This document shows, in pieces, positions 1 through 64,000 of a stretch of DNA of 64,000 bases. The notes under the pieces are model-generated. The model did no database searches. It saw only the letters and a list, made by a program, of their open reading frames with translations, and was not told the DNA's origin. The translations under genes and the position numbers were made by a program. The stretch is from a virus (taxonomy: Duplodnaviria > Caudoviricetes). Location: IMG/VR virus record IMGVR_UViG_3300014204_013734, positions 160,001 through 224,000 of that record; one strand, given 5' to 3'. How positions within the stretch are numbered: the first letter of the stretch is position 1; each line of letters opens with the position of its first letter.

Positions 1-2
1 CT

Positions 3-431
3 CTGAAACCGTCGTCAGCCGAAACCAACGAAAACGTGGTTAAAGAAGCCCGTACCGCCAAGTTGGCGATTCGTGTTTACAAGGCTGGTTTGAAGGCCCT
101 TGTCAAGAAGTCAACCAACGGGGCGGATCTGTTGGATTCCGTTGCTGCATTCAATCAACAGGCAGGAATTGATATCCCCGTTGACGTTTACCGGACGGCA
201 TTGGCTGTAGGTCCTTCTTCTGACCATGAGTCTATCGATTCGTTCCTGGATAAATGTTCACAGTGTTTGGGACGGTGTCCCGACATCAGTGAATCAAAAA
301 CTCTGGTGAAGTTGTGCAAGTTGCTTTCGCAAGGACAACCTTTGTGGAAAGCGGATTCCAGTGGAAGCCCCCTAAATCAGGGGACGCGTCAAGCGGTTCG
401 AAACAAACCCGATTGGAGGAACGTGAAATGA
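3..431 (+). CDS. 3' part of a gene truncated by the window start (head-morphogenesis region, function unknown)
   Basis: Frame is open from base 3 to the TGA at 429-431, which overlaps the next ATG (ATGA). Confidence 0.6.
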   Translation: MKPSSAETNENVVKEARTAKLAIRVYKAGLKALVKKSTNGADLLDSVAAFNQQAGIDIPVDVYRTALAVGPSSDHESIDSFLDKCSQCLGRCPDISESKTLVKLCKLLSQGQPLWKADSSGSPLNQGTRQAVRNKPDWRNVK

Positions 432-1906
432 AGAATACTCGTGAACGCATGACGTGGCAGGCGGCTGGCCGGAAGGCTTCCGCCCCGCCCGCAACCCCGG
501 GTTACGGGAAAGAAGATCAGGATCACCCGGCTCACCTGCCGGATCCCGACGCCAAAAAGTACGAAAACGGTGACACGTCTTCGTGGGCGGAAGATCCCCA
601 TCAACCCCCGTACCCACAGGGCAACCCGCCCAGTACGCCGGGTTACGACGTCGAAGACAAGGATCATCCGGCTCACATCGACCTGCCTCGTGTGCCGAAG
701 GAAGCCCGTGCCCTGGCTGCTGCGCAGCGCAAGGCTGCCAAGTGCATCCGGGTCGCAGAACTTATCCTTCAGAACGTGCCCGGCAAGACGGCGGAAATGG
801 TTGAAGATCAGGCATTGGATCTGATGAACCTTCCGGATTCCGGCGTTGAAGCGACTTTCGGTCGGATTAGTGGTGGATTCTTGGCGGAAGACGAGTCTTT
901 TGACGAATTGGACGAACTGCTCGCTGATGACGAAGAAGATGCGGCGCCAGTGGAAGAGTCCCCGAAGACCGCCATGGAAGACATTCTCTTGGCCGTCAAG
1001 AAGTTGTCGGAAGATGTGAACGAGCTCAAGACTGGTAAGCGTGCCGATCAGAACGACCCGAAGGGTCCTACGTTGGCGCCGAAGCCCAAGACTGAAGAAG
1101 AAGCCCGCAAGCCCGAAGTCACCGCTGCTGATAGCGATCCGGTCATCAAGGAATTTGACACCTACGACACCAGTAAGACCGGGTTCCTGATGTCCGATGA
1201 ATGGAAGGGCAGCAGGGCGGTTTTTGCGGCTCTTGACACTGACAAGGACGGCATCATTGCCCGTTGCGACCTCGTTAAGATGGCGTGTGGCTGTGACGAA
1301 ACGGTTCCCATGATGGCGAATGAACTGGATACGGAAGAAGAGGCTCTTCTGGCCGAGTTTAACCTGGAAGACGTTCCCGTGACGGCAGAAGAAATTCCTG
1401 CTGAGGAACCGGTTCCAACGGTTTCCTGCGACCAAATGGCGGAAGAAGACACTTTGGAAGACATCACTTTGGCCGAAGATGCCCAAGACCCCATGGGTCT
1501 CGCTGACGAACCGGAAATGACGGAAGACTTGGCGCTTCTGGCTGAGATTCTTGGCGGCAAGGTTGCCAAGAAGGCCGAAGACGAGGAAGAGAACGACGAA
1601 GCTGAAACTGACGACGAAGAAGAACCGGTGAAAGAAGGCGGCAAGGGCAAGAAGGCCACCAAGAAGTCCGAAGACGAAGCTGACGATGAAGCTAAGACGG
1701 ACGACGAAGAGAAAGAAGAAGAACCGGTGAAAGAAGGCGGCAAGAAAGCTGCTGTCCGTGTTGCTTCTCGGCGCCCACAGCCCCGCAAGGTCAGTGCCGG
1801 TGTCAAGTCGGTAGGCAGCGTTCCGAAAGTCCATACTGACGAAATCAAGGAACTGTCCAAGCTTTGGGAGAGTTCTCCTGATGTCAGTGGGGCCTTCAAC
1901 GGCTGA
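428..1906 (+). CDS. Acidic scaffold-like prohead protein with an EF-hand pair
   Basis: ATG at 428 is coupled to the upstream stop. Very D/E/K-rich, low complexity, directly upstream of the decoration and capsid genes. EF-hand loops DTSKTGFLMSDE and DTDKDGIIARCD. Confidence 0.65.
   Translation: MKNTRERMTWQAAGRKASAPPATPGYGKEDQDHPAHLPDPDAKKYENGDTSSWAEDPHQPPYPQGNPPSTPGYDVEDKDHPAHIDLPRVPKEARALAAAQRKAAKCIRVAELILQNVPGKTAEMVEDQALDLMNLPDSGVEATFGRISGGFLAEDESFDELDELLADDEEDAAPVEESPKTAMEDILLAVKKLSEDVNELKTGKRADQNDPKGPTLAPKPKTEEEARKPEVTAADSDPVIKEFDTYDTSKTGFLMSDEWKGSRAVFAALDTDKDGIIARCDLVKMACGCDETVPMMANELDTEEEALLAEFNLEDVPVTAEEIPAEEPVPTVSCDQMAEEDTLEDITLAEDAQDPMGLADEPEMTEDLALLAEILGGKVAKKAEDEEENDEAETDDEEEPVKEGGKGKKATKKSEDEADDEAKTDDEEKEEEPVKEGGKKAAVRVASRRPQPRKVSAGVKSVGSVPKVHTDEIKELSKLWESSPDVSGAFNG
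1598..1744 (+). repeat. Intragenic direct repeat (EA-TDDEE..EPVKEGGK x2)
   Basis: gaagaagaaccggtgaaagaaggcggcaag occurs twice, about 100 nt apart. Confidence 0.85.
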
Positions 1907-1917
1907 AAACTATTCCG

Positions 1918-1942
1918 TCCGGGACCCTGACGGGGTCCCGGA
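1918..1942 (+). terminator. GC-rich hairpin after the scaffold gene (terminator or processing stem)
   Basis: tccgggaccc-tgacg-gggtcccgga; no clean U-tract. Confidence 0.45.
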
Positions 1943-2123
1943 TGTGATTGTTCTTTGATGAATACACGAAGATGATTCCACGGATGCCTGGCGAGAGGCG
2001 GAAGTGGCGTGGCCCTTTGACCCATGGGACACGTAAAATGGACGGGATTTCCCCGCCAAGTCTAGCTGACGGGTTTAGCAACCACCTGTGAACCTGTAAA
2101 CAGGAAGACGAAGGAGGCACATC

Positions 2124-2822
2124 ATGCCACTCGGACTCGGACAGGCTTCTGGCGGTTGGACGGAAAGTTCTTCGGCACTCAGGATTTTGTATGTTGGTGT
2201 TCGTAACACCCTGAGTCTGCTGACGACTGACGCGTTCAGCCAAACAAACCCCCCGGCAGTTGCGACGAACGTGTCTGCCAAGGTCGACATCACGCTTCAC
2301 GGCGTTCTGTCGGGTTCGGTCGCGTTCACGCGTCCTGACACGGGGTCGGACTACATTGGCGGCCCCGGCTCGGCGGCTGTCCAGGCGGCCATTCAGGCCA
2401 ACGTAGCGCAAGCTATCGGTTATCGTGTTCTCGGCGTGTTCGAGAATTCGGCGGCCGGTAATGCCTACGAAAACACCCCTGGCGTCGCCAGTGGGCGTGG
2501 CCCCCATGTCACGGCAATGGGTTCGTTCGGCAACAAGCTGTACGAAACCGCCCTCATTGGGGATGCTGTTGGTGGCGACCCGGCTGCGGGCGCTGCGATC
2601 ACCTACGTGATGGGCATCGGGCTCATTGCGTCCCGTAACGGTTACCTCACTCCGAATCAGCAACTGAATGCAGCCGGTGCGGCCATCATCTCCTGCGACG
2701 ATGTCACCATCTCCGCAGAAGCGTACTGCCGCAACACGGACAACATCTCCACGTTGATCGGTGTCGTGAAAATGGTCCCCGATGCAACGCAAACGGAGCT
2801 GGTCTATGACCAGCGGATCTAA
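2124..2822 (+). CDS. Probable head decoration/cement protein
   Basis: Strong AAGGAGG RBS; Ala/Gly/Thr-rich; lies between the scaffold and major capsid genes. Confidence 0.55.
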   Translation: MPLGLGQASGGWTESSSALRILYVGVRNTLSLLTTDAFSQTNPPAVATNVSAKVDITLHGVLSGSVAFTRPDTGSDYIGGPGSAAVQAAIQANVAQAIGYRVLGVFENSAAGNAYENTPGVASGRGPHVTAMGSFGNKLYETALIGDAVGGDPAAGAAITYVMGIGLIASRNGYLTPNQQLNAAGAAIISCDDVTISAEAYCRNTDNISTLIGVVKMVPDATQTELVYDQRI

Positions 2823-2832
2823 GGAGGGAGCC

Positions 2833-3717
2833 ATGACACAAACCAATCAAGTTGACAATGCCGTTCGGCAGCGCATCATCGGCGACCTTATCAAGACCCC
2901 TGCGGGTCGTGCAAAGCTTGCCGCTTCCATGACGCAACCTCTCCGTACCCGTCGTGACTATGCCGCGGTCGGTCGTAAGACCTTCCTCGTCGAACAGCTC
3001 CCCGACGGTGCTCTCCCGATCTACGACAAAGACCCGGACATCACGGCTTTTGTCGTGGGTGAAGAAGGTCAGAACATTCTGGCCGTCACGAAACCTCGGC
3101 GCGTGATTTTCCCGTTGTTCGAAATTGCTTCGAACCCGGAAATCCCGCTCACCCAAATCAAGGAACGTCGGTTCGACCTCATCGAACGGTCCCAGAACTT
3201 GGCTCGCGCCCAGATTCAGGCCGCTGAAGATGAGAGGACCTTTGCGGTTCTTGACAGCATCGCAACCTTCGGTTTTGACAGCCTTGCTGGACAGTTGAAC
3301 CCGGACATCCCGGTTGTGGCCCCAATCAGCTCTGCCGTCCTCGCCGACGCATTCAGCTTGGTTGAACGTCAGGACCTCCGTGTTGCTCGCGTTTACATGA
3401 ACGCCCGTGACTACGCTGACCTGCGTAAGTTCGGCCGTGACATCCTGGACATCGAATCCCAGGCGACTTTGCTGAAGACCGGTCTCATGGCGACCCTCTG
3501 GGGTGCCCAGGTCGTGACCAGCCGTCTCGTGCCCGTCGGCACGGTGTACGTTTGTTGCGAGCCGGAACACTTCGGTCGCATTCCAGTCCGTACGGAATTG
3601 ACGGTCCTGTCTGCTGACGACCCGAAAGCCCGTACAATTGGTTTCTCATGCTTCGAGAATTTAGGCATAGGCGCTTTCAACCCGCGTGGTCTGGCCCGTC
3701 TGACCATCACCCGCTAA
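2833..3717 (+). CDS. Major capsid protein (HK97 fold)
   Basis: AAGGAGGGAG RBS. Capsid-like segments GRAKLAASMTQPLRTRRDY, FEIASNPEI, IQAAEDER, VYMNARDYADLRK, LWGAQVVTSRLVPVGTVY. Followed by a strong terminator. Confidence 0.85.
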   Translation: MTQTNQVDNAVRQRIIGDLIKTPAGRAKLAASMTQPLRTRRDYAAVGRKTFLVEQLPDGALPIYDKDPDITAFVVGEEGQNILAVTKPRRVIFPLFEIASNPEIPLTQIKERRFDLIERSQNLARAQIQAAEDERTFAVLDSIATFGFDSLAGQLNPDIPVVAPISSAVLADAFSLVERQDLRVARVYMNARDYADLRKFGRDILDIESQATLLKTGLMATLWGAQVVTSRLVPVGTVYVCCEPEHFGRIPVRTELTVLSADDPKARTIGFSCFENLGIGAFNPRGLARLTITR

Positions 3718-3738
3718 GCTGTCTGCGTTTCTGCAAAC

Positions 3739-3776
3739 AAAAAGATCCCTGTGGCGAAAGTCGCAGGGATCTTTTT
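3739..3776 (+). terminator. Rho-independent terminator
   Basis: aaaagatccctgtggc-gaaa-gtcgcagggatcttttt. Confidence 0.9.
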
Positions 3777-3904
3777 GTTTGTTTTACTTGTTGCTTTGGT
3801 AGTCTGCTTTTTTGTACTAGAATTGCATTTTACCTGTATCCTTTCTTGTACTTCTGTGGTATCATGTTTTAGGTGGCTTATTGTTTTTTGAGAAAGGTTA
3901 GGTC

Positions 3905-6622
3905 GTGTTGACAAAACAGGAATTGATGGGTTTCATTAGACAAGGGATGTTGGACAAAGAAATAGGATTAGCTTGTGGCGTTACGGACGTCACGGTAGGT
4001 AATTGGCGGGACTTTTATGGTTTGAAGACGTTGTCTGTTGATGATCGGCGCGTTTTGCAGGGTTTTCCTTCTTTTGAAGCTGTCACCAAGGATCAGATGC
4101 TTGCACACTTGGTTTCGGGCAAATCCTTGAAGCAGATTGCAGACCTTCACGGGGTGTCTGTTTTTCCCGTGAAGCAGAAGCTGAAGAAATTCGGGTTGGG
4201 TGTCAGGCAGAAATGGCATTATCAAGGGTGTGATGTACTTTCGGATTCTTTGCGTCGTTTGCTGGTTGGTGTTTTGTTGGGGGATGGTACTGTAGGTTAT
4301 GTTGAAGGAGGGGAAACTTCAAGATTCAAGGTAGGTCATAGTCACAAACAGTATACTTACCTCAAGTCTTTGCATGCCAAAATGGGGAAATGGGCACGAC
4401 CGATCAAAGGGTCTGTGTCTTTCAAGTATGGGAAGAAACGATTTAGTTATTGGTTCACGACCATTAATCACCAGGAATTCAGGAAGCTTCGCAAAGAATT
4501 TTACAGGGACGATTTATATGGGACCGTTCCGAACGACTGGTTGAAAGCACCCCCGTTGGAAGTATTTCGTACCTTGCACGATGAATCTTTAGCTTACTGG
4601 TATTTTGATGATGGGGCTTTGGGAACTTCGGACGAAAGCGTTTCTTTGGCGGTGTTCTTTCCGTTGCTTGACATGGATGCCGTTGTAGAAGCCTTGCGTG
4701 TCGGAACGGGTTTGCATTGGAGAAAAAAAGAATGTTCAGGTCATTTTTATAAGGTGTTTTTGGAAGCGGCAGACAAAGAAGCTTTCTTTTCTCGCATCGT
4801 ACAATATGCAACCCAGGATATGGCCTACAAATTCCCGGAAAAATGGTGGAAAGACATAGAAGGATTTTGTATTATTCCTGACGGAATTAGCAATCTTTCG
4901 GAAGAAATATTGTACCACTATCCTGTCACGGAATGGAAGAAGTTGGAAGCGGATGATCAGAAACGTTGGGTGAATGAAGTATTCACCATTTACAGGGCGA
5001 CGGGATTCCCTTTCTCTAAGGTGCTATCAAAAGAAGAAACCCTTGCTACCGTTTTAAGGCTTGCACGGCATAAGGAATTTGTGGATGACGGACATCCTTT
5101 TATTCGTTCCATCGTGGGTCTTTCTTTGTGTAATGGATATATGCCACACAGATTCCAAGTGGTAGTTGGGGGCAAGAGTGCATGGGACACTTTCCACGAT
5201 GATGTTGCTTTCAAGAAAGTGCTTTGGACGCAGTTCAGGATGGCAGGAAGCCGGTGGGTTGGGCCTAAGAATATAAGAGGGGCTTTGTCCGTGTACGGAG
5301 GAAATCGGACACCTTCTAATTTTAGGCCCTCCGCAGTCAAGGCATTGGTGGACCGTTTCTGTTTACCTAGCGGGGTGGTGTGGGATCCTTGTGCGGGTTT
5401 TGGGGGTCGTCTGTTGGGAGCTGTCTGTTCGGACATGAACGTAACTTATATCGGTACGGAACCTTCCCCTCAAACGGTGACTGGTCTTGAAAGGTTGTGG
5501 AAATCAGTTTCTTCTTCAATGGGGTGGCAAAAGGATAGGGTTCGTTTGATTCAAGGGGTAGCAGAAAAAGATTGTCCTGACCCTGATTCTGTGGACTTCG
5601 TTTTCACGTCCCCTCCTTACTTTGACAATGAACGTTATGTAGGAGGACGACAATCTTATTTGTACGACACCTACGTCTCTTGGGTTGAAAGCTTTTTGGG
5701 ACCTTTGGTAGGCAATGCCTATTCTTGTTTGCGGTCTGGGGGTTTTCTGGCAATCAATATTCAAGACATAAAGATGAACGGAAAAACGCTTCCTTTGGTA
5801 GAAGATTTGGATGGGGAAGTTAGGAAAAAGGGCTTCAAGAGGTTCATTCGTTGTTGGTACCCTCTCAGTTTTTTTGGGGGGCAACGCCCTGATGAACCGA
5901 TCCTTATTTATTGGAAACCCTTAGAAAGTATGGATTATGAAGAACCTTCATGGGATTTCGGGGTGAAAAACACCACGTCTGGAAGACATACGGTGTCCAT
6001 TGAAAACGCTTTTTTGCGAAAACGATCCGCCTGTAGCAGGTGCGGAATTCCTTTGGAAGGTCCTACGCGTCAGGTTCGGCATTGCCCTTCTTGTAAGAAA
6101 GAACTTAACGCGGAAAGGGCTCAAACCAAACGAAATTCCTTCAGGGAAGTTCACCCTATCAAGGGATGTCGCACTTTTACCTGCAAACAGTGTGGTTCTT
6201 CTTGGGAAACCTTTGAACTTGGGAATTTTTCTATTTGTCCTTCATGCCGGGAAAAGGAAGCTTTAGCTAAAAGGTCCAAAATCTGTGTCTACCGAAATTG
6301 CGGAAAATCTTTTGTAGACAATAGTTTAAAGAATTCCATGTCTTATTGTTGTTCAGAATGCCAGCGTCGGGAGAAATTGTTTCGATCAGGGAAGGTAACG
6401 GACGAATCCCATTTTCGGGTCAAGGGTAGTCCCAGGGTTCGTACTTGTATGGTTTGCCAAGGGGTTTTCATCCTTGAAAGCGGGGAGGGGAACAATAATC
6501 GGTGTCCAGTTTGTCGTGAAAGGGCTCGGGACAAGAAATGCCGGAAGTGTGGTGTTGGTTTCCGTGATGGTAGCCTGAAGAATACGGTAAAGTTCTGTCC
6601 TGATTGTCGGAAGGGTCCCTGA
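3905..6622 (+). CDS. HTH + LAGLIDADG endonuclease + amino-DNA methyltransferase + Cys-rich Zn-finger fusion
   Basis: LLVGVLLGDG and LAYWYFDDG (two-motif LAGLIDADG); WDPCAGFGGRLLGA (SAM binding) and FTSPPYF (catalytic); more than 8 CxxC pairs at the C-terminus. Confidence 0.8.
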   Translation: MLTKQELMGFIRQGMLDKEIGLACGVTDVTVGNWRDFYGLKTLSVDDRRVLQGFPSFEAVTKDQMLAHLVSGKSLKQIADLHGVSVFPVKQKLKKFGLGVRQKWHYQGCDVLSDSLRRLLVGVLLGDGTVGYVEGGETSRFKVGHSHKQYTYLKSLHAKMGKWARPIKGSVSFKYGKKRFSYWFTTINHQEFRKLRKEFYRDDLYGTVPNDWLKAPPLEVFRTLHDESLAYWYFDDGALGTSDESVSLAVFFPLLDMDAVVEALRVGTGLHWRKKECSGHFYKVFLEAADKEAFFSRIVQYATQDMAYKFPEKWWKDIEGFCIIPDGISNLSEEILYHYPVTEWKKLEADDQKRWVNEVFTIYRATGFPFSKVLSKEETLATVLRLARHKEFVDDGHPFIRSIVGLSLCNGYMPHRFQVVVGGKSAWDTFHDDVAFKKVLWTQFRMAGSRWVGPKNIRGALSVYGGNRTPSNFRPSAVKALVDRFCLPSGVVWDPCAGFGGRLLGAVCSDMNVTYIGTEPSPQTVTGLERLWKSVSSSMGWQKDRVRLIQGVAEKDCPDPDSVDFVFTSPPYFDNERYVGGRQSYLYDTYVSWVESFLGPLVGNAYSCLRSGGFLAINIQDIKMNGKTLPLVEDLDGEVRKKGFKRFIRCWYPLSFFGGQRPDEPILIYWKPLESMDYEEPSWDFGVKNTTSGRHTVSIENAFLRKRSACSRCGIPLEGPTRQVRHCPSCKKELNAERAQTKRNSFREVHPIKGCRTFTCKQCGSSWETFELGNFSICPSCREKEALAKRSKICVYRNCGKSFVDNSLKNSMSYCCSECQRREKLFRSGKVTDESHFRVKGSPRVRTCMVCQGVFILESGEGNNNRCPVCRERARDKKCRKCGVGFRDGSLKNTVKFCPDCRKGP

Positions 6623-6710
6623 CAAAGATCCCGATTTTCCTTTGATGGTTTGTATTTTCGGGTAAACCTTGCCGGAGGTTAACCGGTTTCGTCAAACAAA
6701 GGAGGTTTCC

Positions 6711-7070
6711 ATGTCTAAGACTTACGAAATGTTTCTTCCGTACTTCAAAAAGGGTGACGATTTTGGGAGTTACCTGGATGACGCCAAAGGGGACATCCAA
6801 GTGGCGGCTGAAAATCACGCCTTGGCTATGGATGCGGCTGCCAAGCAGCTCCGGGATTTTGCTGCTGGCGTCAAGGGTGTTGAAGGCGTGACGGTTGAAG
6901 CCGATACCCACATGATCTTGGTCAATGGCCCTGAAGAGGTTCTGGACGGTTTGGTTGCAAAGGAGGTTCTGGCCGTTGTTGACTGGTTGGATGAGGAAGA
7001 AGAAGAGGAAGAAGGGGACGTGGAAGAGTTACTGGAAGAATTAGATGGGGAAGACGGTGAAGAAGTCTGA
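6711..7070 (+). CDS. Small protein with poly-acidic tail
   Basis: AAGGAGG RBS; C-terminal E/D tract. Confidence 0.75.
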   Translation: MSKTYEMFLPYFKKGDDFGSYLDDAKGDIQVAAENHALAMDAAAKQLRDFAAGVKGVEGVTVEADTHMILVNGPEEVLDGLVAKEVLAVVDWLDEEEEEEEGDVEELLEELDGEDGEEV

Positions 7071-7090
7071 TCTTTCCTGTTTTTGAAATG

Positions 7091-7128
7091 GGAAAAGCCC
7101 GACCAGGAAAACCGGGTCGGGCTTTTCC
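7091..7128 (+). terminator. Stem-loop terminator (possibly bidirectional)
   Basis: ggaaaagcccgacc ... ggtcgggcttttcc. Confidence 0.75.
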
Positions 7129-7201
7129 GTTTGTCCATTTATCAGAAAGATTGGTGTGGAAACGACAGGTGTTTCCATGCAATTAAAGGGAAGGAACCCC
7201 T

Positions 7202-8524
7202 ATGACCGCCAAGGACATTTTAGAAACTTTGAAAGAGAACAAGGTACGTTACCTTCGCCTGTGGTTCTCTGATATTTTGGGCCACAACAAGAACGTAGAA
7301 GTTCCAGAAAGCCAGTTTGAAAAGGCACTGGATGGCCAAATACTCTTTGACGGTTCCTCAATTGAGGGTTTCGCCCGCATTGAGGAGTCCGACATGCTGT
7401 TGCGCCCTGACTTTGCTACCTTCTGCATCTTTCCGTGGGAGGAACGTGGGGGCAAGGTAGCACGTCTTATTTGTGACGTGTTCCATCCAGACGGCACCCC
7501 TTTTGAAGGGTGTCCCCGGACCGTCCTGAAACGGGTTTGTGAGAAGGCATTGAAACTCGGCTATGTTATGATGGCCGGCCCCGAAGCCGAGTTCTTCCTC
7601 TTTGAACGCACTGTGGGTTCGTCTGTTCCTAAAACACATGACGTCGGCAGTTATTTTGACCTGACCCCAGTGGACCGGGCCGAAGATGCACGTCGGGACA
7701 TTGTGTCGGTCCTGGAGACCATCGGCTTTGAAGTCGAGGCGGCCCATCACGAAGTGGCCTTCGGCCAGCACGAGATTGATTTCCGTTACGCTGAGGCACT
7801 CAAAACTGCTGACAACGTGGCGACCTTCCGGTTTGTCGTGCGTAAAGTAGCTCTTGATCATCACTTGCTCGCCACCTTCATGCCCAAACCCATCTTTGGT
7901 ATCAACGGTTCCGGCATGCACGTCCATCAGAGCCTTTTCACACAGGAAGGCAAAAATGCCTTCTATGACGCCGATGCCAAGTACCAGATCTCTGAAACGG
8001 GGCTTTCATACATTGGCGGTCTGCTTGCCCATGCCCGTGGGTTCTGTGCTGTCACGAATCCGCTTGTGAACTCGTACAAACGCCTTGTGCCGGGCTACGA
8101 GGCGCCTACGCACATCGCATGGTCCGAACGCAACAGGTCCCCGCTTGTTCGTGTCCCGGCTCGCCGTGGTGTGGGCACGCGTGCTGAGCTGCGCATGCCC
8201 GACCCCTCCTGTAACCCCTATCTTGCCATGGCCGTGACGTTGGCGGCCGGGCTTGACGGCATTGAGAAACACCTTGACCCTGGCCCTCCGGTGAATCAGA
8301 ACATTTATACGATGAGCCCGCAGGAACGTGCAAGGCTCAAAATAAGTTCCTTGCCCGGGGATCTGGGAGAAGCCGTGGAAGCGATGCAGAAAGACGATTT
8401 GGTACGGGAAGCTTTAGGAGACCACGTTTTCCAGCATTTCATTGCCGCCAAGACGCAGGAATGGCAGGAATACATTGCACAGGTCCATCCCTGGGAGGTG
8501 GAACGGTATCTCTCGGCTTATTGA
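7202..8524 (+). CDS. glnA: Glutamine synthetase type I
   Basis: FDGSSIEGF, GPEAEFFLF, HHEVAFGQHEIDF, ATFMPKP..GINGSGMHVHQSL, NSYKRLVPGYEAP, NRSPLVRVP, ELRMPDPSCNPYLA. Confidence 0.97.
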   Translation: MTAKDILETLKENKVRYLRLWFSDILGHNKNVEVPESQFEKALDGQILFDGSSIEGFARIEESDMLLRPDFATFCIFPWEERGGKVARLICDVFHPDGTPFEGCPRTVLKRVCEKALKLGYVMMAGPEAEFFLFERTVGSSVPKTHDVGSYFDLTPVDRAEDARRDIVSVLETIGFEVEAAHHEVAFGQHEIDFRYAEALKTADNVATFRFVVRKVALDHHLLATFMPKPIFGINGSGMHVHQSLFTQEGKNAFYDADAKYQISETGLSYIGGLLAHARGFCAVTNPLVNSYKRLVPGYEAPTHIAWSERNRSPLVRVPARRGVGTRAELRMPDPSCNPYLAMAVTLAAGLDGIEKHLDPGPPVNQNIYTMSPQERARLKISSLPGDLGEAVEAMQKDDLVREALGDHVFQHFIAAKTQEWQEYIAQVHPWEVERYLSAY

Positions 8525-8651
8525 CGCCAAGTTCCGTTTATTTCATCAGGGCATTTGGTTTTCTGGTTATGAAATTCCTTTATTGTGTTTTTTGAGTTTT
8601 GGGTGTGTAAAAGGTCCTTCCAGGACTCTGTAAGCGGGGATCGTATGGACG

Positions 8652-9053
8652 ATGACGACAACAGTTGGAACGAAAGGACGACACGTCCTTGCGGAATACT
8701 GGGGTTGCAATCCCTTGGTTCTCGCAAACAAGGACGTGATCAAGATACGCATGGAAGAGGCTGCTTTGGCGGCGAGGGCTACCATTGTCGCGTCGGTCTT
8801 CCATCAGTTCACCCCTTCCGGGGTGTCCGGCGTAGTAGTCGTGGCTGAATCCCACCTTTCTATCCACACATGGCCTGAAGAGGGATATGCTTCAGCGGAT
8901 TTTTACACCTGTGGGGATTGCGAACCTGAACGTGCTTTGGAATTTCTTCAGAATGCCTTTGGGGCTTCACGCATCCATTTCTTGGTTGTTGATCGGGGTC
9001 TTAAAGACCAGACCCCTAGTTTCAGAGTAATTGGAAATAAGTTGAATGGTTGA
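8652..9053 (+). CDS. speD: S-adenosylmethionine decarboxylase proenzyme (pyruvoyl, SpeD/SpeH class)
   Basis: GRHVLAEYWGC, HQFTPSGVSGVVVVAE|SHLSIHTWPE, ADFYTCG. Confidence 0.93.
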   Translation: MTTTVGTKGRHVLAEYWGCNPLVLANKDVIKIRMEEAALAARATIVASVFHQFTPSGVSGVVVVAESHLSIHTWPEEGYASADFYTCGDCEPERALEFLQNAFGASRIHFLVVDRGLKDQTPSFRVIGNKLNG

Positions 9054-9270
9054 ACTTGACGAAACAGCCGTTGATATACACCCTTACGCAAACGCGTTTC
9101 GTGTTGTTGAAGCGGAACCCGGTTCTTCCGAATGTTTCTTAGATTTCCTTTTTTTGTCCCCGGAAGAAGACCGAGCTTCTGTGGTGTCTAGAATCAGGGT
9201 CCGTAATGGATTCCTTCCAACCATTAAAACACGTCTCACATTTGCCTTGGATGGTTTTCTTTTTCCGTAA
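9046..9270 (+). CDS. Small DUF3467-like protein
   Basis: YANAFRV...ECFLDF...VVSRIRV pattern; paralog at 17085. Confidence 0.5.
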   Translation: MVELDETAVDIHPYANAFRVVEAEPGSSECFLDFLFLSPEEDRASVVSRIRVRNGFLPTIKTRLTFALDGFLFP

Positions 9271-9357
9271 CAAATAAAAATTCTGCGGTATGGTGAAACT
9301 TGTAATTGTATCCGGCATTCCTGCCGGGTCCTGAAAACTTTTTTGGAGGATGACCAC

Positions 9358-10116
9358 ATGCCGGAATTCGCTTTTGTGCCAGGAACCTTCAGACAATTCA
9401 AGACCTTGAATCGTATCCATCTGGGTGCTATTTCCAAGGATCTTCCTGAAAACACCTTGGTGGAGTTTGACGGGACGACTCTGAAGATCGGGACGGAAAG
9501 TTATTCGTTGCCGACCTTTATTGGGGCACTTCGTAACAAGTGGGCGGTGCCGGTTAACGACAACGTGAGCCACTATGTTCCGCTTTCCTCTGGTGTTACA
9601 ATGCACAGTGCTACCAACCAGGAGAGGACCGTGGAAAGCGTGACAACTACCGTCACGGAAGATGAACTCCAGGTTGGGAGCGTGGCAGCTACGAACGCAA
9701 AGCGGACGGCTCCTGCCAACAAGTTGGTAGTGGGGAAAATCGTTGGGGAAGACGATTTGCCGGAAGTGGATTACAAGTTGCCGCCCGCCAAACCGCAATC
9801 CAGCAATTCGGATGAAATTGCTGTGGTTGAAAACGCATTGAATAACGGCAAAAAGGTCAGCGGACTCAAGGCGGTCTACCAAACGGTTGTTGAAGATCAG
9901 GATGCACAACCGGTTGCTCGGGTGATGTCTCCTGCCGTGCAAGGCATGGTTGATGCCCGCAGTGAGAGTGCCGTGGTCAAAGACCTGGATCCGATTTACG
10001 GCAAGGTATCCAAAGTACAGCATTTGGTCGATCCGCCTGTGAAAGCTGTGGCGGATCCTGACACTGCTTCCAAGAAGGGACCATCCAAGACAAAGGGTCC
10101 CCGCAAGTCCAAGTAA
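9358..10116 (+). CDS. Hypothetical protein
   Basis: GGAGG RBS; long ORF in operon orientation. Confidence 0.75.
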   Translation: MPEFAFVPGTFRQFKTLNRIHLGAISKDLPENTLVEFDGTTLKIGTESYSLPTFIGALRNKWAVPVNDNVSHYVPLSSGVTMHSATNQERTVESVTTTVTEDELQVGSVAATNAKRTAPANKLVVGKIVGEDDLPEVDYKLPPAKPQSSNSDEIAVVENALNNGKKVSGLKAVYQTVVEDQDAQPVARVMSPAVQGMVDARSESAVVKDLDPIYGKVSKVQHLVDPPVKAVADPDTASKKGPSKTKGPRKSK

Positions 10117-10177
10117 GCGTTGGTTTTCCTATTGGAACCCTCCTGTGGGCACAAAATGCTCACAGGAGGTTCCCCCA

Positions 10178-10567
10178 TTGAAACATAACGCCAGCAGTCA
10201 AGCCGCTTGGGCACTCCTTATGGAAGGGGTTACCAAAGCGAGGATTGAAGCTCACCGGATCAGGCACTTGGTTAACCGTGCTACCAGCCTTGTGGGATCC
10301 TCTTCCGAAAAAGAACACCTATACCAAGTAGCAGGCGACATTATCGTCGGGTTGCCTGATCGGTTGGAAAAGTTGGAAGTCACTCTTGACCGAACAGGGT
10401 TGGCCTTGTCGGAAATGGGTCAGGATTTCCTGAAATCGCGTCTCCCCTTTTCGGAAAAGACTTTGGTAGAAGAAGCCGTTGAACCGGCTTTTGGGAAGGG
10501 GCGTCCGATGGAATCCATGTCCGAACGCATAGCGTCGCGGTGGTTGGAGGGGGTTGATGTCGATTAA
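10178..10567 (+). CDS. Hypothetical protein (helical; C-terminal ERIASRW motif)
   Basis: AGGAGG RBS before TTG 10178; overlaps the next gene. Confidence 0.65.
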   Translation: MKHNASSQAAWALLMEGVTKARIEAHRIRHLVNRATSLVGSSSEKEHLYQVAGDIIVGLPDRLEKLEVTLDRTGLALSEMGQDFLKSRLPFSEKTLVEEAVEPAFGKGRPMESMSERIASRWLEGVDVD

Positions 10568-12071
10568 GTTGACATACAGCCAGCCGGCCAGCGAACTTCC
10601 AGGTTACAAGACGCTGGTTACGCCTGACCCTGTCCCCGGACAGGGGGAACCTGATTCTGCGCTTCCAACCCCTCCGTGGACCCGGTCAAAGCCGACCGGA
10701 CCGACCTATTACAACAAGCATGATGTGACTCCCCACAGGACTTTGAACGAACCTGGGGAAGATAGACCCGTGCCTAACCCGGAACCTAGCACCTTGGTAG
10801 TGCGCCGCCCCGAAATGCGGGCGGCGGGTGATCGGGAAGGGGCTATGAATGGTCCTGCTTATCCTCCTAGCCAACTGCGGCAGAAGGACCAAAGGGGCCA
10901 GGCCCGGATGTACCACAAAAAGTGGTACCGGTCCCATCGGGGCAAGATCAAGAACCGTGCGCTGCGGTGGTGGAAGAAGAACCACAACAAGTTCAACTAC
11001 AAGAAAGACCAACAGCGGCGCCGGAAGTGGCCCGCCAAGTTTGAACGGAAACCGGGTGGCGGCGTTAAGGAAAACAAAAACCGCACTCAAGAATGGCGGG
11101 ACAAGAATTCTGCTTTGGAAGAATGGATTGGTGATCCTGAAATCCAGTTGGTTGGAAATGGGAATCCCGTTTTTTTCGTTCAGTCTTCTACGGACCGTGA
11201 CGGTTGGGTTGTTGGGGTCAATCCCGACACAGGTGAAGTTGTAGTCTTGTTTGACCAAACGGACACTTTGGAAAACATTCCCATTGAAACCTTCTTTGAA
11301 GATGCAGATTTCCTGTCCGAAGAAGACGCCAACGTTGTGATGGCTGATCTTGATGCCGTATTCGGGTGGTCAGAAGACATGACGGAACGGGTCGCCTGCC
11401 GTTGGGCTGAAATGCTGTATGAAAAACGGCCCCCGGAGATGGACCCGGAAACCGTGTGGAATCGGGGTAGTGACAGGTCCAAATGGTGGACGCAAGGTCC
11501 GCCCGCCGAGGATATGGATGGCGGATGGGTCCCGGACAATCCAGGATCAGCTAAGGTCATCCCGGACAATCGGGATTTTGTCAACAACAAAGCGGCCGCC
11601 TTGATTGCCGACATACGGAAGGGATGTGATCCCAGCATCCTGGAAAAGGCTAAGGGTGTCCAGTTCCGTAAGATTCGGTCGGACAAACAGAATCTTGTCT
11701 GGTTGTTTAATGTAGAGGGTTCCGAAGGGAAGAGTTATCGGGTCAGGGCCAAGGTCATTCCCAAAGGGAACGTTAGGGATGTGGCGAAAGCCGACATCAT
11801 GGTGTCTTGTTCTTGTCCGTTCTGGCGTTGGCAGGGTCCGGAACACTGGGCATTGGAAAAGGGATACCTCTACGGTAAACCAAAAGGTTCAGCCGAAAAT
11901 CCTGATGTCAGGGACCCTGATGGGAAGCATTTGATGTGCAAACACGTGGCCGCCATTTTGGATCGTATTTCCGGGTGGTCGGTCCGCAATAAAGTAGCGG
12001 TTGTGTCAGTTTCCTGGCAGGATTTTATGACGGATGAAGTCGTCCGTCGGTACTGTGAAGCCTGGAGGTGA
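10557..12071 (+). CDS. Multi-domain protein with basic region and C-terminal SWIM-type Zn finger
   Basis: CSCPFWRWQG...MCKHVAA (CxC-xn-CxH); K/R/W-rich segment. Confidence 0.7.
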   Translation: MSIKLTYSQPASELPGYKTLVTPDPVPGQGEPDSALPTPPWTRSKPTGPTYYNKHDVTPHRTLNEPGEDRPVPNPEPSTLVVRRPEMRAAGDREGAMNGPAYPPSQLRQKDQRGQARMYHKKWYRSHRGKIKNRALRWWKKNHNKFNYKKDQQRRRKWPAKFERKPGGGVKENKNRTQEWRDKNSALEEWIGDPEIQLVGNGNPVFFVQSSTDRDGWVVGVNPDTGEVVVLFDQTDTLENIPIETFFEDADFLSEEDANVVMADLDAVFGWSEDMTERVACRWAEMLYEKRPPEMDPETVWNRGSDRSKWWTQGPPAEDMDGGWVPDNPGSAKVIPDNRDFVNNKAAALIADIRKGCDPSILEKAKGVQFRKIRSDKQNLVWLFNVEGSEGKSYRVRAKVIPKGNVRDVAKADIMVSCSCPFWRWQGPEHWALEKGYLYGKPKGSAENPDVRDPDGKHLMCKHVAAILDRISGWSVRNKVAVVSVSWQDFMTDEVVRRYCEAWR

Positions 12072-12074
12072 CTC

Positions 12075-12452
12075 ATGCCCGTTTACGAATACACCTGTTC
12101 AAATTGTGGTCAGAAGTTTGAAATGCAACGTCCGATTTCAGAATGGGCTGATTCCGGTGTTTGCCCGGAATGCGGGGGTGAAGGCACCAAATTGGTGTCC
12201 TCCTGCAATTTCAACCTTCCCGGAGACGGTTGGCCAAGCAAGAACAATAGGGTCAAGGGACAGATGGCAGCGAAGAATCGGCGTTTAGACAGGAAATCCA
12301 AGGATCTTCCAAAGGTGTCTTTAACTCCGAATGTGGACGGAGAAAGTACGGATTCGTGGTCGGACGCAAGGAAGCTTGCCAAAAGCAAGGGGAAGGTTGC
12401 TGAAACCTATACCCCCTATGTAGACAAAGAAGCACATTCAAAAAAGCGGTGA
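12075..12452 (+). CDS. FmdB-family zinc-ribbon protein
   Basis: MPVYEYTCSNCG..FE...CPECG. Confidence 0.85.
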   Translation: MPVYEYTCSNCGQKFEMQRPISEWADSGVCPECGGEGTKLVSSCNFNLPGDGWPSKNNRVKGQMAAKNRRLDRKSKDLPKVSLTPNVDGESTDSWSDARKLAKSKGKVAETYTPYVDKEAHSKKR

Positions 12453-12491
12453 TTTGAAGGGACTCGGGGTCCCAGATTGGCAGGTTGGGAT

Positions 12492-13325
12492 ATGGGCAAC
12501 TACGGACCATTTGAAGCAAGGGTTGGTATTTGGTTGCGGGCCACGAATTTTGTGGATTTGATCGTCAGGGATCAGGATGACGTGACGGAATGGCGTTTGT
12601 GGGGCGCTTCCACGTTGAATGACGCTTACGGTGATCCGACCGGAAGCGGTGTGGGTGGGGTATGGCCAACGACAATGCTCACGGCCGCTAAGGGCCGTAT
12701 GGCTACATCACCTTCTATCGTCAAGCGTGGGTACGCCGGGTTAGCTCCAGATAACCGTCAGAACTTTGCCAGTTTCGTGTATGATCCTGATGATTTCCTT
12801 GCTCCGGCAACCCCGCCTCCGTTCTTGTCGGATTCCGAGACCTTTTACGTCAGGGCGCAGATGAAACGTTTAGCTGGGGGTTGGGCGGCGGTTCCTGCCG
12901 GAGCCCCCCTGAACGCCAACAGGCCCATCATGGGACCTATTCTGGTAATCCCCACGGTTCAGGCTATGGGAATGGCCAGCCTGTCTATCAATCTGACCGG
13001 CATCGCTCCGTCAGGTACGGGCGCCGTGATCGGCAGTGCCCCGATTTTTGATGAAACATTCCAAGCCCCGATTCCTATGCACATCATCCTTCCTCGTCCT
13101 ATTTCCAATTTCGTCATCACCAATCTGTCTGATGATGCTGACACCGCCCTTCTGGTGTCGTTCGGAATTGGTCAGCCTTGGCATCCGATTTACGGAGGCA
13201 TGGGCAATCTGTCGCAACTGTCTTCCGATTCCCTTGGTGGTGGAACCAGGGACCTTATCCTGGCGACAACGGCCGCTGCCGGAGGAAGTCCCTTTGCCAT
13301 CCTGGCGGTTTGTCCCGGAGCATGA
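12492..13325 (+). CDS. Hypothetical, probably virion structural protein
   Basis: Gly/Ala/Pro-rich, beta-prone ORF next to the structural paralogs. Confidence 0.6.
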   Translation: MGNYGPFEARVGIWLRATNFVDLIVRDQDDVTEWRLWGASTLNDAYGDPTGSGVGGVWPTTMLTAAKGRMATSPSIVKRGYAGLAPDNRQNFASFVYDPDDFLAPATPPPFLSDSETFYVRAQMKRLAGGWAAVPAGAPLNANRPIMGPILVIPTVQAMGMASLSINLTGIAPSGTGAVIGSAPIFDETFQAPIPMHIILPRPISNFVITNLSDDADTALLVSFGIGQPWHPIYGGMGNLSQLSSDSLGGGTRDLILATTAAAGGSPFAILAVCPGA

Positions 13326-13473
13326 TCCTATAACGTAAATAGCGAAGGTTGTCTGGGGGTTATTGTATTCCCTTTGTAGATGGGCGGTAGTACGTGTCGC
13401 CTGTTGAAAAGAAGAGGGTAATCCCCTAGCCCTGGGGATGCTTGAATCGGACATCTGATTGAAAGGGAACACA

Positions 13474-14634
13474 ATGCCTTACATTTGCTTGGTCAGAGCT
13501 GATTTGCCGGATGGGGTTCTTCAGATACTGGACCTCCAACCCAGCGCATCCTTGCGTGTGCCTGCCTATGATCCACCGGCACAGACCCGTTACGTGAACC
13601 GTGTTCTGAACGACACGGTCCAGATCGTCGGGGGCAAGACCCCGAAGGTGTTCAATGGCCTTGGGGCGTACCTCATGGATTGCCTGGAACCGGGCGGATT
13701 GGGTTTCGGAACGGCTGACATCGACCTGTCAACCGTTGTGGCCGGGGACAAGGTGTTTATTGGGGGGGTTGCTTTCACGGCGACACTGGCCGCCCCGAAT
13801 CCGGCCCTCCAGCAGTTCTGGTCCTTTGCGGGCGGCGGGTCGGACTTGGTTTCGGCTACTTCGCTGATTGCTACTATCAACAATGCAGCATCACAAGCGC
13901 TTTTGTTGGCGGCGGGTTCTACCGTCACGGCATCGGCTGGCGGGTCGGTCGGATCAGGTGACGTTACGGTCGATGCCGATACGGCAGGGCAGACGGGTGC
14001 TTTGACTTTGACGGAAAACACCGGCGGCACGACCATCGTGGTTTCTGCCGACCATCTGACCCGTCCCTTTGAGGTGTTCACCTTCGCACAACTGAATCTG
14101 ATTTCTGCTGCCCTGATTGCCAGGATGGATGCCAGTGCAGTGTTGACGTCTACGGCGGTCAATGCCGCCATCAATGCTATCCCTGGCGTCTCTGATACGT
14201 CGATTTCCAGTCCGGCTTCCGGGGTTACCCTGACTGATTTCCTGTCCATCCTGTCGGGTCGTGGTTATCGGGTCCCGGTCAATTCAACCATCTACACGGG
14301 GACGGCATGGCATATGACTCCGGTAGGTGGCTTCACGATCATCGGCCTCAAGAATGACACCGTGATGACTCAAGGCGAGTTGCATCCCGTGCTTATCGGT
14401 GGCGACCCTCATCCGATGGAAGTCAAAGGAATCACACAGACGTATCACACGTCTTCCTTGGATATTTCCATGCTTGAAGGAACCCTTTACCGGTTGAATG
14501 CCGGCGTGACTCTCTGGCCAAGCAGCGGGGGTATTCCGCACCTTCCCTGGACTTACCAACATGGTTTGCAGTTCAACCCGACTACGGCCCGTGTCGTCAC
14601 GGTTTACGACGACAACGGCACGTTGCTTCTGTAA
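13474..14634 (+). CDS. Putative virion structural protein, paralog 1 of 3
   Basis: N-term LQILDLQPSAS..QTRY; C-term VVTVYDDNGTLLL. Confidence 0.75.
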   Translation: MPYICLVRADLPDGVLQILDLQPSASLRVPAYDPPAQTRYVNRVLNDTVQIVGGKTPKVFNGLGAYLMDCLEPGGLGFGTADIDLSTVVAGDKVFIGGVAFTATLAAPNPALQQFWSFAGGGSDLVSATSLIATINNAASQALLLAAGSTVTASAGGSVGSGDVTVDADTAGQTGALTLTENTGGTTIVVSADHLTRPFEVFTFAQLNLISAALIARMDASAVLTSTAVNAAINAIPGVSDTSISSPASGVTLTDFLSILSGRGYRVPVNSTIYTGTAWHMTPVGGFTIIGLKNDTVMTQGELHPVLIGGDPHPMEVKGITQTYHTSSLDISMLEGTLYRLNAGVTLWPSSGGIPHLPWTYQHGLQFNPTTARVVTVYDDNGTLLL

Positions 14635-14652
14635 CAAGAAAGGAACCCGAAC

Positions 14653-15450
14653 ATGGCAGCTCGCGTTTACATCGTCCTGGCCCGGAATGATGTTTCTGAC
14701 AATCTCCTTCAGGTCCTGGACCTGAAACCCAATTCCTCGCAGCGGGTTCCGGCGCTGGAAGGGGAAGGGCAAACGGGATATCTCACTTGGGATCCTCAGA
14801 ATGATACCGTGGCAACAACCGGTGGGGCTGGGGGCATCCGTACGACCAACGCCATCTACAAGGGTCTTGCCGCTTACGTCATCGACAACGTGGAAAACGT
14901 TCAGGGGGGCAACTTGGCGTCCACGGCCGCACAGGCAAACACCATTGCCGCAGCGATTCTGACCAGGATCACGAACGGTACGTCCCTTACCTTGGCGGCT
15001 ATCAACACCATCATCAACGCGGCGTTCGGCGGGGCTGCCAATTCCGACTTGAACGGTGCCGTTGCAGGGTCTTTCTCGACCGGGACTGTTGAAGAAGTTC
15101 TCCGCATTGCCGGTGGTGAAGTCTACAGTTTGCCGGCTGCGTCCCAGGTCGGTAACGCCGGCAACGCATTCCCTGGCCATGGTGTAGCACACGTTCGTAA
15201 GGGTGCATACCTTGCGTCTACTGCTACCGGGTATCGCAACGTCCGTCAGTTCGTTTGGACTGGGGAACTGAACCTGTCCTGCTTGTCCGGCACTTTGAGC
15301 AAGCTCAAGGCGGCTACGTGGCAGTGGATCAACCCCCTCTTCACTTATGGCGCAGCCGGGACGGCCTTGACCGCATCCGGGACGCACATTCTCGCCACAG
15401 GCCTCGCAGCGGCAGTTGTCGTCTACGAAGCCGACGGCGACGTCCTGTAA
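14653..15450 (+). CDS. Putative virion structural protein, paralog 2 of 3
   Basis: N-term LQVLDLKPNSS..GQTGY; C-term VVVYEADGDVL. Confidence 0.75.
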   Translation: MAARVYIVLARNDVSDNLLQVLDLKPNSSQRVPALEGEGQTGYLTWDPQNDTVATTGGAGGIRTTNAIYKGLAAYVIDNVENVQGGNLASTAAQANTIAAAILTRITNGTSLTLAAINTIINAAFGGAANSDLNGAVAGSFSTGTVEEVLRIAGGEVYSLPAASQVGNAGNAFPGHGVAHVRKGAYLASTATGYRNVRQFVWTGELNLSCLSGTLSKLKAATWQWINPLFTYGAAGTALTASGTHILATGLAAAVVVYEADGDVL

Positions 15451-15462
15451 GGAGGAACACAC

Positions 15463-16416
15463 ATGGCGCAAAGAACTTACATCATCCCCCGGAGGTTGGA
15501 TGTCCGTGACATGAATCTCCAAGTGCTGGACCTCAAACCCAATACGTCTCTGAAGAACAGTGTCCTTGACGGTAATGGACAGACGTTCTACATCGACAGC
15601 ATGGATTGGTTCGGGGCGACGACTGACCAGAACGATTCCTTCAAAAGCGGGAGCCGGAACACTGACTTCGCTACGGCGTCCAACTATGACTGCACGGCAC
15701 AGGACACTACCGGTGGCGGAAACGACTGTTTCGCTACGGCTCGGGCGTCCTTTGGTCTTGCCGCATACCTGCGGGAAATGGTGCAGCCGGGAGGCATCAT
15801 TCTGGCAACGGCAGGACGTATGACTCCGGCTAATGCTATCCTTCAGGCTCGGGCACTTGCCGCCTTGGTAGAATCAGGCGGAAACCTTACGGCAGCAGGT
15901 ATCAATACGGTCCTGTGCAATGTCGGCGTCGGAGGTACGGCAAATACGGACCTTACCGGGGCGGCCGGTTTCTCCAGGTCCCACGGTACCGTGGATGACA
16001 TTCTCCGCATCATGTCAGGAGAAACCTGGGTGTGCCCGAGGTATGTGATCGTCGCCAATGCGGCTAACCAGTTCCTTACGGCGGCTTCCAGAGCTACCCT
16101 CGTGACAGCGCAGAAGCCCTGGGTTACCGGCAAGACCTTCGTGGCTTCCGGTCACTGGGCAACGACTACGGAACCCGGTCACAAGGAAATTCCGATGTTG
16201 GCGTACGGCGGGGCGGTAAACGCTTCCTATCACGCCGGCTACCTGTTCAAACTTGCGGCCAACGTCACCTTCCTCAACCCGAATAAGGCGTACACTGCCG
16301 GTGATGTCAGCCAAGAACGCCCCAGGGCCGTGAGAATGAGCGGCGCTGCCATTGCAGCTACCGGAACGGCTCCTGTCGTTCGTGTCTACGACTACGACGG
16401 CACTTGCCTGCTGTAA
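15463..16416 (+). CDS. Putative virion structural protein, paralog 3 of 3
   Basis: AAGGAGG RBS; N-term LQVLDLKPNTS..GQTFY; C-term VVRVYDYDGTCLL. Confidence 0.75.
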   Translation: MAQRTYIIPRRLDVRDMNLQVLDLKPNTSLKNSVLDGNGQTFYIDSMDWFGATTDQNDSFKSGSRNTDFATASNYDCTAQDTTGGGNDCFATARASFGLAAYLREMVQPGGIILATAGRMTPANAILQARALAALVESGGNLTAAGINTVLCNVGVGGTANTDLTGAAGFSRSHGTVDDILRIMSGETWVCPRYVIVANAANQFLTAASRATLVTAQKPWVTGKTFVASGHWATTTEPGHKEIPMLAYGGAVNASYHAGYLFKLAANVTFLNPNKAYTAGDVSQERPRAVRMSGAAIAATGTAPVVRVYDYDGTCLL

Positions 16417-16436
16417 GACATCAGTTTGTTCGCTGA

Positions 16437-16472
16437 GAAACGGGGTTCCTTACGAGGAGCCCCGTTTTTTTT
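16437..16472 (+). terminator. Rho-independent terminator
   Basis: aaacggggttcct-tacg-aggagccccgtttttttt. Confidence 0.9.
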
Positions 16473-16553
16473 CCTTTGGTTAGTATCTTAATGGGGGTTA
16501 CCTCCCACCGCCAAACGGCGGAACGACATATTTATGGATCAAGGAGCCAAATC

Positions 16554-16802
16554 ATGGAAAATGTTCAGCCCAACCTGTTCCGTACGTCCGACCTGTATTT
16601 CGCCGCTTACCTGAAAGTAGCCGGTGTCAAATTTCTTGAAACCGTCAAGGAAGGGGATCGGGTAGTATTTGTGTTTGAAGAAGGTGGCGTATTGCGGGAT
16701 CTGAAGAACGCTTATTTCAACCGGTCAGCTAAGGTGTTTGCCATGAGCTATGCCGATGAAATCAAGGCCATGAAGGCTCTGACCCATATGGCAGGTCGGT
16801 AA
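16554..16802 (+). CDS. Small DUF5659-like protein
   Basis: AAGGAG RBS; FRTSDLYFAAYL..VVFVFE pattern. Confidence 0.6.
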   Translation: MENVQPNLFRTSDLYFAAYLKVAGVKFLETVKEGDRVVFVFEEGGVLRDLKNAYFNRSAKVFAMSYADEIKAMKALTHMAGR

Positions 16803-17092
16803 TGTTTCCTTCCTGGCAAGCATTACTGGTAGCCTATGCCATCTGTTTCGGTATCCGGCAGAAATGCCGATTCTTAGACGGATTGCATCCGGTCCTTGAC
16901 AACTTTCTTGAATGCCCATACTGCGTCGGATTCCATTCCGGATGGATGGTTTGGGCACTCGTGTGGGTAGCCGAAGGTAACCCCCCGGGAGGATTCGTGG
17001 GAGCCCCCCTTTGGGCCTTAGCATCGGCAGCGTTTTGTTTGCTTTTGGAATATTTGGCAGATTGGCTTGAAAACGGGGTGCTGAATGCCTGA
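16802..17092 (+). CDS. Small membrane protein, DUF1360-like
   Basis: FLECPYCVGFHSGW and hydrophobic helices. Confidence 0.6.
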   Translation: MFPSWQALLVAYAICFGIRQKCRFLDGLHPVLDNFLECPYCVGFHSGWMVWALVWVAEGNPPGGFVGAPLWALASAAFCLLLEYLADWLENGVLNA

Positions 17093-17366
17093 CAGGAATC
17101 TGGATTGTCGGATTGACGTTCCGGATGCGTTTGATTCCGTTCCTTTAGTCAATGCCTTTAGGGCTGTTCAGGATGGAAGTGGGGATTGGATGCTTGACTT
17201 CCTTATCCTTTCAGACAAAGCTTGCAAGGCATCTGTCATGGCCCGGGTGCGGGTAGGACCCGAATTCATGGCCGCAATCCGGGACCGGTTGGCGTCTACC
17301 CTGCGTTATGTCGGGGATGATGTCCTGATGCTTCCGGCCGGGTCTGGAAGCACGGAGGTAAATTGA
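17085..17366 (+). CDS. DUF3467-like protein, paralog of 9046-9270
   Basis: LVNAFRAV..DWMLDFL..ASVMARVRV. Confidence 0.55.
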   Translation: MPDRNLDCRIDVPDAFDSVPLVNAFRAVQDGSGDWMLDFLILSDKACKASVMARVRVGPEFMAAIRDRLASTLRYVGDDVLMLPAGSGSTEVN

Positions 17367-17367
17367 A

Positions 17368-17868
17368 ATGGCTGCAACTTTTACGCCTGGCGAAACGCTA
17401 GTTCGTGGGGATTTATCAATTTTCTTAGTAGATTCTAATACCAATGCAACGGACGCGGCGGAAATCACGTTTGCCCTTTATTGGGTTGATCCAGGTCCCC
17501 CCGAAACGGAAGTCCTGATCGGGTCGGCCACCAGGATACCGGCCCATCCAGCCGTTGGGGAATATTACGCTTCCCTGATGATCCCTCCTGCAGCGACGCC
17601 AGGAAATTACCGTATTCGCTGGACCTTCAGGGAATTCATATCATCCCCACAACAACAGGTAGTCCAGCAATTTCAGGTTGTTCTGCCTAGTTCCCCTCTT
17701 GTTAATTTGCAGTATTCCGTGGCCAAACAGGACATGATCAACAAGTTGCGGGTTCTCCTTCGGGACAACTGTGTAGGAGGGGAAGCAACGGTAGAAGTGG
17801 ACGCCGAGGGGGAACGACTGGTTGTGTCCATGGAAGACCTGTGGGAGGCATTGAAGGATGAAGGTTGA
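17368..17868 (+). CDS. N-terminal half of a putative neck/head-tail adaptor protein fused to split-intein N fragment
   Basis: Extein ends ...LRVLLRDN, followed by CVGGEATVEV (intein block A) and a stop 32 aa later. Confidence 0.8.
   Translation: MAATFTPGETLVRGDLSIFLVDSNTNATDAAEITFALYWVDPGPPETEVLIGSATRIPAHPAVGEYYASLMIPPAATPGNYRIRWTFREFISSPQQQVVQQFQVVLPSSPLVNLQYSVAKQDMINKLRVLLRDNCVGGEATVEVDAEGERLVVSMEDLWEALKDEG
17770..17865 (+). mobile_element. Split intein N fragment (32 aa)
   Basis: CVGGEATVEVDAEGERLVVSMEDLWEALKDEG: Cys1, block-A pattern, then the 'SMEDL' helix. Confidence 0.75.
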
Positions 17869-18624
17869 TCGGCCACATCCCAAACTGATCCCTTTGTTGG
17901 AAAAGAACGCCCTTTCTTGGGAACAGTTTTCCAAAAGGGGGCGTTTGCCCGCCGATTTGCAGTGGGTCGTCAACAAACGTTCTTCCATCATCACCGAAGT
18001 GCATGCGGCTGGAACCCCGTGGAAGGAAATCATTGAAATCACGGGTTTGTCCTTGGGTTCCATTGAACGGTTGACAAAGGCCATGTGGAATTCTGAATCC
18101 AGGAAGAATGCTTCGGCAATGGGGGTGAAAACAGGAAAGGCGTGGAAAGGGAAGAAACGCCCAGGCCAGTTGGAACGACAATGGGCGGCAGGGAATTTTG
18201 ATGCTCCTTCTACCAGGGCAAAATATTCCATGGCCGCAATCCAGAACATCCTGAATCATCCGAAATGGGGATATCCGCAGGGGATTAGGGAAGTCGTCAA
18301 TACCTTGAAAGGCAAAACAGCCGAAGTCCGTGTTAGGTCTTCCTATGAAAAGAAGGCAATTGAAATCTTGGACAATGCCCTTGGGTAGCTTCTTATGAAT
18401 ATGAACGGTTGATCCGGTTGCAAAACGGCAAAAGAATACTTCCCGATTTTGTGGTGAATAAAACGGAGGGGTCGTGTCTATTGGTTGAAGTGAAGGCATC
18501 TTATGTTTTGAAAAAAGCTGCAAGATTCATCTCGCAAATAGAACGGTTGGAAGTTGCAAAGAAGGAAGCTGAAGCACGGGGTTGGGCCTTCACCGTTTGG
18601 ACGGAAAAGGAATTGTGGTCATGA
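17858..18624 (+). pseudogene. Free-standing TnsA-like PD-(D/E)XK endonuclease broken by a 1-nt frameshift near 18385
   Basis: ORF 17858-18388 ends RSSYEKKAIEILDNALG*. The -1 frame continues VASYEYE..ILPDFVV..LLVEVKAS..WTEKEL. Confidence 0.75.
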
Positions 18625-19010
18625 TCACCGACGCCCAAAAAAATAAGCTGCGGACGGCATTCAAGAAAAATGAACTCCGAATCCGATCCGTATCCCCCGA
18701 AGGAACCGTGGTCTGGAAACGCGTCCTTCAGGTGTTCAGGAATGAAGTCCCTTGGGAACGTATCGTTTCTATCACAACCCCTTACGGAAGCATCCCCTTC
18801 ACAGGGGGTCACAAACTGTACACCACCCCCACAGTGAAGAAAAAAGCCGAAGATTTCCGCCCGGGAGATCATGTGGTGGCGGTAGTAGATGACAAAATTC
18901 TGTATGTCCCTGTTACGGAAATCAAGGAACTTCCCCCCAGGCAGTTCATGTATGACCTGACCGCCGACACTTGGGCAAATTTCTCTTGTTGCGGTGTTTT
19001 AGTTAAAAAT
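18621..19010 (+). mobile_element. Split intein C fragment (130 aa)
   Basis: Block B TxxH, block F YDL, terminal Lys-Asn followed by Ser+1; no block A at its start. Confidence 0.8.
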
Positions 19011-20024
19011 TCCCCAGATCGCAACTACCACTTCAGACCCCCGGAATTTGAAGGGGACATCGGTAAGTACGACCGTATCTTCGGTCAGGTCTGGGAAGAT
19101 GCGGAACTCCTGGAATACATAGAACGGGCCCTGGACTGGTTCAACATGTTCCCCCCATTGACCCAACGGATCAATACCGTCGACCTCCTTTGCACGGAAA
19201 TGCCTGCGTGGCGTACCGCCATCCTTTGGGGAGCCATTTCCCACGCCTGCTTCGCCCTTGCGGCGAATTGGGTCGTGGACGAATTCAGCCTCAAGGGCGA
19301 CACCACCGTTACCGTTTTCCTGCCTGGGGAAAAATCGGTCAGAATGACCATGGCGGGCGTCTTCGACGCTTGCCACGTTCCTTTCCCAGCTTCCCGCCAT
19401 CCCATGCACCAGGAAATCCGGGATGCTTTCAGGGAAGGGACCTTGATGGTCGCTTCCGTGGATCCCGAAACCGGACGGGTTGAGAAGAGGCAGGTTTCCG
19501 ATGTCCTTCGTCATTTGACGCCTCACAAACGGATGGTCAAGGTGTTTCTGGAAGGGAACCGGTCCGTTACCGTCACTGAAGACCACAGCCTCTTCAAGAT
19601 GGATGGTAAACGGATTGTCCCGGTTCGGACGGCGGACCTGGTGTCCGGTGATATCTTGTCGGTGGTCGCTGAGGGAGAAAATCAGGCATCCGGTGCCAAG
19701 ATCACTTCATTCCTTGATGAACCGAGGGAAGAATTCACCTACGACCTGTCCGTTCCAGGTTTTGAAAACTTCGTCCTTTCCAACGGTATCGTAGCCCACA
19801 ATTCCTATTCCATCGGGGGGGTCAGTCTGGACATTGAAAAATCGTCCAAGTACGAAAGTTTGAAGCAAAACGCCGAATCAATGTTCGACAAATCGACCGA
19901 GGCCAAAAAATCTACCGTGCTTTTTATTCGTGGTTTGCAGCAGCCGCGATTCGGGTTGGGTGTACGCTCGGCGTTTGGTCCCGCCGTTGGTAAGGGGGTG
20001 CTTTCGCCCAGAGCATTCCTGTAA
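18621..20024 (+). CDS. Split-intein C fragment + C-terminal half of the neck protein containing a second cis intein
   Basis: ATG overlaps the endonuclease stop (ATGA). FTGGHKLY, MYDLT..NF..VLVKN|SPDRNYHFRPP; later DEF|SLKGDTTV..TEDHSLF..TYDLSV..IVAHN|SYSIGG. Confidence 0.85.
   Translation: MITDAQKNKLRTAFKKNELRIRSVSPEGTVVWKRVLQVFRNEVPWERIVSITTPYGSIPFTGGHKLYTTPTVKKKAEDFRPGDHVVAVVDDKILYVPVTEIKELPPRQFMYDLTADTWANFSCCGVLVKNSPDRNYHFRPPEFEGDIGKYDRIFGQVWEDAELLEYIERALDWFNMFPPLTQRINTVDLLCTEMPAWRTAILWGAISHACFALAANWVVDEFSLKGDTTVTVFLPGEKSVRMTMAGVFDACHVPFPASRHPMHQEIRDAFREGTLMVASVDPETGRVEKRQVSDVLRHLTPHKRMVKVFLEGNRSVTVTEDHSLFKMDGKRIVPVRTADLVSGDILSVVAEGENQASGAKITSFLDEPREEFTYDLSVPGFENFVLSNGIVAHNSYSIGGVSLDIEKSSKYESLKQNAESMFDKSTEAKKSTVLFIRGLQQPRFGLGVRSAFGPAVGKGVLSPRAFL
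19287..19802 (+). mobile_element. Cis mini-intein (172 aa, no endonuclease)
   Basis: Ser1 block A, VTEDHSLF block B, TYDLSVPGFENFVLSNGIVAHN/S blocks F-G. Confidence 0.92.
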
Positions 20025-20152
20025 AACCTAATAATTTCAAACGCTTACAAAAACCTGCCGATTTTACTTGCAGTTTTGTTTTGGTTGTTGCCTTGGGTGT
20101 TGTATGTAAGTATTTTCATGCAGTTTTATCCATTTTAGTTCTTATTATTTAC

Positions 20153-20181
20153 TTGCTTTCTTTTCCGTAGCTTTATACAAT
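20153..20181 (+). promoter_or_regulatory. Sigma70-like promoter
   Basis: TTGCTT-17 nt-TACAAT in an AT-rich intergenic region; AGGAGG RBS follows. Confidence 0.55.
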
Positions 20182-20201
20182 AGGCAATTAGGAGGTGTCC
20201 T

Positions 20202-22991
20202 ATGCCTGTTTGTGAAGGTTGTGGAAAAGAATACAGTAAGGGCGGTTTGAATTCACACCGTAAAACATGTATTTCTTATCAAGAATGGGCAAAGCAACTG
20301 CCCTTTTCTTGTGCTTGTGGGTTTCATTTTGCCACAGAAAGATCATTACGATCTCACAAAAAAGGTTGTGGCAAGGCGGAACGATTGCGGCTGGGAGGGC
20401 GAAAGTGTGTTTGCGGTCAAACTTACTGGTCGGTTTCGGAACACCGTAAAACTTGTCCTGGTGCACCAGAAGAGTCTTCGTCTTTGGTGGTATTGAAAGA
20501 CCCACCTCCCGGATTTTGTGCGTGTGGAAGGGATTTTTCCGCCAGCAATCAAAGATCAACTTTGCACAAACATCAGCAGGGGTGTTCGGCGTGGCACGTC
20601 TGGCAAAAGACATTGCCAGTCAAATGCGAAGGTTGCGGTCTTGGTTTTAAAGACCAGTTTAGCAAACGGTCGCATGCACAATTATGTTCTGATTGGCAGC
20701 GTTGGAAACAGATAAAAGACGAAAAGGAAAAGAAATTCCCTTGCCCTTCTTGTGGAATGTTGTTTCGTGGTCTTAAATTAGGTCTTCACGTTAATTCTTG
20801 TTCCGGGCCATGGACAAAACGTGATTGGGCTCGGCAACATAGACGAAGTAAGAGCAAGAGATTAGGTTTGATGAATCAAAAATTTCGGGAAGGGGCGGAT
20901 TTTGTCACCTGCTTGTTGTGTGGGGACCGTTTTCGTTCATTGTCCTTCCACTTGACTAGTCAGCATGGCATTGATACTGTGGAATACAGGTGCAGATTTG
21001 GAGGGGCTTCGGTGTCTGGAAACACCCAAGCTAAAAGAAAAGCAACAATGATGGACCGATACGGGTATCCTACACTTCTTCAACATCCCGTGTTATCTAA
21101 ACAGATACAAGAAAAGAGAAAAGCTACTTGTCGTAAACGGTATGGAGGAGACAGCCCTTTTTCTTCTAACTTGACAAGACCCCCAAAGAAAAACCGTTTG
21201 GAGTCAACGGTGGAAATGATTTCCCCTAAAAATGTGATCTATGTTGGAGATTTTCGTTACTGGATACAGTGCAAAGATGTGACGGGGAAGTGGATCAACA
21301 GAAATCCGGATTTCGTAGTGTATGACAAGGATAAGATGGATATTCTTTACAGCGGGGTTGTTCCGAACAAGATTCGCACTTGGAAAATTGTAGAAGTTCT
21401 AGGTGACTATTTTCACGGTCCAAAACTAAAAGGTTTGGATAGGGCAGCTTACACAGCCATGAGGATTGCAGAATATGCTTCCGTTAAGGTTCATTGCCTG
21501 ATCTTATGGGAATCTGAAATAAAGGATGACTTGGAAGCCGTTCGTGCCCGGTTATCCGCCTTTGCTGAAGAAAACCCCGTTTGTTTGAATTCGGATTCCG
21601 TCATTGGGGTTCCCCCTTCAAAATTTGACTTTGACAGGTATTACAAACGGAAGTTGTGGGCGGATGGGTTGGTAGAAGGGAAGGATTTTGTTTCCTGTCC
21701 GATTTGTGTGGCTTCCGATTCAGAGAAGGAATATCGGGCGCTACGTCTGGCCGACCACTTGAAACTGGTTCACGGGTTGTCCAGGGCGGAATTTGAGAAG
21801 CAGTTTCCAGGGTCCCCCATCGTTGCCCCTGTCGTCTATGAGAAGCGATCCAAGACCGTTAAGGCACTTTACGGCGTTGACAATGTGTTCCAGGCTGAAT
21901 CCATCAAAGAAAAGTCCAGGGAAACTGTCAGGGCCGAATATGGGGTGGACCATTCATCTCAAATACCTTCTGTCGTCCGACAGCGGGCAATGACCAATCT
22001 GTCCCGTTACGGACATGAAAACCCGTTCGGTGGGGAAGCCGTACAGGAAAAAATCCGCAAGACCATGACGGAACGGCACGGTGCCCCTAACCCCCAACAG
22101 GTTCCTGAAATCAGGGCACGCACTTTGGAAACCTGCAAGGATCTGTATGGGGATGAATTCTTTTTCCGCACGGAAGAATTCAGGAAGAAATTCCGGGAAG
22201 TCAGCCAGGAACGATTCGGTGCGGATCATCCGATGCAATCCGATGAAGGAAAAGCCTTGTGTGTAAAGGGTTGTCAAGAACATTTGGGGGTTGACAACCC
22301 TTTCCTTGTGCCGGACATTTTCAAGAAGTCTTACGAAACCAATCTAGCTAATCATGGGAGCAAGCATTCACAGCAGTGTAAGGAAGTACTTAAAAAAGCC
22401 CGTCAGACTTGGATGGAAAGGATTGGTGTTGACAATCCGTCAAAGTCGGAAGAAGTTAGGGCTAGGATGCGGGCAACATGGATGGAAAAGTATGGGGTTG
22501 ATCATCCGTTCAAAACCGAAATGGTTAGGCAAAAACTCAGGGAAGCTTTTATCAAAGCTTATGGAGTCCCTTTCTTTCCCAGCAGTGCTTTTTTCAAACA
22601 AAACCGCCCCAACAAGTTGGAAAAGAAATTTGATGCCTTGTCCCCCGTCAATGTGGTTTATGCGGGAGATGGGTCCTATTGGATCAAGCATACCGGGGCG
22701 ACCAATTCTCGTAATCCAGATTTTGTAATCTTGGATCAGGATCAGTTGGAATCCTGGAAGTCTGGGACGGCCTTGAACAAGCTCCGCACTTGGGGTACTG
22801 TAGAAATCCTAGGTGTTTACTGGCACGGACCTAAATTTACAGGGAAGAACCGTGATGACCATCAACTGGAAATCATTGAGTATTACGCCAAGTGCGGGAT
22901 TTCCTGTTTGGTTGTATGGGAAGATGATTTGAATTCCGATCCTGCTACCGTTGTCACCCGTCTTCAGCGGTTCCTCGGGTTTCAGCACTAA
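20202..22991 (+). CDS. Zn-finger/repeat protein with two Vsr-like PD-(D/E)XK nuclease domains (putative homing endonuclease)
   Basis: Many CxC/CxxC; MucR-like C2H2 (VTCLLCG..HLTSQHG); about 10 K-T-x-x-E-R/K-Y-G-V-D-N/H-P repeats; RNPDFV..VE(V/I)LG.Y(F/W)HGPK..L(I/V)(L/V)WE twice. Confidence 0.7.
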   Translation: MPVCEGCGKEYSKGGLNSHRKTCISYQEWAKQLPFSCACGFHFATERSLRSHKKGCGKAERLRLGGRKCVCGQTYWSVSEHRKTCPGAPEESSSLVVLKDPPPGFCACGRDFSASNQRSTLHKHQQGCSAWHVWQKTLPVKCEGCGLGFKDQFSKRSHAQLCSDWQRWKQIKDEKEKKFPCPSCGMLFRGLKLGLHVNSCSGPWTKRDWARQHRRSKSKRLGLMNQKFREGADFVTCLLCGDRFRSLSFHLTSQHGIDTVEYRCRFGGASVSGNTQAKRKATMMDRYGYPTLLQHPVLSKQIQEKRKATCRKRYGGDSPFSSNLTRPPKKNRLESTVEMISPKNVIYVGDFRYWIQCKDVTGKWINRNPDFVVYDKDKMDILYSGVVPNKIRTWKIVEVLGDYFHGPKLKGLDRAAYTAMRIAEYASVKVHCLILWESEIKDDLEAVRARLSAFAEENPVCLNSDSVIGVPPSKFDFDRYYKRKLWADGLVEGKDFVSCPICVASDSEKEYRALRLADHLKLVHGLSRAEFEKQFPGSPIVAPVVYEKRSKTVKALYGVDNVFQAESIKEKSRETVRAEYGVDHSSQIPSVVRQRAMTNLSRYGHENPFGGEAVQEKIRKTMTERHGAPNPQQVPEIRARTLETCKDLYGDEFFFRTEEFRKKFREVSQERFGADHPMQSDEGKALCVKGCQEHLGVDNPFLVPDIFKKSYETNLANHGSKHSQQCKEVLKKARQTWMERIGVDNPSKSEEVRARMRATWMEKYGVDHPFKTEMVRQKLREAFIKAYGVPFFPSSAFFKQNRPNKLEKKFDALSPVNVVYAGDGSYWIKHTGATNSRNPDFVILDQDQLESWKSGTALNKLRTWGTVEILGVYWHGPKFTGKNRDDHQLEIIEYYAKCGISCLVVWEDDLNSDPATVVTRLQRFLGFQH

Positions 22992-23085
22992 CCCTTTGCT
23001 GCGGTTATCCTTTTATCGTTTCCCTATCTGTGTCAGGCCCAGATATTCTGGGCTTCCATCCTTTCGTATGAAGAGGATTGCAAAC

Positions 23086-23703
23086 ATGTCCAATTTGCGT
23101 GAAAAGATCATCCGTCTGGCCAATGAACATCCTGAAACGAGGAAACATTTGATGCCTATCATCAAGAAAGGGGAATGGGATCCCCGGCACGGGTGGCCAA
23201 AGGCGGAAGCCGACCAGTGGGTTGATCAGGCCACGAAGGACTTGAATAGTCTTGTTGAACAGTTTGTCATGGATGTGCAAAAGAGTGGAAAGTTTGAATT
23301 GCCAGAAGCGAAGCGAATCAGCAATCACTATTTGCCGAAAATTCAAAAGTATTTTGCTGGTAGGTTAGAATCTGTGATTCACATTGATAGTGACCGAAAG
23401 GTAGCTGCAAACGATTTGGCTTCGGTCATGCAGAATAGGATGATAGCTGAACTTTACGACGTGTATCCTAAAGGTCAGGCCAACAAGATAGTAGCAGCTA
23501 TTGAAGGTTTGTTCAAGAAATTGGATTTTTCGTGGGAACCTGAAGGATATTCCAGGTTTCGTATTGAAGTGGTTGCCAAGTTGGGTTCGGTTGAAGTAGG
23601 GTCTATGACCTACAACATGCTGACTGGCGAGGTTGAGATTCGCAGCGGTGTGTTTGCCGATGATCGTTTGGTCAAAGCTATCAATGGCCTAAAAGGGGTC
23701 TAG
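23086..23703 (+). CDS. EHPETR-leader family protein 1
   Basis: MSNLREKIIRLANEHPETRKHLMPIIKK. Confidence 0.8.
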   Translation: MSNLREKIIRLANEHPETRKHLMPIIKKGEWDPRHGWPKAEADQWVDQATKDLNSLVEQFVMDVQKSGKFELPEAKRISNHYLPKIQKYFAGRLESVIHIDSDRKVAANDLASVMQNRMIAELYDVYPKGQANKIVAAIEGLFKKLDFSWEPEGYSRFRIEVVAKLGSVEVGSMTYNMLTGEVEIRSGVFADDRLVKAINGLKGV

Positions 23704-23705
23704 AG

Positions 23706-24182
23706 ATGGATCAGCTTCTTGTTAGGTTAGCAAAGATTGCTTCCGAGCACCCTGAAACCAGGAAGTGTCTTGTTCCTTTGATTAAAGAAGCTGGCGGTAA
23801 GGTTGCTTACAGAATGGATTCTGATTTCACTGAGGGTGTCAAAGAAATGTGGCCAAAAGTCCTTAAGTGGCTGCGGTCTGGGGATACCAACAGAATCCAA
23901 AAGAATTTTCAAACATCCAAGCAAGAGGCTTTGATGTTTATCGGAAACGCATCCCAAATAATTAATCAACACAAGGACCTTCTCAAAGAGGACAAACCAT
24001 ACCTCCTCGGTTCTGTGGCGTGGCACGCCGAAGTTGACGCTAATTTGAAGCGGTATTCCAAAAGGGCGGGGTGGATGATGGCTGCTTGGGCCGGGGCTTT
24101 TCCGGACCGGGCTCTCAAAATGGCTTGGCCTCGTGAAACGTTCCCTGGGCTTGAGGAATGGTGGTCTGAATCCAAGAGATGA
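23706..24182 (+). CDS. EHPETR-leader family protein 2
   Basis: MDQLLVRLAKIASEHPETRKCLVPLIKEA; paralog of the next gene. Confidence 0.8.
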   Translation: MDQLLVRLAKIASEHPETRKCLVPLIKEAGGKVAYRMDSDFTEGVKEMWPKVLKWLRSGDTNRIQKNFQTSKQEALMFIGNASQIINQHKDLLKEDKPYLLGSVAWHAEVDANLKRYSKRAGWMMAAWAGAFPDRALKMAWPRETFPGLEEWWSESKR

Positions 24183-24205
24183 AATTCCGTTGGGAAGGGA
24201 ATTAC

Positions 24206-24718
24206 ATGCAAACGCTTCTTGTTAGATTAGCGAAAATCGCGTCAGAGCATCCTGAAACGAGGAAACACTTGATACCTATCATCAAGGAAACTGGTAGTAA
24301 GTTTGCTTATTCTGCCGATCCCGATTCCGTTGCCAGCACCAAGAAAATGTGGCCAAAAGTCCTTAAGTGGTTGCGGGCCGGGGATACCGCCAGTATTGAA
24401 AATACTTTTGAAGCGTCCAAGCAAGAAGCCTTGACATTTCTTGAATATCCAATCCTACCGTTGTTCTATCGGCACGTGGATCATCTCAAATCAGACCAAC
24501 CTTACCTCAACGAATCTTCTGACTGGCGTGCTGAACTTGATGCCAATTTGAAGGCATATTCCCGAGAGATCGGTTTCATGGTAGCTGCGTGGGCTGGGAT
24601 GTTTCCAGAAGAAGCACTAAAAACAACGTGGCATAAAGAACGTTTCTCCGGGCTTGAGGAATGGTGGTCTGAATCTGGGGCAAAAGAATGGTCTGACAAG
24701 TCAGGGAGACATTCATGA
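24206..24718 (+). CDS. EHPETR-leader family protein 3
   Basis: MQTLLVRLAKIASEHPETRKHLIPIIKET; shares MWPKVLKWLR and GLEEWWSES with the previous gene. Confidence 0.8.
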   Translation: MQTLLVRLAKIASEHPETRKHLIPIIKETGSKFAYSADPDSVASTKKMWPKVLKWLRAGDTASIENTFEASKQEALTFLEYPILPLFYRHVDHLKSDQPYLNESSDWRAELDANLKAYSREIGFMVAAWAGMFPEEALKTTWHKERFSGLEEWWSESGAKEWSDKSGRHS

Positions 24719-25182
24719 ATCGGGAAGAACAAGTGGTGGAAGCCCGAAAGGAAGTGGCAAAATTGGCGGCTTCCGTCAGGACGGCGGCAGGTTATAGCCC
24801 TGATCCCATTAAGAAGTACGTCACCATTGAGTTGACCAATACCGATGTCAGCTTGTTCTTTCATTTGCTGTATCAACCCAAGATTGAGTTGGATGTGTGG
24901 TACGTGGATGTCAAAGACCGAATGATGGACACCGAATCCGACATGAAGAAAGTCTTTGCCAAAATCGACGAAAGTTGGCGAAGTACAAAATTCCGTTTTG
25001 ACCCTTATGTTGAAAAGGCCAAGGAAGGAAATTACCTGCACGTAGGGGGAATTTCTTGGCAAGCTCAATATCCGAAAGGGTGGTTGGAGAAGTTGGGGGT
25101 CCGCAGTGCGAAGGATTTCAAGAAAATGATCCTTCCTTTGATAGGGACTACCTGGGAAGTCCGAGAAGTTTCCATTGTGTAA
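24715..25182 (+). CDS. Hypothetical protein sharing a domain with 26097-26732
   Basis: YPKGWLEKLGV..ILPLIGTTWEVREV vs FPLGWLEELGI..ILPLVGGTWNIREI. Confidence 0.75.
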   Translation: MNREEQVVEARKEVAKLAASVRTAAGYSPDPIKKYVTIELTNTDVSLFFHLLYQPKIELDVWYVDVKDRMMDTESDMKKVFAKIDESWRSTKFRFDPYVEKAKEGNYLHVGGISWQAQYPKGWLEKLGVRSAKDFKKMILPLIGTTWEVREVSIV

Positions 25183-25195
25183 GGAAAGTACTTCC

Positions 25196-25546
25196 ATGAA
25201 AACGCTTCTTGAAAGTTTGAAAAAAGTAGCTGCTGAACATCCTGAAACCAGGAAGGTGCTTCTTCCTCTGATTAAAGAAGCTGTTTCCTGTGGGGAACAC
25301 GGGAAGATCGCCGCATTGGATCCGATCATCAAGCGAATTGGGGATTTGGTGAAGGGTAAGAAACTTGTTGATCTCAGGAAACCCTTGGAAACTATTTTTC
25401 CGAAGAAGGCCATTGACTTTTCTTTTGAAGTGGGGGGCCATTTTACCGTCAAATACAAGGGAAAGACAATTATTTTGGTGAATAAAAAGTATGCTGATGA
25501 TCCAGATTTGGTTGTGGATGATATTGCTATTGGATTTGCTAAATAA
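25196..25546 (+). CDS. EHPETR-leader family protein 4
   Basis: MKTLLESLKKVAAEHPETRKVLLPLIKEA. Confidence 0.8.
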   Translation: MKTLLESLKKVAAEHPETRKVLLPLIKEAVSCGEHGKIAALDPIIKRIGDLVKGKKLVDLRKPLETIFPKKAIDFSFEVGGHFTVKYKGKTIILVNKKYADDPDLVVDDIAIGFAK

Positions 25547-25580
25547 GGGTGTGTTTCGTCTGACCGTGAAAGGGAACTAC

Positions 25581-26048
25581 ATGAAAACGCTTCTTGAGGG
25601 TTTGAAACGGATCGCGTCGGAACATCCTGAAACCAGGAAACATCTCGTTCCGATCCTGAGGGAAGCTATGGATTTCCCTTCTGAAAAAGCATTGAAGGAT
25701 TATCTGAAGGAACATCCAGACGCCGATAAGTCAAAGCATCATGTGAAGAAGCAGAAAGGCAATGAAAAACTGAAATCAAATTTGAAGGATGTGCTCAGAA
25801 CATTTCCGAAAGAATTGGTAGCTGAAGTAGGTCCTGAGCTCCGACGGTTAAATCGTCTTTTGAAAGGCAACCCGGAATTCGGAGACGTGAGTCGGGTCTT
25901 GATAGACGTGCAAACAAAATTGGAAGACCCTTGGAGGGATACTTCAAAGACTGATCCGGCGGAATTCTATAAACGGACACCTCTCAACAAAGCGATTGCC
26001 GACTTTGCAAAAGCCAAGTATGAAGAATTGACGGGGGAACGTTGGTGA
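25581..26048 (+). CDS. EHPETR-leader family protein 5
   Basis: MKTLLEGLKRIASEHPETRKHLVPILREA. Confidence 0.8.
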   Translation: MKTLLEGLKRIASEHPETRKHLVPILREAMDFPSEKALKDYLKEHPDADKSKHHVKKQKGNEKLKSNLKDVLRTFPKELVAEVGPELRRLNRLLKGNPEFGDVSRVLIDVQTKLEDPWRDTSKTDPAEFYKRTPLNKAIADFAKAKYEELTGERW

Positions 26049-26096
26049 TGTTTTGCGTCAGTTACTTGATTGATCAAATTCAGGAGATCGCTTCCC

Positions 26097-26732
26097 ATGT
26101 CCATTCTTGAAGGTTTGAAACGAATCGCATCCGAGCATCCTGAAACCAGGATGGCACTTCTTCCCCTAATCAAGGAAGCATCTTCTTGTGGGGACAAGTA
26201 CAAGAATGATGAGGGTACGTTCAAAGGGAAGCCAGGGGAGAAGTTTGACAACTGCAAGAAATTTATGACGGACTGTCGGGATGACGTGGACGACCCGGAT
26301 GCCCTTTGTGCTTGGATTGGAAGGGAGCACGGGAAGATTGCCGCCGGAACAGACCCTAAGCGGTACCTCCAGATAGATTTGAATCCAACTGGTTTAACTG
26401 TGTATTTCAACTTATTGTACTTAGAAGGCGAAGGATTGACGAACCTGTATGAGGATGTTCAAAAGAACATCAATCTGGCACTTTCCCATTTCAAAGGTTT
26501 CTTTGCGGAAGTAGGGGATGGCGGGGTCATCAAACACAGTCCTAATCTGAAGGATGCTGTTATTTCTCATGAAGTGAACAAGTTGCGGGTGTCCGGCATT
26601 GTTGGTACTGTTAAGTTTCCGTTGGGTTGGTTGGAAGAACTTGGTATTCACGATGAGAACGATTACCGGGAAAAGATCCTGCCTTTGGTAGGAGGTACTT
26701 GGAATATACGTGAAATTTTCATTGGAAAATGA
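26097..26732 (+). CDS. EHPETR-leader family protein 6
   Basis: MSILEGLKRIASEHPETRMALLPLIKEA. Confidence 0.8.
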   Translation: MSILEGLKRIASEHPETRMALLPLIKEASSCGDKYKNDEGTFKGKPGEKFDNCKKFMTDCRDDVDDPDALCAWIGREHGKIAAGTDPKRYLQIDLNPTGLTVYFNLLYLEGEGLTNLYEDVQKNINLALSHFKGFFAEVGDGGVIKHSPNLKDAVISHEVNKLRVSGIVGTVKFPLGWLEELGIHDENDYREKILPLVGGTWNIREIFIGK

Positions 26733-26795
26733 CATGCTTGATTTGGTAGGGACTACCTGGGAAATCAACCTGTCTAAATAGTGAAAGGTACTTCC

Positions 26796-27251
26796 ATGCA
26801 AACGCTTGAAGAGCTGAAGAAAATTGCTGCGGAACATCCGGAAATGCGGAAGAAAATAGTTCCCTTCATCAAGCAGGCATTGGTGAAGCCCGAAGTCAAC
26901 GTGGACGTGAAGCGTGATGGTATCGTCTTCAATTTCACATGGCGTCTTCCTAACATAGGTTCGGTTGATGAATTCCCGATCCACGTCAGGAATGCAACAT
27001 TCCTATTGGATAGTGTAGTAGAAGGTATCCGTAAGGAATTTTCTGGAACGACCAAGAAAGATCAGGACGACCTTATTTGGTTGTGGACTTCCAAGGGAGT
27101 TTACTTGACCGGGCGTTTGATGCCGAATGTTGGTGTTTTCGGTATTCCCGTAGCTGAACATGTGGAACGTCTTGGAGGGCGGAAGTCTTTTGAAACCGTC
27201 CTGAAGGGTTTGTTCAAAGGATGGAATGTTGTCAGCCTAAATTGGACGTGA
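26796..27251 (+). CDS. EHPETR-leader family protein 7
   Basis: MQTLEELKKIAAEHPEMRKKIVPFIKQA. Confidence 0.8.
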   Translation: MQTLEELKKIAAEHPEMRKKIVPFIKQALVKPEVNVDVKRDGIVFNFTWRLPNIGSVDEFPIHVRNATFLLDSVVEGIRKEFSGTTKKDQDDLIWLWTSKGVYLTGRLMPNVGVFGIPVAEHVERLGGRKSFETVLKGLFKGWNVVSLNWT

Positions 27252-27592
27252 CCATTTTTTGGGTTTACGTCATTCAGTCCCAGGAAATCCGTCCAGGCGG
27301 GAAGCCGGGATTTTTCTATGTTGGCTGCACGACCAATCCGGCTCGTCGTCTACGCGAGCATAACGGTTTGTTAGCCGGGGGCGGTAAGTACACTGCCAAA
27401 CACCGGCCTTGGATCGCAAAAAGCTTATACGGACCCTATTCCGGCCGATCAGATGCCATGAAGGCGGAATGGGCTTTGAAGCATGGGAAACGTGGGGCTG
27501 GGCGTCTGAAATGGTCCGTTGATGATTCCCCTTGGTGCCGCGGCAAAGGGCCTGACGATCCTTGGGTCACCGCAGGCATTTCGCCTGTTTGA
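27248..27592 (+). CDS. GIY-YIG nuclease, SLX1-like
   Basis: WVYVIQS..FYVGCTTNPARRLREHNG..GGKYTAKHRPW..AMKAEWALK. Confidence 0.88.
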   Translation: MTIFWVYVIQSQEIRPGGKPGFFYVGCTTNPARRLREHNGLLAGGGKYTAKHRPWIAKSLYGPYSGRSDAMKAEWALKHGKRGAGRLKWSVDDSPWCRGKGPDDPWVTAGISPV

Positions 27593-27605
27593 AAGGAACT
27601 TTTAC

Positions 27606-29084
27606 ATGTTCAGTATCAACAACCCCTTTTTGAAAATTGTCCAGGAAGCCCTTGAAGATACGGTTAGAAATTCCAAGATGTATTTCTTGGACAAGGACCC
27701 TGTGCGGAATGCACAGGGTTGGTATACTTGGAAATTGTCCGAAGTTAAGGGTGCAGGTGGAATCTGGCAGATGGAATTTTCGGTCAAGGAATCTACCGGG
27801 GAAGCTTTGGTGCAAGTGTTTCCGATTGGGTGGACTGCCCCTGGAAATTCCTCCGTCACGAGTAAGTCACTGTCTGGGTCTGTTGGGGATATACGGTTGA
27901 ATGTAGGTGAGGCGATCAAGTCTGGGATAGACAGGGCGCGGAAATATTCATTTTTCCAGAAATTCCTTCAGGAAAATGCGGGGGGTACTGGTGAATTTGA
28001 ACGGACATTCAAGGAAAACTTGATAAAAGCCACCCATCGTTTTGATGGTCTCAGTTTTTCATCTCAACAACCCATTCGGAACGTTAACGGAAGATTAACC
28101 TGGGAATTGACCTGGGATATGGGGAACGCTTTTGCTTTTGGAAAATGGGACATTGTGTTGACTGTTGAAAAAGAACAGGGAAGGGTTGAAGCGAAAATCA
28201 AACCTTTTGGTTTCACTTCTTCCGGCGTGGTTATCCCCTATTCCGTCAAAGCTTGGCCCTTTTTTGATGTTGGTGCATTTCTTTTGGACGGCGTCCGCAA
28301 AGCCAAAAGGTCCGGTCTTTTCCAGAAATTCCTTCAGGTAAAGAAGGGATCCAAAGTTGCTTCTTTTCCTTCCGTGGTAAGTCCGGAAACCAAAAGAATA
28401 GTGAAGCCTTTGATGGCGGATCTTTTCAGGAAATCCCAAAAAGACCCATGGGTAGTGGCGGATGCTGCTTATATGGTTTCGGCCGCTTCTGGGGTACTGG
28501 CGGGGTGCTATGCCCATTGGTCCAGACGTTTCCCGGTCATCAGCGAAATGTTTATGGAAACGGATCGTTCAAGTGAAAAAATCAACACCCTTTGGGAATC
28601 TTTGATGCCTGATCTAGAGAATAATTTTACCCAGGTTTCTGCGAGCCGTGTTGCTTCCCGCCATTTGGAAGCACAGGTTACGAAAGATGTTTGGGTTTAC
28701 TATGACAGGACAGCCATCTATTTTGAATTTGATTGGCCCTTGTATCCGATGGATTGGATCCACAACATCCCGAAGCAGGCGGATGCCTGTCGGACGGCTT
28801 TGGAAAAGGCGGTAGATCTTCTTCAAAAACAATTCGGGGGCAGGGAAAAGAAGGTTTCAGACAAGGCTAAGATGTACTACAGTATCCGGGACGAAGACGG
28901 ACGGTTGGTGCTGACTGGTTCCGCGCCGGCAGCGAACGGTGTGTTTGGTTTGGACGTTCCAGCAGAGGTACAGGATATTGGGGGGACGGCGGATTTCGAG
29001 AAGGCTCTTTCGGAAACTTTCCACAAGGCCGGTTGGACCGTCAAAGATCGGGATGATCTGATAGATTGGGACGACTTGGTGTAA
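27606..29084 (+). CDS. Multi-domain protein (tandem N-terminal repeat; C-terminal domain like 26796-27251)
   Basis: Two repeats each ending FQKFLQ; SRVASRHLEA linker; C-terminal LVLTGS..NGVFGL matches VYLTGR..VGVFGI. Confidence 0.7.
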   Translation: MFSINNPFLKIVQEALEDTVRNSKMYFLDKDPVRNAQGWYTWKLSEVKGAGGIWQMEFSVKESTGEALVQVFPIGWTAPGNSSVTSKSLSGSVGDIRLNVGEAIKSGIDRARKYSFFQKFLQENAGGTGEFERTFKENLIKATHRFDGLSFSSQQPIRNVNGRLTWELTWDMGNAFAFGKWDIVLTVEKEQGRVEAKIKPFGFTSSGVVIPYSVKAWPFFDVGAFLLDGVRKAKRSGLFQKFLQVKKGSKVASFPSVVSPETKRIVKPLMADLFRKSQKDPWVVADAAYMVSAASGVLAGCYAHWSRRFPVISEMFMETDRSSEKINTLWESLMPDLENNFTQVSASRVASRHLEAQVTKDVWVYYDRTAIYFEFDWPLYPMDWIHNIPKQADACRTALEKAVDLLQKQFGGREKKVSDKAKMYYSIRDEDGRLVLTGSAPAANGVFGLDVPAEVQDIGGTADFEKALSETFHKAGWTVKDRDDLIDWDDLV

Positions 29085-29183
29085 GGTTTTCTAAAGGAAT
29101 TGGTTCATGAAACAATCGGAAATTACCAAGTTTGTCCAGCGGATCCGGGTGCCTTTGAAGAGTTTGAAGAAGGTAGAAGTTTG

Positions 29184-29540
29184 ATGTCAGATGAAATCGT
29201 GAAGCACTTTCAGGGGTTCAAACCTAACCCTACGATCCGTGAAGTTGCCGCTAGGCAGGAAGAGGATGTGGACATCCCTGACCCGGCGGAAAATGCGTTT
29301 GTTGCTTGTCTTCCCGGTGATGCGGATCATCCTTTGGATGACCCCAACCCGTGGTTATCAAAGTTGCCTTCCACGATACAGGTGGCGTTGGCCACAGGTC
29401 TGTCAGAAGAAGAGGAACGGAAAGCTAGGCGAGCTTTGGCCGTCCACGAACGGCTGGAAGGTGCCCAGTATCCAGAATCTGGAAGTCAGATCCCCCCGGT
29501 CGCCAAACGGACTTTCGGAATTAGGAAAGCTGACGTTTAG
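29184..29540 (+). CDS. Hypothetical protein
   Basis: ORF in operon orientation; start uncertain (29100 or 29184). Confidence 0.55.
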   Translation: MSDEIVKHFQGFKPNPTIREVAARQEEDVDIPDPAENAFVACLPGDADHPLDDPNPWLSKLPSTIQVALATGLSEEEERKARRALAVHERLEGAQYPESGSQIPPVAKRTFGIRKADV

Positions 29541-29674
29541 TCAGTTCCGGATTTTTTCATCCGTCCAGTTGGTTTGTCCGTTGTGACAGTAGTTTCAGGT
29601 TGTTTTTTCTGGCCAAGCACTTCACGATTCTTCTTTTCCTTGGCCCGCTTCCTCTTGTCACGTCCTTTTCCCAT
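29537..29674 (-). CDS. 45-aa basic peptide (not in the ORF track)
   Basis: GAGGTG RBS then MGKGRDKRKRAKEKKNREVLGQKKQPETTVTTDKPTGRMKKSGTD*. Confidence 0.45.
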   Translation of the reverse strand: MGKGRDKRKRAKEKKNREVLGQKKQPETTVTTDKPTGRMKKSGTD

Positions 29675-29938
29675 GTCACCTCTTGTCGCCAGTTCCAAGT
29701 TCAAGATACGGCCTTGCCAGTGTTCAAGGCCATATCCGGACCTATTTGTGGTCCATCGTTGTTTTAGGGGGTTTGCGTTTCACGTCTCATGCTATGACTA
29801 TTTTGGGTCCTCTTCATGGATTTGTCAAGGGGTTTTTGGAAGGTTTTCACTTTTTCAGGAAGGGGTTGCCAAAAATTTCTGGTAACTACCTTATCTAATC
29901 GCCTTTGTTGGGGTAGGTTCTTTTGGAGGAGGTTGGAC

Positions 29939-30169
29939 ATGGCGGGTAATATTGTTCGGGTATACGCTTATGTGGATGATGAAGGCAACCCATTTTGGTC
30001 TTTTACAAAATATCCGCAGACCGTTTCACCGTCCAAGCGGTTGTTCCTCCAAAGCCGTATCGGCATAACTCTACCTGCGTTCACCCGGTTTATCCGGGAA
30101 CAAGGGGAGGAAATGTTGGCGGCGTTGGAAGGGGAAGAGGAAGGGACGGAATCGACAAATGTATCTTGA
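29939..30169 (+). CDS. Small hypothetical protein
   Basis: GGAGGAGG RBS before ATG 29939. Confidence 0.65.
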   Translation: MAGNIVRVYAYVDDEGNPFWSFTKYPQTVSPSKRLFLQSRIGITLPAFTRFIREQGEEMLAALEGEEEGTESTNVS

Positions 30170-30188
30170 CAAAGCAAAAGGAGAACCC

Positions 30189-30554
30189 ATGACCGAAGAA
30201 GCCAAGAATGAAGAAACCGTTGTGACCGAAGCTGTTGTGTCCCAGGAAGCAGAAACCCCGCCGGAAGCTATCGGCGAGCCCGTCCAGGATCAGTCAATTA
30301 TCGGCGAGTTGGAACAGAACGAAGTTGCCTTGCTCAACGCCTTGGCGCAGAAGCAACGTGCTCTGACGTTTCAGATCGGGGATATGGAAGTCCGGAAGGC
30401 GATGACCCTCGGTCAGATGCAGGGGATTGACAACCAGGTACGTACGGTTTACCAGAACGTAGCGGTTCGGTTGGGTATCGGGGATAACGTTCAATGGAAC
30501 ATCACCCCGGACTTCAAAGTTCGCGTGCTGCCGGTAACCGGCATGGCGTCCTGA
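30189..30554 (+). CDS. Hypothetical coiled-coil protein
   Basis: AAAAGGAG RBS. Confidence 0.7.
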   Translation: MTEEAKNEETVVTEAVVSQEAETPPEAIGEPVQDQSIIGELEQNEVALLNALAQKQRALTFQIGDMEVRKAMTLGQMQGIDNQVRTVYQNVAVRLGIGDNVQWNITPDFKVRVLPVTGMAS

Positions 30555-30561
30555 GGTTAAA

Positions 30562-31980
30562 ATGGGCTGGGGTCCGGGACCAAACGACCAACCCATCCCC
30601 CCACAGAATGTAATGTTGGTCCGCCCGTCCATATCGGGCGTTCACCATGGGGTTTGGGATATTAGATGGGATGACCCATCCCTCCTGGCGCGTAATGCGG
30701 CTTGGACGGTGGTGGGCGTCAACATTTACAGGTCGGACGTTTCGGACCTCGGCCCGTTTTACCGAATCAATGAATTCCCCGTAGGTGGGGGTTTCTTTCG
30801 GGACATCACGAAAAACGTCAGGACGATTGAGACCGTTGACTGGAACACCGGATGGCTTTCAAAGGGCGATTCGCCCAATGACCGCCGATGGGTCATTAAG
30901 ACTACGAATCCCATCGTCAAAGAAAATTCAGAACCTCCGTTTGATAGGCCGATTCCTGCCAATCTTCCTTCTGATGTTCACGTCTACATTGATGGGGTTG
31001 AGGCAGGTGTAGACAATGTGTTTGGACCATCGGGGGAAGTCAAGCTCATTGACCAGGAAACGTTTGATACCATCACGGAAAAGATTATCCCTCCGGTTCT
31101 TCCTACCACTGCTACTTCTGTTGTTGAAATCGTGTATTTCCGAAACATCAATCACATCCAGACCGGTCTTGAATCGGGGGTGTTTTACAGGCTGACGACA
31201 GTTGTGATTGACGCTACAAAGCCTAGCGGGTACAACGAAACGGATCTGGATTGGTGTAAACCGGCAGTAGCAAACGTGGTGGAGGAGTTGGATTACATCT
31301 GGCGTGAAGCAGTCCGCCGGAACCAGTGGATACTCCAGCAGGGTGGGGAACGGGTCAAGATTTTCATCAGACGTCAGTCTGGGATTCCTTGTGATTGCGG
31401 GCTGGATCCTCGCCAGTTGGAATATTCAGGACAGCCTTCTAATAGGTGTCAAAAATGTTATGGCACATCTTTTGTTGGCGGCTTCGAGGGCCCGTATGAG
31501 GCCCTTATCGCCCCTGACGATGCTGAACGCAAGATTTCACAGCAACCTACGGGTCGTAGGCAGGAACACATGTACGAAGTGTTCATGGGTCCTTCTCCTA
31601 TGGTATCCATGCGTGATTTCATCGTGAAGCAGAACAATGACAGATACACCATCGGGGCAGTCAGGCGCCCGACGAACCGCGGGAACCTGCTTCAGCAACA
31701 TTTTAGTATCAATTCAATGGATGGTCAAGACATCCGTTTCATGGTCCCCATTGACGGAGTAGACACTTTGGTATTCCCACAGACACGTTATGGCAGGCGT
31801 CAGGTCCCGGCTATGCCGGTTGACGGTGAACTTCGTATGTCCCCGTCTACGCAACCGGATAAACCCGCGTATCCTCTTGGTCCCGATGCCCAAACCCCGA
31901 TGCAGACGGACAAGCAACCTTGGGCTGAAGGGACACAGCAACGCGGTAGGACTCCGAGTTGGGAGAATTCAACCGAATAA
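30562..31980 (+). CDS. Putative neck/head-closure protein
   Basis: EAVRRNQWILQQGGERVK, CDC..CQKCYGT.FVGG, RDFIVKQNNDRYTI; position in the morphogenesis module. Confidence 0.55.
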   Translation: MGWGPGPNDQPIPPQNVMLVRPSISGVHHGVWDIRWDDPSLLARNAAWTVVGVNIYRSDVSDLGPFYRINEFPVGGGFFRDITKNVRTIETVDWNTGWLSKGDSPNDRRWVIKTTNPIVKENSEPPFDRPIPANLPSDVHVYIDGVEAGVDNVFGPSGEVKLIDQETFDTITEKIIPPVLPTTATSVVEIVYFRNINHIQTGLESGVFYRLTTVVIDATKPSGYNETDLDWCKPAVANVVEELDYIWREAVRRNQWILQQGGERVKIFIRRQSGIPCDCGLDPRQLEYSGQPSNRCQKCYGTSFVGGFEGPYEALIAPDDAERKISQQPTGRRQEHMYEVFMGPSPMVSMRDFIVKQNNDRYTIGAVRRPTNRGNLLQQHFSINSMDGQDIRFMVPIDGVDTLVFPQTRYGRRQVPAMPVDGELRMSPSTQPDKPAYPLGPDAQTPMQTDKQPWAEGTQQRGRTPSWENSTE

Positions 31981-32008
31981 AATGTTCAATGATTTCAAAG
32001 AGTTATGA

Positions 32009-32617
32009 ATGGCCATCAAGGATGCCAGCCGGGTTAGGGCGACTTATGGCCGTACCTGGGCCAAGACGGGGAAGCTTGAAGTTTCCAAGGAATTCCTTGA
32101 CGAGATTGGTCTGCTGATTGTCAGCATTGTCCGGACGGAAGCCCGTAACGAATTTGCCAAGCGTGGTTGGTCCGGCAAGGACCCGATGGGCGGACCGGAT
32201 ATTGGGGATTCCTTCAAGCATGAAGTTGTCGGGGATTCTACCATCGTCATCAAGTCGTCCTTTTATGGCATTACCGAACTCACGTCGGATGAAGGAATTC
32301 CCGAACGTCGCATGACATGGTTGACGCAGAACAGGTCGGGATGGAAACCTCCTACCAGGAAAGCTATGGTAAAGGCTCCAAAACCAAAAGGGACCAGGAA
32401 ACCTTTGGTCGTTCCTTTGACGGCTTCCGACGGGGAAGTGATTTTCCGGATGGCCCCGTTAACAATGGCGGACGCGTGGATACATCCTGGGATCGCCCGA
32501 TTCACATTTATGGAACGTGCCTTGCGTAAGGGACGGAAACTGTGGGAAAAGATGATAGCTGAATGGACAGTGGAAGTGATTGCCGGGGGTTTTGAGGAGG
32601 CGACCAAACGTGGTTGA
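32009..32617 (+). CDS. Hypothetical protein, possibly tail-completion
   Basis: C-terminal WIHPGIARFTFMERAL resembles HPG..F motifs of neck/tail-completion proteins. Confidence 0.45.
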   Translation: MAIKDASRVRATYGRTWAKTGKLEVSKEFLDEIGLLIVSIVRTEARNEFAKRGWSGKDPMGGPDIGDSFKHEVVGDSTIVIKSSFYGITELTSDEGIPERRMTWLTQNRSGWKPPTRKAMVKAPKPKGTRKPLVVPLTASDGEVIFRMAPLTMADAWIHPGIARFTFMERALRKGRKLWEKMIAEWTVEVIAGGFEEATKRG

Positions 32618-33197
32618 AGCCCGTATCATATGTTTGGTGCCGTCCATCCGTATTCCGGATCTTGATTTGACTTTGGCTAAGGACCAGGAAGCTTACGTGG
32701 ACGAAAAGGCTGCCAAAGGTTCCCTTGATTTGGATGTAGCCCGCCGGGCCGGCGGAGTCCAATTGCATTGGGTAGAACGTAGCCGAATCGTTAAGTCCCC
32801 CGACCCTCCGGTGCCGCCTGTACGTGTGGATCCGCCAAAACGAGGATTCCAGTCGTTTCCAGCAGAACGGTTGGAATTGGATTTGGATGACTTGGCCAGT
32901 CGTGTTGCTGAACGGATGGTTTCCAAGACTAGGGATTCAGAAACGAACAGCAAGATAGACGCCCTCCTTGAACTGGTTGGAAATCTTCGTCAAGAAATTG
33001 CAGGGGCTTCTGTTGCATCGGGTCAGTCCCGTGGTAGGGTAACAGTTGAGGATGACACCCCTGTGTTCATCCCTGGCAAGTTGGTGAACGAAGATTTGGG
33101 GACCGTGGAAGTGAAGACAGACGATTCAGATTCCGGTGATGGTTTGGATAAGGCGGCGGAAGTCTTGAAAGCATTACGGAAACGCAAGAAGAAATGA
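32610..33197 (+). CDS. Hypothetical protein
   Basis: GAGGAGG RBS before GTG 32610; basic C-terminus; coupled to the actin-like gene. Confidence 0.65.
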   Translation: MVEARIICLVPSIRIPDLDLTLAKDQEAYVDEKAAKGSLDLDVARRAGGVQLHWVERSRIVKSPDPPVPPVRVDPPKRGFQSFPAERLELDLDDLASRVAERMVSKTRDSETNSKIDALLELVGNLRQEIAGASVASGQSRGRVTVEDDTPVFIPGKLVNEDLGTVEVKTDDSDSGDGLDKAAEVLKALRKRKKK

Positions 33198-33208
33198 GGA
33201 GAACCGCC

Positions 33209-34237
33209 ATGGCGGACAAGACAGAAAAATCAAATAATTCCAATAGGTTGCCGGGCAGTGGTTTAGATTGTGGCACTATGAATATTGTTTCAGCCAGACG
33301 AGGCCCTTCTGGTATCATTACGAAACGGATGCGGGACGTGTTCCTAGATCTTCCCTTAAGTGCGAAGAAGATGTTGAAGTTATCCAACGCCAGTTTCGTG
33401 GAACGGCCAGACGACGTCCTCATCCTGGGCGATGCGGCCCTGGAAATGGCCAACGTGTTTGGGAAGGATCCTCGCCGTCCATTGGCCCAGGGTATTATTT
33501 CTCCCAGTGAATCGGAAAGTTTGGAAGTTTTGGGGTTGCTCGTCAAGAGTGTTCTTGGTGACCCTATTGTTCCGGGGGAACATTGTTACTTTTCTGTTCC
33601 TGCTATGCCGGTTGACAGGACAGATAAGGATGTCATTTACCATCGTGGGGTGTTTGAACGCATTGTCAAGGAATGTGGGTTCACGCCACATTCCGGCAAC
33701 GAGGCGATGGCCATCATCTATTCGCAGACGGCGGAAGAAGGCTTTTCCGGGATTGCCCTTTCCTTCGGAAGCGGTATGACAAATGTCGCACTTTCGATAA
33801 ATACCGTAGAAGGGTTGACTTTTTCGGTCGCCCGGGGCGGGGATTGGATTGATGCCGGCGCGGCGCATGCCATTGGGCAGACGCCTGCCCGCATCTGTGC
33901 CCTGAAGGAACGCGGGTTTGACCTCATAAGCCCTGTCGGCAGGGAACAGGAAGCCTTGGCTTTCTATTACAAGGAAGCCATCAACTATGCTTTTGACCAG
34001 ATCGAAGCCCAGTTCAAGGCGGTCAAGGACAAGTTCTCCCTTGCGAAGCCTATCCCGATGATCGTGTCGGGCGGGACTTCCCTTGCCGGTGGCTTCATGG
34101 ATTTCTTCACGGGAGTTTTTGAAGCCCGTCGGAAGAAGTTCCCCATTTCCATTTCGGTCATCCGTCAGGCATCTGACCCCTTGAATGCCGTGGCTCATGG
34201 TTTGCTGGTGCAGGCGATGCAAGAGCACGAACAATAG
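33209..34237 (+). CDS. Actin-fold ATPase (MreB/ParM/FtsA-like)
   Basis: GLDCGTMNIV (phosphate 1), NEAMAII, LSFGSGMTNV (phosphate 2), GGDWID, IVSGGTSL (adenosine), DPLNAVAHG. Confidence 0.85.
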   Translation: MADKTEKSNNSNRLPGSGLDCGTMNIVSARRGPSGIITKRMRDVFLDLPLSAKKMLKLSNASFVERPDDVLILGDAALEMANVFGKDPRRPLAQGIISPSESESLEVLGLLVKSVLGDPIVPGEHCYFSVPAMPVDRTDKDVIYHRGVFERIVKECGFTPHSGNEAMAIIYSQTAEEGFSGIALSFGSGMTNVALSINTVEGLTFSVARGGDWIDAGAAHAIGQTPARICALKERGFDLISPVGREQEALAFYYKEAINYAFDQIEAQFKAVKDKFSLAKPIPMIVSGGTSLAGGFMDFFTGVFEARRKKFPISISVIRQASDPLNAVAHGLLVQAMQEHEQ

Positions 34238-34307
34238 TTTCAGTTCTTGGCGGAATCCGTGGTGGATTTTGTTAAGTTTGATAGACAGACAAAGGAAGGC
34301 AAGGATC

Positions 34308-34712
34308 ATGAAAACGTTTGACGAAATCTACAAAGACACGGATTCATTGGACGACAAGGCCCTCTTGGATTCCTTGCGGGAAGAATCCAGGTGCAAGCTG
34401 GCGTCGGAAAAGTTTCTCCACCAATTCGGTGATCTGTTTGCTGCTGTTGAACACAACAATGTTCGGGTGTCTGATGTCGTCACGTCTGTGACCATTTGGA
34501 CGGACTTGCGGAAAAACTATCCAGAATACGTGGATCCTGAAACGGAACTGTCCGTTCTGAAGGATGGCAGGATGGGAGGTTTGTGGGGCGCCAATGTGTG
34601 GGTTGACAAGACGGTGCCTCCCAACCATATCCGCGTCTATGGAGAAGATGACCCGGCGTTCGCATCCGAATGGCCCAAGTTCGCATCTGCAGCGGAAAAG
34701 TTGTGGACCTGA
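34308..34712 (+). CDS. Stand-alone paralog of one major capsid protein domain
   Basis: Aligns without gaps over about 65 aa to the capsid protein at 2833-3717 (see findings). Confidence 0.7.
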   Translation: MKTFDEIYKDTDSLDDKALLDSLREESRCKLASEKFLHQFGDLFAAVEHNNVRVSDVVTSVTIWTDLRKNYPEYVDPETELSVLKDGRMGGLWGANVWVDKTVPPNHIRVYGEDDPAFASEWPKFASAAEKLWT

Positions 34713-34761
34713 ACTTCTACGGCAAAAGCCATTTGACGACCGAACAAAGGAGTTTTTGAAT

Positions 34762-35655
34762 ATGACCGAAAAGAAGACATTTCAACCATTTCCTGTTCAG
34801 CGGGTCATCATCAAGGCTTTTCGTGGCATTCAATTGGATTCCGTTGCCAAGTTCAGCATCCTGTCGGATTGGAAAAAAGGGAAGAAGGAAACCGTTACTG
34901 AGACGTCCCTCCTTCATTACCTTCACGATGAAGGCATGTGCAACACTTGGAAAATTGAAGTTGGAAGACCCTTCCAACAACTCGTTCTTTGTGCTGGACG
35001 TCGGGCTGGCAAGAGCTTTGTGGGGCACCGTCTCGTGGCGGATGCTTTCAACGAATTACGGTCTACGGATGATTTCCGAGTCGGTTTGGGTCTTGGGGAA
35101 GAAGAAGACCTGAACATGGCGGTTGTCGGCGCATGCAAGGAAATGACAGATTATTCCATGAATGCTATTTGGGATAATTTGAAGGGGGATGATTCGTTAG
35201 CACGGGTTGTCGGACGGATTTCAGATCCTAAACGCCGTTGTCGCATTGTAGCCATGTCGGCTTCCGGCAAGGCGTTGCACGGCAGTAAGAATTATTTCAC
35301 CTTTCTGGATGGAACCATACACGGCCCGAACCCCGATAAGGTTTACAGGTTGGCTCTGATGTCCGGTAAGGGCTTTAAGGGGTCTGCGGAAAGTAAAGTT
35401 GTGTCTGTATTTTCTCCGCCGATCATGCAGAAAGGTGCTGATTTCGCTTACAGGTTTTGGTTGTCGGCCCACCAGGATGCCGGGAATACCCTTTGTTTTC
35501 GCATCCCTTCTTGGGTGATGAACCCGACGATTTCCCGGGATGTGTGGAAGCAGGAAGCAGATCGTATGGACGAAGCCGTATTCCGGGCGGAATACGGGGC
35601 TGAATTTGTTAGTGCTGATGGAAAGCCGTGGAAAAATACAAAGGACCTTTACTAA
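34762..35655 (+). CDS. Truncated terminase large subunit paralog (ATPase domain only, degenerate)
   Basis: PFPVQRVIIK (Q motif), LVLCAGRRAGKS (Walker A), FTFLDG (Walker B without Glu), RIPSWVMNP, FRAEYGAEF, then stop. Confidence 0.75.
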   Translation: MTEKKTFQPFPVQRVIIKAFRGIQLDSVAKFSILSDWKKGKKETVTETSLLHYLHDEGMCNTWKIEVGRPFQQLVLCAGRRAGKSFVGHRLVADAFNELRSTDDFRVGLGLGEEEDLNMAVVGACKEMTDYSMNAIWDNLKGDDSLARVVGRISDPKRRCRIVAMSASGKALHGSKNYFTFLDGTIHGPNPDKVYRLALMSGKGFKGSAESKVVSVFSPPIMQKGADFAYRFWLSAHQDAGNTLCFRIPSWVMNPTISRDVWKQEADRMDEAVFRAEYGAEFVSADGKPWKNTKDLY

Positions 35656-35674
35656 GCGTTGACGGGAGGATTCT

Positions 35675-37009
35675 ATGCTTCATCAATGGGCTGGATGGGA
35701 AGTAGATCTACTGTCGGCGACACGCCCTTGGCTTCCTGCATCCGATCTTATTAGTTTGTTCAAGGCGTGCGGATCCGTCAGATCCAAAGATTCTTTGAAC
35801 AACAAGGCAACTGCTCTTGGTATTGACATACGGGGGCACAATGCCGAAAAGGCACTGTCAGCGGTCATCAAGTCAAAAATCCCACAAAACCTGAAACAAT
35901 TGGCGGTTACGTTCCTTGGAGGGGTTCCTATCGATACGTCGGAAATCGGGGATCCTTCAAAGGTAGCTGACCGAGTGGAAATTGACAAACTTCGGGGTAG
36001 GGTCCGGTCCCTTGAAAAGGACTTGGAAGAAGGCACCTATTTCGGCAAAATCGTGAAGGATCTGTTTTCCAAACCGGTTTCGGTTCCGGATTGGGTTCTG
36101 GCAGCCCCCAAGAAGAAATCAGGGAAGGTAGCGACCCCCCAACTGCTCATCAGTGATTGGCATTATGGGGAAGTCGTGGACCCGAATGCCATTTGGGGAG
36201 TCAACGAATACAACCCAGAAATAGCTGTCCGGCGCCTGCACCGTGTAGCACAAGCTGCTACCTCCATGTTCAAGGAATACTTGTCGGGATGGCGGTATGA
36301 CGGCATCATAGTCCCCTTGGCAGGGGACATGATTTCCGGCAAGATTCATGCAGAGTTGGAACGTACAAACGCCGAACAGTTGACTGATTCCGTTTTGTCC
36401 TGGTCAGCCGAATTGGCGCGTATGCTTACTGTCCTGGCGGATGCCTTCGGCAAAGTTTACGTTCCAGCGGTAGTTGGAAATCATGGCAGGGAAGATCTTA
36501 AACCTTCCATGAAGCAGGCCGTGGCCCGGAACTACGATTATCTGTTGTACCGACTTGTGAAACGGGAAGTGCATAATGATCCCCGTATTACGGTGGATGT
36601 GTCCCTTTCTACTTCACGTAGGTACACGGTTTACGGGCAGGGATACCACTTGATGCACGGTGACGATTTCAAGGGTGGTAGCGGTATTGCCGGTTCCTGG
36701 TCCCCTTTGAAACTCGGAGAACACCGGACGACGCAACAGTTCATGGATTTGGGACATGATTTTGAGTCTGGGTGTTTGGTTCTTGGGCACTTCCATCGTC
36801 GGATGACCGATATTGGTCTGATTGTCAACGGGTCAGGGATCGGTTACAATGAATTTGCATTCCGGAAACATTACAAATTCGAAAGACCCCAGCAGGCGGC
36901 GTGGATCACAACCCCGGAAAATGGCCAGACTTTGGAATTCCCTGTATTCTGTGATTCCCACGAGGAATACGAAGCCCAGATAGTTGCCGCCAGACTCTTG
37001 AACAAGTGA
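35675..37009 (+). CDS. Calcineurin-like metallophosphoesterase with N-terminal HTH/coiled region
   Basis: SDWHYG, AGDMISG, VGNHG, MHGD, LGHFH. Confidence 0.88.
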   Translation: MLHQWAGWEVDLLSATRPWLPASDLISLFKACGSVRSKDSLNNKATALGIDIRGHNAEKALSAVIKSKIPQNLKQLAVTFLGGVPIDTSEIGDPSKVADRVEIDKLRGRVRSLEKDLEEGTYFGKIVKDLFSKPVSVPDWVLAAPKKKSGKVATPQLLISDWHYGEVVDPNAIWGVNEYNPEIAVRRLHRVAQAATSMFKEYLSGWRYDGIIVPLAGDMISGKIHAELERTNAEQLTDSVLSWSAELARMLTVLADAFGKVYVPAVVGNHGREDLKPSMKQAVARNYDYLLYRLVKREVHNDPRITVDVSLSTSRRYTVYGQGYHLMHGDDFKGGSGIAGSWSPLKLGEHRTTQQFMDLGHDFESGCLVLGHFHRRMTDIGLIVNGSGIGYNEFAFRKHYKFERPQQAAWITTPENGQTLEFPVFCDSHEEYEAQIVAARLLNK

Positions 37010-37038
37010 AGGAGGTAGATTACAAATAATTTCCTTAT

Positions 37039-37255
37039 CGTTCCCCCACTTATGTGGGGTGATCTTGGAACCCCTTTGGTGAGTATTCCCCACATCAGTG
37101 GGGATGAACCGCGGCGTGGATTACGTTCCCTACACACGTGGGGATGGCCCGTGCTCGGCGTTTGTTCGTTCCTAATTCCCCACGTTAGTGGGGGTGACCC
37201 GTGGGACATCACCTTAGATTTTGATGTTGTTCCCCACATTAGTGGGCGTTGACTG
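37039..37255 (+). CRISPR. Degenerate type I-E-like CRISPR mini-array: 5 repeats, 4 short spacers (about 15, 11, 21, 25 nt), no cas genes in window
   Basis: Repeats at about 37039-37067, 37083-37111 (GTATTCCCCACATCAGTGGGGATGAACCG), 37123-37151, 37173-37201, 37227-37255. All keep a TCCC(C/T)AC-N4-GTGGG(G) hairpin; 8-nt 3' handles ATGAACCG, ATGGCCCG, GTGACCCG. Confidence 0.8.
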
Positions 37256-37271
37256 ACCAGAGGGGTTCCAA

Positions 37272-38471
37272 TTGTACTTTCAGTTAACCGAACAATTGAA
37301 ACGACGGTTCATTTTAGAACTCCGTCGTTTCTGGTCTACACATCCCCACTACTCCGACATTGTTGACAAAATTCAAGGGAAGTTTTCCTTCAAGGAACGT
37401 CCTTCCTACGGCATTATTGTCAAGACTTCCGGAGGTAACCGGGTTGACCTTTCCGCCGACAACTATATGGCTATGACGATCAGTTACGTCCACTTGGCGC
37501 GTGCAAGAAACAATCCTGGGGTTGCCATAGAATGGGTTCGTGAAGATTCTGTTGCCATTCAAAATAATGGAGGTATTTTTCCGTCTCTGCCTGGTGTTTA
37601 CTGGATTGAATTGACGGAGGATACTGAATTTTACGTTGACCCTCTCCTGAACATTGTCGGGGAAATCCCAACCCCTATTGACCTTACGACGTTTCAGTTG
37701 CAGCACGCCCCTGTTGCTGGGACTGTCCGTTTGTATGAGATGCCTGCCCGTTATATGTTGGTAGAGGGACAGAACTACACACTTTCCCTTGGACCTGATG
37801 GGAAACCGAATGGTGAAATCATTCTGACGACTCCGTTGACCAGAGACCGCTTTCTGGTAGCGGATTATCGTTTTCCAGCCCCCTCCCGTGGACCTTTCGT
37901 TTTGAACCCCGGTTATGCTGATAACAAAGCAATCCCGGGTGTGATTTTGGCATTTGGTAGGAGGAATCAGAAGGGTGATAAACTTGTTGTCATCGTTGAC
38001 GAAATTCGTCGTCCAGTTGCGTTGGAGTATGGTGGAAAATGGGACGTCACCTTAGATTTTGATGTCATTGCCAGAGATGTTCATGCACAGCAGGAAATTG
38101 CAGATGCAACCGTCGTCTGGATTTGGGCTGTCCTTCGGTCTTGGATGTCCCAGGAAGGTTTGGAAATTACCGACCTGTCCATGGGGGGTGAATCGGAGGA
38201 AACCTACGATGAAGCTGGTGACGACTATTTCTACAACTCTTCGTTTTCCTTGACCGTTCAGACTGATTGGCGCCTCCAGGTTCCTTTGAGTGCCTTTATC
38301 CGGCAAGTTACTCCTGAAACCAGCATTTATGCCCGGGGATTGGCTTCTATCCCGGATGCCCAGTTGGCTTTAACCCAACAGGGGATTAGGGCGGCTACCG
38401 ACTTGGGTTTGGAACTGGTTTCCGACCCCTTCTTTTCCGGGCGTATTGCCACATACGAACAAGTCCGGTGA
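37272..38471 (+). CDS. Putative tail terminator/neck structural protein
   Basis: TTG start after GAGGGG. C-terminal LDFDVIARD..QQEIAD..SFSLTVQTDW fits a tail-terminator fold; lies upstream of the sheath. Confidence 0.5.
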   Translation: MYFQLTEQLKRRFILELRRFWSTHPHYSDIVDKIQGKFSFKERPSYGIIVKTSGGNRVDLSADNYMAMTISYVHLARARNNPGVAIEWVREDSVAIQNNGGIFPSLPGVYWIELTEDTEFYVDPLLNIVGEIPTPIDLTTFQLQHAPVAGTVRLYEMPARYMLVEGQNYTLSLGPDGKPNGEIILTTPLTRDRFLVADYRFPAPSRGPFVLNPGYADNKAIPGVILAFGRRNQKGDKLVVIVDEIRRPVALEYGGKWDVTLDFDVIARDVHAQQEIADATVVWIWAVLRSWMSQEGLEITDLSMGGESEETYDEAGDDYFYNSSFSLTVQTDWRLQVPLSAFIRQVTPETSIYARGLASIPDAQLALTQQGIRAATDLGLELVSDPFFSGRIATYEQVR

Positions 38472-38540
38472 TTTTCGTTATTCTCCTTATCGGACACAAC
38501 TTTTGGTGAGGGTTATATCCTTTTTCCAAGGAGGTACGGC

Positions 38541-38993
38541 TTGCCGATTTTTGATTATCAGTGTTCGTGCGGAATCCGGTTTGAAGCCCCAGGTAAAATG
38601 TCGGAAAACATGAAGCCTTGTCTTTGTCCGGGATGTGGGAAGGATGCCGAACGGATTGTTCCTTCTACGTTGGAAAGTGTATTCCACCAAGACGTGACAG
38701 GTCCGGTTCCCCAGAACACGGGGATTTCCGCAATTGATGCGGACATTGACCGAGCCATCGGCAAATCGTCGGAAACCGGCTGGAAGGCGCATGTCGAACG
38801 TGTGGCTGAGAAAAAGAGGATACTTTCTGAAAATCCCGAAGCTTCAGGTTACGACCTTACGGAAACCCCGGATGGGGATTTTGAAGTTATGCCGAAGGAT
38901 AAACGGGGGTTCCAGGATAGGGCTTTGGAAATCAACACCTTGGCTGTTGGAACATTGAAAAAAGAAGCCCTTCCAAAAGGGGATGGAAAATAA
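38541..38993 (+). CDS. FmdB-family zinc-ribbon protein
   Basis: AAGGAGG RBS; MPIFDYQCSCG..FE..CPGCG. Confidence 0.8.
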   Translation: MPIFDYQCSCGIRFEAPGKMSENMKPCLCPGCGKDAERIVPSTLESVFHQDVTGPVPQNTGISAIDADIDRAIGKSSETGWKAHVERVAEKKRILSENPEASGYDLTETPDGDFEVMPKDKRGFQDRALEINTLAVGTLKKEALPKGDGK

Positions 38994-39809
38994 GTGCGGA
39001 CCTATTTGATTTACAAGGCAACTTCTCCTTCCGGGAAGATTTACGTAGGGCTTACCAGCCAAAAAATGAAGGTGAGAAAACACCAACATTATTCGTCAGC
39101 TAAGCGGTTTCAAAGTTCTGGGGCTTTCCAGAAGGCCCTTCTCAAGTACAGGACTGCTATGACGTGGGACATCTTGGAATCTGGACTTCCTGACTTTGAA
39201 GCTGCCGCTGCCAGGGAACGGTATTACATAGCCTTGTTTGGAGCAAATATCTCAGGTAAAGGCTACAACCACACGGAAGGAGGGGGTCAAGGAAGACCCT
39301 TGAATTCCAAGAATTCCAAATCTAATATTGATCCGGTCTTGCGTTCTGATGGGATTGTTTTTCCTTCTGCACGGGCTGCTGCTTTGGCTATGGGAGCAAA
39401 GTGTGATTGGGCTGTTGGAAAGGCCATCAAGAATAAAGGCACCTGTGGTGGATTTTCTTTTCGGCGGATATCCGTTGAAGAATATGAATCTTTGAAAGAA
39501 ACATGTACCCCTAAGAACGTTCCCATTGTTCATTGGACTTATGCTAGGACTTTTTCTGATGCCGTCAGACGGAAGATATCGGAAACAAAAAAAGGGAAAC
39601 CTTTAAAGCACACCAGCAAACCTGTTAGGCGTTCGGATGGGGTTTTGTTTCCGTCCATAAAAGAAGCAGCGATTTCGGTTGGTACGACATCAGACGCTTT
39701 ACGCTATGCTGCACAAAGAAACCAACTTTGTCATGGGTTTTTATTTGAGATTTTTCCGAAAGGAATTTCGGTGGTCGCCCTATTGAAACCCCTTGGTGGA
39801 CAGGATTGA
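38994..39809 (+). CDS. GIY-YIG homing endonuclease with NUMOD-type DNA-binding repeats
   Basis: LIYKATSPSGKIYVGLT, ERYYIALF, GYNHTEGG; two RSDG..FPS..AA repeats; RRKISETKKG. Confidence 0.88.
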   Translation: MRTYLIYKATSPSGKIYVGLTSQKMKVRKHQHYSSAKRFQSSGAFQKALLKYRTAMTWDILESGLPDFEAAAARERYYIALFGANISGKGYNHTEGGGQGRPLNSKNSKSNIDPVLRSDGIVFPSARAAALAMGAKCDWAVGKAIKNKGTCGGFSFRRISVEEYESLKETCTPKNVPIVHWTYARTFSDAVRRKISETKKGKPLKHTSKPVRRSDGVLFPSIKEAAISVGTTSDALRYAAQRNQLCHGFLFEIFPKGISVVALLKPLGGQD

Positions 39810-39830
39810 TCCTCCAGAAGGAGAACCAAA

Positions 39831-42800
39831 ATGGCTTTTTTCGATAGCAAGAACTATGCGCCGCCGGGAGTTTTCACGAGGACACAGTTCGAAAATCCCA
39901 TTGCCGGGGCACTTGAAACCTTTAAGATTCCGGTCTTCATTGGGGAAGGTAATGAATATCTGACCCAAAACGATCTGGAAATCGTCCGCGGTTCTTCTTC
40001 TACCGTGGATCAACGGATCGTAGGGGAAGACGAGACGGGAAGGGCTGTGGTGTCCATTTCCCAAGCTGGGGCAGTGACCCTTGGGGCTTATGACGGCATC
40101 CTGGACAAAATTCAGGTCCACAAATTCCCCATCACGGACGGAAGCGGTACAGGCCGTGTGGCTACTGGTCGCGGTGACGTGCTTGTTACCTTCAATAACC
40201 AGCCCGTTGTTGTTCGTGCCCTGGATGGCACCAATGGTATCATCCAGGTAGCAACGCCTCCCAAGTTGACGGATCTTGTCCGTGTCACGTATTACTTCAA
40301 ACGGACGGACACGCAGATCACGGATGACTTGTCCGATCAAGTGTCTCCAGATCCCGCAATTGTCAGGGGCACGGTTGGTGTTGCAGATGCAAATTCCCCG
40401 GTCGGTCAGGCGGGTTCTATCGGGTACGCAGAAGTCATCAACCTGCATGGGGATATCACGAATTCCCAGGGACAGGTTGTTGTTCCCGCCAATAACGTGT
40501 TGAGTCTGGCGGTAGATGGAATTCGTTACACGATCACCATTTCTCCTCGTACCGATTACACGATGGCTCAGATTGCATCCGCCATCACGGCAGCGGGAGC
40601 CGGAACCCTTGTGGGTTCTTCCTTTATCAACAACTACGGCTTGTCGGCATTGCAACTTTCCGCCGACAGCAGCATCGTGGTTTACACGTCTACAGCCAAC
40701 GCTCCTCTGGGTCTCCAGACGGGTCAGGCGGATTTGCGCACGTCCACGTTTTATACGTTCCAAGGTCCTATCGTGGATGGCAGCAACGGCGGTGTTACTA
40801 CGACTGATCCGGCGCATGTTACCGTTAGGGTTGACGGCAGGCAGGTTATCCCAAGTTCGGTTGACGGGGCAAACCGTGCCGTTGTTCTTCCCTATGCTCC
40901 GAAGGCCGGATCCAGGGTTGCTGTGACTTACTGGTTCAATGCGTGGCAAGACACGTTTGACTATCTGGCCAATTATGGGGTCACGGAAATTACCAAGTGT
41001 GGGGACGTTCCAGGAGGAAGTTCCTACACGCAGGACGCCGATTTTATCCTGAAGGACAGCTTGGTCGTTTGGGGAACCGCTTCTCTTATCAGCAGCGGCG
41101 TAAATACCCAAGGTTCGGAACGGTTTGATTCTACGCAGGTGACCGCCAACTTGATTGACAACCGAACGTATTTGTCCGCTTGCACGGAAGTGGCCGGGGG
41201 CGGTCGGTTGCAGTTCCTGCTTCCCTTTGAACCAACGTTGGGCAACGGCCGCGACACCCCCCTGGGACAGAGTCTTTTCCAGACGGTTTCCAACGGGCGC
41301 ATCGACCTTCCTGTTGACCGTCCTGATGTCATTTTTGCTTACTGGGGATTCGATGTCCAGGACGCCTTGGAACGGGGTCGGGTCACTGTCTTGAAAGTCG
41401 TGGACGGTGTCATCACTCTGTCGGAAACCGTTCCTGTTGGGGCGAACGTCTATGCGACGTTCTGGCACAACCTCTTGACCGACAATACATTCACCCTGAC
41501 GTGTGTCAACCCCGGTGTTTCCAGTGTCGGCACCTATTCCATTCAGGATCAGGGGGAAAACGACATCTTCGGGGCCACCTACGACATGGGGACGAAAGGT
41601 GCGTCCCTGAACGGTATTACCATCGAGTTCCCGTCAGGATCCGAATGGGTCCCTGACCTGCATTTTGAAGGCCTGTCAGGCAATGATTTTTCCGGTCCTG
41701 TTGAGGAAATCGTTACCGTTCAGTTTGCCAGCCGTGATGCTACACCGGCCAAGTGGACGGTTCCCGGGGCTGGTCCTTATGAGTTCATCAAGAATCAGTC
41801 CGACCGCCTGAATGTCAAAGTGCATAGCGTGCCGTCGGGAGATGCAGGGATCAACCTGACATCCCCTGTCCCGGAATCCGGCCAGGACGGCGGGTTCTTC
41901 GCCAGTTTGGTGAGTGAAGAAATCGTCTACACGGGAGGTACGGGTTCAACGAGAGGCAAGAGCTATTCTTTTGATTCGTCAGAAGAATTCAGCGTCATCG
42001 TTGACCAGGTTACTGTGTCGGCCAAAACTTCCAGCGGAACTCCGTTCCAGAACCAGACCATCGGTTATTTGGCTACGGTCCTCAACGAAGCGGCTGGCGG
42101 GCACACCGCCTTGGCGCAGGGCGCCGGTACGACGGACACCATTGTCCTTCGTTCTACTTCCCGGTCCAACGTGAACAACTACTATGTCGGTTGGAGGGTA
42201 GTCATCGGCAATGGTGCGGCGGCTATCACCGCCGGACAGACGAGGACGATTACGGCTTATGACGGCACGACCGGCATTGCAACCATTGACGGTGTGTGGA
42301 GTGGTGGTGGGGCGACGGCCAACAATGATCCGTATCACATCTATAACCCGTCTGCCCGCAGTGTGATGGTTGGGGCTACGGAATTCAACGGACCCGTGAC
42401 GATTACGGCGGGTCATCATGACCGCATCAGTCTCGTGTACGGTGATTTGGTCGGAAATCTGATCTTTTCGGCGCAACTCGGGGCAAGCACTTACGCTACA
42501 CCAAATGAACTGGCCATCGAGGTCCAGGACAAGATTCAGGCTGTCATTGACGCTGCTGTTGTGGCTACGGATCGTCTTGGTTTGGCTGTGGAAGTCGCTG
42601 CGGATGCCAGCGGCAGACTTGAATTCCGTCTGCAACTTCCCGGCAAGGCGGCGGCAGGATTTATACAATTCCTTAACGCTGCTACCGTAGCCCAGGACTT
42701 CAGTATCCTTGCCGGACTTGACACGGCAGCGGCCGTCAAGGGCGGGCAGGCCATGCTTTTGCAAGGTCCTGTCGCCAGAACGTATGAATGCCCCGACGCT

Positions 42801-45128
42801 AACAGCGTCCGTCCTTACGACCGTTTAATCCTTCGTAACCGGCTCACCCCTGGTGGTGGAGCAGGTTCTTCCATGGATCCGCACTGGAATGAATCCCAGA
42901 TGTCCCTGGAAGTTCAGGTTGGCAATGAAAAGGCAGGCCTTGTGTCCGGGGCTTGGGGTGAGGGCGGCAAGTCCGCTTCCGTTCGTCCCGCTACGACTAT
43001 GGGGCGTGTCGGATTTTCCGGTGGTATGAACGGTCTGACCGGGGAACCGGTTGTTACCTTCTATGACGGTGCAGGAGTTGTTGCTGCCAACAACGTGTTT
43101 TCGTTCACTATGGACGGAACTCCGGTGACAGCAACCTTCACCGGATCGTCTACCGGTACGGCAACTGATCTGGGACCTGTTTCATCCGCCGCTTCTGTCC
43201 TTGGACAGATTGCAGCCGCTATGGCAGCAGTTCCCGGCGCTCCGTTCGGCACCTTGGTTAATATCAGGGATACCCTCAAGTTGGTCCGGCAGGAAGGTGC
43301 AGGCATCCGATTCACTGGAACCCGCACGGACACCCGTTCAAGGATCGTTATCGGAAGCGGAAGTGCAAACAGTGTCCTCGGATTTTCCGCCGGCACTATC
43401 GCTCTTCGCGAAACGGTATCAGCCCGCAAGACAGCGTCCGCCTTGATGGCCGATTCCAACACCAATTCCATTGTTTGGTGGCTGTCATTCACGTCTGTCA
43501 CCAACCATTTCGCCAACAACGGTATTGCATCCGTTGAAACGGACGCTTCCGGTTCTGAATACCTCTACTTGCAGGATACGCCTACGGTTTATACGAACCT
43601 TGGGGCTGCTTCTACCATTCGGGTGTCCGACACGACCGGAAGCATTCAGAATGCCCTGTCCTTCAACACCGGTTTGAACATCAGGAGCGGTTCCGGGGCG
43701 GCTGGTGAATCGGCTCTTGACGGGTACTTCGTGATTTCCAACATCACTGATGGATCAGGATCCATCAACACGTCCATTCTCAACAATGGAATTGGACAGG
43801 ACGGTATTGTCGGGCAGACTTACCGGGACGAAATCACGGGTTTGACTTTCACAATCCTCCCCCGCGGGTGGGGTTCCAACCAAATCGGTCCGTGGCTTTC
43901 GTATCCTACCGGGGCTAATGCAACGTTCCGGTTCAATGTGTCCAAGACGTTCGTGACGAACGCCAACCTTCCGATCAATGCCCTCAACGGCGTTGAATTG
44001 ACTGTTTCCAATACGGACGGTGTTGGTATTGGCGACACGGCTTTGGTGGAAACGTTTGAACGTGGCGGGCAGGAACCGGTGAACGGCGACCTGTACTACG
44101 TGTCCTATGTTTACCAGAAAGAGGCGTTCACGACCGCCTTCTACACGAAGTTGTCGGCCATCGAGGCGGCTTACGGAACGGAAAGTGTCAACAACCCATT
44201 GACCTTGGCAGCTTATCTGTCCATCATCAATGGCGCCGTTTTGGTCGGCCTTACACAAGTCCCAAGAGAAGAAGGACAGCAATACGCTTCCTTGGCGTCT
44301 TACCGGAATGCCATTGATTCGTTGGAAGGAACACTCCCTGGTTTCGTGAAACCGGACGAGGTTATCCCGCTTCGGGGCGATTCCACAGACCTTTACCAGT
44401 ACCTCAAACGCAGCAATGAGTTGATGTCCTCAGTGCGTTACAAGTCCGAACGTACGTCCATTATCGGGGTTGCCGCAGGCACACTTCCGGAAGCGGCTGG
44501 AACGTTGGCCCAGGCACTTGGTGACATGCGTATGCGGCTCGTTTACCCTGACATCGCCGTCATCACTTTGACGGATAACACCGGGGCCAGCAAGGAAGAA
44601 CTGGTTGACGGTCCCATGATCGCCGCCGGTTTGGCAGGTTCAGTTGTGAGTCCGAACCTTGACGTGGCTACCCCGTGGACGGGGCGGAGGCTGGTCGGTT
44701 ACACGCAGCTTGGCCGCGTTCTGGATATGGTGGAACAGAATCAGTTGGCCCAGAAAGGTATTACGATCCTTGAAGATCGGCCTCCCTTCCTTCGGGTACG
44801 TCATGGTCTTACGACAGACATGACCAACAATCTGACGAAGTTGCCGACCATCGTACTGATTGCCGACGAAGTTCAACAGCAGTCTCGGGCCGCGTTGGAG
44901 CCGTTCATCGGAACCAAGTTCCTGCCGGGCATCTTGACTCAGGTGGAAGGTCGGTTGGCAATGACCCTGAAACAACTCGTGAAGGCCCAGATCATCAGTG
45001 CGTACACGGGAGTTAAGGCTACGGTGTCGGTTGACGATCCCACAAGTGCCGAAATCTCTGCCTACTACTCACCCGTTTTCCCACTTTTATATTTGCTTTT
45101 GACATTTGGGCTTCGGAGTTCCTTGTAA
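39831..45128 (+). CDS. Contractile tail sheath protein with large insertions (1765 aa)
   Basis: N-term YAPPGVFTRT; C-terminal sheath domain (RMRLVYPD, AAGLAG, QNQLAQKGITILE, RVRHGLTT, YSPVFPLLYLLLTF). Confidence 0.88.
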   Translation: MAFFDSKNYAPPGVFTRTQFENPIAGALETFKIPVFIGEGNEYLTQNDLEIVRGSSSTVDQRIVGEDETGRAVVSISQAGAVTLGAYDGILDKIQVHKFPITDGSGTGRVATGRGDVLVTFNNQPVVVRALDGTNGIIQVATPPKLTDLVRVTYYFKRTDTQITDDLSDQVSPDPAIVRGTVGVADANSPVGQAGSIGYAEVINLHGDITNSQGQVVVPANNVLSLAVDGIRYTITISPRTDYTMAQIASAITAAGAGTLVGSSFINNYGLSALQLSADSSIVVYTSTANAPLGLQTGQADLRTSTFYTFQGPIVDGSNGGVTTTDPAHVTVRVDGRQVIPSSVDGANRAVVLPYAPKAGSRVAVTYWFNAWQDTFDYLANYGVTEITKCGDVPGGSSYTQDADFILKDSLVVWGTASLISSGVNTQGSERFDSTQVTANLIDNRTYLSACTEVAGGGRLQFLLPFEPTLGNGRDTPLGQSLFQTVSNGRIDLPVDRPDVIFAYWGFDVQDALERGRVTVLKVVDGVITLSETVPVGANVYATFWHNLLTDNTFTLTCVNPGVSSVGTYSIQDQGENDIFGATYDMGTKGASLNGITIEFPSGSEWVPDLHFEGLSGNDFSGPVEEIVTVQFASRDATPAKWTVPGAGPYEFIKNQSDRLNVKVHSVPSGDAGINLTSPVPESGQDGGFFASLVSEEIVYTGGTGSTRGKSYSFDSSEEFSVIVDQVTVSAKTSSGTPFQNQTIGYLATVLNEAAGGHTALAQGAGTTDTIVLRSTSRSNVNNYYVGWRVVIGNGAAAITAGQTRTITAYDGTTGIATIDGVWSGGGATANNDPYHIYNPSARSVMVGATEFNGPVTITAGHHDRISLVYGDLVGNLIFSAQLGASTYATPNELAIEVQDKIQAVIDAAVVATDRLGLAVEVAADASGRLEFRLQLPGKAAAGFIQFLNAATVAQDFSILAGLDTAAAVKGGQAMLLQGPVARTYECPDANSVRPYDRLILRNRLTPGGGAGSSMDPHWNESQMSLEVQVGNEKAGLVSGAWGEGGKSASVRPATTMGRVGFSGGMNGLTGEPVVTFYDGAGVVAANNVFSFTMDGTPVTATFTGSSTGTATDLGPVSSAASVLGQIAAAMAAVPGAPFGTLVNIRDTLKLVRQEGAGIRFTGTRTDTRSRIVIGSGSANSVLGFSAGTIALRETVSARKTASALMADSNTNSIVWWLSFTSVTNHFANNGIASVETDASGSEYLYLQDTPTVYTNLGAASTIRVSDTTGSIQNALSFNTGLNIRSGSGAAGESALDGYFVISNITDGSGSINTSILNNGIGQDGIVGQTYRDEITGLTFTILPRGWGSNQIGPWLSYPTGANATFRFNVSKTFVTNANLPINALNGVELTVSNTDGVGIGDTALVETFERGGQEPVNGDLYYVSYVYQKEAFTTAFYTKLSAIEAAYGTESVNNPLTLAAYLSIINGAVLVGLTQVPREEGQQYASLASYRNAIDSLEGTLPGFVKPDEVIPLRGDSTDLYQYLKRSNELMSSVRYKSERTSIIGVAAGTLPEAAGTLAQALGDMRMRLVYPDIAVITLTDNTGASKEELVDGPMIAAGLAGSVVSPNLDVATPWTGRRLVGYTQLGRVLDMVEQNQLAQKGITILEDRPPFLRVRHGLTTDMTNNLTKLPTIVLIADEVQQQSRAALEPFIGTKFLPGILTQVEGRLAMTLKQLVKAQIISAYTGVKATVSVDDPTSAEISAYYSPVFPLLYLLLTFGLRSSL

Positions 45129-45159
45129 TTTCAGGTACTTACAAACCTGAACAAACCGT

Positions 45160-45188
45160 TTGACAACCTCCTTGGGCCATGGTAATGT
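45160..45188 (+). promoter_or_regulatory. Sigma70-like promoter
   Basis: TTGACA-17 nt-TAATGT with TG extension; AAGGAGG RBS follows. Confidence 0.6.
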
Positions 45189-45209
45189 GACCCAAGGAGG
45201 TTGTTTTTT

Positions 45210-47123
45210 ATGGGTGGTCCCAAGTCTAAAGCATCCCACGAAGAAATCATTTCCGTTTTCCACACGGAAGAACCCTTCAAAGCTTTTGCCGCCCGGATCG
45301 GAATGAGCCCGAATACCCTTCGGGATATTTGGAAAGCTGAATTTGGGGAAGCAGCTTTCTTTGAACGGGGAAAGCGTTTGCAGGCAAAAGCGGCTTCGGC
45401 TGTTGCCAAGGCAAGTGCTGCCGCTGGGCGGGTTTACCGTGACGTTGAACTTGTCTGTTCTTCTTGTGGACGGAAGGTTATCCTGAAGTCCAACCAAGTA
45501 GGCCAGATGGACGATCCTTCAAAATTCATATGCCATGATTGCCGTGGGGATCGGAAGTGTCCCATCTGTGGGTTGGCTATTGAAGGGAAACAAGGGCTTT
45601 CTACGCACTTTCGGTGCCGCCAGAAGGCGGGGGATGCTGCCCATACTGCCTATCTTGAAGATCAAGCAAATGCCGTTTGGGCTGGTAAGACAGAAGGGGA
45701 AGATTACGTCACTTGTTTGGAATGTGGGCACAAAGCAGAAACCCTTGCCAGGCATTTGAAGGCCGCGCATGGGTTGGATGCAGTTGCTTACACGAACAAA
45801 CACGGTTCTGGTGTTCCTATTAGGGCTGACAAAGTGACCCAGAATATGTCAAAAGCGGCTCTTGCCAGGTGTCTTATCAGCACCGGCAAGGGTGAAGTTA
45901 AGACCGTGGCGTGTCCTTCTTGTGGGGTTCTTAGGAAAGTTTCCAAGTTCATTGTCCCTGGGGTCCACGAATTGAGATGTTCTGATTGTCGGAAGAAGGA
46001 TGAGGACCTTTACTGGTCCAAATTTTCAGAACCACAGGATTTCGTGACCTGCTTGGAATGTGGTTACAGGGCTGAAAATCTTACGAGTCATCTGCAAAAC
46101 AGTCATCCTGAATACAGGAAAAAATATCCAGAGGCTTTGGTTGTAGCGTTAGGTTCGGAAGTTCGAAACAAGGATTGTTTGAAAAACGTTCCCCTTTCTT
46201 TAGAAACCCGACAGAAAATGTCACGAAATGCTGGGCGTTGGAACAAAGGGTTGACCAAAGAATCTGATTCAAGAATAGCGGCATTGGCGAAAAAATGTTT
46301 GGGTCGTGTGTCTTGGAATACGGGTTTGACGGCAGATAAGGATGAACGTGTACGCAGTATGGCTGAAAAATTGAAATTGTATGTGGGGGATTCCAGACCT
46401 TGGAGCAATGGATTGGCGGCAAATTTGACTTTGGATGATTTCAAACCTTTCCTGGATTTGGAAGGGTGCGTTGATCACCGTGCCGTTATTGAAAAGACTG
46501 GGTTTGATGAAGTTACGATTCGGAAGTGGATGAAGATTGTGGGTTTGAAGCCGAGTAAGAAATACATTAAAAATGCGGCAGAAGCACGAATTGTCCGAAT
46601 AGAAAAGGCTGATTTGGAACGCTTTCGTTTAGCCAACGGGAAAGTGGTTATTGGAAGAGTTATGGTTGGTTTAAGACATACTTTCCAGACGGTAAGGAGG
46701 GAATGTAAACGTCACGGGTTGCCTACTTGTCATCAACATATTCGGCAGACGCGTTTTTTGGACATAGTTTCCAAAATTTTAGGGGTCCCCTATGAAGAAG
46801 AATGGAATTCTCGTCGGTTTGTCAACCCAGTGTCGGGACGCCGGTTTAAGTTTGATGGTTACTTTCCATCCATCGGTTTGATTGTTGAATTTCATGGGCA
46901 CCAGCATTACACATTTCCGAATGTTTTCATGCCTCACGAATCCTATCGTCCTTTGTGGGAAGCCATGTTGGAACGGGATCGAATCAAGAAGGTCTTGATA
47001 GACGCGACACCAGATTTGATTTGGTTCAGTGTTCTGGAAAAAGAACCTTGGGAAGACGTTTCGTACTTGAAAGGACGCTTGATTGATTCAGGTGTTCTTC
47101 CTGAAGAGGAAAAAGAAACATGA
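45210..47123 (+). CDS. Zn-finger + PD-(D/E)XK (Vsr-like) putative homing endonuclease
   Basis: D(Y/F)VTCLECG..HL..H fingers, WN(K/T)GLT repeats, RFKFDGYF..IVEFHGHQHY. Confidence 0.75.
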   Translation: MGGPKSKASHEEIISVFHTEEPFKAFAARIGMSPNTLRDIWKAEFGEAAFFERGKRLQAKAASAVAKASAAAGRVYRDVELVCSSCGRKVILKSNQVGQMDDPSKFICHDCRGDRKCPICGLAIEGKQGLSTHFRCRQKAGDAAHTAYLEDQANAVWAGKTEGEDYVTCLECGHKAETLARHLKAAHGLDAVAYTNKHGSGVPIRADKVTQNMSKAALARCLISTGKGEVKTVACPSCGVLRKVSKFIVPGVHELRCSDCRKKDEDLYWSKFSEPQDFVTCLECGYRAENLTSHLQNSHPEYRKKYPEALVVALGSEVRNKDCLKNVPLSLETRQKMSRNAGRWNKGLTKESDSRIAALAKKCLGRVSWNTGLTADKDERVRSMAEKLKLYVGDSRPWSNGLAANLTLDDFKPFLDLEGCVDHRAVIEKTGFDEVTIRKWMKIVGLKPSKKYIKNAAEARIVRIEKADLERFRLANGKVVIGRVMVGLRHTFQTVRRECKRHGLPTCHQHIRQTRFLDIVSKILGVPYEEEWNSRRFVNPVSGRRFKFDGYFPSIGLIVEFHGHQHYTFPNVFMPHESYRPLWEAMLERDRIKKVLIDATPDLIWFSVLEKEPWEDVSYLKGRLIDSGVLPEEEKET

Positions 47124-47623
47124 GAACCTTAACCCTTTTCCTAATCCTCTTGGTTTTGACGGCGTGTGCCGGGCCTCAGCGTGTTCCGAGAAGTTTCCCT
47201 ACTGCTTTTTCCGCTGTGAATCTTTCCGGGGACGAAAAGAAGCTTGTGTCGGCGTGTTATTCCAAGGTATCCAGGAATGACGCGAAGGTAGCTGCTTACA
47301 AGGACAAGACGGAAACAACGGGAAAGATACTGGCCCTTGTTTCCGGGGGTGTCGGGGGGTCAGGTTCGTTGGCAGCAGGGTTGACGGCCAAGTATGGGGG
47401 CACGAAGGACGGAACCCTTACTATTGCCATTGTCACTGGGGCCATCACACTGGCAAGTGGGATTGCTGCCGCGGCGGTTGGGAGTAGGGATAGCACTATT
47501 GCCTTGCTTGAAGAAGAGTCGGGCAAGATACTTGACTGTGTAGACAGTGTTTGCGCCTTGGAAGGGGGATCAGATAAGGCTTTGTCTTCTTGTTGGGAAT
47601 TTTTGGATTCGGTTTGCCGGTGA
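47120..47623 (+). CDS. Predicted lipoprotein with Gly/Ala-rich hydrophobic hairpin
   Basis: MRTLTLFLILLVLTA|C lipobox; two G/A-rich hydrophobic helices. Confidence 0.7.
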   Translation: MRTLTLFLILLVLTACAGPQRVPRSFPTAFSAVNLSGDEKKLVSACYSKVSRNDAKVAAYKDKTETTGKILALVSGGVGGSGSLAAGLTAKYGGTKDGTLTIAIVTGAITLASGIAAAAVGSRDSTIALLEEESGKILDCVDSVCALEGGSDKALSSCWEFLDSVCR

Positions 47624-47629
47624 TTTTTG

Positions 47630-47680
47630 AAAAACAGGGACCATTTCGCCGATGTTAGCAAAATGGTCCCTGGCCTTTTT
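47630..47680. terminator. Bidirectional terminator between convergent genes
   Basis: cagggaccattt ... aaatggtccctg flanked by A and T tracts. Confidence 0.7.
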
Positions 47681-47682
47681 GT

Positions 47683-48945
47683 TCACATGTCCAAAAGGGC
47701 TTCGTTCCTCACTTTGTCTTGTTTCATTTTCACGATGGCTGCTACCTTTTCAACGGCGGTGTTAACGATCTGTTGAAGGGTCGTTTGGATGTCTGGGACG
47801 CATTTGATCTTCCAAAGTTCGTCTTGGGGCATCCCGAGGAAATGGGCACAGTTCGCCAGGGCTACCTTGTTTTCATCCGTCAGCAGATTACGGAACCCGT
47901 CCGGTGTAGGGGATGGGGTTTGCGGATTCCCGTCGTTTGACCGGAACCAATTGGGCAGGTATTCATGGGCATGTTCCCAAGGTCCCAAATTTGATGGAGA
48001 CGTCTCAGGGGCGCACGTTTTTTGGGGTCTAGTTCCGACCTGACCAACGCCTTTGTATTCGGTGTCATCCCGAACATTAGTGCCTACTGAAGGTTTCGGT
48101 GGGGCGGGGGGTCGGATGTTTCCGACGTAGGTTTCGGATTTGATGGGTGTCGGGAAGTCCAGTTTTCCAACGTCGGCGACAGCGGGATCCTCAAAGACTT
48201 TTGGTTTGACGGTGCATTCCCAAGTGAATGATCTCTGGCCAGGAATCCGGGTTTTCTTGAATTTGTCGGGATTTTCGCTGAGAATTTTCTGTGCCGTGGT
48301 GCTATCCACAATCAGGAGCTTTTCGTTTTCCAGTTCCTTTACGGTCTTTCCGGGGAACGCCCGCAGGATGCGAATCAACAGTTCCAGTTTCCAGGTCTGT
48401 TCGAAATCCTTTTTGAAAATGCAGATGGGGTCCGTGCCATCAAGGACGGCGTAATAGAAATTCCTTCCGTGCTTGTTTGGAGACCATTTTCGTGGTTTTC
48501 CTGCGGATTCCTTCATTAGGAGTCCCGCATCGATCAGTGAACGCATGTGTCCGACTATTTCCAGGGCAGAAGGCAATCTGGGGTCAGAAACGGAACCTAC
48601 TGCCCTATAGGCGGCTAGGTTCTTGTTTTTGAACGCGAACTTTCTGAACATTGTGATGCCATGTTGGTAGATTTCTTCTTCCGTGAAACTGTCGTTTCTG
48701 TCACCCATATTCGCCAAGATGATGAAGGTCTTGATGGCTCCTGCCGAAATCGGGGGCTTTCGCATTTCCTTTTTTGGTGTGAAGTCTGTCATTTTCGTTT
48801 CTCCTTTTTTGGTTTCCTGTTGGTTTGCACTTGATTCTGGGAATCCTCTTGGGAAATCATTCATCAGTTCCCGGAAATCCAACAACTCTTCTTGGAAAGC
48901 AAGGGACCTGATTTCTTCCCTCGAAAACGGGATGCCTTTTTTCAT
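47683..48945 (-). CDS. Hypothetical protein (possible winged-helix DNA binder); only long minus-strand gene
   Basis: GGAGG RBS before 48945 and a second AAGGAG RBS before in-frame ATG 48792; no competing + strand ORF. Confidence 0.7.
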   Translation of the reverse strand: MKKGIPFSREEIRSLAFQEELLDFRELMNDFPRGFPESSANQQETKKGETKMTDFTPKKEMRKPPISAGAIKTFIILANMGDRNDSFTEEEIYQHGITMFRKFAFKNKNLAAYRAVGSVSDPRLPSALEIVGHMRSLIDAGLLMKESAGKPRKWSPNKHGRNFYYAVLDGTDPICIFKKDFEQTWKLELLIRILRAFPGKTVKELENEKLLIVDSTTAQKILSENPDKFKKTRIPGQRSFTWECTVKPKVFEDPAVADVGKLDFPTPIKSETYVGNIRPPAPPKPSVGTNVRDDTEYKGVGQVGTRPQKTCAPETSPSNLGPWEHAHEYLPNWFRSNDGNPQTPSPTPDGFRNLLTDENKVALANCAHFLGMPQDELWKIKCVPDIQTTLQQIVNTAVEKVAAIVKMKQDKVRNEALLDM

Positions 48946-49103
48946 TTGCTTCCTCCAAAATCTAACACCTAGTCTTTTCTACCCGAAAAAGCGTAAAAGT
49001 TTCCTTTCTAAAACTATTTTCTTTTTGTTGACAGTTTTCTTGGCAGTTCTTGACAGAACGGGGTATTATGGAAGGGTGTTTGTTGGAATGGAGGTTTTCT
49101 AAC

Positions 49104-49493
49104 ATGAAGATGAAATTGAGTGAGTTGGCGGAAAGAACGGGAGTATCAGTTAGGACGATACGGTACTGGATCGCGGAAGGGGTTCTGCAAGGACCTTCCG
49201 GGATGGGTCCGGGCGGGCATTACACGTCTGTCCATGAAGCGGCGGTATTGCGGATCAAGAAACTGAAGTTTAATGGCCTGTCCCTGACCGAAATCAAGAT
49301 GAAGTCAGGACGGGACGGACCTCCGTTGCCCATGGAACCGATTTTGGTCCCGACCAAAACCCTTCTTTTTTCAAAGGGTTCAGAAGTGCAAGTCCTTGTG
49401 GACGACGGACTTCCGGAAGGGATGAAACAGATGGTTTTTGAAGAAGTGTTCCGGTTTTTCAAAAGGTTGGAAGGACAGGAGGAAAGCAGATGA
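49104..49493 (+). CDS. MerR-family HTH regulator
   Basis: MKLSELAERTGVSVRTIRYWIAEGVL..Y..LRIKKL..GLSLTEIK. Confidence 0.88.
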   Translation: MKMKLSELAERTGVSVRTIRYWIAEGVLQGPSGMGPGGHYTSVHEAAVLRIKKLKFNGLSLTEIKMKSGRDGPPLPMEPILVPTKTLLFSKGSEVQVLVDDGLPEGMKQMVFEEVFRFFKRLEGQEESR

Positions 49494-51988
49494 ACTTCGT
49501 GAATATTCAGGGTGGGAACGCCCTTGTGAATGCAGAAAATGGGACCCCTATTCCTTTGGCGATGCAGAGGCTTGACCTATCGGGCCGGGCTACTCCTGCG
49601 GGCGCCATGCTTCGGGTCACCCACAGCTTCAGGTGCGAAGACACGGAACCCATGGAAGCCCTTTACACGTTCATGCTTCCGAGAACGGGGATCGTGCGTC
49701 GGTTCGTCGTCAAGGGTGAGAACTTTGAGGCGGAATCCAAACTGGCCCCGCGAGAAGAAGCCAGGAAGGAATATGAAACAGGAGTTGAAGCGGGACACCT
49801 TTCCGTTTTATCTGAAACGAACCCTGATGGGATGGTGACCTTGTCCGTCGGGCAGGTTCGTCCCGACGAGACGATCACGGTCGCCATCGACATTGTTTCC
49901 GGTGTAGAAGTCAAGGATAAGAGCTTTCGTTTCCGTTTTCCCTTCACCTTGGCGCCGAGTTACCATTCCTTGGCGAAGATTACGGCAACTCCTGGTGGGG
50001 GAAAGACGGAACTTCCTTCCGATGTGTTTGGGGATATCATCCTTCCGGAATGGAAGAGGGATGCTTCCGGACTCCATCAGGTGTCTTTCAGGATGTCTGT
50101 TGACGTTGGGGGCCCCCTGGATTCCGTATCGTCTCCATCCCACCGCATCCTTGTCCGTCCAGGGGCCAACGGGACGGCTGAAATTGAACTGGCGGGGGTT
50201 TCGGACGTCCCCAACCGTGATTTGGTCATTGATGTGCGTGGAAAGGAAGCAGTTCCTACCTTGTTTGTTGATGAATCTTTGGTCGGGAAGAAATCTCACA
50301 AAGATTGCAGGCTTCCAGATGGGGCTCCTCGTTGGTCTGTAGCCATCCCGTCCGTTTCAACCCTCCTTCACCCGAAAACAAAAGAAGAGTTGAAACGGAA
50401 GATGTGCTTTGTTCTTGATTGTTCCGGGTCCATGGGGGGACAGCCGATCACTAGGGCCATCCTGGCTTTGAAAGCGTGCTTAGCGGCCCTTCAACCCAAG
50501 GACGAATTCGGTTTGATTAAGTTTGGCAGCACGTCTGTTGCTTTTGATCCTTCTTTGGCGAAGGCCACTGAAACTAACCGCAAGAATGCGGCAAAGTTCC
50601 TTGGTTCAAATACCAACCTAGGGGGTACGCAACTTTGCGGGGCTTTGGGCAAGGCCATTTCCGTGCTTGGCGGATCGGGAGGGGACATCTTTCTCCTCAC
50701 AGACGGGCAGGTTTTTGGTACCGGGGACATTTTGAAACAGTGTGTCGGTACGGGGACGCGGATACATGTCCTTGGTATCGGGTCGGCAAGTCAGGACAGG
50801 TTTTTGGCGTCTTTAGCCCGTCGGACAGGGGGTGTAGAACGCATGGTAGGGGTGAACGAGGACGTAGCGGGGAGTGCCTTAGCACTTTTCAACGCGGTTC
50901 ATCAACCTGTCAGGACCGATGTGGACGTGTCAGTTTCGGTAGGAGGCAAGAAGACAGTTCAGAAGCACAGGGTTGAGACTGTGTGGGACGGGGTGCCCAT
51001 TATCATTTTCGATGACGGGTCAACCGGAAAAAGCATTCCCTCTGCCGTGACCCTTTGTTGGGGGAAAGGCAAGAAGGACAAGGTCAAGGTTCCCATCCAG
51101 GAAACGCGTTCCGTTATGGACGGGTTGAACGCCATTTTGTGGGCTGGTCAGGAAGCGGAAGACCTTGATTCAGACCTTGATCGGGAAAACGAAGATCCAG
51201 CCGGGGCAGTTTCCAGGCTGAGGTTGGTTTCCTTGTCTACTCGTTACGGTTTAGCAACCAGGGTCATGTCGTTGGTTGCCGTCATTCACCGTGTCGGGGA
51301 TCAAGCCAAGGATGTGGTTCAGAAGGTCGTGGCGGTCGGTGTTCCGGAAGGAATGGATGCCGATGGTGTGTTTGGAACTCCCAAAAAATCGGGGATTCTC
51401 CGGTCTTGCGGGTTCCAGACCTATTCCAACACCCAAGCAATAGGGTTCGACACCACCAGAGGGCCTCTAAAGTCAAGTGTTCCGAGGTCAATTGATGCGT
51501 TTTCCTGCAAGGGTTCTTCAGATTCCGTCATTCCTTCCTCATTTTTTACGGAAATCTGTGATTCTGGACCTTTGCAGGATGATCGTGTCTGGGATTCGGC
51601 ACTGAACTTGGAAGATCCTGCCCCTGCCAAAGATTTGTTTGCTTACTTGGCCGACTTGCAGGATGATGGCGGGATCTTTGCGCCTAACCCCTTCCTGAGT
51701 CTTGTCAGAACGGCCCTGGTTGCCCTTCTGGCCCACGCCAGTGATTATGGCATGGGTTCAGACGTGGGTTCGTTGTACGGCCAGCATATCAACAGGATGA
51801 CCCGATTCCTGAATAATCGTTTGCAGGACGAAACGACAAAGGCCATCATCGCTATTTTGGAGGGGTACAAACCCGTTGCAGAAACGTCAAGGTTGGAAGA
51901 AATGTTGATCCGGATGTCAGGAACTCCTTCTGCCGCTGACACCAAGAAGGCATGGACAGAAGTCAAGGTTATCGTTTCCGTTGCTTGA
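49490..51988 (+). CDS. VIT + von Willebrand A domain protein
   Basis: PMEALYTFMLP..EEARKEYE (VIT); FVLDCSGSMGG, GGTQL, FLLTDGQV (MIDAS). Confidence 0.92.
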   Translation: MNFVNIQGGNALVNAENGTPIPLAMQRLDLSGRATPAGAMLRVTHSFRCEDTEPMEALYTFMLPRTGIVRRFVVKGENFEAESKLAPREEARKEYETGVEAGHLSVLSETNPDGMVTLSVGQVRPDETITVAIDIVSGVEVKDKSFRFRFPFTLAPSYHSLAKITATPGGGKTELPSDVFGDIILPEWKRDASGLHQVSFRMSVDVGGPLDSVSSPSHRILVRPGANGTAEIELAGVSDVPNRDLVIDVRGKEAVPTLFVDESLVGKKSHKDCRLPDGAPRWSVAIPSVSTLLHPKTKEELKRKMCFVLDCSGSMGGQPITRAILALKACLAALQPKDEFGLIKFGSTSVAFDPSLAKATETNRKNAAKFLGSNTNLGGTQLCGALGKAISVLGGSGGDIFLLTDGQVFGTGDILKQCVGTGTRIHVLGIGSASQDRFLASLARRTGGVERMVGVNEDVAGSALALFNAVHQPVRTDVDVSVSVGGKKTVQKHRVETVWDGVPIIIFDDGSTGKSIPSAVTLCWGKGKKDKVKVPIQETRSVMDGLNAILWAGQEAEDLDSDLDRENEDPAGAVSRLRLVSLSTRYGLATRVMSLVAVIHRVGDQAKDVVQKVVAVGVPEGMDADGVFGTPKKSGILRSCGFQTYSNTQAIGFDTTRGPLKSSVPRSIDAFSCKGSSDSVIPSSFFTEICDSGPLQDDRVWDSALNLEDPAPAKDLFAYLADLQDDGGIFAPNPFLSLVRTALVALLAHASDYGMGSDVGSLYGQHINRMTRFLNNRLQDETTKAIIAILEGYKPVAETSRLEEMLIRMSGTPSAADTKKAWTEVKVIVSVA

Positions 51989-51995
51989 TTTTTGG

Positions 51996-52033
51996 AAGAA
52001 AGGCCCCCGGATTTCGGTCTGGGGGCCTTTCTT
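51996..52033 (+). terminator. Rho-independent terminator
   Basis: aagaaaggcccccggat-ttcg-gtctgggggcctttctt. Confidence 0.9.
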
Positions 52034-52107
52034 GTTACGTTGGATTGCCTATGGGGTTGACTTTGGTGTAGCCTACGTATGTTGGGCATCAAAAATTGGA
52101 GGATCCC

Positions 52108-52968
52108 ATGGCAGCAGATGCAACCTCGAAAGCCATACCTGGAAACGCAGATAACCATCCCGCTAACGGCGTGGGCGGAACGTCTTATCTGTATGATTTC
52201 GGCACCAGCCCCAATACCAGGACGGCAGTGTCACAGAAGGTCAGGATTTTGACCCCGCATTACGGGGATTCGTCGGCAATGAATCAAATGGGAGTAATTT
52301 CCCAGTTTGCCCCGACCGAAAGTAAAACGGTTGAACCGGTCCGCGGTATCGGTTTTGGCGACAAGGTTGCCGAACTGGTTCCGTCGGTTACGGAACCAAC
52401 TACCGCGAACTTTGAAAGAGCCTTGCTCTATCTCTGCAATCTCTGGCAGGCGACCGGGTATGCGGCAGGGGTTGATGGGCCTGTCCGGTCGTTACGTCAT
52501 CACCGGTGGCCATTTGACGTTGAACAGCAGTTGGTGTTTTCCAGCCTCGTGGACAGTGACATGGGCCCGGATTATGCCAACGTGGGATGGAATGGGACTT
52601 CGGGCAAGTTTGACGGCGGCGTCAAGTCAATATCCTATCCATCCGTAACGCCAGACCCCCGCAACGAACCATCAAATGGGAAGCACGGTCATTCCGCACT
52701 CATCACCATCTACGAAGCGTGCTGGTTTACCAGTTGGAATGCGACTTTCGCCAAGGATTCCGGGATGATTATGGAATCGGGCGACATCATGGTTTCTGAC
52801 GTCCATGACTTTGCCAGCATGTACGGGGAATTCCTTGCTACCGGCAATGATCCGACCATCGGGCAGCTTGGATCCATCCGCTTTATTGGGGCTGAAGGCT
52901 TTGCTACGGCGCAAGCCGGCAGTGGCATTAGTGGTGGGTCGTCAACTTCTGCCTTCGTGAACGCTTGA
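52108..52968 (+). CDS. Tail tube protein
   Basis: GVISQF..ESKTVEPVRGIGFG..ELVPS, RSLRHHRWPFDV, TIYEACWFTSW..IMES; precedes chaperones and tape measure. Confidence 0.75.
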   Translation: MAADATSKAIPGNADNHPANGVGGTSYLYDFGTSPNTRTAVSQKVRILTPHYGDSSAMNQMGVISQFAPTESKTVEPVRGIGFGDKVAELVPSVTEPTTANFERALLYLCNLWQATGYAAGVDGPVRSLRHHRWPFDVEQQLVFSSLVDSDMGPDYANVGWNGTSGKFDGGVKSISYPSVTPDPRNEPSNGKHGHSALITIYEACWFTSWNATFAKDSGMIMESGDIMVSDVHDFASMYGEFLATGNDPTIGQLGSIRFIGAEGFATAQAGSGISGGSSTSAFVNA

Positions 52969-53202
52969 TTTTGAGTCCCGACGGCTGTAACAGGTCGTCG
53001 GGACATTTACAGGTTGGGACCGGGATTTCGGCCTGGCGACCTTGTTCAGATGGACTGACACATGTACGGATGGTTCGGACCGCGTTTCTTCCGCCCTGAT
53101 GTATGGGTTGGTAAGATTGATGTGAAAATACGGACGGAAAACGCTTCTTGAGCTGTCCCTGTCGCCTATGGCCGTTTCCCATGAAACAGGGAGACGGTTT
53201 CT

Positions 53203-54429
53203 ATGTCAAACATTTCCTTTACTGTCCTGGAAAAGGTTTTTGCTCCCATTGAAGCCATTGGCCACGATGAATTGGTGGTTGATGCGGGGGGGACTTCGGT
53301 CACGCTTCGGGTGCTTCTCCCGGAAGAAGAAAACAACGTCCAGCGGTGGGCGTCGGAAGTCATGCCGGAAGAAAACCGGAAGACGACTGTAGACGCCATG
53401 GACTACCTGGAACGGTTCAAGGTCGGCATTTTGTCCTATGCCATTATTGGCGTTAGCGGGCAGGATTTGCATGACGTTGATTTCGTGGAAACCGGAGAAA
53501 CCCTCCCTAACGGGGCCAAAGTCAAGGTGTCTCGTAACGTAGCGTTGCGGGGGGTTCTTTTCAAATGGTCCGGCGCCCTGAGGACTCGGTTGTTCAACAA
53601 GTATGCAGAACTTCTGAAGCACATGGAAACACGGGCTGAAGAAGCCATCGTTTACGAACCTTCTGATTTGGATACCGAGATTGAACGTCTTGAAATTCGT
53701 CTAAAAGACCTGAAGAATGAAAGGGATCGGCAAAAGGCCGGAACCTATTCGGGATTGTCCGAACAGATTCGTGCCGTAGCAGCACTGGATTCTGACCGTC
53801 GTCAGGACAATTTGGATGCCATGGCCAAACTTTCGGCTGTACGGGCGGATGCGTCCCAGCAAACCTTAGCTGAAGCAGCCGGAATTGATCCAAATCAAAT
53901 CGACCCAACCCAGGTCAAGGTAAGAACCCCCGGATGGGAAAAAACCCCTTCCGTCCCCCCGCCTGAAAGAATTGAAACAGCTCCCGCCCAGCAGCCCCCT
54001 GTTTCTTCCCCTGTTGGAGGGGATTCATTTGTGAATGCTTCTGATCCTGATGCTTTGGCAGCGGAAGCTATTGCGGAAACCAACAGGTTGGTTGCAATGC
54101 GGAGAAGAGTAGCTAAAGAAGAAGCGGAAAAGGCATCTGTTGAAACTCCGCAAGCATTTGCTGCCGGGCACCGTCCCCCGCACCTGGATGCGGCCGAAAC
54201 GGTTGTGGAAACGAATTTGGATTCTGAAGAACTGCGTTTGTTGCGGAAGGCTCGGGAAGATCGGGAGACACCTGTTGGGACTCTGGAAGGGGCTCCGGTG
54301 TACAAGATGCCTTCGGAACCACTGGAACGAAAAATGCCGGCTTTTGACGGTAAGCGGCTACCCTTGAACAGTCCTGTTCCGAATCAAGGACGGAACCCAA
54401 GATTTCAACCACCAAGAAACAAGATTTGA
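53203..54429 (+). CDS. Putative tail assembly chaperone
   Basis: VTLRVLLPEEE..ILSYAIIGVSG..RLFNKYAEL; lies between tube and tape measure. Confidence 0.55.
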   Translation: MSNISFTVLEKVFAPIEAIGHDELVVDAGGTSVTLRVLLPEEENNVQRWASEVMPEENRKTTVDAMDYLERFKVGILSYAIIGVSGQDLHDVDFVETGETLPNGAKVKVSRNVALRGVLFKWSGALRTRLFNKYAELLKHMETRAEEAIVYEPSDLDTEIERLEIRLKDLKNERDRQKAGTYSGLSEQIRAVAALDSDRRQDNLDAMAKLSAVRADASQQTLAEAAGIDPNQIDPTQVKVRTPGWEKTPSVPPPERIETAPAQQPPVSSPVGGDSFVNASDPDALAAEAIAETNRLVAMRRRVAKEEAEKASVETPQAFAAGHRPPHLDAAETVVETNLDSEELRLLRKAREDRETPVGTLEGAPVYKMPSEPLERKMPAFDGKRLPLNSPVPNQGRNPRFQPPRNKI

Positions 54430-54435
54430 TGTTCT

Positions 54436-55644
54436 ATGCGTGCCCTTCCTCCTACAACGGTTGAACAGCGATCTTCACTTTACGGTGATGTTGAAACACT
54501 TGTAACAGTGGGGTTTCTTTCACATACGGTCCAAGTAGGGGATTGGCCTGTTGCTTTGAGAACGTTGTGCCCGGGGGATTTGCATTTGTTCCGGTCCCGT
54601 ACTTTCAAAGGGGCGGATGCAGACTGGCAGGTGTGGATGTTGGCGGCATCCATTTGGATGGTAGACGGTTATTCCTTCCTGGAAGAATCCAATTCTGCCT
54701 GGAAGTTGCACGAAGCCATCAAAAAGTTTCCCAAGTCCGTCAAGGACCTGTTGTTCAGTTTGGTAGCTGGGTTGTTTGCCCGACAAGACAAGGCGTTTGA
54801 AGCTCTGGAACCTTGGTGTTTTGAAGGGCAGTCCCGGTTTAGATGGCGGGCTTTGAAGGGTCTTTCTGTTGGAATGTGGTCTGGCATTCCTGGAGTTGAA
54901 AAGCTTGGCCTTAATTCCTTCCAACAGATGTGGAGGGCGTTTAACGAAGTTGAAGATCAACGCCGCGATGATGAAAGTTTGTGGGAAGGTTTTAAGTTGG
55001 TAGCTTCGGCTTCAGCCCCCAAAGGGGTCAAGAAGATTGACCAGCAAGACAGAAACCGACGCAAGGCTGAAGAAGACCGGCGTCAGATGGTTCTCGATCG
55101 ATTTTACTACATGACGAAAGGGATAATTTCCGGAAAGACGGAAAAGGGTTCTGACCTAAGTGAGGATCTTCCTGCTTTGGTTTATGCCTCCAAGGATCCT
55201 GAACTGCTAGCTGATGAAATGTACAGGTGGGTTACGGGCCAAGAGGATGCCCATGACCAGGTGGTTAGTGCTTATAAGCGTCAGATCAGGGAACGGCATG
55301 AAGCTGAAAAGGCAGCACGGGAAGCACGGCGGTTGGAACTTCAACGGAAGCAAAAGGAATTGGAAGAATCGGGAATGCCGAACCGATTGATTGCATGCAC
55401 GGCGGAACAGCTTGAACACATGCTCCGGGACCGTAAGCCCGGTATCAGGACTGTTGTTGACGGAAAAGGTGCAATCAATCCGGAACGATTGTATGACAAG
55501 TATGTGGCTAAGCAACCGAATTCCGGTTTACTTCAAGGAACGGCAGACGGAAAGGTTGTGGATCCAACTGGGGTCACCAAAGAAGTTTTGCAGGATTTGG
55601 TAAATTCCAGACAGGTTCCTTTCAGCGTTAGCAAAGAAGGATGA
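54436..55644 (+). CDS. Second putative tail assembly chaperone
   Basis: VALRTLCPGD..LAASIWMVDG resembles the previous gene's N-domain; coupled to the tape measure gene. Confidence 0.5.
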   Translation: MRALPPTTVEQRSSLYGDVETLVTVGFLSHTVQVGDWPVALRTLCPGDLHLFRSRTFKGADADWQVWMLAASIWMVDGYSFLEESNSAWKLHEAIKKFPKSVKDLLFSLVAGLFARQDKAFEALEPWCFEGQSRFRWRALKGLSVGMWSGIPGVEKLGLNSFQQMWRAFNEVEDQRRDDESLWEGFKLVASASAPKGVKKIDQQDRNRRKAEEDRRQMVLDRFYYMTKGIISGKTEKGSDLSEDLPALVYASKDPELLADEMYRWVTGQEDAHDQVVSAYKRQIRERHEAEKAAREARRLELQRKQKELEESGMPNRLIACTAEQLEHMLRDRKPGIRTVVDGKGAINPERLYDKYVAKQPNSGLLQGTADGKVVDPTGVTKEVLQDLVNSRQVPFSVSKEG

Positions 55645-58600
55645 TGGGTATGGCTGGCGCTCATGATACAGTAATGCAACTGGCGATCAATCCCCGGCTT
55701 ATGGGGCGAAATCTCACCAGGGATATGCAGAAGATGCAAGCGACTCTGGGACGTAACCTCGGTCAGGTTATGTCTGAAGCGGCGGGCGGTCGCTTTACGG
55801 ACAAGATGGCAGCCGAAGTCCGGAAAAAATTTGAATCGCTGCAAAGTGATCTGAAGGATTCCAGGGAAAAAGCGGAAAGGGCTGCGGAAAAATTGCGGGA
55901 TACTGCAATTTCCGTACAAGAACGTTTGCAGCAACGGGCTATTTTGGATTCTGCCAAACTGGAATACGATGCCTTACTTAAGCGATACAAGGCAGAAGAA
56001 GACAACGTTAAAGCAGTCGCTTCGCGTCGTGTCAAATCTTACGATAAGGAACTGGAAACCGTTGGTATGAAGATGGGCCAGAACGCCGAAAGCTTCGGCG
56101 AATCTTTGCATGACATTTTTTCCGACCTGACGTCCAAGGACCTTGGGTCCATGCTTCAAATTATTTCGAAAATGGGTCAAAAAGCCAAGTCTGCTGGGGA
56201 CATGGCTCGTGCGGGTCAGGGTGTAGGGACTACGGGTAAAGTTTTGGATAAAGTAGGCGGGGTGTTAGGGAAAATCGGGCCTGCTTTGATGGCCATTGGT
56301 GCTGTTGTCGCTGGTTTTGCCGCCGTGATAAAACTGATCATTGATGCAGACGCACAGGCTAAGGAACTGCACCGTACCTTGATGGAAAGCGGTACTTCTC
56401 TTGGGGATATGGTAGGGGGGGCACAAAATGTTAAGAAAGCATTTGATGAGGTCAGGGACGCCGCCGTTGACCTTCGGAACAACTACAAGTGGGGAACGCT
56501 GGCAGCGGACCAGTTAAAAATCCTTGGGGCGTTCAACAACACGGTCTACACCCTGAAAAAAATGGGAGATGGGTTGGGAAATGCCGAAGATAGGATGAAG
56601 GCATACCAGCAAGCTACATCGGCCGCCTTAATTTATTCAAAGCTGTTGGGGGAATCTGCTGAAACCGTTACACAGCAGATGGGCGACATGATGGAAGAAC
56701 TTGGGTTGTCCTTGACGGGAGTTAAGGAAAAGTTTGCCGCCATTTACGATGCGGCCCAATCCAGCGGATACGGGACAAAACGATTTTTCGGAATGGTCCT
56801 TCAGGCGACAACCGGCATGTCTATGTACAATGTCAGGCTGGAACAGACTTCCGCCATGCTCCTGAGTTTGAATAAAATACTCGGGTCCAAGTTCGGGCAA
56901 GAGTTTTTCAGTAAGCTGACCCAGGGGTTTTCTAAGCAAAGTGCGCAAGAAGGCATGAAGACTATCATGATGGCAGGAGCGGACACTGTAGGGAAAGCTT
57001 TGTCCGGTACGGCAAAATATGCTGCTGACGGTTTCGTCGACATTTTTGAAAAATCCATAAAACCAGGGGGTGATTTTGGGGATGCGTTGTCCAAAGCCTT
57101 CAATATTGACGGTAAGAAATTGGCGGCGGATCTTAAGGATCGGGACAAACGGGAAACCGCTTTGGATGCGTTGGTCGGTAAGTTGAAACAGATGGATCCG
57201 AAAGCTTTTGCATCGGCTGTGGCGACTGTGACCAAGGATTCAAACAGTAATGTTGCCAGGGGATTGCAACAACTCAGGACGCAGGCCAAAGGCATCGGAG
57301 GGGATCTTGGGGATCAAATGCAGGCCTTGCGGGCGTTGGATCCTGGGGCCGCTTTGGTCATGCACTTCAAAGTCTTGGAAAAGTGGACAAAGAAAACCCC
57401 AGAAGAACTTCAGGATTTAGGGGCCATCAACCAGATGTTTGCAGAAAATTCTTTGGGGATGGACACAGAGATGCAGGATCAATTGAAGAACATCGGAATT
57501 AGTTCGGTAGGCGCCTGGAAGGAAATGTCTACTTTGAAGGATAAACAGTTGTCTCCTGCGGATTTGGAAAAGGAACAAGCTAAACAGGTAGCGGCATGGG
57601 GGGCTTTTTCCGACAAGAGTGGCAAGATATGGGCCGGTAAGTTGGATGAGAATGGGAAAGCTGTTGCTACCAGTATGGGTCCTTTGAAGGATGTCTACGA
57701 CCTTATGTCTGGGCGTGTATCCGCAGATCAGAAAGTCAACGAAGTCATGAGCAAGCAGGAAGCTTTGGCTCAGCAAGTGGCTTCAAACACAACTGAAATG
57801 ACTAAAATTCTTGAACAAGGTGTTCAGGCTGTCTTGAACAAAATATACACCGCTGTCCAAGGTATTTGGGGGAAAATGGGAGGTTTGTCTGAAGGTGAAC
57901 AAAAGGCACAAAGGAAGGCACTTGAAGCACAGGATGCAATCATCAAGTCGCTCCAAGAAAGACAACGCGAATTAGCTATGAAAGCATCAACTGCCGAATT
58001 GGGTGTGAAAACGGCGACGACACCGGAAGAAAAATTAGCGAAACAGAAAGAATTGGACACCCTCAATTCGGAAATGGATCGAAACCGTCAGCGTATTGCT
58101 GATGAAACGGAACTTTCAAAAGCGATCCAAAACCAGACCTCAAGTAATTGGACCTTTGATAAAAAGGCATCGGAATTTCTGTCGGAAGCCCAAAAAATGC
58201 GGGAAGATCAAAAAAAGGCTCCTGCTGCCGGCACTGTGGTTACAGGCGAACAGGTAGCCGGAGGGGTTTCCGGGCAATTTATGAAGGACATATCGGGGAT
58301 AGCTAAGTGGGTGTCAGGCGTGTTCACCGACGGGATGGAAGGAGTGGAAAAGACCGACGTCAACCTTTCCAAAAAGGAAGAAATACAGAATAAGTACGAA
58401 GACAAGAAAATGGAGGACAAACGGATTGCTACTGCCAAGAACAAGTTGAATCCTGACTTGGCCAAGAAGATTGCGGAAGAAAACCAGAAGGGATCACTCA
58501 AGTCGGCCCTGGCGGCCGGAGGGGTTCCGACCAACATGATTGATGAAGTCGCCGAAGCCATTATGGGCGGGCGTCCTGCTGGAATCAACATCGCTCCTGA

Positions 58601-58919
58601 CAAAGCTCAGGAATTGTTGGATAAATTTGAAACTACAATGGGTCCGGCAGGTGCAAGCAAATTCCGCGTTTGGGCTGGAGCGCAGAAGGACTTTATGGCC
58701 AGGATTGACGGAGGCGGAGCTATTCGGGATGTTGTTTCTATTGACGATCAAGACACCATCATGGGGGTCAAACCCGGCGGCGCCGTAGCTAAGGCCGGAC
58801 GTAAGGTTGCCGGAAAAGAGGGAAGCGGCAAGACCGTAATCAATTATTTTACGCTTAACGACACTGGCAGGGGGGCCTTGAAGGTGATTCAGGACGCCCA
58901 AGATGCCGGGGCTTTGTGA
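55641..58919 (+). CDS. Tape measure protein
   Basis: 1092 aa, helical, A/K/E/Q/G-rich with a hydrophobic segment; canonical position. Confidence 0.8.
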   Translation: MMGMAGAHDTVMQLAINPRLMGRNLTRDMQKMQATLGRNLGQVMSEAAGGRFTDKMAAEVRKKFESLQSDLKDSREKAERAAEKLRDTAISVQERLQQRAILDSAKLEYDALLKRYKAEEDNVKAVASRRVKSYDKELETVGMKMGQNAESFGESLHDIFSDLTSKDLGSMLQIISKMGQKAKSAGDMARAGQGVGTTGKVLDKVGGVLGKIGPALMAIGAVVAGFAAVIKLIIDADAQAKELHRTLMESGTSLGDMVGGAQNVKKAFDEVRDAAVDLRNNYKWGTLAADQLKILGAFNNTVYTLKKMGDGLGNAEDRMKAYQQATSAALIYSKLLGESAETVTQQMGDMMEELGLSLTGVKEKFAAIYDAAQSSGYGTKRFFGMVLQATTGMSMYNVRLEQTSAMLLSLNKILGSKFGQEFFSKLTQGFSKQSAQEGMKTIMMAGADTVGKALSGTAKYAADGFVDIFEKSIKPGGDFGDALSKAFNIDGKKLAADLKDRDKRETALDALVGKLKQMDPKAFASAVATVTKDSNSNVARGLQQLRTQAKGIGGDLGDQMQALRALDPGAALVMHFKVLEKWTKKTPEELQDLGAINQMFAENSLGMDTEMQDQLKNIGISSVGAWKEMSTLKDKQLSPADLEKEQAKQVAAWGAFSDKSGKIWAGKLDENGKAVATSMGPLKDVYDLMSGRVSADQKVNEVMSKQEALAQQVASNTTEMTKILEQGVQAVLNKIYTAVQGIWGKMGGLSEGEQKAQRKALEAQDAIIKSLQERQRELAMKASTAELGVKTATTPEEKLAKQKELDTLNSEMDRNRQRIADETELSKAIQNQTSSNWTFDKKASEFLSEAQKMREDQKKAPAAGTVVTGEQVAGGVSGQFMKDISGIAKWVSGVFTDGMEGVEKTDVNLSKKEEIQNKYEDKKMEDKRIATAKNKLNPDLAKKIAEENQKGSLKSALAAGGVPTNMIDEVAEAIMGGRPAGINIAPDKAQELLDKFETTMGPAGASKFRVWAGAQKDFMARIDGGGAIRDVVSIDDQDTIMGVKPGGAVAKAGRKVAGKEGSGKTVINYFTLNDTGRGALKVIQDAQDAGAL

Positions 58920-58926
58920 GGGATGA

Positions 58927-59634
58927 GTGGGTGACAAACAGCCAGTATTCAGATCCGCTTTTCAGTCGGCGGATGATGAAAATAACACCAGTCTTGGGAT
59001 CAAACCTGTCATCTTTGATATCCTTGGACCAGACCAGGAAACAAGTTTGTTGCCGGATTACATGAAGATGGTTCTGCATGTGAACCCGTCTACCATGACG
59101 GTTAACTACAGTAAGATCATCGAACGTATTCAGACCAAGGGGGGGTTCGTTGAACAGCATTGGGGTGAAGGTCTTGACACCTTGGACTTCAACATGGCCA
59201 CCGGCGGTTTTATGCGCCTTTTTTCTGGTCTGTCAAATATCACCGGGGGTCCTGGGTCTTTGGATGTCCAGGGAAACCGTAGGGAAACCATTTCTTATGA
59301 CAAGTATTTGGATTTTCTGGCCTTATTCCATAACAACGGGTCTGTGTATGACATTACTGGAAAGATCGTGTTTCAAGGTGTCGTTAAGGTGACTTTTGAT
59401 GGTGGCGTTTACTTTGGTGTTTTCAATGATCTGAACGTTGACGAAACAGCGGAAAAACCTTATCAGTTTACGTTGAGTTCCACGTTTACGATCCAGCGGG
59501 AAATTTTGCGTATTAGAACGGTTCCAAACTGGAACCCGGATGTTGGAAGTTATTGGCAAGAAAACCAGACCCCGGATTGGGTGCCGGATTTGTTTGATCC
59601 TAATCGCTTGAATCAAGGGCAAAGGGTTGAATGA
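58927..59634 (+). CDS. Baseplate/tail-tube initiator-like protein
   Basis: LHVNPSTM..ERIQTKGGFVEQHWGE..YFGVF..ETAEKPYQF. Confidence 0.65.
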   Translation: MGDKQPVFRSAFQSADDENNTSLGIKPVIFDILGPDQETSLLPDYMKMVLHVNPSTMTVNYSKIIERIQTKGGFVEQHWGEGLDTLDFNMATGGFMRLFSGLSNITGGPGSLDVQGNRRETISYDKYLDFLALFHNNGSVYDITGKIVFQGVVKVTFDGGVYFGVFNDLNVDETAEKPYQFTLSSTFTIQREILRIRTVPNWNPDVGSYWQENQTPDWVPDLFDPNRLNQGQRVE

Positions 59635-61004
59635 TGGCAGCCGAACTTCAAACTTTGGACCAGGCGTCCGCACAAAACGCTTCCCAGGAAGGTTCTACTA
59701 GTTACGGGGATGCACGTTCGCGTTTGGTCACTTTGTCCGTGCAGACGCCGCCTGCACCTTCGGCTTTCAAAGGAATACCGACAGGTCCTGAAATAGCCCT
59801 TGAATGGGAAGCGCAGCAAACTGACCAGGTGGAGTTGTCTGATTCACTTCTCCGTAATCTGTCTCCGTTCATTATCCAGATTGAACCGCCGGCCGTGTTC
59901 GCTGATTTGCTGGCCCCTTCCGAACAGGCGTCCGGCGTTCCACAACTTGACCTCTACGGAACCGCAAACGGTGGGTTGGCTACTTACGCCGTTGCCAGAG
60001 AAGCGTTGGTTGCGTCGTCTTTGTACGGTGGATTGATGGGACAAGGGACAGGTAGTGTTGAATCCGTGGAAGAATTTGCTGTTCGTTCCTATGGATCTGA
60101 AACACTTGCTTCTGGGGAGGACATTCCCGTCGGTAGTCCGGTTCAGGAAGATTGGTTGGCGGCTGCCGACACTATCCGACAGATCGTTGCTATATTGGAT
60201 GCTCCTCCACTTGTTTTGTTGATCAACCCTACATCGTTGAGGCTTGCCACTAATAAGGTGCAGCAGTTTCAAGACCGGACGCGTTACGGTTATATTCTGC
60301 ACACTTGGGGCGATGATCAACTGAAGGTTTCCATTACCGCTACGTGTGGGGCTTTTGTGTCTGGGGGGCGGGGTGTTTCGGCTGCCAGCAAACGGGATTC
60401 TTTAGCATGGCAGAACATGATGAATTTGGTTCATTTCTACCGCCACAACGGATATATTTACGATACGATAGGTAAGTCAAACGCAAATCTTCACGTTGGT
60501 GCATTGTCCATCCGGTATGACAATTGGATATACTACGGGAACATGGAAAGCCTGAACTTCACGTTTGACGAAACCAAAAACCTTGGCGGGATTGAATTTA
60601 GCATGGAGTTCACGGCGAATCGGAAATTGGATGTAGATCAACAGTGGTTTAACGTCCTGCCTATGAAGTCTCCGATCCCCAGTTTGTCGGATCCCCGCTA
60701 CCAGGGGGAAAATTCCAGGGGTTCCGGTCAATTGGGTCATTGGCAGTGGGATATTGGGGAAAATCGGGTTGAAAGGTCTTCCGCGTCGGAAAGTGTAGAT
60801 GCCGGGACCGAATCTTCTGGTTTTCTTGCTTCCGCTGGAAACGTAGAAGGCGTTGTTCAACAACCTACGGGTCTTGGAGGGTTGCAGGATACAGGTGTTG
60901 TTGTAGAAGAACGACCGGTGACACAAGTAACCCCTAATTTTTCTGCACCGTTCGGAAACCGTAATGGGGTGATGGTTCCCCCAACTTCGTCTAACGGGGT
61001 GTAA
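59631..61004 (+). CDS. Second baseplate/tube-initiator-like protein
   Basis: LLINPTSL..DRTRYGYILHTWGD..YYGNMESLNFTFDE, paralogous to the previous gene. Confidence 0.6.
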   Translation: MMAAELQTLDQASAQNASQEGSTSYGDARSRLVTLSVQTPPAPSAFKGIPTGPEIALEWEAQQTDQVELSDSLLRNLSPFIIQIEPPAVFADLLAPSEQASGVPQLDLYGTANGGLATYAVAREALVASSLYGGLMGQGTGSVESVEEFAVRSYGSETLASGEDIPVGSPVQEDWLAAADTIRQIVAILDAPPLVLLINPTSLRLATNKVQQFQDRTRYGYILHTWGDDQLKVSITATCGAFVSGGRGVSAASKRDSLAWQNMMNLVHFYRHNGYIYDTIGKSNANLHVGALSIRYDNWIYYGNMESLNFTFDETKNLGGIEFSMEFTANRKLDVDQQWFNVLPMKSPIPSLSDPRYQGENSRGSGQLGHWQWDIGENRVERSSASESVDAGTESSGFLASAGNVEGVVQQPTGLGGLQDTGVVVEERPVTQVTPNFSAPFGNRNGVMVPPTSSNGV

Positions 61005-61007
61005 CCA

Positions 61008-64000
61008 ATGCCTTTGGAAAACAGACCTTTCGTAGGGTCTTGGAGGTTAGGACGCCAAGGGGTTGTCCAACACACGCCGGACGCTTTGGTTTACATCAAC
61101 GGGGATTTGTCAGTTCCGGGTTGTCGTACATGTAATGGCAGAATCAACATCCAGGAATTTCTGACAGAAGTTTCTGTAGACCACGGAACTGAACCTGGGT
61201 CGTCGTCCGCCAGTTTTACATTGTCCGTTCCTGTTCACCATAATGAAACCCTGGCCAGGGATGCACAGTTTATTTTCCGTCCTGGTCTTGAAATTCACAT
61301 TTACATGCGAGGATACTTTCCGGTATCGGGAATGTTTTCTGAAAACTCCGCGTACAAAGATGTGTTTCATTATCCATACTATCCTGTGTTTCATGGGGTT
61401 GTGATACAGACGGGTCATAGCTACAGTGCTGGGGTGCAGACGATCAGCATTCAGTGCGCCAGCATGTTGCATTTTTGGCAGTTCCAGCAGGTGTCCACGA
61501 ATGCCAGCATCTTTGGTCCTCGGGCACGGAATTCGCATCTGCAATCTTCTTTGGTTGGACACAACTATTCGGGCAAGCATCCATATGAAATCATATGGCA
61601 TTTGCACAACGATTTTGTCAGTGCGGCAGCAGGCGTTGGGTTTGCCTTGTCGCAACGGACCAACCAGACGGCCAGTTTCGGGTCGGAATCGCTCATGTCA
61701 ATCACGGCCCGGTATTGGGAGGAACGATTCAAGACGCGATTCATCAAGCTCAGGATGCACGGGGCGACAGGGAATCTGTTCAGTGCGGCGCAGGCAGCTT
61801 ATGTTGGTCGTGCTTCCAGTTCCGAATTGCTTCGGGAATTCAAGAATCGGTTCAACATCAACACAGGACCCAGTGCTACTGGGAATCCTTTTTCTACTGC
61901 CAAGGCGGTAGACGGCACGACCATTCCGACTCGTTTGGATTCAATCAAGGTATACAATCCTGGCCCGGAAGACGGTTTTGATTTGAATCTTGTGGAAATG
62001 AAGGCGTTCGTTTCCGACTTGTCCCAGTGGGGTCAGCCCAACCTGTTTGAATCCACCTATGAATCCAAGTTGGATATTGCCAACAAGATATGTGAAGTTA
62101 CCGGGTTTGAGTTCTATCAAGATGTGGACGGTGATTTTGTTTTCAAACCTCCAATGTACAATCTTGACACGTCCGGGTCTCGGGTTTACAGGATTGAAGA
62201 TATTGACATCATCAACATCAATTTTGACGAAAAAGAACCGCAGGCTACCTACATTACGGCCAAAGGGTCGCAGATGAAGAACTTGGCCGGGACCGGGTTG
62301 GATAACGAATGGGGTGTTCAAGGGCAATATATTGATTGGCGATTGGTAGCACAATATGGATGGCGGCCCCATGACTTTGAAACAGCTTACTTCAACAATC
62401 GGTCAGCTATGTTCTTTGCCGCCATGAATCGGCTGGATCTTTTGAATGCTCCTTGTAAGTCGGCAACGGTGACAATTCCAATCAGACCGGAAATCCGGCC
62501 TGGTTATCCTGTTTACATACCTTCTTTGGATTGCTTTTTTTACTGCAATAGTTTTAGCCATAGCCATTCGGTTGGTGGACAATGTACGACAAACCTTCAG
62601 CTTATTGCGAAGAGGGCGAAATTCTTTGCCCCTAAAGACCCGACGAAGACGGGCATAGAAGCGGTTGACTTGTCAGACCTTACACTTCCTCCTGGACCTT
62701 TGCAAATTCAGGATGATGATGGGCGTCCGGCTTTGGCGGGTTTCCCAAACGTAGTCATGTCTCTTGATCCTTTCAGGATTGATCCTCGTATGTTGATGCT
62801 TGGCGGGGACATTTACACTTTGGATAAGGATACCTTGGGAGGAATTATCAAGATTGCTCTGGATAAAAACATCATTGCGCACCTTCCCGGCATGAAAGGG
62901 GGCCCGTATTACCTTTGGACGACGGGCAAGGAAGGTGTTGGGGACGTGATCCTGCATTTTGCGTCTGATTTTGATCCGGCATCCTCGGGAAGTGGGGATG
63001 CTGATTTGGAAGACAGACCGGTCATTCCGTTGGAAGAAGGTCTGAACGCTTTGGTAACGCAGCAAAAGAACCTGGAACAGAAAAAGAAGGATATCCAGGA
63101 GAAGCGGGACAAACTTGTCAAGAAGGAATTGATGCCCGCACAGAAGAAATTGGATGACATCGGGGATCCTGGGTCCCAGGCGTACAAGGATCAGTATGCC
63201 AAGGTTCAGGATATCCAAGACCAGATCAACAGGTGTGATAGTGATGCGGCAAATCTCCAGTCCGATTTTGAAAGGGAAATGGAAATAGGGGACGGTACGG
63301 TTACGTCAGTCAAGACGTTGTGGTTGCTTATTCATACAATCATTGAAAAATCATTTGGGGGTCGTATTGACTTAGCCTCTACAACTTTTCTCTTGAGTAT
63401 GTTAGCTGATAAGAAGGCCGTTATCAGTACGGCAAGTATGCCTGGAAGTTATCGTTACTATTCTGCGTCACATCCGAAACCGGAACATCAGGGACTTCGA
63501 CTCGCCACTGTTGATACCAGGGCTGGAAATGCGAAAGTATCCCTCGGGTCCTCCGGGTTGGATAGCCCGGCTACAGTTAAGGGTTTCACCAACGCCGCAT
63601 CACAAATGCAGCCTGGGGGATGGGTTCCTGAGGCTCAGTTTGCTGACATTACCGTGGTGAACGGGATCAAGGTCCGTAATGGGGATCCTTCAAAACCGGA
63701 TGGGGTCGTTTTGCCGACGTCCGAAATCAGGGAATTGATGTTCACTCCCATCCGTCTTGAATTAGACAGTCAACGAATCACGACCATGACGGAAAAAGAT
63801 GTAGGAACGGCATCGGAATCCATTCGGCAGGCTTTGATTGCGTCAGCACGGTTGACAGCGTCAACCAATGGCAAGGACGGAGTGACTATCGCTGAGGTTT
63901 TTGATCCTTGGGTTCAGACTGTTGATGGTTGGTTTCAGACTGCTTTCGTGGCGTCCCAGGGCATATCCGGCAACATCCCAGAATTTGGGACCATTGAACC
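61008..64000 (+). CDS. Baseplate hub-like protein, truncated by the window end (not in the ORF track)
   Basis: MPLENRPFVGSW..PDALVYING..ASFTLSVP..YYPVFHGVV..FEFYQDVDGDFVFKPPMYN..ATVTIPIRPEIRPGYPV; frame appears open to the end. Confidence 0.7.
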   Translation, partial: MPLENRPFVGSWRLGRQGVVQHTPDALVYINGDLSVPGCRTCNGRINIQEFLTEVSVDHGTEPGSSSASFTLSVPVHHNETLARDAQFIFRPGLEIHIYMRGYFPVSGMFSENSAYKDVFHYPYYPVFHGVVIQTGHSYSAGVQTISIQCASMLHFWQFQQVSTNASIFGPRARNSHLQSSLVGHNYSGKHPYEIIWHLHNDFVSAAAGVGFALSQRTNQTASFGSESLMSITARYWEERFKTRFIKLRMHGATGNLFSAAQAAYVGRASSSELLREFKNRFNINTGPSATGNPFSTAKAVDGTTIPTRLDSIKVYNPGPEDGFDLNLVEMKAFVSDLSQWGQPNLFESTYESKLDIANKICEVTGFEFYQDVDGDFVFKPPMYNLDTSGSRVYRIEDIDIININFDEKEPQATYITAKGSQMKNLAGTGLDNEWGVQGQYIDWRLVAQYGWRPHDFETAYFNNRSAMFFAAMNRLDLLNAPCKSATVTIPIRPEIRPGYPVYIPSLDCFFYCNSFSHSHSVGGQCTTNLQLIAKRAKFFAPKDPTKTGIEAVDLSDLTLPPGPLQIQDDDGRPALAGFPNVVMSLDPFRIDPRMLMLGGDIYTLDKDTLGGIIKIALDKNIIAHLPGMKGGPYYLWTTGKEGVGDVILHFASDFDPASSGSGDADLEDRPVIPLEEGLNALVTQQKNLEQKKKDIQEKRDKLVKKELMPAQKKLDDIGDPGSQAYKDQYAKVQDIQDQINRCDSDAANLQSDFEREMEIGDGTVTSVKTLWLLIHTIIEKSFGGRIDLASTTFLLSMLADKKAVISTASMPGSYRYYSASHPKPEHQGLRLATVDTRAGNAKVSLGSSGLDSPATVKGFTNAASQMQPGGWVPEAQFADITVVNGIKVRNGDPSKPDGVVLPTSEIRELMFTPIRLELDSQRITTMTEKDVGTASESIRQALIASARLTASTNGKDGVTIAEVFDPWVQTVDGWFQTAFVASQGISGNIPEFGTIE

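Follow-up and report, generated by a model that had tools for sequence, protein, structure and literature searches.

A stand-alone copy of the capsid axial domain in a very large uncultured phage, and its possible role as a mimic of free capsid protein

The 64,000-nucleotide stretch of phage DNA analysed here (the window) carries, at positions 34308 to 34712 on the plus strand, a real gene for a compact, autonomous protein that copies the axial domain (A-domain) of a phage-G-type HK97 capsid protein. As judged from sequence comparison, this protein (P0001, 134 aa) is one of an unnamed family of mini-proteins in very large phages; it is neither an isolated curiosity nor the outcome of a recent duplication of the resident capsid gene. 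Among the functions that we weighed for it, a capsid-protein mimic aimed at host sensing ranks first, tentatively and with a probability of roughly 0.38. The source genome is one of the very large uncultured phages: the virus record comprises 381,280 bases, and the same protein is also on record on a 444-kb contig.

The gene and its protein

The open reading frame as listed extends from 34185 to 34712, and an internal ATG at 34308 gives the 134 aa of P0001, with the stop codon included in the coordinates of the gene. Read from the sequence, a Shine-Dalgarno-like AAGGAAGG is located 8 nt before this ATG (34292 to 34299, plus strand). The initial annotation had described the reading frame as intact, which it is, and the ribosome-binding site is present.

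Three parts can be distinguished in the protein, all on the plus strand. The core homologous to the axial domain of the major capsid protein (MCP) comprises residues 34-115 (34407 to 34652), in which the order of elements is helix, strand, helix, strand, helix and three strands; it was delimited by hhalign, by matching secondary structure and by the match to HK97 gp5. It is preceded by a family-specific N-terminal helical extension (residues 1-33, 34308 to 34406), conserved in the short family at profile positions 9-41 and consisting in the model of helix 4-13 and the first part of helix 16-48, at pLDDT 90-95. No MCP counterpart of this extension was detected, and it falls outside the hhalign match. 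The core is followed by C-terminal helices (34653 to 34709), also family-specific, which were defined from the alignment consensus, the paralogs in two related IMG/VR contigs (L010 and L011) and the model, and which contain a conserved acidic-aromatic-Pro motif, EWP in P0001 and DFP in the family consensus.

The neighbours of the gene are all on the same strand, with short intergenic gaps. Consensus promoters and terminators around the gene gave matches at chance level when compared with shuffled sequence, an Rfam search of the window between 33 and 39 kb returned no match, and P0001 does not carry the two-helix tag of nearby small proteins.

Homology to the resident capsid protein

The resident full-length HK97-fold MCP, the parent type of the domain, is encoded by a 311-aa open reading frame at 2782 to 3717 on the plus strand, identified by phrog_2522 (E 4.9e-49), by its structure model and by its relatives. 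Translation probably begins at the Met of residue 18, 17 codons past 2782; in support of a start beyond 2782 to 2832, the identical protein is represented in the database by a cluster of 294 aa, and relatives are ~290 aa long. Residues 1-23 of the listed frame were modelled at pLDDT < 50.

The gap-free alignment to a stretch of the capsid protein that had been claimed for the 134-aa frame was recovered by BLASTP, with 26 identities in 74 residues (35%, E 1e-12; residues 40-113 of P0001 on 187-260 of the MCP). Searched in all six frames, the full 381-kb record resembles the MCP in two places only, the MCP gene itself and P0001 (E 3.6e-8), and the phrog_2522 profile matched residues 39-113 of P0001 at profile positions 194-268 of 318 (E 4.8e-7); by these three results, the likeness between P0001 and the MCP is far beyond chance. 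When the family alignment was compared with the MCP alignment in hhalign (probability 99.7%, E 6.6e-27), residues 34-115 of P0001 corresponded to residues 181-262 of the MCP and nothing beyond. This part of the MCP gene (3322 to 3567, plus strand) was also delimited by BLASTP and the family profile.

The family profile itself matched the resident MCP at E 8.9e-27 and the solved phage G capsid protein gp27 (6WKK, residues 154-232) at E 1.8e-22. On the strength of these matches (E 1e-22 to 1e-27), the short family clearly derives from a phage-G-type MCP. Over the same 74 residues, the family consensus shares 49% identity with the MCP and P0001 35%, so that the consensus is the closer of the two, which is the pattern that descent from the MCP lineage followed by divergence would give. 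The near-invariant residues of the family (Glu48, Val54, Arg68, Gly87 and Ala95) are conserved in the MCPs too.

Relative to phage-G-type MCPs (phrog_2522, PF25209 Phage_capsid_4, gp27 6WKK), P0001 thus shares a homologous axial-domain core but is without the N-arm, the E-loop, the spine helix and the P-domain strands, ~70% of the fold, and has two added helical ends that are absent from the MCPs. With so much of the HK97 fold missing, a shell could not be built by P0001 through the known contacts.

Structural models

An AlphaFold2 model of P0001, with the 54-member family alignment as input, reached a pLDDT of 95.9 and a pTM of 0.82. It contains helices at residues 4-13, 16-48, 61-70, 81-85, 116-121 and 123-133, and strands at 54-59, 75-77, 88-92, 95-99 and 108-112. 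Between residues 37 and 112 each element has a single equivalent in the MCP model, at an offset of +147; past the shared elements, the MCP continues into the P-domain strands and P0001 into its two terminal helices. The AlphaFold2 model of the MCP (pLDDT 75) scored Z 14-16 against HK97 gp5 and encapsulin shells across ~220 residues and has the complete HK97 fold, whereas P0001 consists of the A-domain elements and two unrelated helical ends.

Residues 30-120 of P0001 aligned to residues 249-335 of HK97 gp5 with Z 6.0-6.3 and an rmsd of ~3 Å over 76-79 residues (VIA-align); a Z of ~6 is middling by the tool's own note, and the weight of the comparison lies in the uniformity of the match list and in the sequence evidence. 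We take gp5 249-335 to lie within the HK97 A-domain, in agreement with the MCP model, residues 47-311 of which map onto gp5 119-383, so that MCP 181-262 and P0001 fall on one and the same region of gp5. A Foldseek search of the PDB with the P0001 model gave weak E-values (≥ 0.2) in a list dominated by capsid proteins. Independently of Foldseek, the model was compared with 48,161 representative PDB chains, and the best 50 were all HK97-fold capsid or encapsulin proteins, matched in their axial-domain part. The TcaP-bound capsid 8G1R was among the PDB matches. Profile and structure comparison (hhalign, AlphaFold) therefore both recover the HK97 A-domain, and the proposal that P0001 is a stand-alone copy of this domain without the rest of the fold is sustained.

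A family of short A-domain proteins in metagenomes

A phmmer search of 1.84 billion representative proteins with P0001 gave 105 matches at E ≤ 1e-3, about 90 of which were proteins of 93-210 aa that aligned near end-to-end with P0001, while full-length MCPs were found among the weaker matches only. The best short relative shared 44% identity over residues 22-131 of P0001. In an alignment of 54 members, conservation extends through the A-domain core and is also seen in a helical segment at the N-terminal end and in a C-terminal segment that bears the DFP-like motif. These 54 members have no Pfam family of their own, and P0001 has no Pfam match at E ≤ 1; the sole recurrent PHROG was the capsid phrog_2522, in 14 of the 54 members, and the short family has no PHROG of its own. 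Two members carry two tandem A-domains per chain (P0019, 251 aa; P0035, 290 aa, on an 88.6-kb contig), each copy matching the family profile at E 1e-17 to 1e-22. In a FastTree phylogeny of 80 shared columns, the short proteins and the MCPs were not cleanly separated, and with a tree of this length we make no claim of a single origin for the short family.

Other searches returned little. A word-based protein search with P0001 found only P0001 itself and, with the family alignment, five members only; tblastn of P0001, P0004 and P0026 against 50,697 deposited phages found full-length MCPs only, or nothing. One candidate locus from a metagenome scan (L038) was a false match and was discarded, as it had no family-profile match, and another metagenome scan and a scan of genome contigs with P0007 gave no match. 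Phage G and Tunturi_5 possess the MCP and no short member.

Small proteins of cultured jumbo phages (116-146 aa) in BFVD resemble the P0001 model at Foldseek E 1e-4 to 0.08: A0A2H4IBH4 and A0A2H4IAS8 of Erwinia phage Y3, S5VZG9 of PaBG, A0A1Y0SV83 of Noxifer, A0A514CSE5 of Motura and A0A127AW84 of SP-15. The family profile found no match in Y3, PaBG or Noxifer, and the small Y3 open reading frames resemble no large Y3 open reading frame. As these look-alikes are recognised by structure only, generality beyond this MCP lineage is unproven; if they are true lone A-domains, they would provide a laboratory system.

The breadth of the family bears on whether P0001 could be no more than a non-functional leftover from an ancient event in which part of the capsid gene was duplicated, which we regard as very improbable. 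Its reading frame is intact with a ribosome-binding site, the ~90 clusters are likewise intact with conserved N- and C-terminal additions and with the near-invariant residues of the fold kept, the model is very confident, and tandem paralogs are all open. A high dN/dS of 0.60 (see below) and the lack of the gene in some relatives would fit such a remnant, but neutral decay was not what the comparison of relatives revealed, as these are intact with a conserved fold core. The initial annotation had also held that the gene is not a recent broken duplicate, and this agrees with its nearest relatives being short proteins (44% over 110 aa) and not the resident MCP (35% over 74 aa).

Genomic context and copy number

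Genomic context was available for five family members. In the 485-kb genome LR745208.1 the gene order is a 472-aa gene, a 202-aa gene, a Volactin-type actin, a 399-aa gene and a zinc-ribbon gene, with nothing between the actin and 399-aa genes and no short family member anywhere in the 485 kb. Two IMG/VR contigs have the same gene order: L011 carries three tandem members between the Volactin gene and the homologue of the 399-aa gene, and L010 carries at least two tandem members upstream of its homologue of the 399-aa gene. In the genome studied here a single member occupies this slot, followed by three items that the relatives lack, namely an ATPase-only terminase paralog, a phrog_284 exonuclease and a mini-array of hairpin repeats. 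Since the slot is shared with the relatives and the other three items are absent from them, the A-domain gene is syntenic and the other three are an insertion.

The upstream gene (33194 to 34237) encodes a Volactin-family actin-like protein (PF25216, E 4.5e-70), with 65% identity to its counterpart in LR745208 and 75% to that in L011; the Pfam family is named for an archaeal cytoskeletal actin. Within the insertion, the 297-aa terminase paralog (34762 to 35655) comprises the ATPase half only and shares 27% identity over 312 aa with the resident 627-aa TerL, encoded at about G000:C1:140.4-142.3 kb; the paralog is absent from L003, L010 and L011. The phrog_284 exonuclease-type protein of the same insertion (35675 to 37009, E 2.4e-38) has no paralog in the genome.

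The mini-array (37040 to 37260) consists of five hairpin repeats (TTCCCCAC-4 nt-GTGGGG) separated by short spacers that are near-copies of flanking genes: the spacer at 37202 to 37228 matches 38040 to 38066 at 25 of 27 positions, and that at 37152 to 37172 is the reverse complement of 36358 to 36378 at 19 of 21. No Rfam match was found for the array, and the 381-kb record yielded no type I-E Cas7 (PF09344); the hairpin also appears singly at genome positions 53402 and 56255. Further downstream, a GIY-YIG homing endonuclease gene (38994 to 39809) lies between the zinc-ribbon gene and a 1765-aa gene, with no homologue in the fetched parts of L010, L011 and L003, and more homing-endonuclease-like domains are located inside the large open reading frames at 3905 to 6622 and 20202 to 22991.

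We considered whether P0001, the terminase-like gene and the exonuclease form one conserved module and rejected this, as L010 and L011 have A-domain genes without the other two. This corrects the picture of a fixed module of capsid mimic plus terminase mimic: the pairing is particular to this genome, and neither the adjacency of P0001 to the terminase-like gene nor that to the array is conserved in L010, L011 and L003.

The same comparison bears on a role of P0001 as a weapon against co-infecting phages, in which the A-domain would enter the capsomers of a rival MCP as a dominant-negative poison. The domain that forms capsomers is kept and everything for inter-capsomer contacts is missing, the gene is 2.3 kb away from the mini-array, the spacers of which are similar to flanking genes in the versions carried by sister phages, and diversified tandem copies could fit several rivals. 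We nevertheless think such a weapon improbable, because the MCPs of the clade are 86-93% identical, so that a poison for sister phages would hit the phage's own capsid too, and because the adjacency to the array and the terminase-like gene is confined to this genome, as described above.

In two further members the surroundings are quite different. In L058 (9172-11320) the 130-aa member P0232 (9816-10208) is located between an IS607-type tnpA (9172-9819), a serine recombinase with Resolvase and MerR domains, and a tnpB (10205-11320), a Cas12f1-like TNB; its start and stop codons overlap both neighbours (ATGA), and P0232 looks like cargo of a transposon-like unit. In L059 (10528-11928; G010:C37, a 155-kb contig) a 195-aa A-domain protein (phrog_2522 E 1.8e-8) adjoins an HD_4 hydrolase of RelA/SpoT type, and the full MCP of the contig is encoded 79 kb off (L060:9570-10484). 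With CapRel-type toxins in mind, the proximity of a small-alarmone-type hydrolase to a copy of the capsid domain is suggestive, but it is a single case.

Rate of evolution

The orthologue pair from L010 and L011 shared 69% identity, with dS 0.32, dN 0.19 and dN/dS 0.60, whilst the adjacent 399-aa gene on the same two contigs shared 91% identity with dN/dS 0.085. Of the more than 2000 clusters related to the MCP, the best 120 shared 86-93% identity with it (~290 aa, on contigs of up to 536 kb). The short family thus changes quickly and its parent MCP is almost frozen, with the reading frames of the short family open and the fold-defining residues kept. The A-domain gene is an accessory, variable and mobile gene rather than a core gene.

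These rates are relevant to what we consider a possible though doubtful alternative, a structural accessory of capsid assembly, where the free A-domain would attach to the MCP of the phage itself. It might cap monomers or chaperone them ahead of assembly, occupy or label particular capsomers, or sit as a decoration on capsomer centres in a very large shell. In favour of such an accessory, A-domains naturally pair with other A-domains, the gene shares its orientation with nearby structural-type genes and adjoins the 399-aa gene with tail-terminator-like features, and its position is syntenic in three related phages. The gene is dispensable, however, with no copy in LR745208 (485 kb) and the MCP only in phage G and Tunturi_5; its copy number varies, and one copy is in a transposon-like unit. 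A partner of an MCP that is 86-93% conserved should itself be conserved, yet the orthologues share 69% identity at dN/dS 0.60. A core assembly factor does not fit, since the fixed partner of a frozen MCP should neither have a dN/dS of 0.6 nor be lost. Fast evolution, copy-number change and the transposon context instead speak more for a part in conflicts than for one in core assembly, and point to the family being a dispensable, mobile, conflict-type accessory gene.

Relation to known systems

The closest known proteins are the Family 4 "A-domain encapsulins" (PF08967/DUF1884), A-domain-only proteins of ~100 aa from hyperthermophilic archaea and two Bacteroidetes genera (PMC8346489). They are encoded in two-gene operons downstream of GAPDH, DeoC, [NiFe] hydrogenase or OsmC, and their function is unproven (Andreas and Giessen 2021, PMC8346489). 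PF0899 of Pyrococcus furiosus (PDB 2PK8) is classed among them (PMC8346489). Both groups consist of the A-domain alone at ~100-130 aa, both are encoded downstream of a putative partner gene, and 2PK8 matched P0001 at Z 6.2-6.3 with an rmsd of 2.8-3.2 Å over 75-79 residues, tied with the HK97 gp5 A-domains. In sequence, PF08967 had no match among the 54 family members at E ≤ 0.01 and 2PK8 was not found by the family profile at E ≤ 1. The two groups differ further in that Family 4 is cellular, whereas the P0001 family is viral, MCP-derived, fast-evolving and variable in copy number, with terminal helices of its own, and in place of the Family 4 operons the P0001 gene follows a Volactin-type actin gene in a phage genome that spans 381 kb or more. 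On sequence grounds the P0001 family is a parallel case to Family 4 and no member of it, and it would represent a second, independent reduction of the HK97 fold to the axial domain, after the archaeal Family 4.

This parallel raises the idea of a self-assembling mini-scaffold like that of Family 4, in which P0001 would form rings or small shells that hold a partner, possibly the upstream Volactin. That PF0899 (2PK8) ties for the top structural match lends it some appeal, as does the placement of the clade genes downstream of Volactin, resembling that of Family 4 genes downstream of a partner enzyme gene (PMC8346489). We judge it quite improbable, given that neither PF08967 nor 2PK8 matches in sequence, that LR745208 has Volactin without any copy, that the members in L058 and L059 have other neighbours, and that the function of Family 4 is itself unproven (PMC8346489).

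Two other groups of proteins share part of the behaviour of the family. Poxvirus K3L, a cut-down eIF2-alpha mimic that blocks PKR, resembles the P0001 family in being a short one-domain copy of a protein that is sensed or targeted, in evolving fast and in changing its number of tandem copies; the protein imitated by K3L belongs to the host, and the target of K3L is known, whereas P0001 copies a capsid protein of the virus itself and has a putative target. P4 Sid, SaPI CpmB and PLE TcaP are capsid-redirecting proteins of phage satellites, likewise small accessories that act on HK97-type capsid assembly in conflicts between mobile elements, but these are scaffolds without capsid homology, whereas P0001 is a phage-encoded fragment of a capsid protein.

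A possible mimic of free capsid protein

Few phage molecules are as conserved or as widely sensed as the capsid protein, and to our knowledge a counter-measure by a stand-alone copy of the sensed capsid domain has been described by nobody. P0001 keeps the A-domain, which forms the capsomer centre, without the N-arm, E-loop and P-domain that lock subunits together. With this fold kept and the subunit-locking elements missing, we propose that P0001 may, in soluble form, imitate the face by which unassembled MCP forms capsomers, and that it would occupy a partner that normally binds this face. The most plausible partner would be a host capsid sensor, either a STAND protein of the Avs7/8/10 type or one of the CapRel type. 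The mimic would bind the sensor without presenting the rest of the surface for switch-on, and the infection would go unsensed. The MCP may be too constrained to escape by mutation, so a separate, freely evolving copy could be useful to the phage.

The binding mode of known sensors is compatible with this proposal. Avs7, Avs8 and Avs10, unrelated STAND sensors, bind the penton- and hexon-forming A-domain interface of monomeric MCP (PMC13581612). Avs7 also touches the P-domain and the E-loop, and large MCP-induced changes precede its oligomerisation (PMC13581612); with these contacts reaching beyond the A-domain, a free A-domain could occupy the sensor without completing its activation.

Several observations weigh against a mimic of this kind. 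A sensor-bound mimic could equally act as a trigger. The gene is in a co-oriented block with head-tail-type genes and in no obvious early or anti-defence island; the downstream 399-aa gene is tail-terminator-like by language-model features only. A dN/dS of 0.6 is also expected of relaxed constraint.

A wider form of the proposal, which we hold to be possible but unlikely, is that the evolving, duplicable and transposable free A-domains of very large phages inhibit Avs7/8/10-like or CapRel-like receptors, and that the ATPase-only terminase copy of this genome does the same against terminase sensors. If true, this would be the first counter-defence that copies the phage's own sensed structural domain. 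As a fast-evolving, phage-encoded copy of the domain that the STAND sensors bind, P0001 is an obvious candidate for such a counter-measure; it is small and well modelled, which makes it convenient for co-expression. Even if the decoy idea fails, the ~90 clusters would provide a defined set in which the function of lone A-domains may be sought.

Follow-up and report, generated by a model that had tools for sequence, protein, structure and literature searches.

A short, Cas-less array of type I-E-family repeats in a jumbo phage carries spacers resembling its flanking genes and may target sibling phages

The locus considered here lies in the genome of a ~444-kb phage of the Caudoviricetes, of which a 381-kb record (IMGVR_UViG_3300014204_013734) was analysed; coordinates refer to the window, a stretch of 64,000 nucleotides that covers positions 160,001 to 224,000 of that record. 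Five repeats of the type I-E family and four short spacers of 15, 11, 21 and 25 nt occupy positions 37038-37255, and the neighbours of this array are phage genes. The upstream gene (35675-37009, plus strand) encodes a 444-aa exonuclease of the metallophosphoesterase type (phrog_284) and is lineage-specific cargo of a variable island, and the downstream gene (37272-38471, plus strand), part of the virion module, has a TTG start and encodes a conserved 399-aa protein of huge phages without a family name. The first repeat sits 28 AT-rich bases past the upstream stop codon (37009), with no promoter-like site among them. An earlier, sequence-only reading of the locus had considered that its duplicated segments might be an assembly chimera. 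This is excluded by three further assemblies (L104, JGI 3300037067; L227, JGI 3300035208; and L228, ENA ERZ27247350, a contig of 444,386 bp), in which the locus is 99.9-100% identical over the covered parts; all four assemblies represent one clonal strain. The 381-kb record, which leaves out ~63 kb of the 444-kb genome, yielded no Cas6e, Cas7e, Cas1, Cse1 or Cas3-HD. Three solitary I-E repeats of the same family are present elsewhere, in the phage's tRNA region.

We took as a type I-E repeat a unit of ~29 nt with a CCCC(A/G)C...G(T/C)GGGG hairpin and a tail of the ATGAACCG type. Repeat 2 (37083-37111), the best copy of the five, displays all of these features, and the hairpin is present in every copy. 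The outer repeats have degenerate tails: repeat 1 (37038-37067) carries an extra C in the stem and the handle TGATCTTG and retains its hairpin (-13.2 kcal/mol), and the terminal repeat 5 (37227-37255) has one broken stem pair. Among the inner copies, repeat 3 (37123-37151) shows a G-U wobble in the stem and the handle ATGGCCCG, and repeat 4 (37173-37201) the handle GTGACCCG. Spacers 1 to 4, on the plus strand like the repeats, lie at 37068-37082, 37112-37122, 37152-37172 and 37202-37226, the last being 27 nt long if the next two bases are counted, and each of the units 2-5 is preceded by the tail of the prior repeat. When its 4-nt loop is left free, the 26-nt core of repeat 2 recurs in the arrays of over 120 genomes, spread over many phyla, and of 77 viral contigs. 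A search with the exact core, aimed at identifying the host, returned no match, and none of the ~1,950 spacers of the arrays sharing the pattern matches the phage beyond 15-17-mers. Rfam gave no family match for the array of the window even at E <= 1.

In several respects the array departs from cellular versions of the same family. Its repeat periods are 45, 40, 50 and 54 nt, against ~61 nt for normal I-E arrays with their spacers of ~32-33 nt, and of 1,951 intervals measured across arrays of the family, 99.6% span 59-64 nt. Cas1-Cas2 would not yield spacers with such periods, which counts against reading these segments as guides. Shortening in 6-nt steps, one for each Cas7 unit, was considered and rejected, since the deficits from the 61-nt period (7, 11, 21 and 15-16 nt) give no clean fit. 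The repeats are also not near-identical: compared in pairs they agree at 66% on average, and their five loops all differ, as against a single loop sequence in 70 of 90 cellular arrays. Conservation among the repeats resides in the hairpin stems (93-95%), falling to 35% in the loops, 30% in the first three bases and 46% in the 5' handles, and this low pairwise likeness of the handles makes assembly of Cascade on the array RNAs doubtful.

The spacers resemble the DNA immediately around them. Spacer 4 matches positions 38040-38064 of the downstream gene on the same strand at 24 of 25 bases, with a 5' flank of AAA; the match is unique in the 381-kb record, and ~3e-10 such matches are expected within +-1.2 kb. 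Its mismatch, at spacer position 7, places ATC (Ile) in the array against GTC (Val) in the gene, and extension by two bases (25/27) to a resident near-copy at 38040-38066, which reads WDVTLDFDV, adds a synonymous GTT/GTC difference. Spacer 3 corresponds at 19/21 to the minus strand of 36358-36378 in the exonuclease gene, where the minus-strand flank is AAC; this match too is unique in the genome (~2e-6 expected locally), and its mismatches, at spacer positions 3 and 15, are both synonymous (CGT/CGA and GAA/GAG). As against the resident codons, the spacer alleles are ATC and GTT at 38046/38066, and CGA and GAG at 36364/36376. The same exonuclease gene holds the plus-strand counterpart of spacer 2: taken with its edges, this spacer forms a 15-mer (37111-37125) that agrees at 13/15 with 36896-36910, both copies encoding AAWIT in the frame of the gene and both differences falling at third codon positions. 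The 11-nt spacer proper agrees at 10/11 with 36897-36907, beside an AGG flank, and has six equal matches elsewhere in the genome; with 0.04 chance matches expected within +-1.2 kb for 10/11 and 0.004 for 13/15, the spacer 2 match is weak on its own, at the level of chance. Spacer 1 with its edges (37065-37084) is complementary at 18/20 to 37252-37271 on the plus strand, the 3' arm of a 20-bp inverted repeat, which spans the GAGGGG ribosome-binding site and stops just before the TTG start at 37272. The resulting long-range helix appears in both the minimum-free-energy and the centroid fold, the region having z = -6.3. The matches of spacers 1, 3 and 4 far exceed chance, which is rejected as their source.

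The sequence-only reading had reported the matches of spacers 4 and 2, had described the differences as synonymous or conservative, and had placed a mismatch to self in the seed. The spacer 4 match is reproduced in every detail and that of spacer 2 as the 15-mer; the matches of spacers 3 and 1 come in addition. Relative to the coding targets, all differences but one of six, the Val/Ile exchange, are synonymous, and spacers 3 and 4 each have one mismatch to the resident copy within seed positions 1-8, at positions 3 and 7, respectively. Counted together with a second array of the same genome, the synonymous share is 7/9, against ~25% expected for random changes (P ~1e-3, our calculation). All spacer matches lie no more than 850 nt from the array. 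In spacers 2-4 the homology begins exactly at spacer position 1, and it is the PAM-distal part alone that is absent. Furthermore, spacers and targets are 90-96% identical, far above the mean identity of the repeats and their loops given earlier, which suggests that the guide sequences are constrained or young. Differences structured by codons could also have come about by copying from the resident genes, followed by later change in the genes alone, which counts against sibling targeting.

Comparable arrangements were found elsewhere. The second array of the present genome, which has a different repeat type, contains a match of 24/27 with two synonymous differences and a Ser/Thr exchange. L017, an unrelated viral contig, has a canonical 32-nt spacer along with two perfect repeats, and this spacer corresponds at 26/32 to the gene beside it, at a distance of 353 nt; each of the six differences is synonymous, self seed mismatches fall at positions 4 and 7, and an exact search with this spacer returned L017 itself only. 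A self match of 24/25 is shown by a 25-nt spacer of L071, a further viral mini-array.

Exact searches found no match to spacer 4 in viral contigs or metagenome contigs, and none to spacer 3 (as its reverse complement) in viral contigs. The earlier proposal that the guides derive from sibling alleles of the neighbouring genes is borne out to the extent that they are copies of flanking-gene alleles; the perfect matches it foresaw in related genomes lacking the array did not appear among the viral or metagenome contigs. That no genome with the spacer alleles was present in any collection searched counts against sibling targeting, absence of a perfect sibling match from collections not being the same as absence in nature. 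Clustered at 90% identity, the proteins of the two flanking genes group with no other strain. For the 399-aa gene the nearest relatives reach 75-78% identity, do not have the array and are too distant to reveal conversion tracts, and the best relative of the exonuclease, at 63% identity, lies in a different genomic context. Twelve relatives yielded no CRISPR-DR match. In L229, a relative at 75%, the slot itself is taken by a solitary repeat of a different CRISPR type (CRISPR-DR9-like), suggesting that the slot serves counter-defence.

With these features in view, our preferred though tentative reading of the locus is a Cas-less mini-CRISPR array of type I-E descent, situated in a variable island between conserved virion genes, that targets sibling phages. 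As it lies on the operon strand, directly past the upstream stop codon, the array would probably be co-transcribed with the upstream gene, host Cas6e cleaving the RNA at each of the five conserved hairpins. In spacers 3 and 4, perhaps also in spacer 2, the phage would carry PAM-proximal fragments of flanking-gene alleles that differ from the resident copies silently or conservatively, also at seed positions. Because of these differences the guides would spare the carrier and direct host Cascade-Cas3 at close relatives with matching alleles, the outcome being heterotypic superinfection exclusion, as proposed for SPV1/SPV2. At 21 and 25 nt, spacers 3 and 4 would be long enough for interference by the measure of the E. 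coli type I-E system, in which spacers of more than 20 nt still interfere and 14 nt gives priming (Kuznedelov 2016, PMC5159557). Guide and protective immune allele would have to be inherited together, which would account for the targets adjoining the array; were the two unlinked, recombination of co-infecting phages would give rise to suicidal genomes. Given its shortened spacers and diverged repeats, the array is presumably old and past further spacer uptake, and it probably also soaks up Cas proteins. If the solitary I-E repeats of this genome are RNA anti-CRISPRs, they would disable the machinery that the guides need, and this counts against the segments being guides. A cut sibling might, in addition, be repaired from carrier DNA, whereby the array would be copied too and spread in a homing-like manner. 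In its full form, as an RNA-guided counterpart of an intronless homing endonuclease in which borrowed Cascade-Cas3 cuts the flanking genes of the sibling and repair copies the array along with its immune alleles, this extension seems to us quite unlikely; if true, it would explain the spacer-target adjacency left open by Medvedeva et al. 2019.

A serious rival to sibling targeting, albeit one that we consider somewhat unlikely, is an RNA decoy resembling the Racrs, the hairpins of which would bind host Cas6e and build a dead, short-spacer Cascade. The spacers would then be relics or filler, that is, remains of an older guide array or nearby DNA copied during repeat duplication. Type I-E Racrs have been validated experimentally (PMC10651486), and a decoy agrees with the confinement of conservation to the hairpin stems, the abnormal shortness of all spacers, the solitary same-family repeats in the tRNA region, the CRISPR-DR9-like repeat at the exact slot in L229, the occurrence of matches in both orientations and the extension of the spacer 1 match across repeat borders. 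It does not explain, however, why spacers and targets remain so alike while neutral parts of the repeats are near-random, why homology starts at exactly spacer position 1, why A[A/G]N flanks accompany the self copies, or why L017 has a canonical 32-nt spacer. Moreover, the validated Racrs work because the 5' handle is absent, whereas the present units obtain one from the preceding repeat. Regulation of the phage's own flanking genes is distinctly improbable. Here spacer 1 would act on the ribosome-binding site either in cis, through a 20-bp helix opened by Cas6e cutting, or in trans, as an antisense RNA, and short-spacer Cascade would bind the resident genes without cutting, in the manner of CreA or CRISPRi. 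Such regulation accords with the 18/20 helix over GAGGGG up to the TTG start, the perfect seed of spacer 1, the 10 perfect PAM-proximal bases of spacer 2 beside AGG, the L071 mini-array, and the type I-B system of Haloarcula hispanica, where spacers of 24 bp bring about repression but no interference (PMC10989794). Against it, spacers 2-4 have their targets far inside coding regions, away from promoters, and the TTG flank of the spacer 1 site is the end of its own repeat; the CreA-like alternative, already raised by the sequence-only reading, fits spacers 3 and 4 poorly on account of their seed mismatches to the resident copies and may hold for spacers 1 and 2.

The combination of silent differences in seed positions, truncated spacers and degenerate repeats might be left by self-targeting, in which host Cas1-Cas2 put phage pieces into phage-borne repeats, the phage escaped by silent changes and truncation, and the array is now functionless. 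We regard such a scar as very improbable, for a lytic phage gaining a self-targeting spacer would be lost unless the escape mutation arose simultaneously in the same genome. Nor would it explain why all targets fall within 850 nt; intact stems beside randomised loops argue for ongoing selection, and the genome shows the same pattern twice, in arrays that differ in repeat type. That the segment is simply a small protein-coding gene with peptide repeats of the form IPH[IV]SG is hardly credible. A 66-aa frame (37052-37252) is open through the array, a gene is called there in the JGI record of L104, and spacer 4 reads WDITLDFDV in that frame. Yet the ATG lies within the loop of repeat 1 and lacks a ribosome-binding site, hundreds of arrays contain the unit as a type I-E repeat at the nucleotide level, the frame of spacer 2 differs from that of its source gene, and the periods are not all multiples of three.

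Sibling targeting has a precedent, the same pattern being already published for the archaeal viruses SPV1 and SPV2, portogloboviruses of Saccharolobus, in which the proximity of targets was reported and left unexplained and the self loci are mutated (Medvedeva et al. 2019, PMC6858448). Like the arrays of these viruses, the present one is viral, short, intergenic and Cas-less, with repeats of cellular type and spacers that correspond to regions near the array, the carrier's copies being point-mutated. In contrast, the SPV spacers are of normal length and match a co-occurring sibling at 100%, whereas here they measure 11-25 nt and no perfect match to a related virus was found; the five differing repeats and a bacterial host (type I-E family) are further distinctions, perhaps together with the apparent lack of the host-like, promoter-bearing leader expected of such arrays. 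Adjacent-target mini-arrays had been reported once before, in two archaeal viruses, and the signature is now seen in a bacterial jumbo phage, twice within its genome and with arrays of unlike repeat type, as well as in an unrelated viral contig. This recurrence suggests a general rule, be it linkage of guide and immune allele or RNA-guided homing spread of the cassette.

The locus also borders on other known systems. With the Racrs (RacrIF1, RacrIE1/2; Camara-Wilpert et al. 2023) it shares phage-borne, Cas-less repeat mimics with a conserved hairpin; this phage has its three solitary repeats besides, and L229 a single one at the corresponding slot. Racrs, however, are single repeats without a 5' handle and without target-matching sequence, unlike the five tandem repeats here with four spacer-like segments, of which three copy neighbouring DNA in a non-random way. 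With spacers so short and repeats so poor in handles, the border between guide array and RNA anti-CRISPR itself comes into question. Degenerate repeats, short spacers and partial self matches recall the CreA-type regulators and CRISPRi by truncated spacers (PMC10989794). CreA, however, is a neighbour of cas genes and pairs with a promoter by way of an intact, PAM-adjacent seed, whereas the long matches of the present array are intragenic with seed mismatches, an intact seed being found for spacer 1 at the ribosome-binding site, with a TTG flank. T-even phages practise intronless homing by means of free-standing GIY-YIG and HNH endonuclease genes. The present array resembles such elements as an intergenic cassette with its site in an adjacent gene and a silently changed site in the carrier; unlike them it encodes no nuclease, and any putative cutting would be RNA-guided and performed by the host.

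In favour of sibling targeting, a GIY-YIG homing-endonuclease gene (38994-39809) lies 0.9 kb downstream and is present in some relatives and absent from others. This patchy presence suggests that sibling phages co-infect and recombine in the array block.

The correspondence between the array and its flanking genes, proposed in a sequence-only reading of this DNA, is confirmed and extended by our analysis. As that reading had it, spacer 4 matches 38040-38064 in the downstream gene (37272-38471, + strand) at 24/25 positions, with an AAA flank and a single mismatch at position 7, where the array encodes isoleucine and the gene valine; extension by two bases gives 25/27, the added difference being synonymous. 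The match of spacer 2 and its edges to 36896-36910, in the upstream gene for a metallophosphoesterase-type exonuclease (444 aa; 35675-37009, + strand; phrog_284, E = 2e-38), was likewise recovered at 13/15, with both differences at third codon positions and an AGG flank; the 11-nt spacer alone matches at 10/11 and has six equally good matches elsewhere in the genome. Two correspondences lie outside that reading. Spacer 3 has a 19/21 match on the minus strand at 36358-36378, unique in the genome, with an AAC flank and mismatches at positions 3 and 15, both synonymous. Spacer 1 with its edges (37065-37084) is complementary at 18/20 positions to 37252-37271, which includes a GAGGGG ribosome-binding site and ends immediately before a TTG start codon, and this helix is present in both the MFE and the centroid folds. 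Within ±1.2 kb, chance would be expected to give 3e-10 matches to spacer 4, 2e-6 to spacer 3, 8e-6 to spacer 1 with its edges and 0.004-0.04 to spacer 2. Three other assemblies, from different samples (L104, L227 and L228), carry an identical locus, and an assembly chimera, which had been named as grounds for refutation, is therefore ruled out.

The array comprises five type I-E-family repeats (37038-37067, 37083-37111, 37123-37151, 37173-37201 and 37227-37255) and spacers of 15, 11, 21 and 25 nt. The core of repeat 2, written as a pattern with a free 4-nt loop, is shared by CRISPR arrays in over 120 genomes, spread across many phyla, and by 77 viral contigs. Intervals between repeats in arrays with this pattern measure 59-64 nt in 99.6% of 1,951 cases, whereas those of the phage array are 45, 40, 50 and 54 nt. 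Each of the five repeats forms the expected hairpin, with a stem of 6-7 bp and a 4-nt loop. Their pairwise likeness is 93-95% in the stems, 35% in the loops, 30% in the first three bases and 46% in the 8-nt tails, an xTGxxCCG tail being retained in the three internal repeats. A single loop sequence is found in 70 of 90 cellular arrays of the family, as against five loop sequences in the phage array. No Cas6e, Cas7e, Cas1, Cse1 or Cas3-HD was detected in the 381,280-bp record.

It had been proposed that the spacers came from sibling alleles of the flanking genes. The codon structure of the differences favours an origin from alleles of these genes: of six differences to coding targets, five are synonymous and one is Val/Ile. 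A second Cas-less array of unrelated repeat type (genome 350930-351200, outside the window) has a spacer (351093-351119) that matches the next small gene, 440 nt away (351533-351559), in frame at 24/27; one of the differences is Ser/Thr and the other two are synonymous. For both arrays together, synonymous differences make up 7 of 9, where about 1/4 would be expected for unconstrained changes (P ~1e-3 by our own calculation). A screen of 75 spacers from small arrays in the 77 viral contigs with the repeat 2 core pattern yielded two further cases. In L017 (IMGVR_UViG_3300002220_006424), an unrelated low-GC viral contig with two perfect I-E repeats at 2025-2115, a spacer of the canonical 32 nt has a 26/32 match in the adjacent gene (about 1705-1736), at a distance of 353 nt; the match has an AAA flank, and each of its six differences is synonymous. 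No sibling perfectly matching this spacer was present in the viral contigs. In L071 (IMGVR_UViG_3300022562_001969), the 25-nt spacer of a two-repeat I-E mini-array (856-935, reverse strand) agrees at 24/25 positions with each of the two copies of a 61-bp tandem repeat that lies 3 kb from it (3917-4002, reverse strand), the mismatch being at spacer position 4. Further solitary repeats occur on the same 86-kb contig.

The other part of the proposal, a genome carrying the spacer alleles, found no counterpart: spacers 3 and 4 had no exact match in viral contigs, nor spacer 4 in metagenome contigs, and for each flanking gene the 90% protein cluster contained this strain only. The 399-aa gene has its closest relatives at 75-78% identity; their protospacer, TGGGATCTCACCCTGGATTTTGATGTT, has four mismatches to spacer 4, and none of them carries an I-E array, L090 and L091 having a terminator hairpin at its position. 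Judging from the codon structure of the differences, the spacers would either stem from protein-coding alleles of the genes beside them or be copies since whose making the genes alone have changed; the closest relatives are too divergent to be used as an outgroup for deciding which side changed.

Cas-less mini-arrays whose spacers match a sibling virus at 100% were described in the Saccharolobus viruses SPV1 and SPV2 (Medvedeva et al. 2019, PMC6858448). The present locus has the same signature, but its carrier is a bacterial huge phage, and the array is worn, its spacers being short and its repeats diverged, and no sibling has been found. Our best reading, held tentatively, is that it is a guide array directed at sibling alleles of the phage's own neighbouring genes. 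In its favour, Escherichia coli type I-E systems interfere with spacers longer than 20 nt and prime with 14 nt (PMC5159557); homology in spacers 2-4 begins exactly at position 1, only the PAM-distal part being missing; the resident copies are flanked by A[A/G]N; a seed mismatch to self is present in both spacer 3 and spacer 4; and spacer-target identity is 90-96%, against near-random divergence in the unconstrained repeat parts. Tight linkage of guide and immune allele would explain why the targets adjoin the array. Processing, Cascade loading, cutting and spread of the array are steps that we infer. Homing, a conceivable consequence of such guides, appears improbable; a narrow literature search found no papers proposing RNA-guided homing by virus-borne arrays.

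Against guide function stand the spacer lengths, which are not of the kind made by adaptation machinery, and the weakly conserved 5' handles. Solitary repeats, moreover, can act as RNA anti-CRISPRs (PMC10651486) and, if they did so here, would suppress Cascade. A decoy role of the array, which may coexist with guidance, is a serious if less likely rival. The array is not a strict RNA anti-CRISPR of this kind: it comprises more than one repeat, and its units carry 5' handles. Three solitary I-E-family repeats do lie elsewhere on the + strand (genome 48959, 53397 and 56250, outside the window), with nearly intact stems and all loops and tails different, the last being ~36 bp upstream of a tRNA-like sequence. 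The 75% relative L229 (ENA ERZ27247363) has a solitary 32-nt CRISPR repeat (1708-1739) directly upstream of its 399-aa homologue, in the same slot as the array; it matches Rfam CRISPR-DR9 below the gathering score (E = 7e-4) and overlaps the 3' end of a called 173-aa ORF. From its GTGGATTGAAAC tail we take it to be type I-C-like. Nothing comparable turned up in twelve other relatives. Thus, two related phages have CRISPR-repeat RNA of different subtypes at one position, which suggests a counter-defence component and weighs against guides. The alternative proposal of CreA-like self-repression does not suit spacers 3 and 4 because of their seed mismatches and intragenic targets; a separate regulatory function for the pairing between spacer 1 and the ribosome-binding site is conceivable but, in our view, quite unlikely.

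The window spans bases 160001-224000 of the IMG/VR record; the same genome is present in other collections as contigs of 444,386 and 444,425 bp, with nearly all genes on the + strand. The 399-aa protein, which has no family name, has 745 homologues at E <= 1e-60 and is conserved among huge phages. Its gene is followed by a zinc-ribbon gene, a GIY-YIG homing-endonuclease gene (38994-39809) and a gene for a 1,765-aa protein. The GIY-YIG gene, found in the relative L091 and missing in L092, L093, L095 and L099, is apparently mobile and free-standing, and belongs to the same structural block. Upstream of the 399-aa gene is a variable island (34238-37271), 3 kb here and about 0.8-1.3 kb, with different content, in L093 and L095. 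It contains a 175-aa ORF, a 363-aa protein weakly resembling the terminase large subunit, the exonuclease, whose homologues bear the name phosphodiesterase, and the array; the exonuclease gene is lineage-specific cargo of the island. Bordering the island is a gene for a 347-aa Volactin-like protein (33194-34237; Pfam Volactin, PF25216, an archaeal actin-like family, E = 4.5e-70), which sits in a phage virion-gene block and is 62-82% conserved in relatives.

Follow-up and report, generated by a model that had tools for sequence, protein, structure and literature searches.

The archaeal portogloboviruses SPV1 and SPV2 carry mini-arrays that are directed against close relatives, with targets near the array and a point-mutated version of the target in the carrier itself; the nearness of the targets to these virus-borne arrays was noted and left unexplained (Medvedeva et al, 2019; PMC6858448). 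The locus that we describe here, a row of five type I-E-like repeats at 37039-37255 of the window (the whole 64,000-nt stretch of phage DNA that was analyzed), fits SPV1 and SPV2 more closely than any other known system. It too is a small intergenic array with targets near the array and a point-mutated own copy in the carrier; the spacers differ from sites within 850 bp by one or two mismatches each, and the role that we propose, exclusion of close relatives, is the same. In contrast to SPV, which uses the Cas proteins of its host, our array sits in a bacterial phage of 444 kb with its own type I-E interference module, its spacers are 11-25 nt rather than full length, its repeats have diverged, and its targets are predicted.

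Shortened spacers are a feature of Cracr arrays. In type I-E, Cracr spacers are 21-24 nt long, and the RNAs are processed by Cas6 and loaded into smaller effector complexes; the spacers copy host CreR/CreA and, with their PAM-proximal match intact, hit host cas or creT promoters (Liu et al, bioRxiv 10.1101/2024.10.29.618823). Our array likewise has degenerate repeats, shortened spacers and several units in a row, and it is phage-borne. Unlike Cracr, it shows no match to a cas or creT promoter that runs unbroken for at least 9 bp on the PAM-proximal side. Its targets are instead phosphoesterase and neck genes and a ribosome-binding site; it matches the phage's own neighbors, mostly within open reading frames, at sites where the flanks and seeds are weakened. 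A recurring unit with the same type of repeat occurs on other IMG/VR contigs (L024, L025, L031, L033, L035, L032 and L028/L034), consisting of a promoter-like box, a type I-E repeat, a spacer of about 21 nt, a degenerate repeat that lacks the handle, and a strong terminator. These recurring units are probably Cracr-type RNAs.

As with the Racr RNAs (Camara-Wilpert et al, 2023; PMC10651486), we find hairpins mimicking a CRISPR repeat in a phage genome, far from cas genes, and the same phage has three solitary copies in its tRNA island. Where Racr is a lone mimic, however, this locus has five units, informative spacers and a phage-encoded Cas6e and Cascade. Huge phages, reportedly described by Al-Shayeb and colleagues in 2020, are said to carry CRISPR-Cas systems without adaptation genes that are presumed to be used against competitors. 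Our phage resembles them in combining an interference module and arrays with no Cas1 or Cas2; what is new compared to the known huge-phage systems is a satellite array, 190 kb from the cas operon, holding only truncated near-self spacers from its own neighborhood. There is also a likeness, in logic only, to the freestanding homing endonucleases of T-even phages and to marker exclusion, where a neighboring gene of a rival is cut, the carrier allele is protected by silent differences, and repair copies the element. Here an RNA guide and Cascade-Cas3 would replace the protein endonuclease.

The five repeats alternate with four spacers, all on the + strand; bit scores refer to a model of the phage's main array described below. 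R1 (37039-37067) has an intact hairpin and matches the model in the hairpin only (19 bits), its 3' handle being degenerate (TGATCTTG) with one base lost after the stem. It is followed by S1 (15 nt, 37068-37082), which is complementary to 37254-37268. R2 (37083-37111; handle ATGAACCG) is the best copy, matching over its full length with 33.7 bits, and R3 (37123-37151; handle ATGGCCCG) and R4 (37173-37201; handle GTGACCCG) also match over their full length, with 26.7 and 25.7 bits. Between these three repeats lie S2 (11 nt, 37112-37122), a near-copy of 36897-36907 on the + strand, and S3 (21 nt, 37152-37172), a near-copy of 36358-36378 on the - strand. S4 (25 nt, 37202-37226), a near-copy of 38040-38064 on the + strand, precedes R5 (37227-37255), which has a broken basal pair, a degenerate handle (GTTGACTG) and a score, 7 bits, that is not significant.

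This layout, with five 29-nt units and spacers of 15, 11, 21 and 25 nt, confirms the preliminary description of the locus, which had also noted that the hairpin is kept as loop and handle drift and that a pair is broken in the last copy. Indeed, each unit folds on its own into a stem in the same register with a 4-nt loop (seven pairs in R2-R4); one stem pair in R3 is G-U, and R5 folds without the basal pair. The compensatory stem change reported for the best repeat is present as well, pair 10:17 being A-U in R2 versus G-C in the E. coli K-12 repeat, and the identity of 23/29 to E. coli given earlier is corrected to 22/29 by comparison with the commonest K-12 repeat in NC_000913. The core pattern, with one mismatch allowed at most, has eight forward occurrences in the 381-kb database record that includes the window; the reversed-pattern control has none, which puts the locus well above what chance would give. 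Identity among the mini-array repeats outside the stem is 42%, and the locus has neither the near-identical repeats nor the regular spacers of about 32 nt nor the adaptation module of a canonical type I-E array; we agree with the earlier judgment that ordinary CRISPR finders would miss it. No Rfam family matches the mini-array, even with E values up to 1. A six-base periodicity in the spacer lengths was weighed and found unconvincing.

The window corresponds to bases 160001-224000 of that record, a 381,280-bp IMG/VR entry labelled 'provirus'. A 444,386-bp ENA contig carries the same DNA, 100% identical at the array locus; the coordinates of the two entries fit a circular permutation in which the IMG/VR record is short of 63 kb. 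The missing 63 kb encodes cas3 (864 aa), cse1, cse2, cas7e, cas5e and cas6e, in that order in one operon, and the six Cas proteins all pass their NCBIfam cut-offs. A main array of about 33 repeats (13120-15100 of segment L019 of the ENA contig, outside the window) lies directly after cas6e (L019 12427-13056). The genes flanking the cas locus are phage genes, a DNA ligase gene upstream and a PARP-domain gene downstream. Thus the claim that there are no cas genes holds for the window and for the 381-kb record, where searches with the Cas6e, Cas7e and Cas1 families found none; it does not hold for the phage genome, and the mini-array is not 'Cas-less', given that the same phage encodes the complete set from cas3 to cas6e together with the main array. 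It was the trimming of the database record that led to this misreading. The 63 kb trimmed as 'host' is phage DNA, and the 'provirus' label in IMG/VR seems to be an artefact of the cas genes. As for adaptation genes, the Cas1 family search that was negative in the 381-kb record was positive as a control in seven known genomes, and both Cas1 and Cas2 are absent from the precomputed Pfam calls for ENA contig 341803-411440; about 5 kb of the genome lies outside this coverage. Besides the cas locus, ENA contig 341803-371000 (L046-L048) contains about 30 genes in tandem, each encoding 180-220 aa.

The main array is irregular, with spacer lengths between 9 and 64 nt (mostly 32-34) and with differences among the repeats in the loop and at positions 22 and 25. 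Its spacers have no match in published phages. When three degenerate main-array spacer patterns were searched in IMG/VR, one gave a match; the sole outside match seen, for spacer m12, is to an unrelated IMG/VR contig (26/33, with an AAG flank). A 10-mer, AAATAATTTC, located just 5' of R1 (noted at window 37020-37038 and L016 3457-3466), also ends main-array spacer m3 and occurs with one change in the 3' end of cas6e; this sharing may be chance. Elsewhere in the record (G000 350900-351560, about 127 kb past the end of the window) there is another mini-array with a different hairpin repeat ending in ACACGTTGAA; its 27-nt spacer has a 24/27 match to the next gene, 440 nt away. In a 437-kb IMG/VR phage with terminal repeats (G001, segment L037), several small type I-E arrays of three to seven repeats lie dispersed in intergenic regions. 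Two stem forms, CCCCAC/GTGGGG and CCCCGC/GCGGGG, alternate in these repeats and differ by compensatory changes, and in one terminal unit a 20-nt spacer immediately precedes the start of a gene. In the 12.8 kb of G001 that was examined, no spacers match neighboring genes.

To relate the mini-array to the main array, a covariance model was trained on 30 main-array repeats only and then run on the mini-array. It recovered R2-R4 over their full length (26-34 bits, E values from 7e-10 to 7e-7), and these three repeats share the features of the family: units of 29 nt in which positions 5-22 form a 7-bp stem with a 4-nt loop and RTGRTCCG serves as the 3' handle. R2 is identical to the penultimate main-array repeat at 25/29 positions, and the mini-array repeats are closer to those of the phage's main array than to those of E. 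coli. Compared with the main-array consensus, GGTTTCCCCAC-NNNN-GTGGGGRTGRTCCG, the stems of the five mini-array units are changed at only 2/60 positions, versus 12/35 for the non-stem positions that are conserved in the main array (Fisher 8e-5); outside the stem, the repeat positions have diverged by 34-56%. Stems that are nearly untouched next to so diverged a remainder argue for ongoing selection on the Cas6e hairpin, and from this pattern the hairpin appears to be held by selection while the remaining repeat has drifted. Comparison with bacterial repeats showed that near-identical repeats, regular and uniform, make up bacterial arrays in one metagenome-assembled genome of Acidobacteriota and one of Chthoniobacterales. 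A compatible host system is therefore possible. Three solitary type I-E repeats are found in the phage's tRNA island of about 17 tRNA genes (G000 48959, 53397 and 56250), scoring 27-40 bits against the main-array model, and one of them sits between two tRNA genes.

When the whole 381-kb record was scanned, each of the four spacers proved to be a near-copy of a site no more than 850 bp away. The only near-match of S4 in the record (24/25) lies within the downstream gene, at 38040 on the + strand; its mismatch, at spacer position 7, is Val versus Ile. For S3, too, there is a single near-match (19/21), located within the upstream gene at 36358 on the - strand, with mismatches at spacer positions 3 and 15 that are both at silent third-codon positions. 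The match scores of S3 and S4 were reached in none of 186 control 2-kb windows. For S1 and S2 the best local matches lie within the same 850 bp: S2 matches at 36897 with 10/11 (12/13 including the next two bases), and S1 matches the - strand at 37254 with 13/15 (18/20 with its flanks). The S1 match is part of a long-range inverted repeat, 18/20 complementary, in which one arm is at 37065-37084 and the 3' arm, at 37252-37271 on the + strand, takes in the GAGGGG ribosome-binding site and stops at the TTG start codon; this long helix is present in the minimum-energy fold, with a z-score of -5.8.

Spacers at the edges of the main array behave likewise. Three of them, m3 (31/33), m5 and m18, are copies from the 3' part of the adjacent upstream gene, cas6e, and m30, m31 and m32, at the end of the main array, are copies from the adjacent downstream PARP gene, such that the copying of neighbors is common to three separate arrays of one genome. 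Simple local duplication was rejected as the origin of the spacers, since the source sites are non-collinear, lie on both strands and have AAG-like flanks. The spacers are more than padding between hairpins, being unique near-copies of sites within 850 bp, three of them with an AAG-like flank.

We took as the flank the three bases 5' of each copy in spacer orientation. The flanks of three self copies are AAG-like: AGG for S2 (36894-36907 with the flank, + strand, inside the upstream gene), AAC for S3 (36358-36381, - strand, inside the upstream gene) and AAA for S4 (38037-38064, + strand, in the conserved YGGKWDVTLDFD segment of the neck gene). That of S1, TTG, is not PAM-like. The self copies of the main-array spacers are flanked by AAG (m3), AAA (m5), AAG (m18), GGT (m30), TAT (m31) and AAA (m32). 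Flanks of the form A-[A/G]-N are thus found at 7/10 self copies versus 13% expected, a preference that comes from few sites and from a pattern defined partly post hoc, after the data had been seen.

Five flanks are one base off AAG, and in 5/5 the change falls at a third codon position, four of the changes being silent (p 0.004). In the flank of S2 this is a silent third-position change (CAG versus CAA), and in that of S4 a silent change of a Lys codon. The mismatches between spacers and genes show the same bias; in coding sequence, 21/33 are at third codon positions (p 3.5e-4) and 19/33 are synonymous. When mismatches and flank deviations are counted together, 6/7 are at third codon positions in the mini-array alone (p 0.007) and 26/38 when the main-array edge spacers are included. 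This third-codon bias indicates that the differences arose under coding constraint. Either the resident genes have escaped, or the spacers would derive from sister alleles.

The length of the spacers limits what each could do. In E. coli type I-E, spacers of more than 20 nt still interfere, spacers of 14 nt still prime, and shortened crRNAs form Cascade with fewer Cas7 subunits (PMC5159557). By these limits only S3 (21 nt) and S4 (25 nt) could cut, and the earlier premise that short guides bind without triggering Cas3 does not extend to spacers above 20 nt; those of 14 nt would still support priming. S3 and S4 are also the two spacers whose resident copies combine a weakened flank with a seed mismatch (positions 3 and 7, respectively), and S2, with a good flank and seed, is only 11 nt. 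It is suggestive, with four spacers only, that the long spacers are the ones whose self copies seem to be doubly disarmed.

The array lies between two genes of the + strand. The upstream gene (35675-37009, 444 aa), which contains the S2 and S3 copies, belongs to a metallophosphoesterase or 'exonuclease' family (phrog_284, 2e-38), some homologues of which carry PF12850 or PF00149; its closest homologue (63%) is in another phage, in a different context and with no array. The downstream gene (37272-38471, 399 aa), containing the S4 copy, encodes a neck or tail-terminator-like protein that is conserved in huge phages and has 826 homologues. Its AlphaFold model (pLDDT 78) has as its best Foldseek matches, all weak, the neck of phage 812, the E217 gateway protein and lambda gpU. 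The first description of the surroundings as a structural operon is thus half right, in that the downstream gene encodes a neck- or tail-terminator-like virion protein and the upstream gene a protein of the metallophosphoesterase family. We found no promoter or terminator framing the array beyond chance, and we infer that it is co-transcribed with the flanking genes. Other genes nearby include a Volactin-family gene (33194-34237; Pfam, 4.5e-70), a 363-aa open reading frame (34564-35655) with a weak likeness to the terminase large subunit, and, just 3' of the neck gene, a Zn-ribbon gene and a GIY-YIG homing endonuclease gene (38541-39809).

The slot between a 297-aa gene and the neck gene is variable among relatives. 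A syntenic array, which the preliminary description had proposed to look for in related phages, is absent from the corresponding locus in seven of them, four at 43-59% and three at 64-77% protein identity; in the nearest relatives (75-77%) the slot is free of type I-E arrays, and their S4 site matches at 19-21/25 positions. The closest relative, whose neck protein is 75% identical, has at the same intergenic spot before the neck gene a solitary repeat that belongs to a different CRISPR type and ends in GCGTGGATTGAAAC (L021 1707-1739; Rfam CRISPR-DR9, E 1e-3). S2 shares GGCGTGGATT with this solitary repeat, and from this likeness it could instead be a remnant of a CRISPR repeat of the other type. 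Exact S4 is absent from IMG/VR, and exact S3 and exact S4 are absent from JGI metagenome contigs. Three assemblies carry the locus in identical form, the third over 1858 bp; samples containing the phage are ERZ27247350, SRR6484787, SRR18595299 and JGI 3300035208. Apparent second cluster members were considered as sister alleles and rejected; they differ only in the translation of the start codon.

Taken together, the locus is very probably a satellite array that belongs to the type I-E system encoded by the phage itself, with guides that copy its neighbors. On its function we are more tentative; the reading that we favor is that it may exclude co-infecting sister phages that carry the matching alleles with an AAG flank. 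The array would probably be transcribed with the surrounding + strand genes, and the phage Cas6e would cut at the 3' base of each hairpin to yield four crRNA-like RNAs (about 44, 40, 50 and 54 nt), each with an 8-nt handle, a short spacer and the next hairpin. The S2-S4 guides, which have near-consensus handles, would then load Cascade with fewer Cas7 subunits and hit alleles of both flanking genes in close relatives; because the guides copy alleles of the flanking genes, they would be aimed at relatives that have the matching allele and an AAG flank. The resident copies would be disarmed mostly by silent flank and seed changes and partly by spacer truncation. Transcription, cutting by Cas6e, loading of Cascade and the existence of the sister alleles are all steps that we infer. 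Part of the array needs a different explanation, as S1 and S2 are too short to cut and the S1 target has no AAG-like flank. Two further observations speak against exclusion: R5, the 3' hairpin of the S4 unit, is weak, and m3 (31/33, with an AAG flank and an intact seed) matches the phage's own cas6e and is apparently tolerated, a sign that this phage may leave some near-self targets uncut. A bolder version, which we regard as doubtful, is that the mini-array and the edges of the main array serve for RNA-guided homing or marker exclusion and would amount to a natural CRISPR 'gene drive' in phages; cutting a rival's alleles of the flanking genes would force repair from the carrier genome, and this repair would copy the array and its protected silent-variant flanks into the rival.

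The array might instead be regulatory, a phage version of CreR/CreA in which Cascade with short crRNA-like (crlRNA) guides binds the resident neighbors without Cas3 cutting and tunes their transcription. Degenerate repeats, short spacers, partial matches, adjacent targets and a cognate effector in the same genome are hallmarks of such RNAs; S1 and S3 would pair with the coding strand, S1 lies on the ribosome-binding site of the neck gene, and the near-self m3 is tolerated. However, three of the four targets are inside reading frames, away from promoters, the binding that regulation needs would be weakened by the seed mismatches and weak flanks of the S3 and S4 self copies, no conserved circuit is visible given that the array is absent from the nearest relatives (75-77%), and the third-codon bias is not predicted; we consider regulation unlikely. 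We are equally skeptical that the array is a relic of autoimmunity with no current guide function, left when Cas1-Cas2 of a host accidentally captured DNA beside a solitary repeat and since neutralized by truncation and escape. Such an origin is in keeping with the lack of Cas1 and Cas2 in the phage, with a main array that is irregular too (spacers of 9-64 nt, heterogeneous repeats), with the degenerate R1 and R5, and with at least one disarming feature in every unit. It does not explain why, in a genome of 444 kb, every capture should have been made within 850 bp, and it conflicts with the near-untouched stems (2/60) beside other repeat positions diverged by 34-56% and with handles that, for S2-S4, are still near consensus.

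Two other readings look to the RNA itself. In one, hairpin cleavage by Cas6e severs the helix between S1 and the ribosome-binding site, which spans R2-R5, and frees translation of the neck gene; such a switch would couple neck-protein synthesis to Cas6e activity and is compatible with the other readings. The 18/20 helix overruns the borders of the spacer, ends exactly at the start codon and is present in the minimum-energy fold (z-score -5.8), and the fold places the ribosome-binding site in a loop after a cut at R5. S1 also looks less guide-like than the other spacers, having a poor handle and no PAM-like flank. Yet the helix is known from one genome only, relatives express the same gene without such a leader, and local hairpins forming co-transcriptionally may block the long helix, making the switch quite improbable in our estimate. 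Still less probable is the function first suggested, that of a Racr- or Cracr-type RNA anti-CRISPR that would titrate or reprogram Cas6e and Cascade of a type I-E system in the host. Repeat-mimic RNAs and short-spacer type I-E arrays are known from phages (PMC10651486; bioRxiv 10.1101/2024.10.29.618823), IMG/VR holds many units of this repeat type in which a promoter, a repeat, a 21-nt spacer, a degenerate repeat and a terminator follow one another, and nearly the same repeat occurs in bacterial arrays (Acidobacteriota, Chthoniobacterales). Nevertheless, although such near-identical bacterial repeats exist, nothing points to the host Cascade: the phage encodes the cognate Cas proteins, and decoys would therefore strike its own system too; the spacers copy phage genes and no host cas or creT promoter; the unit has no framing promoter or terminator; and a Racr-type decoy needs neither unique near-copies within 850 bp nor AAG-like flanks.

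The reading that we prefer, a satellite array directed at sister alleles, carries a testable signature of self versus sister in the silent flank and seed changes of the carrier's own genes. With a huge phage that has its own Cas3 and Cascade, it becomes possible to test exclusion, self-spread or regulation of neighbors in E. coli. Homing, if true, would explain why virus-borne arrays so frequently target their own neighborhood.

Follow-up and report, generated by a model that had tools for sequence, protein, structure and literature searches.

Hairpins that sequester the ribosome site within the leader are described for the T4 genes e, soc, 49 and I-TevI, as well as for mobE of phage Aeh1; long read-through transcripts of these genes are silent, and transcripts without the 5′ strand are translated (PMC3014915). 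CRISPR-type repeats are known from phages in other settings. The RNA anti-CRISPRs (Racr) are solitary repeat units, with RacrIE1 and RacrIE2 as type I-E examples (Camara-Wilpert et al. 2023, PMC10651486). The viral Cracr arrays are phage-borne and of type I-E, possessing degenerate repeats and pseudo-spacers of 21-24 nt; an example from Salmonella has been shown to mature in a Cas-dependent manner (bioRxiv 10.1101/2024.10.29.618823). An engineered translational activator responding to Csy4 (Cas6f) combines a cis-repressive element with a Cas6 hairpin ahead of the RBS (PMC8621321).

The locus presented here is the leader of a structural gene in an uncultured huge phage (Duplodnaviria; Caudoviricetes), and lies in a window of 64,000 nucleotides (positions 160,001 to 224,000 of IMG/VR record IMGVR_UViG_3300014204_013734). 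It resembles the T4 leaders in that the Shine-Dalgarno (SD) sequence of the gene beginning at 37272 is inside a helix, the 5′ strand of which is upstream, that the gene is a structural one, and that the design is found at several genes. It differs in having a loop of 167 nt with four CRISPR-repeat look-alikes, a longer stem (16-20 bp), and no promoter between the arms of the helix in a search of 37085-37250 confined to the sigma-70 type; no RNA run was found to contain the stretch. Like Racr, the repeats at 37039-37255 are phage-encoded, Cas-less mimics of host repeats with a conserved hairpin; unlike the solitary Racr units, five of them are clustered in a structural-gene 5′ leader with a ribosome-site helix around them, and their anti-CRISPR role is putative. 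Degenerate repeats and short pseudo-spacers (12-26 nt) are shared with the Cracr arrays, whose pseudo-spacers match host cas or toxin promoters, whereas those of the present array match genes flanking it in the phage itself, one of them also pairing intramolecularly with the ribosome site. The order of an anti-RBS arm, Cas6-type hairpin(s) and RBS is that of the Csy4 device, but the latter is synthetic and its short repressor drops off after cleavage, whereas the duplex here would persist (−25.8 kcal/mol). To our knowledge there is no natural example of such an activator. On balance, the 37065 helix probably belongs to a class of ribosome-site-sequestering leaders present at several genes of this phage, with the CRISPR-like repeats as passengers.

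The leader helix and the gene behind it

The features of the locus are as follows.

37026-37039, plus strand: leader motif TAATTTCCTTATCG, common to other leaders of the phage
37039-37067, plus strand: repeat 1, a degenerate type I-E-like hairpin (CCCCAC/GTGGGG) outside the helix and 5′ of it, between the leader motif and the 5′ arm
37065-37084, plus strand: extended 5′ arm, comprising pseudo-spacer 1 flanked by 3 nt from repeat 1 and 2 nt from repeat 2; putative anti-ribosome-site sequence
37083-37111, plus strand: repeat 2, GTATTCCCCACATCAGTGGGGATGAACCG, identical to genuine I-E repeats but for 1-3 bases of the 4-nt loop
37112-37123, plus strand: pseudo-spacer 2, 12 nt, with an 11/12 match to 36897-36908 (plus strand) in the upstream exonuclease gene
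37124-37151, plus strand: repeat 3, stem kept via a G-U pair
37152-37173, plus strand: pseudo-spacer 3, 22 nt, with a 19/22 match to the minus strand of 36357-36378
37174-37201, plus strand: repeat 4
37202-37227, plus strand: pseudo-spacer 4, 26 nt, with a 25/26 match to 38040-38065 (plus strand) inside the downstream gene
37228-37255, plus strand: repeat 5, with a 5-bp stem and a degenerate 3′ part, the last 4 nt being in the extended helix
37252-37271, plus strand: extended 3′ arm, containing the SD GAGGGG (37260-37265) and ending at −1 of the start codon
37265-37302, plus strand: competing local hairpin, GTTCCAATTGT / ACAATTGAAAC, whose GTTCCAA is also part of the 3′ arm and in which the start codon would be paired
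37272-38471, plus strand: gene for a tail-terminator/neck "gateway"-fold protein with inserted domains (399 aa, TTG start), conserved in a clade of huge phages

The 16-bp inverted repeat of the original prediction consists of TTGGAACCCCTTTGGT (37065-37080) and ACCAGAGGGGTTCCAA (37256-37271), which form 15 Watson-Crick pairs and one G-U pair. As had been claimed, its 3′ arm reaches the last base before the TTG at 37272 with the GAGGGG inside, and repeats 2-5 are all situated between the arms. Past one G.G mismatch the helix gains another 3 bp, to 37084/37252 (20 nt, 90%). Its stacking energy is −28.2 kcal/mol, and when the intergenic region was dinucleotide-shuffled 1000 times, one shuffle contained an equally stable helix; by length only, G-U allowed, 16 bp were reached in 4 of 300 shuffles. 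Folding of 37030-37300, a check that had been proposed, places the 37065-37080/37256-37271 pairing as the closing helix of both the minimum-free-energy and the centroid structure, and across six contexts of 235 to 1400 nt its pairs have a mean probability of 0.95-0.98. Compared with shuffled versions, the region as a whole is far more stably folded (z = −6.2). The helix is a real and dominant RNA structure in any transcript running from upstream of 37065 into the tail-terminator-like gene. A search of the whole window against Rfam gave no family at gathering score, and within 36950-37350 only chance-level matches (E > 1) were obtained, including a weak CRISPR-DR6-like hairpin at 37265-37302.

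The earlier label "tail gene" was roughly right: the AlphaFold model of the product (pLDDT 80) matches tail-terminator/neck gateway proteins with Z 12-14.5. A true start codon elsewhere had been named among the results that would count against the prediction, and the TTG at 37272 held up. It is well supported by an in-frame stop at 37254-37256, which bounds the frame upstream, and by a conserved MYFxLTE N-terminus that begins at residue 1 in ~90 homologs, which often have a weak start codon (TTG, GTG, ATT, ATC) at this residue. A 66-codon frame at 37052-37252 and a minus-strand frame at 36871-37239 lack an SD and were not taken as genes.

Since G-rich SDs pair in shuffled sequences too, SD pairing probability is a weak statistic, and it was replaced with the energy needed to open the ribosome site (−16 to +3). 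With the 5′ arm present this amounts to 22.5 kcal/mol versus 8.9 ± 2.6 kcal/mol in shuffles, none of 100 reaching the observed value; without the arm it falls to 5.0 kcal/mol, less than in any of the 100 shuffles, and for the mRNA cut after repeat 5 and taken alone the calculated value is 4.2 kcal/mol. These switch-like energetics rank the leader in the top ~1% among 358 approximate gene starts of the genome. Two properties of a T4-type leader are found at 37272, namely an SD or start codon inside a stable intramolecular helix and, by calculation only, an accessible site once the 5′ strand is removed. We surmise that the tail/neck gene would stay untranslated as long as the 5′ arm is attached, and that a transcript begun, or cut and stripped, downstream of 37084 would offer an unusually open ribosome site. 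The five Cas-less I-E look-alikes would be passengers, presumably inserted into an older hairpin, the stem of which would still close around repeats 2-5 in its loop, with repeat 1 having been placed between the leader motif and the 5′ arm.

Leader hairpins of the same design

Within the 381-kb phage, ribosome-site-occluding leader hairpins also occur at 10125-10180, at 45167-45200 and in front of a metacaspase gene.

10125-10180, plus strand: paralogous leader, TTTCCTAT + TGGAACCCTCCTGTGGGCA / TGCTCACAGGAGGTTCC, then TTG at 10178; opening energy 24.4 kcal/mol
45167-45203, plus strand: another helix built in this way, CCTCCTTGGG / CCCAAGGAGG, whose last base is −1 relative to TTG 45201 of a ROS/MucR-domain gene

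Opening the ribosome site costs 29.1 kcal/mol at 45167-45200 and 25.7 kcal/mol in the metacaspase leader (GGAAACCCCTTTAC / GTAAAAGGAGGTTTCC, directly followed by ATG); for none of the three leaders did any of 100 shuffles reach the observed value. All three are devoid of CRISPR-like repeats, and the 37065 helix therefore has a CRISPR-independent explanation. The leader at 10125-10180 has the same TTGGAACCC arm and likewise a TTTCCT(T)AT motif in front of it. Because the TTGGAACCC sequence of the 5′ arm and the motif TTTCCTTATCG upstream of it are elements that leaders of the phage have in common, recurring in this ordinary hairpin, what had been described as "spacer 1" is probably no acquired spacer and more likely an old anti-ribosome-site arm. 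The TAATTTCCTTATCG motif is related to another, TTCnCCTAT(C), that precedes the homologous gene in relatives; an anti-SD remnant and a late promoter or processing signal are candidate roles for it. An abundant motif, GGCTTGGAA-N13-14-CGGTAGT, was also considered and is absent from the 37272 leader, where the likeness in the 5′ arm (CTTGGAA) is without the second box.

A subset of the homologs possess SD-burying hairpins of different sequence (L013, 21.2; L050, 19.2; L071, 19.1; L051, 16.4 kcal/mol). Leader occlusion is significant at p ≤ 0.05 in 11 of 63 loci (Wilcoxon p = 0.017) and is a feature of this subset only. The closest relatives, L091 and L092 (78% protein identity), have a terminator and neither the array nor an occluding helix, and repeats at the homologous gene are found in none of ~90 related loci. 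Covariation, which the original prediction had proposed looking for, is lacking for the 37065 helix, since the phage, which occurs at landfill or groundwater sites, recurs in three other metagenome runs without a difference in the parts covered. RNAalifold gave no consensus on a MAFFT alignment of the homolog leaders because their hairpins are not alignable by sequence, and GenBank phages yielded no useful match.

Repeats, pseudo-spacers and competing explanations

The repeats have the sequence and hairpin of a genuine type I-E repeat; the hairpin core for putative Cas6e recognition is GTATTCCCCAC-N4-GTGGGGATGAACCG, and the five hairpins are candidate Cas6e cut sites. Their stems are conserved and their loops variable. 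The I-E pattern TATTCCCCAC-N4-GTGGGGATG-NN-CCG was found in >120 genomic stretches, the majority being arrays of 61-nt period, and genuine arrays, with near-identical repeats and 32-35-nt spacers, are present in the same metagenomes as the phage. A canonical array is characterized by near-identical repeats, 32-33-nt spacers and the 61-nt I-E period, whereas here the repeat starts are spaced 40, 50 and 54 nt apart, the pseudo-spacers measure 12-26 nt and the repeats are 67-83% alike. Neither cas6e, cas7e nor cas1 was found in the 381-kb record (estimated 72% complete), and there was no match to PF08798, PF09344 or PF01867. Solitary units of the same repeat sit in a tRNA cluster, and a second Cas-less array, at G000 350634-351223, is without an enclosing helix. 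A search for the host via 1478 spacers from arrays with this repeat returned only chance matches to the phage.

All four pseudo-spacers, the 5′ arm included, are near-copied within 850 bp on either strand, pseudo-spacer 1 having a 14/16 match at 37253 (minus strand). For pseudo-spacers 3 and 4 the local matches are the only ones in 381 kb at ≤3 mismatches; pseudo-spacer 2 has one other 11/12 match elsewhere. Since all four match nearby phage DNA, the complementarity could have an origin unrelated to RNA folding: pseudo-spacer 1 would then copy the minus strand at the ribosome site, the RNA helix being incidental, and the pseudo-spacers could be guides against sibling phages, the relic of a host array once captured, or filler DNA copied from a template. 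RNA pairing cannot explain pseudo-spacers 2 and 4, because both are same-sense copies, and the site matching pseudo-spacer 4 has AAA in the phage in place of the AAG of several relatives, together with a mismatch at spacer position 7, differences which look like protection from self-targeting. An incidental helix is a rival reading, though a less likely one. The TTGGAACCC arm and the motif before it recur at 10125-10180, the pairing overruns the spacer by 3 nt into repeat 1 and by 1-2 nt into repeat 2, apart from the helix the ribosome site is unusually accessible, and a helix that ends exactly at −1 and covers the SD would be a coincidence of ~5% (an estimate, for four sites over ~1.7 kb).

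The original prediction envisaged a riboregulator by which the phage would sense the CRISPR machinery of its host. In this reading host Cas6e would cut the loop repeats and Cascade would load the 5′ piece, removing the anti-ribosome-site arm and switching on, or in another way changing, translation of the tail gene. Four hairpins in the loop that match genuine I-E repeats, the arrays with near-identical repeats in the same metagenomes, the fall in opening energy from 22.5 to 5.0 kcal/mol without the 5′ arm (4.2 in the processed mRNA) and the performance of the Csy4 device of the same layout (PMC8621321) are consistent with it. After Cas6e-type cuts, however, the 5′ piece and the mRNA would by calculation still pair in trans (ddG −25.8 kcal/mol), so cleavage alone would not free the ribosome site and active displacement would be needed. 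The phage's equivalent helices without repeats indicate that no connection with CRISPR is required for the helix, two of the repeats (1 and 5) are degenerate, and a structural gene dependent on host Cas would be a liability in Cas-free hosts. A switch responsive to Cas6e or Cascade is thus possible but unsupported, and we rate it as distinctly improbable; the same low standing applies to the variants in which the 5′ arm doubles as part of a crRNA-like guide, with Cas6e and Cascade stripping the arm, or Cascade assembling on the handle-bearing 5′ end of the mRNA, so that the synthesis of virion protein would follow the I-E machinery of the host. It is very unlikely that the helix instead holds the repeats together as a compact decoy RNA, resistant to nucleases and similar to Racr, with the ribosome-site overlap secondary. 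Such a non-coding RNA would suit the folding z-score, the conserved stems with varying loops and the solitary units in the tRNA cluster, yet the helix fits poorly as its closing stem because repeat 1 is outside, no terminator was found after the helix, the 3′ arm serves as ribosome site for a conserved gene that follows without a gap, and the same helix design exists without repeats. Arms of 16-20 nt flanking a non-coding unit of ~207 bp might also suggest the terminal inverted repeats of a small, MITE-like mobile element. The original prediction had already judged this less likely, and we rejected it as scarcely credible: the ends show no target-site duplication, at ≤2 mismatches the 16-mer matches only its partner arm in the 381-kb record, isolated TTGGAACCC 9-mers elsewhere are without a matching partner, and the element is absent from all related loci.

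Significance

Leader hairpins that hide the ribosome site are a classic timing device of T4. That an uncultured huge phage repeats the arrangement at several of its genes suggests a tool of general use in the control of late genes. What is new is that one such leader contains clustered mimics of host-type CRISPR repeats. Their location couples the making of a probable anti-CRISPR or guide RNA to transcription of a structural gene, in a layout that is that of an engineered Cas6-activated switch. Were the link to Cas true, it would provide the first example from nature of a phage that reads host CRISPR proteins via translation; if the link is not real, the locus still shows that the loops of phage leader hairpins can tolerate large non-coding insertions.

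The helix and the gene behind it

The leader of the 399-aa tail-terminator/neck-like gene contains two distant complementary arms, and the elements concerned are as follows.

37065-37080: 5′ arm, TTGGAACCCCTTTGGT, mostly pseudo-spacer 1 (S1)
37256-37271: 3′ arm, ACCAGAGGGGTTCCAA
37260-37265: GAGGGG Shine-Dalgarno sequence, inside the helix
37272-38471, plus strand: 399-aa gene, TTG start

The arms are joined by 15 Watson-Crick pairs and one G-U, which bears out the 16-bp complementarity of the original prediction; beyond one G.G mismatch, three further pairs extend the helix to 37084/37252. Also as predicted, its last base directly precedes the TTG, GAGGGG is covered, and repeats 2–5 are enclosed by the arms, repeat 1 lying 5′ of the helix. 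Folding of 37030-37300 agrees, both the minimum-free-energy and the centroid structures being closed by this helix. It is not extreme by length (16 bp, with G-U allowed, was attained in 4 of 300 shuffles); its stacking energy is −28.2 kcal/mol, equaled in only 1 of 1000 dinucleotide shuffles. The mean probability of the 16 pairs is 0.95–0.98 in all contexts (235–1400 nt). We regard the helix as real and a chance origin as very unlikely.

It occludes the ribosome site of the gene. The opening energy, defined as the cost of forcing positions −16 to +3 unpaired, is 22.5 kcal/mol for a 250 nt leader versus 8.9 ± 2.6 in shuffled leaders, none of 100 shuffles attaining this value. When the leader is cut to 190 nt, removing the 5′ arm, the cost is 5.0 kcal/mol, which is below all 100 shuffles; the site is therefore built open and is shut by a single arm. 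The 358 approximate gene starts in the genome average 7.7 kcal/mol, with a 99th percentile of 21.0.

The possibility that translation begins elsewhere is countered by an in-frame stop at 37254-37256, which bounds the frame upstream, and by the N-terminus MYFxLTE, found at the equivalent residue in approximately 90 homologous loci. Start codons among these are ATG, GTG, TTG, ATT, or ATC. In many homologs an apparent ATT or ATC start follows a good Shine-Dalgarno sequence, with the conserved N-terminus commencing at that codon (loci L016-L020, L023, L025, L026, L032, L043, L054, and L061-L063). The 399-aa protein has no Pfam or PHROGs match. Its AlphaFold model (37 homologs, pLDDT 80) resembles tail-terminator and neck “gateway” proteins (Z 12–14.5), including lambda gpU and the necks of phages 812, E217, and Sf14, relative to which it possesses extra inserted domains.

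IMG/VR classes the 381-kb record as a provirus; it is an estimated 72% complete and carries 35 tRNA genes, and the same sequence is present in the metagenomes of three studies, from landfill and groundwater. Nearly all genes around the helix are on the plus strand, in a conserved block ordered 472 aa, 202, 205, 347-aa Volactin, variable insert, 399-aa gene, 150-aa zinc-ribbon, and 1765 aa. In this phage the insert comprises a capsid-like fragment, a terminase-like ATPase, an exonuclease (phrog_284), and the repeat cluster. The protein just upstream of it (33194-34237) matches Pfam Volactin, an actin-like family (E = 4.5e-70), and is 60–75% identical across the phage clade. A GIY-YIG homing-endonuclease gene (38994-39809) between the zinc-ribbon and 1765-aa genes looks like a recent insertion, since a relative lies nearby in only one of approximately 90 related loci (L053). 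Elsewhere, GGCTTGGAA-N13-14-CGGTAGT, a candidate early/middle promoter, occurs in some 30 copies in the whole record (e.g., at 3185, 13517, 34032, 74159, 291400, and 343685), nearly all of them between genes and frequently as divergent pairs; these cluster in 1-90 kb and 287-381 kb, with none in the structural region.

Leader hairpins in this phage and its relatives

Similar helices precede other genes of this phage.

Leaders, with opening energies (kcal/mol) and those of their shuffles
10125-10180, plus: TTTCCTAT, then TGGAACCCTCCTGTGGGCA, 5-nt loop, TGCTCACAGGAGGTTCC, TTG at 10178; 24.4 vs 6.0 ± 2.3
45167-45200, plus: CCTCCTTGGG / CCCAAGGAGG, ending at −1 of TTG 45201; 29.1 vs 9.1 ± 2.3
About 82 kb of the record, minus: metacaspase leader, GGAAACCCCTTTAC / GTAAAAGGAGGTTTCC immediately before ATG; 25.7 vs 8.3 ± 2.3

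The 53203 leader likewise has a very stable helix which buries the Shine-Dalgarno sequence and ends at or near the start codon; energies in this group span 24–29 kcal/mol, versus 6–9 for shuffles.

In the helix under study the order is TTTCCTTATCG at 37029-37039, repeat 1, and TTGGAACCCCTTTGGT, the 3′ arm being CAGAGGGGTTCCAA before the TTG. The 10125 leader shares this motif, TTGGAACCC arm, GGTTCC spacer, and TTG start; between the two leaders the inner pairs diverge in both arms (TCCTGTG/CACAGGA vs CCTTTGG/CCAGAGG). From these common elements, the 5′ arm is probably an anti-ribosome-site arm of the ordinary kind in this phage's leaders rather than an acquired spacer. Comparison of the two paralogous leaders suggests that the repeats would have been inserted into a hairpin loop, repeat 1 being placed between motif and arm.

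At a subset of homologous leaders, hairpins of quite different sequence also bury the Shine-Dalgarno sequence.

Hairpins in homologous leaders of related phages
L013: TGTACCTCCCT / AGGGAGGTACA
L051: CTCCTATT...AATAGGAG
L057: TCTCCTATC / GATAGGAGA
L071: ATCGAGTTATCCC / GGGATAACTCGAT, ending at −1 of TTG

Of 63 unique leaders, eleven lie above their own shuffles at p ≤ 0.05, and a paired test that takes in every leader gives p = 0.017. Among 64 leaders of this gene, 11 contain the motif T[TC]nCCT(A/T)AT, versus a background of 1.6% per 80 nt. Occlusion is recurrent across homologs, not universal. The leader of the nearest relatives (78% identical at the protein level) is unstructured and has an intrinsic terminator; a GTG start and ATAGGCCCCTT...AAGGGGCCTAT with a downstream T run (L091 820-905; L092 470-556) take the place of the repeat cluster and helix.

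The repeat cluster and alternative explanations

The five repeats have the consensus TTCCCCAC-N4-GTGGGG-nTG-nnCCG, with stems retained and loops and 3′ parts variable. A period of 61 nt is typical of type I-E arrays, and the pattern matches >120 genomic stretches across many phyla, mostly arrays of this period; repeat 2 differs from genuine I-E repeats only in loop bases. Metagenomes with the phage also contain high-depth repeat k-mers and contigs with 32–35-nt spacers between near-identical repeats. For 37081-37156 in four runs (X1-X4), the repeats of these genuine arrays, which probably belong to the host or a neighbor, are about 3 letters from repeat 2. A canonical CRISPR array was ruled out by the 40–54 nt spacing and 12–26 nt pseudo-spacers; no cas6e, cas7e, or cas1 was found in the phage record. 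Among published elements, the nearest counterparts are Racr solitary repeat units (PMC10651486) and viral Cracr arrays, whose pseudo-spacers are 21–24 nt (bioRxiv 10.1101/2024.10.29.618823). The I-E-like repeat of this cluster also occurs as three single copies among the clustered tRNA genes, on the tRNA strand, e.g., between tRNA-Arg and tRNA-Gly (record positions 48962-48987, 53400-53425, and 56253-56273, about 104–111 kb before the window). A second Cas-less unit of another type (CTTTACACGTTGAAAG motifs; 350634-351223 of the record) has a terminator at its end and no enclosing helix.

Each of the four pseudo-spacers has a near-copy no more than 850 bp away.

Near-copies of the pseudo-spacers
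S1: 37253-37268, minus, 14/16; the match is the helix itself
S2: 36897-36908, plus, 11/12
S3: 36357-36378, minus, 19/22
S4: 38040-38065, plus, 25/26

Those of S2, S3, and S4 (which lie in 37112-37227) fall in the two flanking genes; the S3 and S4 matches are unique in the record at the mismatch limits searched, and S2 has one additional 11/12 match. Whatever process produced these copies could also have produced S1, leaving the helix incidental, and RNA pairing is excluded as a common cause because the S2 and S4 copies are same-sense. We nevertheless regard such an origin as unlikely: the 5′ arm is shared with the 10125 leader, parts of repeats 1 and 2 outside the “spacer” are also paired, position −1 is exactly where the helix stops, and the ribosome site is unusually open without the arm. 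The S4 site reads AAA here and AAG in several relatives (a synonymous Lys codon), and there is in addition a mismatch at spacer position 7; such differences look like protection from self-targeting.

That repeats and helix would form a switch responsive to host Cas proteins appears improbable, although the layout equals that of an engineered Csy4 activator, whose Cas6 hairpin lies between cis-repressor and RBS (PMC8621321). Were Cas6e-type cuts to fall behind the stems of repeats 1, 2, and 5, the 5′ piece (44 nt) is predicted to stay paired with the mRNA (ddG −25.8 kcal/mol), so that its release would depend on a helicase or on Cascade loading while transcription proceeds; furthermore, helices of the same kind occur without repeats. 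Speculatively, an mRNA cut after repeat 5 would start with the handle-like GUUGACUG immediately followed by the ribosome site, and Cascade could in principle sit on this mRNA.

The interpretation we favor is that the helix belongs to a class of T4-like leader hairpins found across this phage, its own loop accommodating a cluster of Cas-less I-E repeats.
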